DNA of 32,000 nt from an archaeon (GTDB taxonomy: Archaea; Asgardarchaeota; Thorarchaeia; Thorarchaeales; Thorarchaeaceae): contig JAJRZD010000016.1 of assembly GCA_024275415.1 (NCBI GenBank), forward strand, positions 1 to 32,000, given 5' to 3'. Shown one piece after another: positions 1 through 32,000 of this stretch (positions within the stretch are counted from its first letter, which is position 1; each line of letters starts with the position of its first letter). The notes under the pieces were generated by a model, which had not been told where the DNA came from, ran no database searches, and saw nothing but the letters and a program-made list of their open reading frames with translations. The translations under genes and the position numbers were made by a program.

Positions 1-123
1 AAGACTTTTGTGACCTCCTCGGTGAAGTCAATCAGTTGTCGCAGACGCTTCACAAACACGGATATGATATGTGCCTTCTAACCACTAGTTAGTGGAGTGT
101 AATAGGTTATCTAATCCATGATA

Positions 124-552
124 CTACTCTAACAACCCGCGGTCCCTGAGCCAGGGCTCTGCAATCTGCCTCACCCGTTCCGCAAGTGGACCTGAGCCGT
201 CAACCCCTTCAGGTGATATGCGTATTTTATTCATGACGATAATAATCCCGGTGTCTTGATGGTAGACAATACCGCCAGGGGGGAATTGTTTTTCGAGTTC
301 TCTGGCGAGTCCCTCGATACTGACCTCTTTCTCGGAAACGGAGAAGGAAACGATGCTTGGTCCATAGATGAACATCTTGGGGACGACTGCATCACCTGTG
401 ACTTCCTCAAGCACGATGCTGAGGGAGTTCTGGTCGATGCCGATCAAGGTACCGGCATAGTTCTTTCCATTCGTCAACTCGACCTCGACGGTCGCTCCGA
501 CAACCGCTGCCATCTCGCGGTTGAAGGCTCTCATTGCTGCGACATCTGACAT
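124..552 (-). CDS. Augmented Sm-like archaeal protein (SmAP3 type: Sm/Lsm domain + C-terminal Lsm_C domain)
   Basis: Sm1/Sm2-like core (VEVELTNGKNYAGTLIGID..IVLEEV..KMFIYGPSI) followed by a C-terminal domain (ELEKQFP..KIRISPEGVDGSGPLAERVR) closely recalling Pyrobaculum SmAP3. The ORF track starts at 666. The ATG at 552 is preferred because GGTGA and AAGGA lie just upstream. Confidence 0.85.
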   Translation of the reverse strand: MSDVAAMRAFNREMAAVVGATVEVELTNGKNYAGTLIGIDQNSLSIVLEEVTGDAVVPKMFIYGPSIVSFSVSEKEVSIEGLARELEKQFPPGGIVYHQDTGIIIVMNKIRISPEGVDGSGPLAERVRQIAEPWLRDRGLLE

Positions 553-730
553 TCCTTTTCTCACCTTCAAAGTAAAAGTGCAAACTATCTCAGTCGCGAG
601 GGTTACCCGTTTTAAAAGCTCTGTTAAGACGGCAGCCTGAGGATCACAGGAGGATTGATATCCCACTGCACCAATAGAGGAGAATATCTTAGTCCTGCCT
701 TCGTAAGTCCCTACTATCTAGCATATGATT

Positions 731-1705
731 TCACTGTTTTGAATGACTTGGGATCCTTTGCATATATGGATGCAAGAGCGTATGGGCAACCTCTTGCTGC
801 ATACTACGAGTTCTCCAATCCTTGCTGATGTCTTTCTGTATCACCTCGTAGGACGATGCGTGTCGGATGGAGCCTACTGCCTCCAAGATATGCCGTTTCA
901 CCTTCTCATTTGATGTGTTGAGCAGGAGAGGGTGGAGGACTTGGAGTGCGCGTGAGTCCCGAAGACTTCCGAGATATTTGATAGATTGCTTCCTGCGGTT
1001 CCTACCGGCAGCGCTCGCACAGAGCATGTTCCAGAGGAGGTCGCGCATATCGCCCGACACCCTGCCAAAAGCTGTTTTTGAATACTTGAGTTGTCTGGGA
1101 TTGATGGCGAGGTTCTTGCCGAACTGTATTGCAAGGTCTGTGAAGCCATCGACTGCCTTGCCTGCAGCACCAGATTCGTCTGTTCCTATGCTTCCTTGAG
1201 TCAAAATCATGAACCCGTAGTAAGTGGAATAGACATCGGTAAGAGGTGGGCTGTCTTCCAACCTCAGTATCTGTCTTTCTCGCACTTCGAAGATCTTCGG
1301 GATGAGAACCGCAAGAATGGGGATATCTGCCATCTTGGTTACGTCCAAGAAGAAGGTGTTGCCTTTCCTGATCTGATCTCGCATCGTTCTCACGGCGACT
1401 GGGAGTGCCTCTTGCTGAAGGTCATCCACTGTCTGAGAAGAAAGGTCATCGAATAGTATTGTAAGGTCGCCATCCAGTCCCTGTAACAGGTGCAAGTGTA
1501 GCAATTCGACGATGGCATCCCGTACCATGCCCCTAGTCATCCCGGAGGATGGATTCTCTTCTAACCTGAACCTGAGGTGGTCTGTCAGAGAACACCACGA
1601 AAAGCACTCAATGAACCTGTTCACAAGTGTGATAAGACTCACATAGTCACGCTCGACAATCTTGTCACAGATGCTGTTCAGCATGTGAATGTTGTCCTGC
1701 ATCAT
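731..1705 (-). CDS. HEAT-repeat (alpha-solenoid) protein, function unknown
   Basis: Helical 324-aa ORF with C-terminal HEAT/PBS-lyase-like repeats (IKYLGSLRDSRALQVLHPLL; ILEAVGSIRHASSYEVI). The true start may be the ATG at 1684. Confidence 0.6.
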   Translation of the reverse strand: MMQDNIHMLNSICDKIVERDYVSLITLVNRFIECFSWCSLTDHLRFRLEENPSSGMTRGMVRDAIVELLHLHLLQGLDGDLTILFDDLSSQTVDDLQQEALPVAVRTMRDQIRKGNTFFLDVTKMADIPILAVLIPKIFEVRERQILRLEDSPPLTDVYSTYYGFMILTQGSIGTDESGAAGKAVDGFTDLAIQFGKNLAINPRQLKYSKTAFGRVSGDMRDLLWNMLCASAAGRNRRKQSIKYLGSLRDSRALQVLHPLLLNTSNEKVKRHILEAVGSIRHASSYEVIQKDISKDWRTRSMQQEVAHTLLHPYMQRIPSHSKQ

Positions 1706-1797
1706 CAGTCTGCCCTCAAAGGAATCTTCATGGAGCCAATGTATGAAATATCGTTTTTATCTCCTACCATCATCGTTGTTTTAGAGGGGTTCAATAC

Positions 1798-2187
1798 GTG
1801 GTAGTGACATGGATGGTGTTCCTGTTTCACCGGTGCATAGATAAACGTTTGAAGTGGTATGGTCATGAGGTCACATCTTTGGAGTCCCGGCGGGCAGTGG
1901 TCATTTCTTTCTTGTTTTTCTTGGTACCAATTGTAGTGTTGGCTGTTTTCTTCCCAAATGGCTGGGAGTTGGAATTCGAGCTCGCCCTCATGGTGATATC
2001 GTTCTCAGGACTTTTTGTTATGCTCTATATCATAAGCACGAGAGGATCACACAACCTGACCTCCTACTATCGTCCACGACCTTCACAGCATTTCTGCCTA
2101 TCATGTAACTTCCCGTACGCATCAGTTAGGAACGAAGTATGCGCTAACTGCGGATCATCTCTTCGTCTTGAGAGGACGGAACCATAG
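1798..2187 (+). CDS. Small membrane protein with C-terminal zinc ribbon
   Basis: Two hydrophobic segments followed by CLSC-x9-CANC. Confidence 0.6.
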   Translation: MVVTWMVFLFHRCIDKRLKWYGHEVTSLESRRAVVISFLFFLVPIVVLAVFFPNGWELEFELALMVISFSGLFVMLYIISTRGSHNLTSYYRPRPSQHFCLSCNFPYASVRNEVCANCGSSLRLERTEP

Positions 2188-2301
2188 CATCCTCAAAGGT
2201 AAGATTTCCCAGACGCTATAGAAAATAACGACGCCTTTGATTGGGCAATCCACATATCCATACGGAATGGATTATTAGTATCCTCTAATCGAGAATGAAT
2301 T

Positions 2302-3144
2302 GTGAACACATTGACCTCTGCCGAACGAAAGCATTTTGCATTGCAGTATCTTCGAGAAGATATTTTGGAAACCGCGTTTTGTCCTGGCTGCGGGAACGGG
2401 ATTCTGACGAACTCGTTCTTGAAGGCAGTGCATGACCTTGGGCATGAGGATCTTAGCGAGTTCGCATTCGTATCTGGGATTGGCTGCAGTGCGTGGATTC
2501 CGTCCCCCTACTTCAATGCAGACACGCTTCATACGACGCATGGACGTGCGATTGCCTTTGCCACAGGTCTGAAACTAGCGAACCCTGACTTGAGGGTGGT
2601 CGTGATATCAGGGGATGGTGACTTGGCAACAATTGGCGGGAATCATCTCATCCATGCTGCACGACGTAATGTCGATATGACTGTGATATGCAGCAACAAC
2701 TACAACTACGGGATGACTGGGGGGCAGGTCAGTGCGACCACGTTTATGGGCGATACGACCTCGACCACGCCGTACGGGAACCCAGAACGCCCCTTCGACA
2801 TATCCCGATTAGTCGCAGCAGCAGGAGCAAACTATGTGGCACGATGGACTACAGCACACCCGATTCAAGCAGCCCGCTCGATGCGAATTGCCCTCCAACG
2901 GAAAGGCTTCTCTTTCATTGAGATGCTGACCCAGTGTCCTACCGCATATGGGCGAAGGGCAAAGATTGGCGATGCCCTGAAATTCTTGGAATGGTTCAAA
3001 TCGCTCCCGATACGGAAGGCTGACGAACCCATCACATACAAGGTTCCCTCAAAAGATGGCATGGACTTGGGGGTGTTCGCAGACCGGGAGGAACCTGGAC
3101 TATTGGAAGTCATGAAGCAGACCTTTGCAGGATTGAGGGAGTGA
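2302..3144 (+). CDS. korB: 2-oxoacid:ferredoxin oxidoreductase beta subunit (TPP-binding, KorB-like)
   Basis: FCPGCG, SGIGCS, HTTHGRA, GDGD...N TPP motif, YGMTGGQ. Substrate specificity cannot be determined from sequence. Confidence 0.9.
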   Translation: MNTLTSAERKHFALQYLREDILETAFCPGCGNGILTNSFLKAVHDLGHEDLSEFAFVSGIGCSAWIPSPYFNADTLHTTHGRAIAFATGLKLANPDLRVVVISGDGDLATIGGNHLIHAARRNVDMTVICSNNYNYGMTGGQVSATTFMGDTTSTTPYGNPERPFDISRLVAAAGANYVARWTTAHPIQAARSMRIALQRKGFSFIEMLTQCPTAYGRRAKIGDALKFLEWFKSLPIRKADEPITYKVPSKDGMDLGVFADREEPGLLEVMKQTFAGLRE

Positions 3145-3148
3145 TGTC

Positions 3149-3682
3149 ATGAGAATCGAGGTTCGGATTGCCGGGACTGGTGGGATGGGTGCTGTATTGG
3201 CTGGAGTCGTCCTTGGGCATGCTGCGGTGAAGGCAGGGTTGAACGCTGTGCAGAGCCAGAGCTACGGGTCTGAGGCGAGGGGCACGGCTGCCAAGAGTGA
3301 GGTTATCATTAGTGATGGCGACATCCATTACCCAAAGGTCCGCAAATCTGACATTCTTGTCGCGATGAGCCAGAAGGCATTAGACTTGTATCTATCTGAT
3401 GCAAAGGGCGGGAGCACAGTCATCATCGATCCCGACCTTGTGGATGCAACAAGTGTGAGCGGGGATTTCATAGTACAGACCGTCCCTGCGATGAGGACTG
3501 CAGATAAGATAGGGTTGAGGCTTGTGTCGAACATGGTCATGCTTGGCGCCATCATAAAGAATGTTGGCACGATTCCTGACGAGGCTCTTGAAGCAGCTGT
3601 CAAGGCATCTGTTCCAGCACGGTATCTCGATATCAATATGAATGCAATTCATGTCGGGGCTGAGTTCATTCAACCCCCATGA
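3149..3682 (+). CDS. korC: 2-oxoacid:ferredoxin oxidoreductase gamma subunit (KorC-like)
   Basis: IRIAGTGGMG, QSYGSEARG, NMVMLGA. Starts 4 nt after korB. Confidence 0.88.
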   Translation: MRIEVRIAGTGGMGAVLAGVVLGHAAVKAGLNAVQSQSYGSEARGTAAKSEVIISDGDIHYPKVRKSDILVAMSQKALDLYLSDAKGGSTVIIDPDLVDATSVSGDFIVQTVPAMRTADKIGLRLVSNMVMLGAIIKNVGTIPDEALEAAVKASVPARYLDINMNAIHVGAEFIQPP

Positions 3683-3948
3683 ATCAACGGCAGGATAACA
3701 ATCTCATCGCCTTCCTTGACTATCGTATCCAATCCATCAAGCAACCCTATGTCCTTCCCGTTCTTGAGCAGTAATGCTTCTCTATCCATCTGTTCGGTGG
3801 TCTGCCACACCTCTTTTGCTTCAGGTACATCAGAAAGTGCCTTTTCTAGGATTGCCTGTAATGTGGAAGTCCCTTTGATCCCTATCTCGATACAATCACC
3901 CGGAATCTTTGTGGAGAGAGTCCCTCGGAATCTTATTCGTATTGTCAT
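3670..3948 (-). CDS. MoaD/ThiS/Urm1-family ubiquitin-like sulfur carrier (SAMP-like)
   Basis: Beta-grasp pattern with LLKNGKDIGLLDGLDTIVKEGDEIVILPLIHGG C-terminus. The ATG at 3948 is preceded by GGTGA (ORF track starts at 3978). Confidence 0.85.
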   Translation of the reverse strand: MTIRIRFRGTLSTKIPGDCIEIGIKGTSTLQAILEKALSDVPEAKEVWQTTEQMDREALLLKNGKDIGLLDGLDTIVKEGDEIVILPLIHGG

Positions 3949-4043
3949 TCTGTTCGTTCTCACCTTGATGTGTCCCATGTGATAAAGTGAACGGAATGAC
4001 TTTGGCTGGCAGAAGTGGAAACACTAATAGACCCCCATAATCC

Positions 4044-5525
4044 GTGCCAGCCATTCACAACGATAGGAGTCCGTCATGCATGAGCCGGCTAGCGAGAGTT
4101 TTTGGATTAGGGGACGCCTCAGAGGCAGGCCTTCAACTAGCCAAGACACTGGCAGTGCTCCTACCTGCGTTCGCAATAGTATTTCAGGTTTCGACCACAT
4201 TCTGGGTCATATTCATCGCAGAAACCCTTGGAAATGGTAGTTACATCGATGGGATTGCGTTTGTCAGTTTTCTAGTTGTGGTACAGCTTGTTGTTCAAAC
4301 AATACTCGACTATCCGACTGGTGCTCTTGGTGACCATATAGGTCACAGATGGGTGATCGCATCAGCCCTTGTATGCTATGGCCTGGCATTCTGGTTGACA
4401 TCCATGCTGACATACGCCACCGAGTTTCCCGTTTATGTGGTAATCTACGCACTGATGGGAATCGGCGCCTCACAGGAAAGTGGTGCATTCCATGCATGGT
4501 TCGACAACAACTATCGCGTTGCTATGCCTCACGACACGGATCGAAAGACATACGGCGTGTTCTGGGGCAAGGTCGGCTTTATCTGGCAGATTTCATCGAC
4601 ATTGGTTCTTATCCCTGGGAGCATTGTCGCCACCATATTCCTCCGTGAATTGGTCTTTCAGATGCAGGCCATTGCAAGCATTGTCTTGGCTGGGTTCGTC
4701 GTCTTTACAGTGAAGGATCTTCCTGGTGCTCAACCCAGCTCAGAATCCAAGACTTTCAAGGAGTACATTGCGCTCATGAAAGATGGTGTGCGATTCCTTT
4801 TCTCAAGCAGGTTCGTGTCGTTCATTCTCTTTGGAGAGATCCTATTATGGTCACTTGGATTTCTCTGGTGGATGTTGGTATTGTTCCCTCTCTACTTCGC
4901 CTACCTGTTCAACGACCTCGCCGTGTCGACGTTCAGGACAATGATTTTCTTTCCTCAGGCAATAGGTCAGGAACGAAGCGGTGTCCTCGCAAAGCGATTC
5001 GACCCGATAAAATGGACACCTCGCTTTCGCGCCCTGCAATTCATGGGCGTGCTTTTCAATCTCCTTATGGCCTTGGTCATTGCGTTCTTTCCCCCACCGC
5101 TTGATTCCGCAAATATGGTTCGCCTGTACCTCTTTGATATCCTACTGATCGAGTTGCCCGAGCAATCGGTTCTTCCGGTGGCATTGTTCTTCATAATTTT
5201 CGTTGTGACTGATTTTTTAGGCGCTATTGCAAATATCTTGAACCAACGAGTAATGCTAGATGTGATTCCTAACAGGATCCGTAACAGCATCTATTCTCTC
5301 CAACCAACGATTGCAATGATCATAGCAATTCCGTTTCTCGTCCTTGTCGGATGGTTATTACCAAACACGGGATTCCCACCCACATTTGGTTTGATGGCGG
5401 TCGTCGGCCTGCTGGGAACCATACTGATTGCCAATGGTTTCAGGGAGCCAAAGCCTGAGCCTGCAGCTCTTGTCCCTGCCGACACCGAAGACATCGATTC
5501 GTTAGAAGACATTGGCGTCACATGA
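4044..5525 (+). CDS. Major facilitator superfamily transporter
   Basis: About 12 hydrophobic segments and MFS motif A-like PTGALGDHIGHR. Likely start is the ATG at 4080. Confidence 0.85.
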   Translation: MPAIHNDRSPSCMSRLARVFGLGDASEAGLQLAKTLAVLLPAFAIVFQVSTTFWVIFIAETLGNGSYIDGIAFVSFLVVVQLVVQTILDYPTGALGDHIGHRWVIASALVCYGLAFWLTSMLTYATEFPVYVVIYALMGIGASQESGAFHAWFDNNYRVAMPHDTDRKTYGVFWGKVGFIWQISSTLVLIPGSIVATIFLRELVFQMQAIASIVLAGFVVFTVKDLPGAQPSSESKTFKEYIALMKDGVRFLFSSRFVSFILFGEILLWSLGFLWWMLVLFPLYFAYLFNDLAVSTFRTMIFFPQAIGQERSGVLAKRFDPIKWTPRFRALQFMGVLFNLLMALVIAFFPPPLDSANMVRLYLFDILLIELPEQSVLPVALFFIIFVVTDFLGAIANILNQRVMLDVIPNRIRNSIYSLQPTIAMIIAIPFLVLVGWLLPNTGFPPTFGLMAVVGLLGTILIANGFREPKPEPAALVPADTEDIDSLEDIGVT

Positions 5526-5533
5526 ATTATATA

Positions 5534-6487
5534 TTACAGACCTAGTGACTGTTTCAAGACCTCGTAGTTGACCTTTCCTGCTTTATGAACCTCTCCTGTC
5601 GTGATGTTGTTGATTGTGATTTCAGCTGGACTGAACAGGAGCGGGTCTACCTTGTAGAAGTCGAACTTGAAACTCTTGAACAGGTCATAGAATGGCTTCC
5701 CGTACTGGTCAGATGATGACGAGGGCGCCTTTTTCGTCAATTCCTCAAGGTCATCGCCTTCGCCAGGACGGATATAGTAGTATGTCTGTCCCGCGTACAG
5801 GATGCAGTCATTTGTCACTCCCATCGCTCTTGTGTCTTTCTTGGCCACAGGTGCAACGGGTGCTACGCCATGGGCATTACGGATTTTCTTGGGGTCGTAC
5901 CCCAACTCATGGAGCTTGTGTACTCCCACCTCGACCACTCGTGCTGAGATCTGGACAGATCCCACCTTGCATGCCGTGGGTGCTACAACACAATAGAGAT
6001 CCTTGGTATCAATACCACACTTCCGTGCGAGCTTGTCGGTGACTCTCTCATCCGGCGGGGTTCTTGTTTCAAGCACAGCAACACCGACGCTTGCATCATC
6101 ATTGTACTCGATTTCCTCATAGAGCTTCTCGACTTTTGCCAGTGCTCTCGCTGGCCCCGAAACCATTGCGAAATACTCCCCAGTCTTGAATGCCCAGCCC
6201 GCATATTGTGACCCGAGAGCTGCAATAGTCGGTTGGTCAGTTGATACGATGACCGAGGGCAATGTTATGCCGTCGATGTCCACAGTGGACATACGAACCG
6301 TGCCGAGTCCTCCCATACACACTTCGCCGACCAGCCTGCCCAGCTCGTCAGTCCCCTCGGTTTCGATTCCAGCATCCAGTATTGTTGCTCCATTCTCCAG
6401 CTGTGAGATGATACAGCCGAGTTCCTCCTTTCGCTCAATTATCTCATCTATTATCTCCTTTGCCTTCTCATTGACACTGACATTCAT
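5534..6487 (-). CDS. mch: Methenyltetrahydromethanopterin cyclohydrolase
   Basis: EVCMGGL, LGSQYAGW, MVSGPARAL, GSVQISARVVEVGVHK, TNDCILYAG, PSSSSDQYGKPF, FYKVDPLLFSPA. Confidence 0.95.
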   Translation of the reverse strand: MNVSVNEKAKEIIDEIIERKEELGCIISQLENGATILDAGIETEGTDELGRLVGEVCMGGLGTVRMSTVDIDGITLPSVIVSTDQPTIAALGSQYAGWAFKTGEYFAMVSGPARALAKVEKLYEEIEYNDDASVGVAVLETRTPPDERVTDKLARKCGIDTKDLYCVVAPTACKVGSVQISARVVEVGVHKLHELGYDPKKIRNAHGVAPVAPVAKKDTRAMGVTNDCILYAGQTYYYIRPGEGDDLEELTKKAPSSSSDQYGKPFYDLFKSFKFDFYKVDPLLFSPAEITINNITTGEVHKAGKVNYEVLKQSLGL

Positions 6488-6502
6488 TCTTCAAACCGTC
6501 CT

Positions 6503-7357
6503 TTAGTGAAGATGCCCATTCTGGGCGGTTCTGACATAGATCTCCTGCTTTGGTGTTCCTTCTGCAAGGTCTCCCATGAACTTGGTCCATTTCTCAGTTA
6601 CGGGGACAGGCTCCTTCAGGAAATCAGGCCTTCGAGACCTCAGATACCTCAGATAGTAGTTTGTGAACTCCCTTTCGGAAACCCCGCTGAAGAGATATGT
6701 CGGCATGAGAGATTCGAGCCTTCCTAGGACGAAGACCATGCCCTTTGTGGCGCTCACGCCTATTCGCTCAGCGACATTCCCGCAGACTATGATGGTGCCT
6801 CCTTTCATCTTGGATGCTGCCAGCTCGTCCACGTTCCCCCTGACCGCGATGAACCCCTTCCGCATATGTGATGCCATCTCCCGCCCCACATTACCAGCCA
6901 CATAGACTCTCCCACCGGACATCCCCTCTATACTCCCTCTATATCCTGCACAAAGGCGGTCTCCGGCATCTCCCTCTATCTGGATGTTCCCTCCTTGCAT
7001 CTCAGCTGCGGCCCATGCCCCTACGGATCCCTTGACATGTATCCTTCCTGCTATCATCTCAGCTCCGAGATACATACCTACATCCCCTTCAACAGTGATC
7101 CTGCCACCGTTCATCCCTTTTCCTATCATCTTCACCTTTCTAAGGTCGCCAGAAACGTGAATCTCGGTAGCATCGGGAGAATCCCCCGTTTCCCCTGACA
7201 CCTCAAAGAAATCGCTAATCTGAAGGGTCTGGTTCCCTTGGATGACAGGTAGCTTCTTGATGTCTGCAAGGGATTTCCCTGCAAAGTGGGATGGTGTGAT
7301 GGTGTCTGCCTCTATGGGCAAGTCCAGCTCTTGGGTAAGGTTCAGTCGCACAGTCAT
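6503..7357 (-). CDS. fwdC: Formylmethanofuran dehydrogenase subunit C
   Basis: PIEADTITP N-terminus, repeated GXGXG beta-helix units (GDVGMYLGAEM, GDAGDRL..GYRG), LMPTY. Confidence 0.9.
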   Translation of the reverse strand: MTVRLNLTQELDLPIEADTITPSHFAGKSLADIKKLPVIQGNQTLQISDFFEVSGETGDSPDATEIHVSGDLRKVKMIGKGMNGGRITVEGDVGMYLGAEMIAGRIHVKGSVGAWAAAEMQGGNIQIEGDAGDRLCAGYRGSIEGMSGGRVYVAGNVGREMASHMRKGFIAVRGNVDELAASKMKGGTIIVCGNVAERIGVSATKGMVFVLGRLESLMPTYLFSGVSEREFTNYYLRYLRSRRPDFLKEPVPVTEKWTKFMGDLAEGTPKQEIYVRTAQNGHLH

Positions 7358-7461
7358 TGGTCTGACCAGCGACAGTCATTACATATGTCCATAATAAACA
7401 CTATGGCGGAACAGAGAAATGGGGGAAGTGTATCACTGTTCTACTATCAAGGTGAAAAAAT

Positions 7462-8358
7462 ATGGAGATCAATGGCGTCCCCATCGAGGACACGTTCGCT
7501 GAAGCTTTTAGCATGCACATGAACCGTACCCTGATAACAGCGTATGACGAGGAATGGGCCCGCATAACGGCAATGGAAACGACAGGATTCGGGACTTCTG
7601 TCATCATGACCCCGTCCGAAGCAGGCATCGAGTATGTCCTATCGCCCGATGAAACCCCTGATGGACGACCCGGTGTACGTGTGATATTTGCTACAGCAAA
7701 ATCGGACAAACTCGAGAAACAACTTCTTGCACGGATCGGTCAATGCATCCTTACCAGTCCCACTGCCTGCGCATATGATGCAACTCCGAAACCCAAGGAA
7801 ACCTACAAGATTGGGAAACTCATCGCTATGTTCGGCGACGGACACCAGATAAAGAAGGGGCCTATTGACGGCCGTATCCTGTGGCTGGTCCCGCGCATGA
7901 GCGGCACCTTCGTTGTCCAAGAGAGCTTTGGGCGTACAAAAGGAGTTGCCGGCGGGAATATAATTTACTGCTGCAAAGATATCCAGAGCGGAATGGAGAG
8001 TGGCAAGGCTGCCGTCAAGGCGATTGAGAAGGTGGAAGGTGCCTATACACCCTTCCCCGGTGGACTGGTAGGCTCAGGATCGAAACCGTCTTCACGGTAT
8101 AAGGGTATGTTCGCATCCACGAATGAACGCTATTGTCCGACACTCAGGGCAATCACACCCGATACGCTGGTTCCCGAAGGTGCTGAGTTCGTCCAAGAAA
8201 TCGTCATCAACGGGCTGACTGAGGATGCAGTCGCTGAAGCAATGAAAGTGGCAATCCAAGAAGTCTGCAAGCATGATGGCATCCTCACCGTAGGCGCTGG
8301 CAACTATGGCGGGAAACTGGGCAAGTATCAGATCCACCTGCACGAACTGGGTCTCTAG
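7462..8358 (+). CDS. ftr: Formylmethanofuran:tetrahydromethanopterin N-formyltransferase
   Basis: MEINGVPIEDTFAEAF, TGFGTSVIM, TPDGRPG, RIGQCILT.PT, GVAGGN, GNYGGKLG. GGTGA SD upstream. Confidence 0.95.
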   Translation: MEINGVPIEDTFAEAFSMHMNRTLITAYDEEWARITAMETTGFGTSVIMTPSEAGIEYVLSPDETPDGRPGVRVIFATAKSDKLEKQLLARIGQCILTSPTACAYDATPKPKETYKIGKLIAMFGDGHQIKKGPIDGRILWLVPRMSGTFVVQESFGRTKGVAGGNIIYCCKDIQSGMESGKAAVKAIEKVEGAYTPFPGGLVGSGSKPSSRYKGMFASTNERYCPTLRAITPDTLVPEGAEFVQEIVINGLTEDAVAEAMKVAIQEVCKHDGILTVGAGNYGGKLGKYQIHLHELGL

Positions 8359-8419
8359 CACCAATCCTCTTCGAAAACTTTATCTCCCGTAATCAGTCGC
8401 ACTCGTACGTACCACACAA

Positions 8420-8497
8420 GCCCCTGTAGCTCAGACCGGTTAGACCGCCTCCTTGGTAAGGAGGAAGCCGCGGGTTCAAATCCCGCCAGGGGCTCCA
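8420..8497 (+). tRNA. tRNA-Thr(GGT)
   Basis: Cloverleaf read by hand: acceptor GCCCCTG/CAGGGGC, anticodon arm CCTCC-TTGGTAA-GGAGG (GGT at 8455-8457), T arm GCGGG-TTCAAAT-CCCGC, U73, encoded CCA. Confidence 0.95.
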
Positions 8498-8657
8498 TCG
8501 AGCTTTCTTCTTCGAGTTGCTTCAGACTGATCTGTAGATTCCTATTCTAGGAGCTTATCACTAGATTCTCGTGACTAATAATCGGATTAGATATATCACT
8601 GAGCATGGGATAAATAAAGATGCGTCCATTTTATAGCAACTGATAATTCTCAGGACT

Positions 8658-10982
8658 GTGGGTTTGGTGGGAAACAATCTTGAAACACGGATTCGTGAAG
8701 ACGAATACGAGTCAATGGTGGAACCTGAAAAGAAAAAACTGACCCAAGACGAGATCGAGGAAATTTTCAAGGATGCTACAGACGATTTTTCCGTGTCAGG
8801 ATCTAGTTGCCATATCCTCGGTGACCCAGTTGCAGACTCGGGAGAAGCCAAGGGACATTGTGAAACTTCTTTGCCAAGATTAATTGACAGTTGTGAGAAA
8901 TTCGAACAAGTCCTGAGAATCATCCCCTCTGAAATGCGGCTCAAAAGGGGTTTTGAGAAAAAACTTCGAGATGTTAGAGCCTATTTTAAGAGTAGCATGA
9001 AAGGAGAAATTCCATCATTTATTATCGAGTTAGAGGAGCGATTAATCCGCGCCCTCTATGAGGTGATTCATAGTGGTCCTCCAGAGGTTCAGATCCATTC
9101 AATGAGAGAGGTTCGCGAACTACTAACAAAATATCCCAGAGAAAAAGAGGAAGAAGAATTCAGTGAACGATACAGAAAATCCAGTATCTACTTCAAGGTT
9201 CGAAAAAACAAAACTCACTCCCAAAACGAACTTGCCAAAATTCACGGTATCATTCAAGGGAGAATAAGTGACTTCAAGGCAGGGAAAGAACCAACCTTGA
9301 TTTCTCGGCTACGTCGATATGAGGAAGAAAAAATAATCAGAAAGTGGACGGAAGTAGAACTCGATCGGTTCCAATATAATGAGCTGCTGACTATTCTACG
9401 GAAGCATCAATGTTATAATTTCGGTGAAGTAGCCGTATTGAGAAAGAACACATTGCAAGGAGCCTATGAAGTTACTCCAACGACCTTCCATCTAATGAAT
9501 GAAGATGTCGGCTTTGAGCATATTGAATCCCAGATGTTTTCATCCATTGTATTTACGATGTTGCAAGAACTGGACAAGACCAATTCTAGGATTGTTTATC
9601 TTGATTATGGTAATAATCACTCTGCTTGGCACTCATTACCAGATGAGATGCACAATAAAATTCGGGACGTTATAGAGAATTCAATAAAAGAGAAGACCCA
9701 GATTGCACCCCTCGCTGATAACATCCGAGTTGGTATTGTGGATTGCCGACTGTATATTTGGAATCCCGACAAATCGCCAAATAAAATGATAAACGCTTGG
9801 AGCAATCAGTTCTTCCATTTCACACCAAGTGATCTTTCAGATATCATTCTCGAAACAGGAAAGCAACTGCAACTGAAATGCAGCGGCTATGAACAATTGC
9901 GTCATCTAAACAAACTTGTTAAACAAGTCATTTCCAACAAGGCATCAGATAGGATCCGAGTTGGTGATAAAGGTTCCAGAATCTTAGGTGAGGTACTCCA
10001 TCTAATCTGTGACATCTTAGGGATATCACCAAGGTCTATTGAAGGAACGATTGAAGCTGTTACTGGCAGAAACGGGCGAGGCGGTATTACTCGTCCTAAA
10101 TTACTAGAAGGAATGGAATTGGAGGTTCTTCGCGCAAGACTTGGTGCAATTGTCAATAGCGATTGTTGGTTGGGGCGGAGCGGGCGATTACAATATTCCG
10201 AATCTGATAGAGGGAGAATTAGAATTGTGACAAAATTATTACAGTGCTTTGGAGAGATGTCACCCAAATTGATATCAAATGACGCTAATCGGAGCCTTCG
10301 GATGTGGATACCAATACCGATGGGAAATGCTTTCATCTACTGGGGTTTTACTTCCGGCGAGAAACCACTTCAAAATGAACATCTTCCCAGACTTGTCAAA
10401 GAGAGTTCCCATGAATCACATATTGCTTATCTAGAGGAATTGATTTCAGAAGACGGGTGCTTTGACCATGTGTCAGGTTTCAGATGGAGTCGAACTATCG
10501 TTCTGAAGCCGGGTAAGGATAATGCAAGTTATAATCTCGAATCGGATCTGTGTCAGGCTGATATTGCGTTCCTAATGAATCTCAAATATGCACGATGGGA
10601 AACAAAGAGAGGCCACATCTATATTCCAATAGGTAAGCTATCTGAGCACTCGAAGCATTTAACCGGTCAGGACTTAAGCATCACGAGTCGTATTCTTTCG
10701 GTTGTCCTGACAAATCGAAGTAGACTATTGGATGATGAGGTATCTCTTGCAACTGGGCTAGGGATCACTATAGAAGTATATCCTGAGTGCATAACTATCT
10801 ACACGAAGACAGGTAGAGTCTCTTTAAAGTGGATAGCAAAAACAAAACGAAAAGAAGATGCGATTCGATGGGCGCTTATTGCACTGCCAAATGACGAACG
10901 GAAGCGGGAACGTGTTCGGAAATGGCTTGCGTTGGTTGCAAAAGATGTTGAAAGAATACAGTTCCCATTCTGGCCTGAATAA
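8658..10982 (+). CDS. Large protein with XRE-like HTH and double LAGLIDADG (DOD-type) endonuclease-like domain; no intein splicing motifs
   Basis: HTH SQNELAKIHGIIQGRISDFKAG (~9219-9284). LAGLIDADG-like motifs LGAIVNSDC (10140-10166) and LEELISEDG (10431-10457) are 97 aa apart, with the intein-endonuclease-like linker GEKPLQNEHLPRLV..S.E..IAYL. Start codon uncertain. Confidence 0.7.
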   Translation: MGLVGNNLETRIREDEYESMVEPEKKKLTQDEIEEIFKDATDDFSVSGSSCHILGDPVADSGEAKGHCETSLPRLIDSCEKFEQVLRIIPSEMRLKRGFEKKLRDVRAYFKSSMKGEIPSFIIELEERLIRALYEVIHSGPPEVQIHSMREVRELLTKYPREKEEEEFSERYRKSSIYFKVRKNKTHSQNELAKIHGIIQGRISDFKAGKEPTLISRLRRYEEEKIIRKWTEVELDRFQYNELLTILRKHQCYNFGEVAVLRKNTLQGAYEVTPTTFHLMNEDVGFEHIESQMFSSIVFTMLQELDKTNSRIVYLDYGNNHSAWHSLPDEMHNKIRDVIENSIKEKTQIAPLADNIRVGIVDCRLYIWNPDKSPNKMINAWSNQFFHFTPSDLSDIILETGKQLQLKCSGYEQLRHLNKLVKQVISNKASDRIRVGDKGSRILGEVLHLICDILGISPRSIEGTIEAVTGRNGRGGITRPKLLEGMELEVLRARLGAIVNSDCWLGRSGRLQYSESDRGRIRIVTKLLQCFGEMSPKLISNDANRSLRMWIPIPMGNAFIYWGFTSGEKPLQNEHLPRLVKESSHESHIAYLEELISEDGCFDHVSGFRWSRTIVLKPGKDNASYNLESDLCQADIAFLMNLKYARWETKRGHIYIPIGKLSEHSKHLTGQDLSITSRILSVVLTNRSRLLDDEVSLATGLGITIEVYPECITIYTKTGRVSLKWIAKTKRKEDAIRWALIALPNDERKRERVRKWLALVAKDVERIQFPFWPE

Positions 10983-11167
10983 ATCAAGTATGACTTGAAT
11001 CTTGAAAAGAGTAGCTGGAATTTTGGATATCGTAAACGAGAATTTCATTACAATCAATATGAAATATTCTCTCCTATTGCGAAGCGATGCCAAGGGGCAT
11101 TTCAAATCAAATTCCTCTGGCAACTGGTTCTCTACTAGTATTCCTTTGTTTCAGTAGAATATTCAGA

Positions 11168-11392
11168 TCATATTATGCATGAATTGAAGACCTTTCCTAG
11201 AATATACTCTAACGGCCAAAATCCTACAATCAAAGAATTACGCACTGTTCGTAATTGGCTTTGTGGAAAATATGGTTTCCCTAGTTCAATTTCCTCGGGG
11301 TTTCCACTTTCTACTTCTTGCTTAAGATTGGAATCCCTTATCATCGTAAAAAAAAGAAGTAACTCTCTCCCAAGATATAATCCGGTAGTCAT
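11168..11392 (-). pseudogene. Possible decayed ORF remnant within island
   Basis: Short open fragments interrupted by stops in an AT-rich region. No recognisable family. Confidence 0.2.
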
Positions 11393-11442
11393 CGTCAGTC
11401 ATATTTACGCCTTAGTTCAATTAGAGCCATTATTCCTATGAT

Positions 11443-12064
11443 TCAAATCGCTGAGGTAATGGTGACGGTTTCTGTTCTATTAATCCCACCTGAGAATTCC
11501 CTTACACTGAAATCAACAACCAATTCACTTACAAAATCATCCTTTGGGATCCTCTCAGAGGTAAGGTTGAATGTCCATAAGATCCGAAACTGTTGTGGTT
11601 CTTCTCCTCCCGTGATATGACTATAGCTTGAATTCATTAGCCAATATTGCATCATTATGAATCCTGGTGATTCATCATGTTTTCGCATCCATGCATGTGA
11701 AATGCCTTTGCCCTATGGATTCAAAAGCAACCGATTCGTTAATAGCGTAGTGACCATTTCCTAAATAATATCTAGGTATTAATTTGAAAGAAATGTTTTG
11801 ATGAGCATATATTCTTGTATAGTTCATCTGAAACGAAAAAAGAAACCAGAATGAATCGTTTGTTTCGGAAAAAGTGATATCAAATTTCCCAAATGTAATG
11901 TTCTCAATGATTCGAATTGAACTGCTATTTCTACATTCAATAGTGAAATGATAGTTAATATCAGTGTATTGCGATTGAACGAAGAAAAAGGTGAAGACTG
12001 TACTAATAGTTAGGAGAATGATGATAACAATTGCAGTTATCTTCGGTCGAACTGGAACTGACAT
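11443..12064 (-). pseudogene. Frameshifted membrane-anchored, N-glycosylated surface protein
   Basis: Overlapping ORFs 11675-12064 (N-terminal TM anchor) and 11443-11688. Deleting one base of the CCC run at 11711-11713 fuses them (..ESIGKGISHAWMRKHDESPG..). Nine N-x-S/T sequons. Confidence 0.5.
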
Positions 12065-12428
12065 CTATCTCCCTCTCCGATGTTCTAGGCATGCCACACC
12101 ACATAAAGGTCATATTATCTCTTTTTGGTTACGGTAGGAGGGAGATGGAAGTTTCATAAAAAACAAGAAGGCTGTTCAATTTCTACTCTGCATCATGGCA
12201 ATGATACTATTGCTACAAGGATACAACTCAGACATTGGATTTTTGTCTTTACTCGCTCTACGATATTCCTTTTGGTTCTAGCAAAATCTTGATTTTGTGA
12301 ATACCATGCAGGTATGGTCCAGTGAGTGATAATCAAGGCACATCATGAACCGGAACCTTCCTGTTCATTGACATGTGTTCTTCCTATTTTGTTCTCATTT
12401 TCATCTACACTTTTGATGTCAGATAGTA

Positions 12429-12462
12429 TCAAACCCCGCCAGGGTCTCCATCGTGTTTTCTT
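12429..12462 (+). repeat. Degenerate duplicate of tRNA-Thr 3' end and downstream T-tract (attR-like)
   Basis: TCAAACCCCGCCAGGGTCTCCATCGTGTTTTCTT versus TCAAATCCCGCCAGGGGCTCCATCGAGCTTTCTT at 8476-8509. Confidence 0.8.
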
Positions 12463-12495
12463 TTCAGAGGTGTATATCATAATCGAGTGATGCTT

Positions 12496-12723
12496 TCACC
12501 AGCCCATCTGTCGTCTTCGCGACATGGCTTCTGCGTACTCTTGTGATTCTCCGTCGAAGTACATGTTCTCTTCGACAATAGACTGATGTATCTTCTCGCC
12601 AATCCTCCTTCTACCTACCTTGTATGAATGATGCGTTCCATGCTCAGTTCTCTTATCGCGGCTGAACAGGACTGCTAATAGGATCACGCCGCCAAACAGT
12701 ATGAACAGGTATATCCCTAACAT
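12496..12723 (-). CDS. Small single-pass membrane protein, hypothetical
   Basis: N-terminal hydrophobic helix. The ATG at 12723 is preceded by GGAGTG. Confidence 0.55.
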   Translation of the reverse strand: MLGIYLFILFGGVILLAVLFSRDKRTEHGTHHSYKVGRRRIGEKIHQSIVEENMYFDGESQEYAEAMSRRRQMGW

Positions 12724-12945
12724 GGGATCACACTCCACGTGTTCTTTGTAGTGCATCCTTATTTGGTTTTGCAATTAGATACTTTGCACACAAACATCCG
12801 TGGTACTCGTTAAGTACCACCTAGGCGGAGTCCCATTTTGAAGTATCAGAAAAATGGGCACAATGTGACATCTGTAGCGCAGGCTGCGTTGGCTGATGCG
12901 TTACCAAGTGCAGAGTCATCGATATGTCGTCTTGTAATCCTTGGG

Positions 12946-13434
12946 CTATTCTGCCCCCACCCAGTCAGGGGACAAACGCAACCTACAGACCAGTTCTTTT
13001 CCATGAGTGTATTTCTCATCAGAATCAAGATATTCTTGTAGTTTCTCGATGAAAAGTTTCATCGTAGAGGGATTCACGCTGATGCCGACCTCGAAACCAT
13101 CGAGAATGAACGGCTCGTTATCCATTGCATCCAACCCTATGCGAACCACAAGTTGATCCAGCCATCGGATGGTCGCACCGTGTTCTTTCCCGTATGTTAC
13201 ATGATCAAAGTCCGTAGGGGGATTGCACTTGTATTTCTTGGTTCCCTTACCATAGATTTGGAAGACATCTAGCAGTCGTTGAAGGCTATCTTTTATCGTC
13301 TGTAGCGACTCATCGTCTCCCATAATATAGACTTCATCTCTCCACTTGCCGCTCTGTTCGTCCTTGACCTGCCAGATTTGGAAATTCAGGTCATCAAACA
13401 CTTTCTTGTCCGTGCTGGAAGTCATATCATTCAT
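12946..13434 (-). CDS. Hypothetical protein
   Basis: Globular-looking ORF, third gene of a tightly spaced minus-strand run. AGAGGA precedes the ATG at 13434 (or 13425). Confidence 0.65.
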   Translation of the reverse strand: MNDMTSSTDKKVFDDLNFQIWQVKDEQSGKWRDEVYIMGDDESLQTIKDSLQRLLDVFQIYGKGTKKYKCNPPTDFDHVTYGKEHGATIRWLDQLVVRIGLDAMDNEPFILDGFEVGISVNPSTMKLFIEKLQEYLDSDEKYTHGKELVCRLRLSPDWVGAE

Positions 13435-13494
13435 TCCTCTCTTTGCTGAAATGAGAATGTTCCTGCGATACCTTATGTCTGAAAGGTCATCCAC

Positions 13495-13863
13495 TCATTT
13501 AAGCATTCCATTCTCCTCAAGAAGACATTCCGTATTGGTACAGGCGTCCTTCCTGAGCCGTTCGTTATGTCGCAGCTTCCTGAGTGCATTTATGACGAGA
13601 TAACCCCCAATCACTGACAAGCAGATTATCCCGAAGACGAGGGCGGCGATGAAAACAAAGACATCCACTATAGAATAATACCTTGAGGTCGCAACGAGGA
13701 TGGTCAACAATGACATCGGGATTGTCAAGACGCCGATGCCAGTACGTAACTGGGCAAAATGTGTCCGCTTCTCAGCCTCAAGAGTCCGTATAATGGCCAG
13801 TGCAGTTCTGAGATTACTGTCCTTCGTATACATATGCCCGTCATTGTCAACCATGTCTTTCAT
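13495..13863 (-). CDS. DUF202/YidH-like membrane protein
   Basis: LAIIRTLEAEKRTHFAQLRTGIG resembles the DUF202 LA.ERT.LA..RT pattern, followed by two TM helices. Confidence 0.7.
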   Translation of the reverse strand: MKDMVDNDGHMYTKDSNLRTALAIIRTLEAEKRTHFAQLRTGIGVLTIPMSLLTILVATSRYYSIVDVFVFIAALVFGIICLSVIGGYLVINALRKLRHNERLRKDACTNTECLLEENGMLK

Positions 13864-14106
13864 CTACCTGCGGTCATCAAGTAACGGATCTGTTTTGCCT
13901 TTTCTTCGAGCTAGCAGTTTTTGAGCATCCTCATCGCCACCAATCTCACTAAGAAGTTTGAATGTTTCTTGGTCATCCTCTCGTTCTATCCATTTCTCCA
14001 CCTGCTTGTACACTTCGGGTGAGAGGTCTCTTGCTAGTTTCTTCTTACGTTCCTTCTTGCTCAGCTCCAAGTCATCAGGTCCCAGAAGGCTCATTTCATC
14101 CACCAT
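13864..14106 (-). CDS. Small charged hypothetical protein
   Basis: Its stop directly abuts the DUF202 start. Composition is protein-like. Confidence 0.55.
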   Translation of the reverse strand: MVDEMSLLGPDDLELSKKERKKKLARDLSPEVYKQVEKWIEREDDQETFKLLSEIGGDEDAQKLLARRKGKTDPLLDDRR

Positions 14107-14199
14107 TTGAAGAACTGCGTCATATCGTTAAGACCTTTCGCATATCCCGAAGGAACAAAAGGAGGTTTTTCCTTTCCTCTATTGGGGAAAACGATTAGG

Positions 14200-15909
14200 A
14201 TGTCAAACAATATCCGTGATGACCTACCTTGGTGGAAAAAGACAACAGTCTATCAGATATATCCAAGGAGCTTCAAGGACAGCAACCAGGACGGGATTGG
14301 CGATATTCCCGGCATCATCTCAAAACTGGACTACCTTCAGGAGTTGGGCATCGAAACAATTTGGCTCTCACCATTCTTTGATAGTCCTCAGCGCGACCAT
14401 GGTTATGATGTGCGTGACTATCGTAGCATCGCATCCGAGTATGGAACAATGTCTGATTGTGAACGGCTCATCAGGGAAATACATGCCCACAATATGTTTG
14501 TTGTCTTTGATATGGTGCTGAACCACACATCCGATATGCATCCGTGGTTCATAGAATCTCGTTCCAGCCGCGACAATCCTAAGCGTGATTGGTATATCTG
14601 GCGTGATGGGCGGAAGCCCGGAGGGAGGAAACCTCCGAACAACTGGAACTCGATGGTCGGTGGATCCGGCTGGCATTATGATGAGTTGACTGACCAATGG
14701 TACTGGGCCCAGTTCCTACCTTTCCAGCCTGATCTCAACTATCGAAATTCTGAGGTCAAAAAGGAGATGTTTGATACACTTCGGTTCTGGTTGGACAAAG
14801 GCGTTGACGGGTTTCGTCTGGACATCATCCACACCATCTACGAGGATGAGCAGCTCCGCGATAATCCGTATGCCATGAAGTACCTCCCTTCAGAAGAGGA
14901 TTCTAGGAGTTTCTTCCACGACAACATTCACACTATCCACCACCGTGACAACTTTTTGTTCGTCAAGGAACTTCGACGGATACTTGATGAGTATTCTGAT
15001 CCAGAACGTTTTCTTGTGGGCGAGGTGGGAGCACCATATGACATCCTGAAGAGGTATTGTGGTGATGTGACCAATGACGGCAGGACAGATGGGTTGCATA
15101 TGACCTTCCAATTCAAATCTCTCAATACCAACATGAATGCCTCCTCGATTCGGAAACTCATTTCAGACTTTGAAACCCACTTCCCAGAGCCCTATATCCC
15201 AACATGGGTGTTTTCCAACCATGACCAGATGCGCCGAATCAGCAAGTTGGGAAATGATATCCCCCTAGCCAAGCTCAATGCAGTTCTACAGCTCACTGCC
15301 AGAGGAGTGCCGTTCATCTATTATGGGGAGGAGATCGGGATGCTTGACCACAACATATCCCTCCATGATGCACAAGATCCAGTGGCTCGAAAATACAGTT
15401 GGCTCCCACGTCCATTACTTGCTCTCATCACTCGCGGGGGCAAGATATCTCTGAATAGGGACAATTGCCGTACACCGATGCAATGGGACTCGTCAGACAA
15501 CGCCGGTTTCACCGGGTCCGAAGTCCATCCGTGGTTACCTTTAGAACCGCGCTACCATAGCATCAATGTTGAAAGACAGGAGAGCGATATGGACTCGTTG
15601 CTGAATTGCTACAAGACACTCCTTCAAATCAGAAAAAGAAATCCCGCTCTGCATGCGGGATCAATGCACCTTCACCCATCCAACACAGCGTCAAAGCATC
15701 TCATTGTATATGATCGCAAATACAGAAGGAATGATATGGTGGGGCAGTCCTTACGGATTCTGTTGAACCTCTCACGCACACCTATGGAAGTGGATAGGAT
15801 TGACAGTGATTGTGTGCTTCTCTTTTCGACACACAAAGACACACATCCACTTGATGATAGGGATGTGATTTTGGAGCCCTTTGAAGGGATAATCCTTGAC
15901 ATACAATGA
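14200..15909 (+). CDS. GH13 alpha-glucosidase / oligo-1,6-glucosidase
   Basis: WWKKTTVYQIYPRSF, DMVLNHTS, GFRLD (nucleophile), VGE (acid/base), SNHD, RDNCRTPMQW. Start refined from 14107 to the ATG at 14200. Confidence 0.93.
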   Translation: MSNNIRDDLPWWKKTTVYQIYPRSFKDSNQDGIGDIPGIISKLDYLQELGIETIWLSPFFDSPQRDHGYDVRDYRSIASEYGTMSDCERLIREIHAHNMFVVFDMVLNHTSDMHPWFIESRSSRDNPKRDWYIWRDGRKPGGRKPPNNWNSMVGGSGWHYDELTDQWYWAQFLPFQPDLNYRNSEVKKEMFDTLRFWLDKGVDGFRLDIIHTIYEDEQLRDNPYAMKYLPSEEDSRSFFHDNIHTIHHRDNFLFVKELRRILDEYSDPERFLVGEVGAPYDILKRYCGDVTNDGRTDGLHMTFQFKSLNTNMNASSIRKLISDFETHFPEPYIPTWVFSNHDQMRRISKLGNDIPLAKLNAVLQLTARGVPFIYYGEEIGMLDHNISLHDAQDPVARKYSWLPRPLLALITRGGKISLNRDNCRTPMQWDSSDNAGFTGSEVHPWLPLEPRYHSINVERQESDMDSLLNCYKTLLQIRKRNPALHAGSMHLHPSNTASKHLIVYDRKYRRNDMVGQSLRILLNLSRTPMEVDRIDSDCVLLFSTHKDTHPLDDRDVILEPFEGIILDIQ

Positions 15910-15924
15910 TTCGCTCCGTTATTC

Positions 15925-15930
15925 TTATAA
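15925..15930 (+). promoter_or_regulatory. Probable TATA box of tRNA-Pro
   Basis: TTATAA about 32 nt upstream of the tRNA 5' end. Confidence 0.5.
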
Positions 15931-15961
15931 CTGGACGCAACATACCAGAGCAATGACCAAT

Positions 15962-16099
15962 GGGTCGGTGGTCTAGCTTGGCTACAATTGGTCTACATGA
16001 CCCGTTGCCAAAAATGATTCTTGGTTTGGGACCAAGAACGACTCGCCATCTTGGCAAGAGTCCAAGGGATCCCCGGTTCGAATCCGGGCCGGCCCACCA
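15962..16099 (+). tRNA. tRNA-Pro(TGG) with two 30-nt introns (15984-16013 in D-loop; 16031-16060 at canonical 37/38)
   Basis: Removing both introns gives a 78-nt cloverleaf: GGGTCGG/CCGGCCC, D arm GTCT..TGAT, CTTGG-TTTGGGT-CCAAG (TGG at 16027-16029, G37), CCCGG-TTCGAAT-CCGGG, A73, CCA. Intron 2 forms a full BHB. Intron 1 forms a relaxed BHB. Confidence 0.9.
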
Positions 16100-16143
16100 T
16101 CCCATTTCTTTCATGGCGATACCTAGTGGTGCTTAGTCTGTAT

Positions 16144-17061
16144 TCAGACACTCGTGTTCAATTTCTTGAGAATTATCTGTTGAAGGGCCACTCCTGCCTG
16201 AAACACATGGGCATAGTTGAAACCCCATGGAATGACCACTCCTTCTGCCTGTTGGTTTTCCCGCAGTTCAATATCATCCCTCAAGAGGCAGCATTTCGCC
16301 AAGAACACGCCCTCTTCGGGTAGATTTCGGGCTGGACAGATATCATCAAAAGCATTGACATCAGCCCCACAAGCATCTGCGGCCTCTCGTGTACGCTGGC
16401 ATCCGATTACATGTATCGACTGACGACTGACTTTATACAGATCCTTATCCACTGAATAGACTTTCTGCGGTACTCGATCAATGATTTCTGTGAACCTGCA
16501 GGGGATAAGGACGTCTTTCCCATGGATCCGTTCAACCAGCTCTCCTTCATCGATTAGGTGGAACCTCACAGGATAGCTTTCCGGAATCATCCCTGAATAC
16601 CGGAGCACATCGAATGCAGCCTCAAGTTTGCTTGGTGACGGAGGAATGACATCTACTACTTGAATCACTGGTAATTCAAGAGGCTCCTTGAGATAGGCGA
16701 ACGTGATATGGTCGTGCTTTGAGATGAAGACCTTGATTTCGGGCTCCTTCAGCCCTACCTCATTCCTGCTTAGCCAACAAAGGACATCAAGGATGTTGGA
16801 CAGGTCAATACTTGGGTCTTGGACAAGATGCTTGGAAACACCTGCACCTATCTCTTTGATGCCCGAAATCCTGATGAATGGCTCCTCTACTGATGTTCCC
16901 TGGATGGCATATACCCCCAGTACTCTATCATTGTCCGCATTGAGGTATACACAATACTCTGTGGTCTCATATGTGAGTGATCCCTCTAACTGCTCGATAG
17001 AATCGATCTCGGCTTCAGTGATTACCTTCACAGTCCGTGAGTGTTTCGGTATTATTGGCAT
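16144..17061 (-). CDS. Cys-rich hypothetical protein (possible metal/Fe-S binding)
   Basis: C-terminal motifs LIPC, VIGC, DICP, KCC, VIPWG. GGAGGT SD lies inside the 3' end of the radical SAM gene. Confidence 0.7.
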   Translation of the reverse strand: MPIIPKHSRTVKVITEAEIDSIEQLEGSLTYETTEYCVYLNADNDRVLGVYAIQGTSVEEPFIRISGIKEIGAGVSKHLVQDPSIDLSNILDVLCWLSRNEVGLKEPEIKVFISKHDHITFAYLKEPLELPVIQVVDVIPPSPSKLEAAFDVLRYSGMIPESYPVRFHLIDEGELVERIHGKDVLIPCRFTEIIDRVPQKVYSVDKDLYKVSRQSIHVIGCQRTREAADACGADVNAFDDICPARNLPEEGVFLAKCCLLRDDIELRENQQAEGVVIPWGFNYAHVFQAGVALQQIILKKLNTSV

Positions 17062-17066
17062 CTCTA

Positions 17067-18062
17067 TTACCTCCAGCACAAGGGATCCGGGATATCAAGT
17101 CTGCCTGTGGTTTCGAATGCAGCAGCACGACAACCGCCCCTACATATGTCAGCGAACTCACATGACACGCATTTTCCACTCACTCTCTTTTCTCTCCACT
17201 CGCGAAGAAATGGGGCATCATTCCATATCTCCTCTAATGTCCTTTCTCTCAGATTTCCAAGTATGTAATGGGTATACCCGCACGGCTGCACATCTCCAGT
17301 ACTTGCCACGAATGCCAATTTCTCTCCGCAATCACAACAATCGCTGTATTCTACAAACTCGCTCCCGAGCAAGAATGGGTATGATGGTGTCAGGAACTGT
17401 ACGTGCTCCCTCTCTATCTGTGAGTCAGATTTGATTGCTTCCAACAATGAAGTAACGGCAAACATATGCTGCTCACGGGAGAGGGTTTCATCTATGTTCT
17501 TGCCTCTACCTGATGGCACAAGAGGCTTGACAATTATCCCCTGCCCTCCTCGTTTCATCACAATGTGCAGAATCTCTCTTAGCTCATTGAAATTGAACGA
17601 GGTTATTGTGACCCTTGCATATACATCTATTCCTTTGCTGAAGCAATTTTCAATCGCACTCAGAGCTCGTTCGTGTGATCCCCTTGTCCCTCTAAATGAA
17701 TCGTGTTTTTCAGGTATGCTACTGTCGATACTGACCTGTACTCGGCCTAATCCAGCATCCTTCAGGCTCTTGGCCGTGGACATGTCCAAGAACCAGCCGT
17801 TCGTGTTGAGTGTCGTGACTACTGGGGTTTCTTTAATCTTATTCAGCATTCCTAGAACCAAGCTCAACCTTAGTAGAGGCTCTCCCCCAGTAAAGCTAAT
17901 GGCCTTCACAGCAGGATGCATCAATCTATCAAATAAACGCAAGAATTCGTCGTCTGTAAGTACATCGTCTGATTGTTTCTCATTTGCGGATGCAAAACAA
18001 TGTCTACAATACAGGTTACATCTGTTCGTCAACTGAATGCGAATATCTTCCGGGACTATCAA
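17067..18062 (-). CDS. Radical SAM enzyme with SPASM domain
   Basis: CNLYCRHC (CxxxCxxC), FTGGEPL, SID...HD.FRG, SPASM CDCG..QPC..CVSCEFADICRGGCRA..PLC. Confidence 0.92.
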   Translation of the reverse strand: MIVPEDIRIQLTNRCNLYCRHCFASANEKQSDDVLTDDEFLRLFDRLMHPAVKAISFTGGEPLLRLSLVLGMLNKIKETPVVTTLNTNGWFLDMSTAKSLKDAGLGRVQVSIDSSIPEKHDSFRGTRGSHERALSAIENCFSKGIDVYARVTITSFNFNELREILHIVMKRGGQGIIVKPLVPSGRGKNIDETLSREQHMFAVTSLLEAIKSDSQIEREHVQFLTPSYPFLLGSEFVEYSDCCDCGEKLAFVASTGDVQPCGYTHYILGNLRERTLEEIWNDAPFLREWREKRVSGKCVSCEFADICRGGCRAAAFETTGRLDIPDPLCWR

Positions 18063-18274
18063 GGCAAATCAGATCCTACTTGAGAAAATTTGTTGTTCCA
18101 AGCTTCGACACCCGTCCTGTTAACTCTGCATTATACCAATCCTGTTTCTATTATATATGAATGGAAATGGGAATTGGCTCACAGTCACAATTTTCCATCC
18201 GATTTGTTCGCAAAACATTTGAATCCGTCCAACTATATACTACGGCGGAAGACTTATTATTATGTCTAAATGGA

Positions 18275-18292
18275 TATATCTAACTAGATATA
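18275..18292. promoter_or_regulatory. Candidate operator (perfect 8-2-8 inverted repeat)
   Basis: TATATCTA-AC-TAGATATA immediately upstream of the ABC permease gene. Confidence 0.5.
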
Positions 18293-18299
18293 ATCGGAT

Positions 18300-19415
18300 G
18301 TGAACCAAATGTCGCTCGCACTGAGAAACCTATACCACCAGAAATCAAAGGTCGCAATCAGTATTGCCGGAGTCACACTGAGTGTTTTTCTAATTCTTAC
18401 AATGTCTGGACTCTACCTTGGATTCTCAACAATGATGGACAATATGGTGACACATTCTGGAGCAGATCTCTGGGTAACCTCGGAAGGCGCAAGTGGCTCC
18501 TTACACAGTCCCTCTCTGCTACCTCTCAATATCCGTGAGAATCTGTCCAATATTGAGGGAGTCGATACTGTTTCTCCACTCATCAGACAACCATTGTCCA
18601 CGACACTCAAAGATGACACGGTTCTCCTCTATATCAACGGATATGATACTGATACTGGAATGGGCGGGCCTTGGAGTATGGCATCCGGTAACTCAGACTT
18701 GGACGCAGGCGAGATTGTGATTGATAAGGTTTTGGCATCACAATATGGTTATGACATAGGCGACAACATTACAATTGAGGAGAAGGAATTCAAGATCATT
18801 GGCCTTTCTGACAAGTCGTACATCATGATAGCATACATCATCTTCCTTTCATTTGATGATGCGAAATCGTTCCTCCTCGAAGGAGTGACCAACTACTTCC
18901 TTGTTTCTGTTGCAGACGGATTCACAGATGAGGAGGTTAGCGCATCCATAGTTGACACGATTACAGACGTTTCGGTATCCACCACCTCTGAAACGGCAAA
19001 AGCATACAAAGATGAGGTCATAGGAGGTTTCATCCCTGTATTCTGGATGTTGAGCGGTATTGGTTATCTTGTGGGCATTCAAATCATTGGAGTCCTTATC
19101 CACAGCATCACAATGGAAAACTCAAAGGAATTTGGGATCCTCAAGGCCGTTGGAGCAACAAACTTCGACCTATACCGAGTTGTAGCTGTTCAAGCTTTTA
19201 TTATCTCAGCCTTGGGTTTCACTATAGGGTCCATCGTTGTTCCTGTACTCATATCCATCATTCAGACGTATGTCCCTGAGTTCGTTGTCGAGATTGACCT
19301 CCAAATGATAATGCAATCTTCATTTCTGGGCACTCTAACAGGACTGCTAACCTCTATCTTACCCGCGCGGAGGATTGCACAGATTGACCCAGCCCTCGTA
19401 TTCAAGGAGGTATAA
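18300..19415 (+). CDS. ABC transporter permease, FtsX/MacB family
   Basis: LALRNL..K.K..ISIAGV, GADLWV, periplasmic-type core domain, C-terminal KEFGILKAVGA and PARRIAQIDP. Start may be the ATG at 18309. Confidence 0.9.
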   Translation: MNQMSLALRNLYHQKSKVAISIAGVTLSVFLILTMSGLYLGFSTMMDNMVTHSGADLWVTSEGASGSLHSPSLLPLNIRENLSNIEGVDTVSPLIRQPLSTTLKDDTVLLYINGYDTDTGMGGPWSMASGNSDLDAGEIVIDKVLASQYGYDIGDNITIEEKEFKIIGLSDKSYIMIAYIIFLSFDDAKSFLLEGVTNYFLVSVADGFTDEEVSASIVDTITDVSVSTTSETAKAYKDEVIGGFIPVFWMLSGIGYLVGIQIIGVLIHSITMENSKEFGILKAVGATNFDLYRVVAVQAFIISALGFTIGSIVVPVLISIIQTYVPEFVVEIDLQMIMQSSFLGTLTGLLTSILPARRIAQIDPALVFKEV

Positions 19416-19418
19416 ACC

Positions 19419-20297
19419 ATGTCTAATCAGGATTCTCATTCTCTCGATCTTGTGGTAGAATTGGATCACGTAAGCAAAGTATACGGACATGATGCGTCCC
19501 GTGTTGTCGCTCTCGATGATACGATATTGCATGTAGAACGAGGAGAGATGGTCGTCATTATGGGCCCGTCAGGTTCTGGTAAGACAACGCTCATCCAAAT
19601 CATTGGAGCTCTCCTATCCCCTACAACAGGATGTGTGAAAATAAATGGAACAGATTTGGGTGAGCTTTCTGGTAAGAAGCTCTCAAAGCTACGCCTCCGA
19701 GACATCGGATTCATCTTCCAGAACCCAAATCTACTGGCTGCATTGACTGCCCGCAGGAATGTGGAGCTGGTTCTCAATCTAAACGGAATCAAGGGTGACC
19801 TTGCACGAGAAACAGCTTTAAGATTGTTGGATCGAGTAGGTCTATCAGGACGGACTAGACATCTCCCCGCCGAATTGAGCGGAGGGGAACAGCAAAGAGT
19901 CGCAATTGCTAGGGCATTGGCAAACAGTCCCTCATTGATTCTGGCTGACGAACCAACTGCAAATCTAGATTCTAAGACAGGACACAAGATAATAGAGATG
20001 ATGAAGGATATCACCAAGACCGAGGAGAGAACCGTCATCATTGCCACGCACGACCTGCGGATACGCGACGTGGCAGACCGTGTACTCTGGCTGGAAGACG
20101 GACGCCTGAGTTCTCACTGGTCAAACGGATACGCGATTGATCCGGTGTGTTTGATGCTTATCGGGAAATTGACTAAGACCACATCTGAAGTCGAGGAAGA
20201 TGTATACCATTTCTGCTCGGAATCATGCATGCGGGAGTTCACAAAGGATCCCCAGAAATACATTGAACGTAGCAAATTGGGACGTATCTCCCACTGA
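19419..20297 (+). CDS. LolD/MacB-type ABC ATPase with C-terminal TRASH/YHS domain
   Basis: GPSGSGKT, LSGGEQQRVAIARAL, ADEPT, ATHD, followed by DPVC-x21-CSESC..F..DPQKY. Confidence 0.9.
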   Translation: MSNQDSHSLDLVVELDHVSKVYGHDASRVVALDDTILHVERGEMVVIMGPSGSGKTTLIQIIGALLSPTTGCVKINGTDLGELSGKKLSKLRLRDIGFIFQNPNLLAALTARRNVELVLNLNGIKGDLARETALRLLDRVGLSGRTRHLPAELSGGEQQRVAIARALANSPSLILADEPTANLDSKTGHKIIEMMKDITKTEERTVIIATHDLRIRDVADRVLWLEDGRLSSHWSNGYAIDPVCLMLIGKLTKTTSEVEEDVYHFCSESCMREFTKDPQKYIERSKLGRISH

Positions 20298-20520
20298 ATG
20301 ACATCCATCAGGCCAACATCAGCCAAATTACATCGTAGTTATCATCTAGGATGGATACAGATATAATGCCATTGCAAACCACTTACAAACACAGAGTCAT
20401 TTTGGTTCTTGAGGCGTATATTGGTCGGTTACCGGTATCATCCATCTCATTCTTATTGTGTCTATATGCCATTCTTTTTGATAAGCAATGTATAATACTA
20501 TATTACCACTTTCCTGAACC

Positions 20521-20534
20521 GGTGACATGTCACC
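20521..20534. promoter_or_regulatory. Perfect 14-bp palindrome upstream of copZ-like/ATPase operon
   Basis: GGTGACATGTCACC, downstream of AT-rich TATAATACTATATTA (20491-20505). Confidence 0.4.
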
Positions 20535-20556
20535 CCTCTCTAGGAGATATCACACT

Positions 20557-20808
20557 TTGACTAGCATCCACCAGACGAAGTTCATCATCAAACAGAAGGC
20601 AATCCATTGTGCAAGCTGTGAGAATAGAATACGCACTGTATTAGGTTCGATTCCTGGAATTCTGGTAGTGACAGCAAGCCATTCAACTCAGGAGGTTATG
20701 GTAAGCTATGACCAATCTCAAATTGACGCAGAAAGCATCATGCAAGTTCTTGATCGGATGGGCTTTCCCGCATCCTATTCCAGCGAAGGCGGTTCCGAGG
20801 AGCAATAG
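20557..20808 (+). CDS. HMA-domain metallochaperone (CopZ-like)
   Basis: IHCASC..I...L..IPGI in a ~83-aa HMA fold. The TTG at 20557 follows GGAGA (ORF track starts at 20527). Confidence 0.8.
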   Translation: MTSIHQTKFIIKQKAIHCASCENRIRTVLGSIPGILVVTASHSTQEVMVSYDQSQIDAESIMQVLDRMGFPASYSSEGGSEEQ

Positions 20809-23025
20809 GTGGGCAAGGATATGACCGATGATTCAGGCATAAACGCAGTCACTGATAAGCTGCTTGTCAATCTTGGAGGACTCCAGTGTTCATTCTGTGT
20901 GGGGAGTATCAGGCAGGCAGTTCTGAGAATGGATGGGATCAAAGACGTATCCGTGAGCTTGAGCCATGAAAAAGCGCTCATAGAATATGACCCTGCAGTT
21001 CAGACCCCGGATGCCATTAAGGGAACTCTGAAGAGTATCGGTTTCACCATCAGAGATCCAGATAAGTTACGCAGTTTTGAAGAGGAAGCAGAAGAGATTT
21101 CTCGTGAGAAGAAACGTCTCATCGTAACTGGAATCCTGACTTTCATCGGTGTTGCTTTGATGGTGCTGATGTGGATCGGCTTTTCAATTCCCTTTGGACC
21201 CAGCATAATGCTTTCCTTGGCACTCTTGACAATGTTTGGTCCTGGCTTATACATCATGCGGATGGCTGGAGCGTCTTTGAGAAGAGGAATACTGAATCAG
21301 CATGTTCTCCTCGAAGCTGCAGCCTTCGGAGGTCTGCTGGGAGGCATCATCGGTACGATGACCCAGCCATGGCCCATCATGGACTTCTTTGCAGTATCGG
21401 TATTTGTGACCGCATATCATATCCTCTCTGGCTATGTATCTCTTAGCGTCCGAGCGCGTTCGTCACAGGCAATCAAGAAGCTCATGGATCTCCAACCAGC
21501 AACAGCCCGTGTCATTGGCCCTGACGATGTTGAAACTGAGATCCCGATTGAGGATGTAGAGCAGGGCTGTCTTGTCAAGGTGTTGCCAGGCGAACGCATC
21601 CCTGTCGATGGCATAGTACGAACTGGGGTGTCTTCAGTTGATGAAAGCCTTGTCACCGGTGAGCCACTCCCAGCCCCAAAAGAGAGAGGCGACGAGGTGA
21701 TTGGAGGTTCGATGAACCAGAGAGGTTTCCTCATTATCGAAGTGACTAAAGTAGGGGAAGAATCCTTTCTACAGCAAATTGCGAACCATATCCGCGAAGC
21801 ACGAGCACTCAAGCCTGACATCGTCATTCTAGTTGACCGCGTTCTGAAGTATTTCGTCCGTGGTGTGCTCTTGGCTGCATTTGGGGCGTTTATCTTCTGG
21901 ACTTTTGGTGCTTGGATACTTTTCGGCGTTCCAAATCTTGAATTGGGTGTTTTTGCGACTCTAGCTGTCCTTGTCATGGGCTATCCTTGTGCCCTTGGGA
22001 TGGCGACCCCCCTCGCTCTGATTCGAGGAAGTGGGCAGGCCGCTCAAAGAGGAGTGTTGATCCGGTCAGGAGAGGCATTTCAGGCATTCAAGGATGTCCG
22101 AAGTATCGCTTTTGATAAGACTGGCACGCTCACTCTGGGACAACCTAGTGTGATAGAAATCGTAGCCGTCAATGGGTTCACAGAATCGGAGGTTCTATCT
22201 TATGCAGCTAGTCTAGAAACAAACTCCGAGCATCCCCTGGCCCGTGCTGTTATTGAAAGAGCCGTCAATGATGATGTGCGATTGGGTCCAGCCACCGCCT
22301 TCGAAGCAGTCCCTGGAAAGGGTGTGCGTGGGTACGTGATGGATGCAGCCGTACTTGTGGGGAGTCCAACATTCCTTGAAACGGAAAGCGTGCGAATGAG
22401 CGATTCTTCCGAGCAGATAGAAATGATACAGAAAGCGGGTTTGACTGTAATTGCTGTCAGTGTGAACAAAACATTGGCAGGTATGGTTGCTATCGGTGAC
22501 CCTCTCAAAGATGATGCAAAGGAAACAGTTATCGGATTGCAGGCAAAGGGCATTGAACCTGTCATGGTCACAGGAGATAATGAACGCACCGCCCATGCGA
22601 TTGCAGAACAATTGGGGATCGCCGAGGTACACGCCGGGGTATTACCACATGAAAAGACCGTAATGATCAGGAGCCTTCAGAAGCATGGCAATCGGGTTGC
22701 GATGGTCGGTGACGGGATTAATGACGCACCGGCACTCATGCAATCAGATATTGGGATTGCAATTGGTGCAGGGAGTGATATCGCAATAGAGTCTGCTGAT
22801 ATCGTGATTGTGGGCGATAGACTGAAGGGTGTGATTGATGCGTACGATGTTTGCAGGTCTAGCTATAGAAAGACTGTTCAGAATGTGTCACTTGCGTTCT
22901 TGTTCAACGGAATTGGCATACCCTTTGCAGTAGCGGGGCTGCTACATCCGGTATGGGCAATGATTGCCATGGCTGGAAGCGTCACAGCAGTCCTGATGAA
23001 CTCATTCATTCGATTTAAGAAGTGA
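20809..23025 (+). CDS. P1B-type heavy-metal ATPase, CopA-like with non-canonical YPC motif
   Basis: N-terminal HMA (QCSFC), TGE, YPCALG, FDKTGT, SEHP, GDGIND, TM7 FN, TM8 MAGS. Confidence 0.9.
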   Translation: MGKDMTDDSGINAVTDKLLVNLGGLQCSFCVGSIRQAVLRMDGIKDVSVSLSHEKALIEYDPAVQTPDAIKGTLKSIGFTIRDPDKLRSFEEEAEEISREKKRLIVTGILTFIGVALMVLMWIGFSIPFGPSIMLSLALLTMFGPGLYIMRMAGASLRRGILNQHVLLEAAAFGGLLGGIIGTMTQPWPIMDFFAVSVFVTAYHILSGYVSLSVRARSSQAIKKLMDLQPATARVIGPDDVETEIPIEDVEQGCLVKVLPGERIPVDGIVRTGVSSVDESLVTGEPLPAPKERGDEVIGGSMNQRGFLIIEVTKVGEESFLQQIANHIREARALKPDIVILVDRVLKYFVRGVLLAAFGAFIFWTFGAWILFGVPNLELGVFATLAVLVMGYPCALGMATPLALIRGSGQAAQRGVLIRSGEAFQAFKDVRSIAFDKTGTLTLGQPSVIEIVAVNGFTESEVLSYAASLETNSEHPLARAVIERAVNDDVRLGPATAFEAVPGKGVRGYVMDAAVLVGSPTFLETESVRMSDSSEQIEMIQKAGLTVIAVSVNKTLAGMVAIGDPLKDDAKETVIGLQAKGIEPVMVTGDNERTAHAIAEQLGIAEVHAGVLPHEKTVMIRSLQKHGNRVAMVGDGINDAPALMQSDIGIAIGAGSDIAIESADIVIVGDRLKGVIDAYDVCRSSYRKTVQNVSLAFLFNGIGIPFAVAGLLHPVWAMIAMAGSVTAVLMNSFIRFKK

Positions 23026-23114
23026 GGACTCCTTATGGACGTTATTGGTTATTCGGCGTTTTCCGTCAGCGGCCGACTACACGATCCATAAAGACACATC
23101 TGGCAATTACCACA

Positions 23115-25040
23115 TCAATTCTTGGCAACTCGAAGACCATTAGCAACAGCCATCAGCTCTGAAGTTTCATGAAATGTTATTGCTACAGCCGGGGTCAAAA
23201 TTCCAATGAGAGCAGCTGGGATCAAAAGAGCGAGCACCATCAGTGAGAACGCGATGTTCTGACGGCTGATTCGTCGGGCTTTCTTGCCCAAGTTTATCGA
23301 ATAGCATACAGACCTGAGATCATCCCCTACGAGGGCGACGTCAGCAGCTTCAATGGCGGCATCAGTCCCTCCCGTTCCCATTGCTATCCCCAACGTAGCA
23401 TGAGCTAATGCAGGAGCGTCATTTATCCCATCACCCACCATTGCAACAGCCCCATATTCACTCTTGAGTTGGGCTATAGCCTCAACTTTGTCGTCTGGCT
23501 TGAGCTTTGCCTTCACATCATTGATGCCCAGTTCCGCTGCAATTGCACTTGCGGTTCTCTCGTTATCTCCGGTAAGCATGTATGTCTTCACTCCCATCCT
23601 CCGTAGTTCGTCAAGAATCTCTCGCGATTCTGGCCTTATCTCATCGCGAATTGCAATGACCCCCGAAATGCTGCTCGCATCGCCCACAAAGACAACAGTC
23701 TTGCCTTCATTTCTCAGCCGTTCGATATCAGGAATGTCCGGGTTTGCTATTCCCATGCTGTCGAACATATCCGAGGTTCCTACGTACACATCCCTGTCCG
23801 AGATAGTTGCTCTTACTCCAGCTCCAATCAGAGATTTGAAGTCTGTGGCATCCATCGGCTCTAGCCCACTCTCTACAGCCTTGTCTACAATTGCCTTAGC
23901 TAAGGGATGCTCTGAGAACCTCTCCACACTATATGCCATACGCAGGATTTCAGACTCACTGCCGTTGACTGGTACGATGTCTGTCACCGCGGGCTTTCCG
24001 CGAGTCAATGTCCCTGTCTTATCAAATGCTACCATCCTTATCTTTCCTAAATTCTCAAGATGGATTCCACCTTTGATGAGCACTCCCCTCTGACCCGCCG
24101 ATCCAATACCTGCTGCAATTGCGATTGGTGTGGACATGATTAGCGCACATGGTGCAGATGCAATCAATAGCACCACCGCTCTCAGACCCCAGTATGTAGG
24201 CTCCGCCCCTAGGGAAACTGGGATCATGAACAAGAGAACTGCGCTTATCAAGACGACTGGAGTATATTTGTTACCAAATCTCTCGATGAAAAGCTGAGCT
24301 TCCCCTTTTTGTCCCTGAGCTCTCTCGACAAGATGGATTATCCTTGAGAGCGTGTTATCTGCAAAGGCTGTTGTGACCTCAATCTCAAGTGCACCCTCTT
24401 GGTTAATCGTTCCTGCAAAGACTGACTCTCCGACTCCCTTTTCAACGGGGATAGATTCGCCTGTCACAGCAGCCTCATCAATACTCGATTCTCCTTTTCG
24501 AATCACGCCGTCGGTTGGAATGGACTCGCCAGGTCTCACGAGAAATATATCCCCGATGGACAATTCTTCTGCAGGAATCAAAACCTCGGTTCCGTTTCGA
24601 AGAACTCTGGCTGTTTCAGGTACAAGGTCGAGGAGCTTTCTTATCGACGTTCTGGTTTTCTCATAGGCATATTCTTCCACGCCCTCTGCAGCACCATATA
24701 GGACCACCAGAAATGCCGCCTCATCCCATAGCCACAAGATGGCAGAGCCAATAGTGGCTGTCATCATCAGGATTTCGATCCCCACCTTTTTCTCTTTGTA
24801 GAGTTCCTCCGTCCCTTCGCGAATCCAGTGGTATCCTCCCAAAATAATGGCAACGAGGAATAGCCCAATCTCTATCCCCTCAGATAGGAGTCCCACATGG
24901 AATGAAATGAACCCTATCCCTGTAATTAAGGCTGCAAGCGATGCATTGCGTAATGGTGGATACGCATCCCACCACTTTTTCATTTTCCCTTTCGACCCAT
25001 TCACATCGGTGATATCTGATATCGGTTCGGTTTCTTTCAA
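23115..25040 (-). CDS. P1B-type ATPase, P1B-4-like (Co/Zn/Fe candidate)
   Basis: No N-terminal HMA. TGES, APCAL, FDKTGT, SEHP, GDGIND, TM8 HETSE. Confidence 0.88.
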   Translation of the reverse strand: MKETEPISDITDVNGSKGKMKKWWDAYPPLRNASLAALITGIGFISFHVGLLSEGIEIGLFLVAIILGGYHWIREGTEELYKEKKVGIEILMMTATIGSAILWLWDEAAFLVVLYGAAEGVEEYAYEKTRTSIRKLLDLVPETARVLRNGTEVLIPAEELSIGDIFLVRPGESIPTDGVIRKGESSIDEAAVTGESIPVEKGVGESVFAGTINQEGALEIEVTTAFADNTLSRIIHLVERAQGQKGEAQLFIERFGNKYTPVVLISAVLLFMIPVSLGAEPTYWGLRAVVLLIASAPCALIMSTPIAIAAGIGSAGQRGVLIKGGIHLENLGKIRMVAFDKTGTLTRGKPAVTDIVPVNGSESEILRMAYSVERFSEHPLAKAIVDKAVESGLEPMDATDFKSLIGAGVRATISDRDVYVGTSDMFDSMGIANPDIPDIERLRNEGKTVVFVGDASSISGVIAIRDEIRPESREILDELRRMGVKTYMLTGDNERTASAIAAELGINDVKAKLKPDDKVEAIAQLKSEYGAVAMVGDGINDAPALAHATLGIAMGTGGTDAAIEAADVALVGDDLRSVCYSINLGKKARRISRQNIAFSLMVLALLIPAALIGILTPAVAITFHETSELMAVANGLRVAKN

Positions 25041-25241
25041 CTGGAATCACACTCCTTTGTAACACTGTCCTCGCATCTGCTTCCCGTTTAGGATCGAGGT
25101 TGATTCCCGAAGGTTGTTCTGATAGTGATGTAGAGATTTCATTTGTTACATCGCTACGTGTTGCACCCTCGACTGTAAAGTCCTAGGCTGACTCGGGCTT
25201 GGATTAAAGGCTGGCATTGTGACGACTTGCTCCTCAAATCC

Positions 25242-25652
25242 CTATTGTGCTGAACCAATGAATGACTCTGGTTTTTCATCAAAGGCGTCTTTACAGGACT
25301 TGGAGCAGAAATAGTAGCGCGTACCATCAAAATCGCTATGTGGCTGTTTATCATCGATATGAACAGGCATTTGGCAAACAGGATCCATAGATGACAGTTC
25401 TGTGTCTGTCGTATGTGGCATCAAACTGTCCGCAATTGCAGACTTTACAATCTTCTCAATTTCGTTTGAGCCAAATGCATCCGTGGCATACTCTACCTGA
25501 ACCTCGTCAAACTGTGGACTGACCTTCACGCTATGGATTCCCTTACGTGAAAGCAAAGTCTTTGTTAGCACAGCCACGCAGGCTGTGCAATAGACACCAT
25601 GCATTTTCATTGAAAAAGACATGTGACTACCATCCGACTTTTCACTATCCAT
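25242..25652 (-). CDS. HMA + TRASH/YHS two-domain metal-binding protein
   Basis: GVYCTAC HMA domain followed by DPVC-x22-CSKSC..AF. Confidence 0.8.
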   Translation of the reverse strand: MDSEKSDGSHMSFSMKMHGVYCTACVAVLTKTLLSRKGIHSVKVSPQFDEVQVEYATDAFGSNEIEKIVKSAIADSLMPHTTDTELSSMDPVCQMPVHIDDKQPHSDFDGTRYYFCSKSCKDAFDEKPESFIGSAQ

Positions 25653-25654
25653 TC

Positions 25655-27682
25655 TTAGATACCTCCACCCTCTCTTTTCTTGACTTTGAGCATTCTAGCG
25701 TTGATAGCAACTATTACTGTGCTCACAGACATCAAAACTGCTCCCATCGCAGGACTGAGGAGGATTCCCGCAGAATACAGGACTCCTGCTGCAAGCGGGA
25801 TGGCTGCCGCATTATAGCCAGTTGCCCAAATAAGGTTCTGAACCATCTTACTGTAGGTCGCGCGTGACAACCCTAGAATAGAAACAGCATCCAAAGGATC
25901 ATTGCGTACTAGTATTATGTCCGCTGTTTCGATAGCGACATCTGTGCCTGCACCAATTGCAATCCCAATATCTGCTTGTGCCAGAGCTGGTGCATCATTG
26001 ATGCCATCACCCACCATTGCAACAGTCAATCCTCGACTCTGTATCTCCCTTATCTTCTCTGATTTCTCATGTGGCAATACTTCTGCAAAGTAGTCATCTA
26101 ACTCTAATTCTTCTGCCACCCATTTTGCCACGTATCGATTGTCACCTGTGAGCATCATACTTTTGATTCCCATCTTCCTTAGCTGTGCAATTGCTTCCTT
26201 GGATTCCTGACGAATGACATCTGCTAATGCTAAAGCCCCAACAAGATTGTCATCAACAATAACATAAACAACTGTATGTCCTTTTTCGGCAAGGTCGGTC
26301 AGATGTGCTAGGTCTGGAAGGATACCCTTTTCCTCCAAGTATCCCGGACTGACAACGAACACACTATGAGATCCAACTTTGCCTGTGGCACCTTTTCCTG
26401 GGATTGCCTGAAACTCATCAGCTGACTGGAATGTGACTCCTCTTTCTTGGGCTCCCCTGACAACCCCGCGAGCAATCGGATGCTCTGACTGGGTTTCCAA
26501 TGATGCCGCAAGCTCCAACACCTTTTCAGATGACATCTCTCCTAATGTGACGACTTCCGTGACTGAGAATTGTCCTTCTGTCAGTGTGCCTGTCTTGTCA
26601 AATACAATTGCTTGCAACCCCCTTGCCCTCTCGAAAGCGGCTCTATCCCTTATCAACAGTCCATTTGTGGCAGAAATCGAAGTTGATACAGAAACGACAA
26701 GTGGCACAGCCAGACCTAATGCGTGTGGACATGCGATGACCATAACAGTTACAGCGCGTTCCATTCCGAACTGCAACCCTTGTCCAACGGCAAGCCACGT
26801 TGTCAGGGTGATCGACCCCGCAAGAAGAGCTATGATTGTTAAGAGGAATGCTGCTCGATTAGCCAAGTCCTGCGTTCTTGATCGACTCTCCTGAGCCTCA
26901 CGCACAAGATTGATCACTTGTGCTAGGAACGTTTCCTCTCCTGTCTTCTTGATCTCAGTGACAACGCTCCCATCCCCGTTAATCGCACCTCCAATAACAG
27001 GATCACCTACTTTTCTGTTTACAGGCTGTGACTCCCCTGTTATCATTGACTCGTCCATACTTGTAATACCTTTTACAATCTCTCCGTCAGACGGTACCCT
27101 CTCTCCTGGTTTGATTAGCACCTTATCCCCAACTTTCAACTCAGAAGTATCAACATCGATGGTTGTCCCATCCTCTTGGACAAGATGAGCTACTGTTGGC
27201 AACAGTTTCACAAGTTCTTCTAATGCACGTGATGCACCCATCACCGAACGCATTTCGACCCAGTGTCCCAACAGCATGATGTCAATCAATGTCACCAGTT
27301 CCCAAAAGAACATAGAGCCCTCAAGACCAAATGCTACAGCGCTACTATAGAAATATGCCACTGAGATTGCTATCGCTATGAGTGTCATCATTCCAAGTAG
27401 GCGTTTTCGAAATTCCTCGACCATCCCCTTTAGGAATGGATATCCGCCGTACAGATATACGCTGGTCGAAAAGGCAAAGAGCACAAATATATCACCTTCA
27501 AAGGCCAGAAAGTCCAATCCAAGAAGTGTTCGAACGAGTGGAGAAAGAACAATTACAGGTGGCGTAAGGATCATTGATACGATAAATCGCTTCCGAAAGT
27601 CCTGTGCCATCATCTCATGGTGACTGCTCTTTTTTCCGTGATGTCCGTGTTTCATGGACATTTTATGTTCACTATGTTCCAA
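25655..27682 (-). CDS. copB: Copper-exporting P1B-3 ATPase (CopB type)
   Basis: His/Met-rich N-terminus, CPH motif (ACPHALG), FDKTGT, SEHP, GDGIND, YN, MSVST. TTG start after GGAGG. Confidence 0.92.
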   Translation of the reverse strand: MEHSEHKMSMKHGHHGKKSSHHEMMAQDFRKRFIVSMILTPPVIVLSPLVRTLLGLDFLAFEGDIFVLFAFSTSVYLYGGYPFLKGMVEEFRKRLLGMMTLIAIAISVAYFYSSAVAFGLEGSMFFWELVTLIDIMLLGHWVEMRSVMGASRALEELVKLLPTVAHLVQEDGTTIDVDTSELKVGDKVLIKPGERVPSDGEIVKGITSMDESMITGESQPVNRKVGDPVIGGAINGDGSVVTEIKKTGEETFLAQVINLVREAQESRSRTQDLANRAAFLLTIIALLAGSITLTTWLAVGQGLQFGMERAVTVMVIACPHALGLAVPLVVSVSTSISATNGLLIRDRAAFERARGLQAIVFDKTGTLTEGQFSVTEVVTLGEMSSEKVLELAASLETQSEHPIARGVVRGAQERGVTFQSADEFQAIPGKGATGKVGSHSVFVVSPGYLEEKGILPDLAHLTDLAEKGHTVVYVIVDDNLVGALALADVIRQESKEAIAQLRKMGIKSMMLTGDNRYVAKWVAEELELDDYFAEVLPHEKSEKIREIQSRGLTVAMVGDGINDAPALAQADIGIAIGAGTDVAIETADIILVRNDPLDAVSILGLSRATYSKMVQNLIWATGYNAAAIPLAAGVLYSAGILLSPAMGAVLMSVSTVIVAINARMLKVKKREGGGI

Positions 27683-27686
27683 ACTC

Positions 27687-27869
27687 TCATCCTCCCAACA
27701 ATCTGTGAATCATATATCCTCTGGAATCGTTCTCCTCAATGTGAACGGGGATCTTGTGGATATCCCTGCTCATACGATAGAATCTCACGGGAGTCTTTTC
27801 ACTGGATATCATCTCAGAACACGCTCGAATCCGTGCATTCAATTCTAACCACTGGAATAGACCAACCAT
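27687..27869 (-). CDS. Possible small ORF or leader upstream of copB
   Basis: The start lies ~33 nt downstream of TATAAATA (27902-27909, minus strand) and the stop is 5 nt from the copB start. No recognisable domain. Confidence 0.3.
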   Translation of the reverse strand: MVGLFQWLELNARIRACSEMISSEKTPVRFYRMSRDIHKIPVHIEENDSRGYMIHRLLGG

Positions 27870-27885
27870 CTTCTATCAGAATCGA

Positions 27886-27903
27886 TATATCCGTATGGAT
27901 GTA
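27886..27903. promoter_or_regulatory. Candidate operator related to 18275-18292
   Basis: TATATCCG-TA-TGGATGTA, adjacent to a minus-strand TATA box upstream of the copB operon. Confidence 0.4.
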
Positions 27904-28001
27904 TTTATAGGTATTGGTTTACCTTGTATTCCATAGTCATCATATGTTATAAATGGTGATTATAGGCTGTCAAGATTCAAAGAACGATTGTTAGACTCAA
28001 G

Positions 28002-28250
28002 GTGATGGTTATGACTAAGACAAGAAATGCACTGCTCAATATCTTATGGGGTGCCGGTTATGTTGCACGGGGTGAGAAACGACTGGGTTACGGACTTCTC
28101 GCTTCCTTACCTTTTCTCCATTGGCCCATACTAAGTGGTAATTGGTTATTGTATCTTACTTATCCATTCAACATTGCATTCATAGGGCATCTGATTATTA
28201 CAGCTGCTTTCGTGATCGATGCTTATTACAGACCAATTTCAAGTGAGTAG
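28002..28250 (+). CDS. Small membrane protein, hypothetical
   Basis: Two to three hydrophobic segments. Confidence 0.55.
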   Translation: MMVMTKTRNALLNILWGAGYVARGEKRLGYGLLASLPFLHWPILSGNWLLYLTYPFNIAFIGHLIITAAFVIDAYYRPISSE

Positions 28251-28273
28251 CAGAAAGGAGGCCGGATACAAAA

Positions 28274-28507
28274 ATGGGATGCGGACCAAAAATAGGCAGA
28301 CGACGTATCAAGAAATCCAAGAGGAAAAGCAAAGTTTCAGGAAGTAGCACTCAAGAAACAACTCTTATTATTCCACGAATCCCTCAAATTTGTTCTAATT
28401 GCAAAGCTAAGATACAAGCTGACTCTGTAAAGTGGACGGGACCTGACAGCTTCGAATGTCCCTATTGTGGTTTCACACTACTAGTAGATTTTGAGAAAAT
28501 CGCATAG
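28274..28507 (+). CDS. Small basic zinc-ribbon protein
   Basis: Lys/Arg-rich N-terminus and CSNC-x16-CPYC. Confidence 0.55.
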   Translation: MGCGPKIGRRRIKKSKRKSKVSGSSTQETTLIIPRIPQICSNCKAKIQADSVKWTGPDSFECPYCGFTLLVDFEKIA

Positions 28508-28623
28508 ATTGCCACGACACTCTATGGGATATTCTCTCTCGGTGATTGGCTCCATTTGTGCTAACTCTTTTGGAAATCATGCCATTCAGGTGGACTAACA
28601 ATGAAACATGACCGATTCGTCAT

Positions 28624-28950
28624 ATGATGATTTCGGCATATAAAACAAATCCTCCTCTGTTATTCTTCAAAGGACTTGCGAACGATACACGCCTTGCCAT
28701 CATTCAGGTTCTGAAAAACGGGCCTAAACCCGTCGGTGAGATATGCGAAACGCTTGGTTTTGAGCAGAACCGTGTTTCTCATAACCTGAGATGTCTTGAA
28801 TTTTGCGGGTTCGTTTCAAGTGAGAGGACTGGAAAGAAGAGGATTTACTCCCTTAACGATGAAACAATCGCGCCATTGATGCAGATTGTTGACAATCACA
28901 TCAAAACATACGGACAAAACCTGATGCAATGCAAAGTCCTCAGGAGATAA
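28624..28950 (+). CDS. ArsR/SmtB-family metal-sensing repressor (CmtR-like alpha4C site)
   Basis: FKGLANDTRLAII..L, VSHNLRCLEFCGFV, RIYSL, C-terminal Cys (QCK). Confidence 0.9.
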   Translation: MMISAYKTNPPLLFFKGLANDTRLAIIQVLKNGPKPVGEICETLGFEQNRVSHNLRCLEFCGFVSSERTGKKRIYSLNDETIAPLMQIVDNHIKTYGQNLMQCKVLRR

Positions 28951-28978
28951 AAATCGAACACGATTGGGTGATAATAAG

Positions 28979-30670
28979 ATGAATGAGCAAAAAAAGAGAA
29001 CCGAAGTCCGTCTTTCTGTAGAAGGAATGACCTGTGACAGCTGTGCAACTCATGTTAAAAGTGCACTGGAGAGCATTGATGAAGTCAAGATGGTCGAGAT
29101 TCCAAGTTGGAAGGACGGCTATGCCAAAGTGCTTGTCGAGGGCGATATTGACGAAAAAGAGCTTGAGGGTGTTGTGGATAAGACAGGCTACAAAGCTAAG
29201 GTCGAAGTCAAGCACGAATTCCTGTCCAGCCTGATTCTGCCTGTCGAACCAAAAGCAACAGGATTTGACGTCGTCGTAATCGGAACCGGCGGTGCAGGAG
29301 TCGCATCCGCCATCAAAGCGGCTGAGTTGGGTTACACAGTAGCGCTTGTTGAAAGGGGTGAGATTGGAGGGACATGCGTGAACATAGGATGCGTTCCATC
29401 AAAGACCCTGATTAGAGCGGCAGGGATTCACCACTCAGCGAAGGATAACCCTTTCAAGGGAACCAATACCAGTGCAGGACAGATCCAATGGAAACAGCTC
29501 GTCCAACAGAAAAACGAATTAGTTTCTCAACTTCGCAAAGAGAAGTATATCGATATCATTGCCCAGTATCCTGATAATATCACACTGTTAAGGGGTCATG
29601 CTCGGTTAACTAAGGATAATCATGTCATACTGGATGATGGCACGAAGATAGAACCATCTAGAATCATCATAGCTACCGGTGCAAGACCGAGAATACTACA
29701 GATTGACGGCGCATCTAGCGAAACCGTCCTAACAAGTACAACCCTTATGGATCTTGAAGAGCTCCCTAAGTCATTGATAATTATCGGTGGTAGATCTATC
29801 GCCCTTGAGTTGGGCCAGACGCTATCACGTTTCGGTACTAAGGTCACAATCCTTCAGCGTAGTGACAGCATCATTCCGGACAAGGAGCCAGAGATCATAG
29901 ACGCACTAACAGCCTATCTGAAAGATGAGGGAATTGATATAGTGACTGGTGTTAAGATAGTGTCAATATCCGATGGTGCTCAGAAGACCGTAGAAGTACA
30001 GATTGGTGGTGCCACTAAAGAATATCAATCTGAGCACATCCTAATGGCTGTAGGGCGTGTCCCGAATACCGACAACATGGGTCTCTCCGAAGTAGGAGTG
30101 GAGTTGGATACACACGGATTCATCATTGTTAACTCTCAGATGGGAACAACCAACCCCTCTATCTTCGCCGCAGGCGATGTCACAACTCTCCCCAAGTTCG
30201 TTTATGTCGCAGCTGCATCAGGTGGCATTGCTACTGAGAATGCCTTGAAAGGAACAAAGAACGAAATGGATTTGACCACAATGCCTGCAATAATCTTCAC
30301 TTCTCCTCAGGTGGCCACGGTGGGGATGACCGAATCGATGGCAAAGGAGGCAGGGTACGATGTGTCAACAAGCGTCCTCCCATTGAAATATGTCCCTCGA
30401 GCATTGGCTGCCCACGATGTACGGGGACTCATCAAACTTGTAGCTGATAGTAGATCTAACCGCCTGCTTGGTGCACATGTGCTGGCTGAAGAAGCAGGAG
30501 AGATAATACCGATCGCAGCAATGGCAATCCTTATGGGACGCAAGTTTAACTTCACGGTTTCAGATCTCCAGCAGATGCTCTTCCCCTACCTTGTCCAGGC
30601 CGAGGGAATCAAGCTTGCAGCACTAGCATTTGATAAGGATATATCCAAACTATCTTGTTGTGCTGGATAA
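28979..30670 (+). CDS. merA: Mercuric reductase with N-terminal NmerA/HMA domain
   Basis: GMTCDSC HMA, GTGGAG FAD motif, GGTCVNIGCVPSK redox disulfide, C-terminal SCCAG vicinal cysteines. The ATG at 28979 follows GGGTGA. Confidence 0.95.
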   Translation: MNEQKKRTEVRLSVEGMTCDSCATHVKSALESIDEVKMVEIPSWKDGYAKVLVEGDIDEKELEGVVDKTGYKAKVEVKHEFLSSLILPVEPKATGFDVVVIGTGGAGVASAIKAAELGYTVALVERGEIGGTCVNIGCVPSKTLIRAAGIHHSAKDNPFKGTNTSAGQIQWKQLVQQKNELVSQLRKEKYIDIIAQYPDNITLLRGHARLTKDNHVILDDGTKIEPSRIIIATGARPRILQIDGASSETVLTSTTLMDLEELPKSLIIIGGRSIALELGQTLSRFGTKVTILQRSDSIIPDKEPEIIDALTAYLKDEGIDIVTGVKIVSISDGAQKTVEVQIGGATKEYQSEHILMAVGRVPNTDNMGLSEVGVELDTHGFIIVNSQMGTTNPSIFAAGDVTTLPKFVYVAAASGGIATENALKGTKNEMDLTTMPAIIFTSPQVATVGMTESMAKEAGYDVSTSVLPLKYVPRALAAHDVRGLIKLVADSRSNRLLGAHVLAEEAGEIIPIAAMAILMGRKFNFTVSDLQQMLFPYLVQAEGIKLAALAFDKDISKLSCCAG

Positions 30671-30744
30671 TAACTGCGTCCCAGCATTTGACATTCGGCA
30701 AAAGTCGTAATACTTATCATAGCCCCTTCGACTAATGCCGTATC

Positions 30745-31470
30745 ATGTCAGCACAATCTTCTGTAAGAGAGCGGCTTGCCAGAAGGATCGCAGGTGAGAT
30801 TGCATTATCTGACAACCCCGGACAGATAATGAGGGTGTGGCGCGAGCGGTTTCGGCTCCCACAGATTGTATTGGCTGATTATCTCGGCATCAGTCCCAGT
30901 GTGATAAGTGACTATGAATCAGGCAGACGGAAATCGCCAGGCACCTCGACAATCCGTCGGTTTGTCATGGCCCTTTTAACACTGGACGAACGAAATGGAG
31001 GACAAGTCGTATCTGCATTCATCCGGCTGATGGATGTCAGTTTGGTCGACCTGAACATTGTGCTTGCAATGAGCGACTTCACCACTAGCATGTCCAGCAG
31101 AGAGTTCTGTAAGATTCTCAAATGCACCGTGAAGAGTGGGGACGAGTATCTGGCCAAGGAGATTTACGGATATACCTTGGTTGATGTGGAACGTGCTGTC
31201 AGGGAACTCGATAGCGAAGCGTTCATGAAACTATTCGGAGCTACCACCGAACGTTGTTTGATATTCACCAATGTCAATACAGGCCGGGCTCCGATGATTG
31301 CTATCAAATCACAAGAATTCAAACCCACGCTTGTTATTCTGCACGGTGTAGGAAAGATAGATCGACTTGCACTTGACCTTTCTGAACAGATGCGGATTCC
31401 CTTGGCAGTCAGCAAGATAGGGTCTCTTGATGCCCTCATTCGAGAACTTCGTTCCATCGAGCCAACCTAG
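30745..31470 (+). CDS. Archaeal XRE-HTH transcriptional regulator with C-terminal DRTGG-like domain
   Basis: LPQIVLADYLGISPSVISDYESGRRKSPG HTH and C-terminal TTERCLIFTNVNTGRAPMIAI. Confidence 0.8.
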   Translation: MSAQSSVRERLARRIAGEIALSDNPGQIMRVWRERFRLPQIVLADYLGISPSVISDYESGRRKSPGTSTIRRFVMALLTLDERNGGQVVSAFIRLMDVSLVDLNIVLAMSDFTTSMSSREFCKILKCTVKSGDEYLAKEIYGYTLVDVERAVRELDSEAFMKLFGATTERCLIFTNVNTGRAPMIAIKSQEFKPTLVILHGVGKIDRLALDLSEQMRIPLAVSKIGSLDALIRELRSIEPT

Positions 31471-32000
31471 CCGAGTACCATCTTGAGAATCGCCATCCTT
31501 GTCACCACCCCATTATAGACTTGGTCAAAGTACTTTGCTTGAGGCATCGAATCCACATCTGGCGATATCTCGTCAACCCGCGGGAGTGGGTGTAGAATGA
31601 TAGCGTCATCCTTCAGCCTTTCCGCATCTTTATTGGAGATTTTGAATTTGCCGGCGACCTTGAAGTATTCGTCTTCCCTGTAGAATCGCTCTTTCTGGAT
31701 TCTTGTCTGGTACACAACATCGACATCCTCAGTTATGGCATCTTCAATATTATCAACCTGATTCACTTGAATGCCCGCCTTTTTCATTTCCTCGATGATG
31801 GCCGGTTTCATTTTCAATGACGGTGGTGCAGCAAGGATGATACTGACATCATATTGTGAGAGTGCCATGCCAAGTGAATGGACAGTCCGACCATACTTCA
31901 AATCACCGCACAGAGAAATTGTCAGGCCATCAATTGTTCCTTTCAGCTTTCTTATCGAATAGAAATCAAGGAGGGCTTGAGTAGGATGTTCTTCAGCTCC
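31467..32000 (-). CDS. pyrB: Aspartate carbamoyltransferase catalytic subunit (5' truncated by window edge)
   Basis: EHPTQALLD, GDLKYGRTVHSL, YQTRIQKER, HPLPRVDEI, NGVVTRMAIL. The frame is open to the window end. Confidence 0.95.
   Translation of the reverse strand, partial: GAEEHPTQALLDFYSIRKLKGTIDGLTISLCGDLKYGRTVHSLGMALSQYDVSIILAAPPSLKMKPAIIEEMKKAGIQVNQVDNIEDAITEDVDVVYQTRIQKERFYREDEYFKVAGKFKISNKDAERLKDDAIILHPLPRVDEISPDVDSMPQAKYFDQVYNGVVTRMAILKMVLG

Follow-up and report, generated by a model that had tools for sequence, protein, structure and literature searches.

In the Thorarchaeota-type Asgard genome studied here, the 3.95-kb segment at the 3' end of a tRNA-Thr(GGU) gene is a genuine and old insertion. 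Within a window of 32,000 nucleotides (the whole stretch of DNA that was analyzed), we demonstrate the island, its borders, the matching empty site in a relative, the fold and catalytic residues of the nuclease that it encodes, the association of this nuclease family with RNA genes, and the absence of an integrase. The explanation that we favor, with no more than moderate confidence, is that the island is an old mORF-type (mobile ORF) homing-endonuclease element with a tRNA 3' end of its own.

The island and its empty site

The sole tRNA that ARAGORN detected in the window is tRNA-Thr(GGU) (anticodon GGT in the DNA), located at 8420–8497 on the plus strand. This target gene of the insertion is intact, has an encoded CCA end, and matches Rfam RF00005 with 61.5 bits. 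A direct repeat of 44 nt (8476–8519 and 12429–12472, plus strand; 36/44 identical, 82%) starts in the T-loop and extends through CCA into 12–22 nt of T-rich trailer, with its two copies 3,953 nt apart. The proximal, attL-like copy is part of the working tRNA and includes the T-loop, the 3' strands of the T-stem and acceptor stem, CCA, and 22 nt of trailer; the distal, attR-like copy is a displaced and decaying tRNA 3' end, in which one change would mispair in the acceptor stem. An earlier note on this DNA had described the first 34 nt of the repeat (30/34 identical, from the T-loop through CCA into the T-tract, about 3.95 kb apart), and this description was confirmed: 200 shuffles never scored above 21/34, and the runner-up within the window scored the same. 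Across the 3.5-Mb genome, the tRNA part of the repeat has just one further match, which is the 3' end of another tRNA (contig C123), and no third, internal copy that would split the island in two was found (best 15/22).

The base composition of the island is also distinct. Its interior has a GC content of 39.8%, compared to 51.0% in the left 4 kb, 47.1% in the right 4 kb, and 47.0% in the genome, and the GC step coincides with the repeat at either border. The tetranucleotide distance between the island and the genome is 0.292, versus 0.173 ± 0.038 in 170 control windows, of which 1.2% were equally extreme. The AT-richer interior, which the earlier note had judged by eye, thus holds on both measures.

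The left host flank is ftr (7462–8358, plus strand), which encodes formylmethanofuran-tetrahydromethanopterin formyltransferase (Pfam FTR and FTR_C, E 1e-52 to 1e-58; NCBIfam PRK02114, E 3e-118) and is syntenic in G003, G004, G005, and G006 and at locus L005. The right host flank (12496–13494, minus strand) consists of a 92-aa gene (12496–12774), also found in G005, and a 182-aa gene (12946–13494), which is retained in G001, G003, G005, and G006. The congeneric genome G006 (locus L020) has the empty site, in which ftr and tRNA-Thr are followed by 427 nt and the right-flank genes, with one repeat copy only; an empty allele of this kind was what the earlier note had proposed to look for in related genomes. 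Comparison with relatives did not identify the native copy in the genome studied here (G000). Both copies look native: each carries the lineage-specific CCCGC T-stem strand and the same trailer. In the tRNA-Thr island of G003, only the distal of the two copies is G006-like.

Between the repeats lies one large intact open reading frame (ORF), P0001 (8658–10982, plus strand). In the interval between the tRNA and this gene is an 18-nt motif (8545–8562, plus strand) that matches a single time within the window when up to 3 mismatches are allowed (chance expectation 0.04) and has the same position in the orthologous locus of G001; we infer that it is possibly a promoter or operator. The 1.45 kb downstream of P0001 (10983–12428, no strand assigned) is an AT-rich tail (35–39% GC) of decayed cargo that contains short ORFs only. 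One of them, a 129-aa ORF with a hydrophobic N-terminus (11675–12064, minus strand), has no Pfam match and has weak relatives within 234–281-aa frames of G006 (31% identity, E 1e-13); it is possibly a truncated gene for a membrane or secreted protein. The earlier note's account of the interior as one intact large gene plus decayed cargo therefore stands for the gene, and it is mostly but not wholly right for the cargo. Comparison of the tail with genes that adjoin P0001 homologues elsewhere (338-aa, 318-aa, ATPase, and others) gave chance-level matches only. With just 82% identity between its repeats and a decayed tail, the copy in the window has probably lost its mobility.

The same note had called the island integrase-free, and our searches uphold this. 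A six-frame PF00589 search gave no tyrosine-recombinase signal on the contig of the window (C118), and the PF00589 matches in the genome, including two good PF00589 proteins, lie on other contigs only. A tblastn search of the island for remnants, using the three integrase-like ORFs of the genome and thus covering the tyrosine type only, found none (best E 0.6).

P0001 and its predicted nuclease domain

P0001 encodes a protein of 774 aa, for which AlphaFold models and fold matches predict three parts: a helical/HTH region at the N-terminus, an alpha/beta domain in the middle, and a double-LAGLIDADG nuclease domain at the C-terminus. No Pfam family matched P0001 (E up to 0.1), a PDB sequence search with the family profile gave no true match, and neither the PADLOC models nor virus contigs, plasmids, and phages yielded a match or a relative. 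By its predicted fold, P0001 is a LAGLIDADG-type endonuclease, and its membership rests on the fold and motifs only.

The model that shows the nuclease fold has a pLDDT of 93 and a pTM of 0.91. The double-LAGLIDADG fold (residues about 486–769, encoded by 10113–10964, plus strand) is backed by VIA-align, which gave Z scores of 18.3 for PI-PfuI (rmsd 2.6, 187 aligned), 18.1 for the TliVMA intein endonuclease, 17.4 for I-Tsp061I, and 15.4 for I-DmoI; Foldseek returned PI-SceI with an E of 3.5e-6 and a probability of 1.0. The modeled fold has two alpha-beta-beta-alpha-beta-beta-alpha half-domains in one saddle, that is, the monomeric two-motif type, and relatives in the AlphaFold DB are automatically named with a DOD-type domain. 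Motif 1 ends in SDC and motif 2 in EDG; the corresponding D502 is Asp in 44/45 family members, and D599 is Asp in 38/45 and Glu in 7/45. P0001 thus resembles PI-SceI, PI-PfuI, I-DmoI, and I-Tsp061I in its predicted monomeric two-motif fold and in having both catalytic acids. Unlike the intein and archaeal-intron LAGLIDADG enzymes, it resides in neither an intron nor an intein, and its HTH region at the N-terminus is an addition. P0001 showed no splicing motifs, and alignments to the intein enzymes reach upstream of the nuclease core (model residues about 44–156). The yeast HO endonuclease is free-standing and intein-derived, and P0001 is likewise free-standing.

The N-terminal 345 residues are modeled with moderate confidence (pLDDT 77) and have only sigma-region-4/LuxR-like HTH matches (best Z 4.7); weak HTH hits were also obtained in searches with P0001. 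A recombinase fold is absent from this N-terminal model, in which only the weak HTH-like matches were found.

Two other identities for P0001 were rejected. The first is an SSV-type split integrase: the ORF is whole and never reaches the repeats, given that its stop-to-stop frame (781 codons) is just a few codons longer than the 774-aa ORF and therefore starts well past the end of the proximal repeat (8519). The second is an archaeal intron-encoded endonuclease, with the island as a giant tRNA intron; a complete tRNA lies upstream, and the distal copy would mispair. Cleavage of DNA by P0001, its target, and its role in moving the island are inferred only; neither cleavage activity nor a target site was observed, nor was any excised or element-free form within a population.

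The nuclease family at stable-RNA genes

The family of P0001 falls into 305 clusters when grouped at 50% identity. In the order, 51 of the 87 genomes have copies or fragments, about 150 altogether, many of them truncated or with stops; there are up to 7–8 per genome and none in some congeners. With its many copies, patchy distribution, and frequent breakage, the family behaves as a selfish element would. About 16 of the ~47 loci examined are within 800 nt of a stable-RNA gene, where we estimated that ~1 would be expected. The adjoining genes are those for tRNA-Thr, Ala, Pro, Phe, Lys, and Asn and for 5S rRNA, and the family gene always comes first beside the RNA gene. On the family tree, the targets cluster, with a tRNA-Thr clade (support 97/88), a Lys/Asn clade, and a 5S/Phe clade; there are also two deep clades without any RNA-gene neighbor.

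At three more tRNAs, a family member is flanked by tRNA 3'-end repeats: the unit at tRNA-Phe (L033) is 2.4 kb and has the family gene alone, that at tRNA-Pro (L030) is 3.0 kb, and that at tRNA-Ala (L027) is 9.9 kb, with the nuclease ORF ending at the base that adjoins the CCA end of the tRNA. At L005, the end of the nuclease ORF is 7 nt from a tRNA-Thr 5' fragment. L033 is an array of several units stacked behind one tRNA and includes nuclease-free cassettes with the same kind of repeat; the tRNA-Thr island of G003 similarly has an SBF transporter cassette with such repeats and no nuclease gene. Short tRNA-Thr introns are located exactly at the island junction (T-stem/T-loop) in G003 and G004. 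A "tRNA-Thr with 2.5-kb intron" reported by ARAGORN on contig C82 was discarded as spurious: part of a tRNA is duplicated there around a TnpB gene.

No integrase or remnant was found on the contigs of the other repeat-flanked family members. In five of these genomes, 13 tyrosine-recombinase loci were inspected, and not one has a tRNA, whole or partial, closer than about 4 kb; G003 (74% complete) has zero PF00589 hits, yet has repeat-bounded islands at two tRNAs.

A HerA/TraG-like ATPase gene is directly upstream of the family gene in 13 of 24 loci; its product matches PADLOC HerA models (E down to 2e-15) and, weakly, the TraG P-loop (E 2e-5). No homologue of this ATPase is encoded anywhere in the window, and many family members stand alone. 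Weak AbiTii and HEPN matches were found among the neighbors of the family loci. The pairing suggests a two-gene machine, serving either defence or DNA transfer, instead of a simple homing endonuclease. It resembles the HerA-effector pairs (HerA-NurA in end resection; SIR2-HerA and DUF4297-HerA in defence) in that about half of the family loci have a HerA-like ATPase gene immediately before the nuclease gene. It differs from them in that the window copy has no ATPase, a LAGLIDADG nuclease is in none of the PADLOC models, and a position at the edge of an RNA gene is not a feature of those systems.

A homing element and its alternatives

The closest known systems are the mORFs of fungal mitochondria (Allomyces macrogynus atp6; Glomus atp6, atp9, cox2, and nad3), in which the 5' part of the host gene is followed by an inserted 3' end, a free-standing endonuclease ORF (mostly LAGLIDADG), and the displaced native 3' end (PMC3630166). 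mORFs have no integrase; they are taken to move by cutting alleles without the ORF, which are then repaired, and the Allomyces endonuclease is reported as having been shown biochemically to drive mobility (PMC3630166). The island has the same order of parts, namely the tRNA (8420–8497) with copy 1, the ORF (8658–10982), and copy 2 (12429–12472), and it also lacks an integrase. Under the mORF-type explanation, these parts would be the 5' part of the host tRNA, a T-loop-to-CCA and trailer copy that completes the tRNA, the endonuclease gene, decayed cargo, and the displaced second 3' segment. As the engine we propose the 774-aa protein, which would combine the HTH region with a PI-SceI/HO-like double-LAGLIDADG nuclease bearing both catalytic aspartates. 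The nuclease would recognize element-free tRNA-Thr genes and cut at or near the T-stem/T-loop junction, and repair from the occupied allele would then carry over the nuclease gene along with the element's tRNA 3' end. Because the element would bring this 3' end, the tRNA would, as we propose, stay functional and the old 3' end would be pushed downstream.

The likeness to mORFs is incomplete. The host gene of the island is a tRNA on an archaeal chromosome, not a mitochondrial protein-coding gene, and the nuclease is far larger (774 aa, with the HTH region and an intein-like extra domain) and belongs to a family often paired with a HerA-like ATPase. The two 3'-end copies in G000 are equally native-looking, and it counts against the mORF-type explanation that the distal copy here does not stand out as closer than the proximal one to the native sequence of relatives, as do the cassettes with the same kind of repeat and no nuclease gene (tRNA-Thr of G003, L033), the ATPase partner at 13 of 24 loci, and the two deep clades without an RNA-gene neighbor. 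The earlier note had offered a choice between an island remnant whose integrase was lost and an element mobilized in another way, for example through endonuclease-triggered recombination. This pair of options is supported, and neither of the outcomes that the note named as refuting it, the lack of an empty allele or the presence of integrase fragments, was encountered; the family-wide context favors the endonuclease, and a lost integrase cannot be excluded.

An ordinary tRNA-integrated island is the strongest alternative, possible although we consider it rather unlikely. Its tyrosine (or other) recombinase would have been lost or would act in trans, and the LAGLIDADG protein would be cargo, the orphan nuclease half of a HerA-ATPase/nuclease module that is perhaps anti-viral. 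Recombination by tyrosine integrases at the T-loop sublocation classically leaves such a footprint too, a direct repeat that starts in the T-loop and stops shortly beyond the 3' end, and the geometry of the repeat and its trailer matches classical att sites. The two PF00589 proteins encoded elsewhere in the genome, the ATPase partner with its AbiTii and HEPN neighbors, and the nuclease-free cassettes would also fit. Integrase-borne tRNA islands, including the tycheposons of Prochlorococcus, share with our island an intact tRNA and a displaced partial tRNA as direct repeats with a T-loop boundary, and integrase-borne elements such as tycheposons are known to accumulate partial tRNAs and degraded elements in tandem (bioRxiv 10.1101/2020.12.28.424599). 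Foreign composition, an empty site in relatives, and units stacked behind one tRNA (L033) are further shared features. Unlike in those islands, no integrase gene or remnant is present in this or the related islands examined, and the tyrosine recombinases lie away from tRNAs (0/13 loci); G003 has its repeat-bounded islands without a PF00589 match. Moreover, cargo is not expected to be always at the edge of an RNA gene or to be clustered by target on its own tree, and P0001 matches none of the PADLOC models.

It is also conceivable, though improbable, that the ATPase and the LAGLIDADG protein are the core of a new integrative and perhaps transferable element, in which the nuclease does the work of an integrase, inserting the element at stable-RNA genes and excising it, and of which the window holds a reduced derivative with the nuclease only. 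The pair is at the tRNA-proximal end of larger islands (L027 and L005), and the weak TraG match of the ATPase is in line with this. However, we know of no LAGLIDADG enzyme that rejoins DNA, neither a circular form nor transfer genes were seen, the virus and plasmid collections gave no match, and the many solitary family members do not fit. Finally, that the repeat is a chance match or local duplication in native AT-rich DNA, for which only the modest repeat identity speaks, is refuted by the shuffles and the empty site in G006, along with the GC step on both sides and the same pattern at other tRNAs.

Returning to the endonuclease as the engine, we tentatively raise a broader hypothesis, which may well prove wrong: the family, with or without the HerA-like ATPase, would drive integrase-free gene capture at stable-RNA genes. 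Each clade would cut its own tRNA or 5S gene and install itself and, in trans, other single-gene cassettes behind a fresh RNA 3' end, giving integron-like arrays. As a corollary, the introns at the island junction in G003 and G004 would destroy the cut site, which, if true, would lend a concrete example to the long-standing view of archaeal tRNA introns as a protection from invading elements.

If the gene is cargo, the segment is an ordinary decayed island with an orphan of an undescribed HerA-LAGLIDADG pair, which would be unannotated biology of narrower interest. If the nuclease is the mobility gene, it would represent a homing-endonuclease route to chromosomal islands at archaeal tRNA genes, would explain why integrase-based island finders miss such regions, would connect the unusual wealth of introns in Asgard tRNA genes with pressure exerted by site-specific nucleases, and would make these enzymes a new source of long-target meganucleases with an HTH module. 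With its endonuclease gene, its lack of an integrase, and its mORF-like build, the island may thus illustrate how genes are picked up at tRNA genes without an integrase, and, if true, this would mean integrase-free acquisition and stacking of genes in the lineage closest to eukaryotes.

The insert behind tRNA-Thr and its counterparts in congeners

The sole tRNA gene in the window, tRNA-Thr(GGT) (8420-8497, + strand; Rfam 61.5 bits), encodes its CCA and ends within the proximal copy of a direct repeat (8476-8519, + strand), which comprises the last 22 nt of the tRNA, from the T-loop to the CCA, and 22 nt of T-rich trailer. The distal copy, again consisting of the tRNA 3′ end and trailer, lies at 12429-12472, at a spacing of 3,953 nt. 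The two copies are identical at 36/44 positions overall and at 30/34 over the first 34 nt; both the runner-up match of this 34-mer in the window and the maximum in 200 shuffles reached 21/34. Genome-wide, the tRNA part of the repeat had one further match, the 3′ end of another tRNA. The GC content is 0.52-0.55 directly before the tRNA, falls to 0.35-0.43 within the island, and recovers to 0.44-0.47 past the second copy, with 39.8% for the island versus 47.0% for the genome, and the tetranucleotide usage of the island is among the most deviant 1.2% (n = 170 control windows). These results therefore confirm the observation of the earlier note, a 34-nt duplication of the tRNA-Thr 3′ end about 3.95 kb apart that encloses an AT-richer interior. 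The island DNA is single-copy in its genome. A second GC dip occurs in the window at 27501-29000 (0.41-0.42 versus about 0.47-0.50 in its surroundings).

The island is flanked by host genes on both sides: mch, a GXGXG-domain gene, and ftr on the left, and genes encoding 92-aa, 182-aa, and 122-aa proteins and an alpha-amylase on the right. The empty allele with a single repeat copy, for which the earlier note had proposed a search in related genomes, was found in the congener G006 (locus L020), where ftr and tRNA-Thr are followed by 427 nt and then a homologue of the 182-aa gene; the tRNA 3′ end is present once, without a second copy, and this locus is an empty site for the island. In the congener G001, tRNA-Thr is followed, as in the window, by a homologue of P0001, the product of the island's large gene (55% identity), in a rearranged neighborhood. 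The congener G003 carries a different 1.4-kb unit at tRNA-Thr, which encodes an SBF-family transporter and is delimited by 22 nt repeated from this tRNA segment; this repeat and that of the island begin at the identical base, at the first T-loop residues. G004 has an ICMT-like methyltransferase gene at this spot, and the contig of G005 breaks there. Within the genus, the tRNA-Thr site is a hotspot.

The island gene product and its predicted nuclease fold

P0001 (8658-10982, + strand; 774 aa) is encoded by the sole long ORF of the island, in agreement with the single intact large gene that had been noted. Decayed cargo had also been proposed, which fits the remaining 1.45 kb in that it holds short ORFs only, and fits less well a 129-aa ORF (11675-12064, − strand) that has weak relatives in G006. 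Searches of P0001 against Pfam and NCBIfam assigned no family, and weak HTH-type matches from PHROGs and NCBIfam fell at approximately residues 154-221. A structure model that covered residues 330-774 and drew on 45 relatives was confident (pLDDT 93.3, pTM 0.91), and in this model residues about 486-769 are predicted to form a monomeric double-LAGLIDADG fold. The model matched PI-PfuI (Z 18.3, rmsd 2.6 Å, 187 aligned residues), the TliVMA intein endonuclease (Z 18.1), I-Tsp061I (Z 17.4), the non-catalytic WhiA (Z 16.6), I-DmoI (Z 15.4), and PI-SceI (Foldseek E 3.5e-6), and its alignments with the intein enzymes extend upstream into the middle domain. Unlike WhiA, the family has kept an acidic residue at the end of both LAGLIDADG helices: position D502 is Asp in 44/45 members, and position 599 is Asp in 38/45 and Glu in 7/45, with Gly as the next residue in 43. 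Relatives in the AlphaFold DB carry the automatic name "DOD-type homing endonuclease". The N-terminal 345 residues consist of helices, in part HTH-like, and a fold search with them gave Z ≤4.7 throughout and no recombinase-like match.

Distribution of the family and its RNA-gene neighbors

The family comprises 305 clusters at 50% identity; its members share a conserved C-terminal stretch of ~430 residues and differ at the N-terminus, which often bears an HTH. It is present in 51 of the 87 genomes of the order as about 150 copies or fragments, many of them truncated, stop-interrupted, or at contig ends, and the copy number within one genus ranges from 0 to 7-8. This patchy, multi-copy, and often broken occurrence is typical of a selfish element.

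We surveyed the RNA-gene neighborhood of about 47 family loci. Family genes lie ≤250 nt from tRNA-Thr (the window, L006, and L005), tRNA-Ala(GGC) (L026, L027, and L028), tRNA-Pro (L030), tRNA-Phe (L033), tRNA-Lys(CTT) (L048 and L063), and 5S rRNA (L055 and L075), and ≤800 nt from tRNA-Asn (L032, L049, and L068) and tRNA-Lys (L043); by our own estimate, about one such case would be expected by chance. These numbers are minimum values, since the intron-rich tRNAs of these genomes escape ARAGORN and Rfam alike. In all adjacent cases, the family gene is the first gene beside the RNA gene, in either orientation, and at L027 its stop codon ends on the base that adjoins the tRNA CCA end. In the nuclease-domain tree, three clades correspond to linkage with tRNA-Thr (support 97/88), with Lys/Asn, and with 5S/Phe, respectively; RNA-gene neighbors are absent from two deep clades.

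Repeats of the tRNA 3′ end bound a unit with a family gene at three other tRNAs (Phe, Pro, and Ala). At tRNA-Phe (L033, G003:C2, 3990-9745, − strand), six co-oriented copies of the 3′ end start at 9590, 7197, 5749, 5269, 4403, and 3990; in the first unit (2.4 kb) the family gene is the only gene, and behind this unit come four others, single-gene or empty, that each end with another copy. The contents of the array are the LAGLIDADG-family gene, an LRR protein, a 129-aa ORF, a nitroreductase, and an empty 390-nt unit, and it contains no integrase. The tRNA-Pro unit (L030) spans 3.0 kb and its family gene is stop-broken; the tRNA-Ala unit (L027) spans 9.9 kb.

Several further arrangements were observed. 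At the two 5S loci (L055, G100:C110; L075, G084:C14), family members end 70-120 nt upstream of the co-directional rRNA gene, and judging from these loci rRNA genes may also be targets. At L048 (G046:C269), a 71-nt inverted repeat (86% identity; 1332-1402 and 3511-3581), which combines the tRNA-Lys promoter region with the initial 31 nt of the tRNA, encloses the family gene; it could be an inversion or the footprint of a 5′-side insertion. Isolated tRNA-Thr 5′ fragments (covering positions 1 to about 31) occur near a HEPN-like gene and an LRR gene at L001 (14421-14445 and 16282-16313), and another (11966-11998) abuts the stop of the family gene at L005, beside ftr. Elsewhere in the source genome (G000:C82, 4969-7576), exact duplicates of a tRNA intron plus 3′ half flank 2.4 kb in which a TnpB-like (IS605 OrfB-type) gene is the only gene, which makes this another tRNA island without an integrase; the "tRNA-Thr with a 2.5-kb intron" called there by ARAGORN is a miscall of the duplicated tRNA part. 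Just downstream of the P0001 orthologue in G001 (L006/L025, G001:C180, 4524-4585), 62 nt are 93.5% identical to part of this TnpB-bearing insert and are probably an IS-end or guide-RNA remnant.

Homing, integrase, and the tRNA junction

In fungal mitochondria, the endonucleases of mobile ORFs (mORFs) cleave alleles that lack the ORF; during repair, the ORF is copied along with a portable host-gene 3′ end (PMC3630166). The island shows the same order of target gene, 3′-end copy, free-standing LAGLIDADG ORF, and displaced 3′ end. By this logic, in which cleavage itself is inferred, P0001 would cut element-free tRNA-Thr, and repair would install the ORF with a portable tRNA 3′ end; this would explain why the tRNA stays intact, why no integrase is needed, why the nuclease gene sits at the edge of the RNA gene, and why nuclease clades track targets. 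We regard such a homing-type explanation as an even call. Both repeat copies in the island look equally native, the T-loop boundary is also the expected footprint of a tyrosine integrase, and nuclease-free cassettes with the same repeats exist, all of which count against the homing-type explanation or leave it open.

An integrase that was lost or acts in trans, with the nuclease as cargo, is a tentative second reading, to which the T-loop boundary applies equally. No integrase was found in the island, in line with the earlier note: PF00589 matches in the source genome are restricted to contigs C119, C116, C43, and C127, and tblastn with these proteins found neither a match nor remnants in the island. 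Of 13 tyrosine-recombinase loci in five of these genomes, none lies within about 4 kb of a tRNA or a fragment of one, and no contig with repeat-flanked family members bears any of those recombinases.

A HerA/TraG-like ATPase gene (850-1,030 aa) lies immediately upstream of the family gene at 13/24 loci. Neither the window copy nor its G001 orthologue has it, nor do the copies at tRNA-Phe and tRNA-Pro, and RNA-gene adjacency occurs with and without it. The pairing suggests a more complex machine and likewise counts against the homing-type explanation or leaves it open. A new ATPase-nuclease integrative element seems improbable. The second family member of the source genome (L031, G000:C10, 8371-15195; 1,243 aa, 30% identity to P0001) is counted among these 13 loci; its gene sits right behind a 1,027-aa HerA-like ATPase gene, with no tRNA within 8 kb.

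Taken singly, tRNA islands, LAGLIDADG endonucleases, and mORF-type elements are all known already. In the literature searched, we found no archaeal chromosomal, tRNA-targeted, integrase-free island with a large HTH-LAGLIDADG hallmark gene, and the P0001 family has no curated profile. The window copy of the element is old, with 82% identity between the repeats and a decayed tail. Divergence between P0001 and the G001 orthologue (55% identity) is similar to that of neighboring host proteins (60-67% identity), and both ORFs are intact despite this divergence.

The island junction lies between the T-stem and T-loop of an intron-less tRNA-Thr. In G004 (L022, G004:C77, 3810-3921) and G003 (L021, G003:C138, 4716-4830), tRNA-Thr(GGU), missed in both by ARAGORN, carries a 30-33-nt intron at this position, within one base, and for tRNA-Phe (L033) and tRNA-Pro (L030) the 3′ end of a T-arm intron lies 0-3 nt from the start of the repeated segment. 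A preprint confirms heavy interruption of Asgard tRNA genes and does not settle where their introns come from (bioRxiv 10.64898/2026.10.13.758758). On the basis of one independent coincidence (about 1 in 25 by chance, by our own estimate), we offer as a hypothesis only that, if the nuclease cuts at the junction, an intron there would protect the tRNA gene.

Follow-up and report, generated by a model that had tools for sequence, protein, structure and literature searches.

The stretch of Thorarchaeaceae DNA analysed here (the window, 32,000 nucleotides, positions 1 to 32,000 of contig JAJRZD010000016.1) carries at 8658-10982, on the forward strand, an open reading frame whose 774-aa product, P0001, combines a probable helix-turn-helix (HTH) region with a predicted double-LAGLIDADG domain; translation could instead begin at a GTG at 8667, yielding the 771-aa form known from the database. 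The sequence TTTATA at 8630-8635 may be a TATA box, and the transcript is predicted to begin almost without a leader. The start codon lies 161 bp past a tRNA-Thr(GGT) gene (8420-8497, forward strand, called by ARAGORN), and in a congener, G001, its sister starts 155 bp past the same tRNA. That tRNA forms the left border of a low-GC variable segment, or "island", of about 4 kb (8498-12472), delimited by its GC content (0.36-0.43 versus 0.48-0.53 in the flanks) and by comparison with an empty site, i.e., congener G006, which lacks the segment and in which tRNA-Thr is followed by 424 bp and then by the homologue of the gene at 12946-13494. The last 22 nt of the tRNA and the next 22 nt (8476-8519) constitute the left copy of a direct repeat whose right copy, a degenerate version of the tRNA 3' end found by repeat and pattern searches, lies at the right border of the segment (12429-12472), and the conserved flanking gene picks up again at 12496. 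The two copies agree at 82% over 44 nt, with 20 of 22 positions matching in the tRNA part, and the pattern search of the locus yielded exactly these two.

The other sizeable ORF of the segment (11675-12064, reverse strand) encodes a 129-aa protein with an N-terminal membrane anchor and no Pfam match; since it covers only the N-terminal half of its G006 homologues (232-240 aa, 32% identity), it looks truncated and is probably a remnant, and it was thus essentially right to present P0001, as the preliminary description did, as the product of the sole intact gene of the island. As to the marks of a tRNA-integrated element, the direct repeat of the tRNA 3' end is present at the far border, and an integrase or recombinase gene was not found, none of the remaining ORFs of at least 80 aa having any Pfam match. 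Besides the nuclease gene the segment holds 1.45 kb of unrelated DNA, and its right half, 3' of that gene, differs between the window and G001. In G003 the tRNA-Thr island is filled by an SBF transporter gene, which in G001 lies after the nuclease gene; the window contains no trace of it. The earlier picture of a variable segment beside tRNA-Thr, with a partial tRNA 3' repeat and no integrase found, is therefore supported, the empty site of G006 included, and the segment is better read as an old, decayed insertion or a variable hot spot at tRNA-Thr in which the P0001 gene is a passenger or resident. That P0001 was itself the agent that moved the segment is not supported.

Alternatively, the gene could be cargo left over from an integrated element, such as a virus or plasmid, that has otherwise decayed, playing no part in the cell today and simply not yet degraded, a proposal that would account for the low GC of the segment, the tRNA 3' repeat, the missing integrase beside a truncated-looking ORF, and the empty site in a relative. 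What makes this very unlikely is the state of the gene itself: its frame is intact in the window (774 codons) and in G001 (768 aa) at 55% identity between the two, and every residue that is invariant across the family is retained. The dN/dS of the pair is about 0.13 over the whole gene and about 0.05 over the nuclease half, values that are rough because dS is saturated, and on this comparison the gene appears to be under purifying selection in both congeneric genomes.

An AF2 model of aa 425-774 (pLDDT 89.6) displays the architecture that defines the LAGLIDADG (DOD) superfamily, i.e., two alpha-beta-beta-alpha-beta-beta-alpha half-domains packed via their LAGLIDADG helices, in a monomeric core spanning aa 485-756 (10110-10925, forward strand, as are all coordinates within the gene), with a large helical/beta insertion in the second half-domain. 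Foldseek searches of the PDB with this model gave a best E of 1.8e-7, and every match at E <1e-3 was a LAGLIDADG protein. The top match in VIA-align was the endonuclease domain of the Tli VMA intein (Z 18.1, 187 aligned residues, rmsd 2.5), followed by PI-PfuI (Z 17.5), I-Tsp061I (16.8), WhiA (16.3) and I-DmoI (15.7), and the LAGLIDADG enzymes overall matched at Z of about 15-18 and rmsd 2.1-3.0 over 160-190 residues. Structure prediction had been put forward as a check of the fold, and it returned LAGLIDADG proteins only. The sequence databases were far less forthcoming: Pfam and NCBIfam gave nothing for P0001 at E up to 1, no Pfam family matched the LAGLIDADG region of 19 relatives at E up to 1, the PDB gave no matches when searched by sequence or by profile, and PADLOC offered no annotation for the nuclease, while three relatives in AFDB bear the automatic name "DOD-type homing endonuclease domain". 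As no curated sequence model detects the domain, its assignment rests on the predicted structure and the positions of the motifs.

Those motifs are RLGAIVNSDC (aa 494-503, 10137-10166) and YLEELISEDG (aa 591-600, 10428-10457), and their acidic residues, D502 (codon 10161-10163) and D599 (codon 10452-10454), are 97 aa apart; in the model each closes a long helix at its C-terminus, and a beta-strand follows directly. Position 502 is D in 165 of 166 family representatives, and position 599 is acidic in all 165 (D in 126, E in 39). Two lysines are nearly as constant, K569 being K or R in 164 of 165 representatives and K749 being K in 158 of 160. The first of these (codon 10362-10364) belongs to a Block-D-like linker in GEKPLQNEHLPRLVKESSHESHIAYL that comprises K569, L576-P577, V580, S583/584, E586 and Y591-L592. 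Both the spacing and acidic ends of the helices and the likeness of the linker to those of intein endonucleases had been recognised from the sequence of the window and are confirmed in P0001. On the evidence of model and alignment together, P0001 is predicted to end in a homing-endonuclease-type double-LAGLIDADG nuclease domain with intact active-site residues.

The region ahead of the nuclease is harder to place. A helical domain at aa 142-226 (9081-9335; AF2 pLDDT >90 throughout) contains a probable HTH with its core at about aa 189-207, to which several faint signals point: HipB/XRE-type matches at aa 181-217 with E of about 0.1 at best, Pfam HTH_3 matches in 5 of 19 relatives (best E 5e-4), and structural matches to the HTH domains of sigma-r4, LuxR and IstA at Z of only about 4. 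The model of aa 85-430 matched no known structure significantly (Foldseek E 0.13 and VIA-wide Z 4.6 at best), so this weak HTH signal is all that can be claimed, and the XRE-like HTH originally described survives in that weaker form, as a probable HTH. A middle alpha/beta domain follows at aa 267-372 (9456-9773), with an invariant W368 and likewise no significant structural match (best Z 4.6). Just ahead of the first LAGLIDADG helix lies a conserved Gly-rich motif, TGRNGRGGITRPKLL (aa 466-480, 10053-10097), in which G470, G473, G476 and P480 are invariant in a 19-sequence alignment and P480 is retained in 159 of 165 representatives. Pfam, NCBIfam and structural searches matched no host protein family anywhere in the N-terminal 480 aa.

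With the archaeal enzyme I-DmoI, and with I-Tsp061I, PI-PfuI, the Tli and Pho VMA inteins and PI-SceI, P0001 shares the same pseudo-symmetric double LAGLIDADG fold, an acidic end on each LAGLIDADG helix and a Block-D-type lysine between the motifs. It differs in its size (774 aa versus about 180-200 aa for free LAGLIDADG enzymes), and, compared with the archaeal LAGLIDADG enzymes, in some 480 additional N-terminal residues (HTH region, alpha/beta domain and Gly-rich motif), in the insertion in its second half-domain, in being missed by the sequence models of known families, and in the pairing of its relatives with a membrane ATPase at half of their loci. It is not an intein, in agreement with the earlier reading of its missing splicing motifs: there is no Hint domain, the alignments to inteins span the endonuclease domain only (for example 7qsu residues 141-329), and the protein ends in FPFWPE, without a C-terminal His-Asn. 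Nor does it lie in an intron, the gene being free-standing and interrupting no host gene. In these respects it recalls the HO endonuclease of yeast, a LAGLIDADG nuclease that likewise stands free, has gained a DNA-binding module and acts at a chromosomal site rather than in intron homing. HO has retained Hint remnants and carries a C-terminal zinc-finger region, whereas no Hint remnant was detected in P0001 and its extra module is the N-terminal HTH region.

A different precedent is WhiA, a bacterial regulator of sporulation and cell division that has lost the catalytic acidic residues and is proof that the LAGLIDADG fold can serve purely as a DNA-binding scaffold. P0001 resembles it in joining a LAGLIDADG scaffold and an HTH in one free-standing protein, and WhiA is among its top structural matches; a domesticated, non-cutting regulator, with HTH and scaffold recognising promoters or other sites and the acidic residues kept for structure or metal binding, would also suit a gene that is a stable resident under purifying selection in two genomes. 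We nonetheless think a regulator of this kind rather unlikely. Domestication of the WhiA type accompanies loss of the catalytic acidic residues, yet in the P0001 family both acidic positions and the two lysines are near-invariant over 166 divergent representatives; the domain order is reversed (in WhiA the LAGLIDADG part comes first and the HTH last); and intein and intron endonucleases outscore WhiA structurally.

The relatives of P0001 amount to 442 clusters at 50% identity, and the named records are all Thor-, Hermod- or Promethearchaeota, so that among the records found here the family is confined to Asgard archaea. The proposal that P0001 represents an uncharacterised family of large archaeal proteins was well founded, as the double-LAGLIDADG fold is genuine and the active site is conserved: in the literature found, the family is undescribed, no paper combining "LAGLIDADG" with "HerA" or "Asgard" treats it, and a 2026 paper on the Asgard defensome mentions neither HerA nor LAGLIDADG. 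Up to eight matches occur per genome and distribution within the genus is patchy, features that, together with the intact catalytic residues, would be expected of a free-standing homing endonuclease gene, i.e., one that cuts the empty 3' flank of tRNA-Thr and copies itself and neighbouring DNA by break repair. The near-equal distances from tRNA-Thr in the window and G001 and the empty site of G006 fit such a gene, as does the relative at locus L005, where a tRNA-Ala begins 4 bp past the nuclease stop codon.

A wider survey of loci makes homing unlikely. A tRNA lies within 1 kb at only a few of about 22 distinct genome loci, namely the window and its sister (tRNA-Thr), L005, and L025, where a tRNA-Met is 961 bp away, and at none of 23 further metagenome loci, making about three independent cases in about 45 loci; at L014:5305-5326 BLAST pointed to a tRNA-like fragment of 22 nt, which failed on alignment and was dropped. 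Adjacency to tRNA genes is not a trait of the family, and the expected enrichment beside tRNA genes did not appear among the homologues; the suggestion that these proteins cut at or near tRNA genes and mobilise cargo is not supported. Within the 4 kb segment, the unrelated DNA and the tRNA 3' direct repeat point to site-specific integration rather than homing, and the DNA downstream of the gene is not common to the window and G001. In the tree the copies of the window and G001, both lone, form a sister pair (support 100/100) within a clade that carries the operon (97/96). At the DNA level they diverge about as much (67%) as the flanking genes do (72%), a pattern that fits inheritance and not repeated homing. 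No relatives were found on the viral contigs of IMG/VR with the patterns used, and half of the family has an ATPase gene to which the nuclease gene is translationally coupled.

This coupling is the hallmark of the family: at about 15 of some 31 loci with enough flanking sequence, i.e., about half, a gene for a HerA/VirB4-like ATPase stands directly upstream of the nuclease gene in a tight operon, the ends of the two genes overlapping. The ATPase matches Pfam DUF87, PADLOC mad8/HerA and NCBIfam CedD/HerA, all below the family cut-offs, and in the ESM Atlas it matches DUF87/HerA-type clusters only. In the clade closest to P0001 the gene order is g1-g2-g3-ATPase-nuclease, with g1-g3 encoding membrane proteins (g3 has only sub-threshold matches in the ESM Atlas) and the ATPase itself carrying 2-5 N-terminal TM helices. 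Across 41 related genomes the ATPase and nuclease have near-identical presence and absence, and complete cassettes in L015 and L067 lie 3' of ftr, like the window gene. Unrelated large proteins sometimes take the place of the nuclease behind the ATPase, so the partnership is not obligatory, and in some cassettes that place is occupied by a multi-HTH protein without a nuclease domain, a substitution that speaks for a regulatory role of the WhiA type.

Nucleases and other effectors partnered with HerA are known: HerA-NurA acts in end resection, and SIR2-HerA and DUF4297-HerA are anti-phage systems. The relatives of P0001 are comparable in that their nuclease gene is translationally coupled to one for a HerA-superfamily ATPase. 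They differ in that the partner is a LAGLIDADG protein, a pairing not treated in any paper found that has both "LAGLIDADG" and "HerA", and in that the window copy has no ATPase neighbour. The ATPase of the relatives has the CedD layout, in which an unknown N-terminal domain comes after N-terminal TM helices (bioRxiv 10.1101/2024.09.27.615246), and, as with translocases of the VirB4/CedB/CedD type, its gene is preceded by those of small and polytopic membrane proteins, although it scores far under every curated HerA or CedD cut-off.

None of this apparatus accompanies P0001 itself. A tblastn search found no ATPase homologue in the 32 kb window and no remnants of the ATPase, the small downstream protein C, g1-g3 or g6, and the only clear ATPase of the host genome is on another contig (C10), adjoining its own nuclease paralogue, which is 30% identical to P0001. 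With moderate confidence we favour P0001 as a lone retained member of an ATPase-linked Asgard nuclease family, a sequence-specific DNA endonuclease and a passenger or resident of its segment. In the mechanism proposed, the N-terminal helical HTH region and the saddle of the monomeric double-LAGLIDADG domain would bind DNA, and D502 and D599, flanked by the conserved K569 and K749, would act as metal ligands in the cleavage of both strands. The operon of nuclease, ATPase and membrane proteins suggests that in the complete module a motor translocates DNA at the membrane and is coupled to a nuclease, an arrangement that might serve in defence against incoming DNA or in DNA transfer. On this view the lone state of the window copy would be derived, the ATPase and membrane genes having been lost and the nuclease kept intact; with no ATPase at about half of all loci, though, standing alone may be an ordinary autonomous condition and not a vestige of the operon. 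Catalytic activity, DNA specificity and biological role are inferred, and most likely the window copy still acts as an autonomous DNA-binding nuclease.

A bolder proposal, and in our view a fairly improbable one, assigns the family to an apparatus that translocates DNA at the membrane, known to date from Asgard archaea alone, with the nuclease processing the DNA. The machine, resembling Ced or type IV secretion, would be built from small TM proteins, one polytopic membrane protein and a HerA/VirB4-like ATPase anchored by TM helices. Its nuclease would do the work of a relaxase on a LAGLIDADG basis, or else act at the membrane against invaders; lone copies would be autonomous site-specific cutters, their breaks causing the gains, losses and inversion observed near tRNA-Thr in the genus.

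LAGLIDADG enzymes are familiar as homing nucleases, small and selfish, and as maturases of introns; WhiA adds a transcription factor in which the enzyme has been disarmed. A large LAGLIDADG protein with an intact active site and an HTH region, wired repeatedly to a membrane-anchored HerA/VirB4-like motor, would be a new use of the fold, and its nuclease scaffold, with the long recognition site such a domain would have, could interest genome engineers. For the tRNA-Thr locus, the idea of an integrase-free, nuclease-driven island is corrected, the P0001 gene being better read as a retained orphan in an old variable hot spot. Its family has split into hundreds of lineages within the archaeal group nearest to eukaryotes, and, if its complete module is one of defence or DNA transfer, it would supply a missing piece of the biology of the Asgard mobilome and defensome.

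The 774-aa product of the ORF at 8658-10982 (+) was recognised by no model in Pfam or NCBIfam, and searches of solved structures by sequence and family profiles gave no match except a marginal HipB-type helix-turn-helix (HTH). Structure prediction for aa 425-774, aligned with 18 relatives, produced a model (pLDDT 89.6, pTM 0.89) whose Foldseek matches in the PDB with E < 1e-3 were all LAGLIDADG proteins, and VIA-align comparisons gave Z scores of 18.1 to the endonuclease domain of the Tli VMA intein (187 residues, rmsd 2.5), 17.5 to PI-PfuI, 16.8 to I-Tsp061I, 16.3 to WhiA and 15.7 to I-DmoI. The observation made in the preliminary description was confirmed, and its interpretation was supported as to the fold and the absence of intein and intron features, the intein alignments covering the endonuclease domain and never the Hint domain. 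Both LAGLIDADG motifs, RLGAIVNSDC (aa 494-503) and YLEELISEDG (aa 591-600), form the ends of long helices in the model and are directly followed by a strand, with D502 and D599 spaced 97 residues apart. Among 166 representatives of no more than about 50% pairwise identity, D502 was D in 165/166, position 599 was D or E in 165/165, K569 (the Block-D position) was K or R in 164/165 and K749 was K in 158/160, as expected where selection acts on the active site of an enzyme. That the protein is instead a WhiA-like, non-cutting regulator is unlikely, as the near-invariance of these four positions is the opposite of the conservation known for WhiA.

An HTH in the N-terminal half was weakly indicated, if consistently across methods: HipB/XRE matches at aa 181-217 had an E of about 0.1, Pfam HTH_3 matched 5 of 19 relatives, and structural matches to the HTH domains of sigma-r4, LuxR and IstA reached a Z of about 4 only. 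The model of aa 85-430 (pLDDT 82.6), mostly helical and then an alpha/beta domain, had no significant structural match in the PDB. Directly before the first LAGLIDADG helix lies a strongly conserved glycine-rich motif, TGxNGxGGIxxP (aa 466-480, window 10053-10097), for which no counterpart was identified in known LAGLIDADG enzymes. The novelty claimed for the family was borne out. A word-indexed search gave 20 relatives, all named merely Thorarchaeota hypothetical proteins. Three relatives in AlphaFold DB (TM 0.87-0.89) were automatically labelled "DOD-type homing endonuclease domain" or left unnamed, so the domain is not wholly invisible to existing profiles. An exhaustive profile search retrieved 442 clusters at 50% identity (234 with E < 1e-30), with a conserved C-terminal block of ~500 residues, variable N-termini and a length range of about 190-1600 aa. 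Named matches in genome collections were all Thor-, Hermod- or Promethearchaeota, and no relatives were found in IMG/VR. Matches occurred in 18 of 41 related genomes, with at most eight per genome, and several near-complete congeners had none.

In the window, the gene follows three methanopterin-pathway genes with family names taken from the syntenic locus, i.e., MCH-like (5534-6487), GXGXG/FwdC-like (6503-7357) and ftr (7462-8358), and starts 161 bp downstream of a tRNA-Thr(GGT) (8420-8497), the single tRNA called there by ARAGORN. GC content is 0.48-0.53 in the flanks but 0.36-0.43 from about 8500 to about 12500. A stretch made up of the 22 nt at the 3' end of the tRNA and the 22 nt that follow (8476-8519) recurs as a direct repeat at 12429-12472 (82% identity), in keeping with the earlier placement of the gene in a ~4 kb segment with a degenerate tRNA 3' repeat at its borders. 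The remaining ORFs of at least 80 aa included none resembling an integrase. The 1.45 kb tract on the right of the gene, which the congener G001 does not share, holds only an ORF of 129 aa (11675-12064, -) whose product has an N-terminal membrane anchor; homology extends no further than the N-terminal half of 232-240 aa proteins of the congener G006, so that a truncated gene within the variable segment is probable.

No two of the congeners examined have the same arrangement at the tRNA-Thr locus, which is thus a variable hot spot in the genus. G006 has an empty site, with 424 bp from the tRNA to the homologue of the window gene at 12946-13494; in G003 the tRNA and a further partial tRNA 3' copy enclose a sodium/bile-acid-family (SBF) transporter gene (L060:3304-4877); and G001 has tRNA-Thr, nuclease gene and the orthologous SBF gene in that order (L014:1397-6280). 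With the flanking gene as reference, this whole G001 block is inverted, and a partial tRNA 3' copy, also inverted, lies nearby (L014:1397-1429). These features fit an old, decayed site-specific insertion rather than precise homing, which makes it quite unlikely that the window gene is a true homing gene. The proposal that the nuclease mobilises cargo was not supported. The tRNA-Thr of a further related genome, G004 (L050:1444-1555), has about 32 extra nt inserted between the anticodon and T arms, and that of G003 (G003:C138:4776-4877) was missed by ARAGORN; these may be non-canonical introns. Targeting of tRNA genes was not supported either. Besides the window/G001 pair, a tRNA was found within 1 kb at only two loci (L005, tRNA-Ala 4 bp after the nuclease stop; L025, tRNA-Met 961 bp upstream of the nuclease gene) and, by ARAGORN, at 0 of 23 metagenome loci, counts that are lower bounds since the G003 tRNA was missed. 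Three cases in 45 loci, against roughly one expected by chance (assuming about 46 tRNAs in 3.5 Mb), are at most a mild excess, like that of variable regions in general.

Clustering of the ORFs of about 40 loci revealed, in 14 of them, a large same-strand gene immediately upstream of the nuclease gene and often overlapping its start; in a more distant subclade, a 200-280 aa gene lies immediately downstream. The upstream product is, judged by its sequence, a HerA/FtsK-superfamily ATPase, with matches to Pfam DUF87, to PADLOC mad8 (down to 4.7e-17) and HerA, and to the CedD and HerA models of NCBIfam, the NCBIfam scores all being far below curated cut-offs. It was present in about 15 and absent from about 16 distinct loci with enough upstream flank, and across 41 genomes its phyletic pattern was almost identical to that of the nuclease. 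The nearest clade to the window protein (L015, L065/66, L067 and L068; 47-50% identity) has an operon that begins with the membrane-protein genes g1, g2 and g3 (products of about 105, 210 and 270 aa), followed by genes for a HerA/VirB4-like ATPase with a TM anchor and for the nuclease. The five-gene operon is conserved at L067:1172-7959 and L065:1441-8316, and also in L015, L068 and L100. It is reminiscent, in its layout, of DNA translocation machinery of the Ced or type IV secretion-like kind, and in most loci the ATPase has 2-5 N-terminal TM segments, a layout shared with that described for CedD, the DNA-import ATPase of Sulfolobales (bioRxiv 10.1101/2024.09.27.615246). A few cassettes have unrelated large proteins or a multi-HTH protein directly after the ATPase (L100:7907-11167, L099:3036-7618 and L101:833-3601, in G020, G003 and G011), so the ATPase seems to take interchangeable DNA-binding partners; one of these proteins, of 923 aa, combines several HTH domains of the sigma-r4 type with a weak TnsD-like match. 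The gene after the L065 nuclease (L065:8400-9416) has a weak, below cut-off match to AbiTii, an abortive-infection protein (PADLOC 2.6e-6, Pfam 1.3e-4), which hints at a defence-island neighbourhood. Single contigs also carry tandem or closely spaced family copies: L039:3-7814 (nuclease and small protein, then ATPase and nuclease), L027:5292-12304 (two lone nucleases, 3.5 kb apart) and L085:2-7002.

In the window, tblastn detected nothing of the ATPase, g1-g3 or g6, nor of the small protein encoded downstream, and the one clear ATPase of the host genome, on contig C10, adjoins its own nuclease paralogue, only 30% identical to the window copy. A maximum-likelihood tree built on the nuclease domain placed the window and G001 copies as sisters (100/100) nested in a clade (97/96) in which every other member has the full operon; elsewhere in the tree, lone copies were scattered. 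The complete cassettes of L015 and L067 lie, like the window gene, on the 3' side of ftr, which suggests an old resident locus that has since been reduced. Identity between the window and G001 copies is 55% over the whole protein and 64% over the nuclease domain, and dN/dS is about 0.13 for the full length against 0.05 for the C-terminal half (dS being saturated), so that selection maintains the orphan, and a functionless relic is very improbable. On balance, we lean towards the window protein being a putative active, autonomous HTH-LAGLIDADG endonuclease, a derived orphan of an Asgard membrane-ATPase/nuclease module, for which, in its complete form, defence against incoming DNA or DNA movement are candidate roles.
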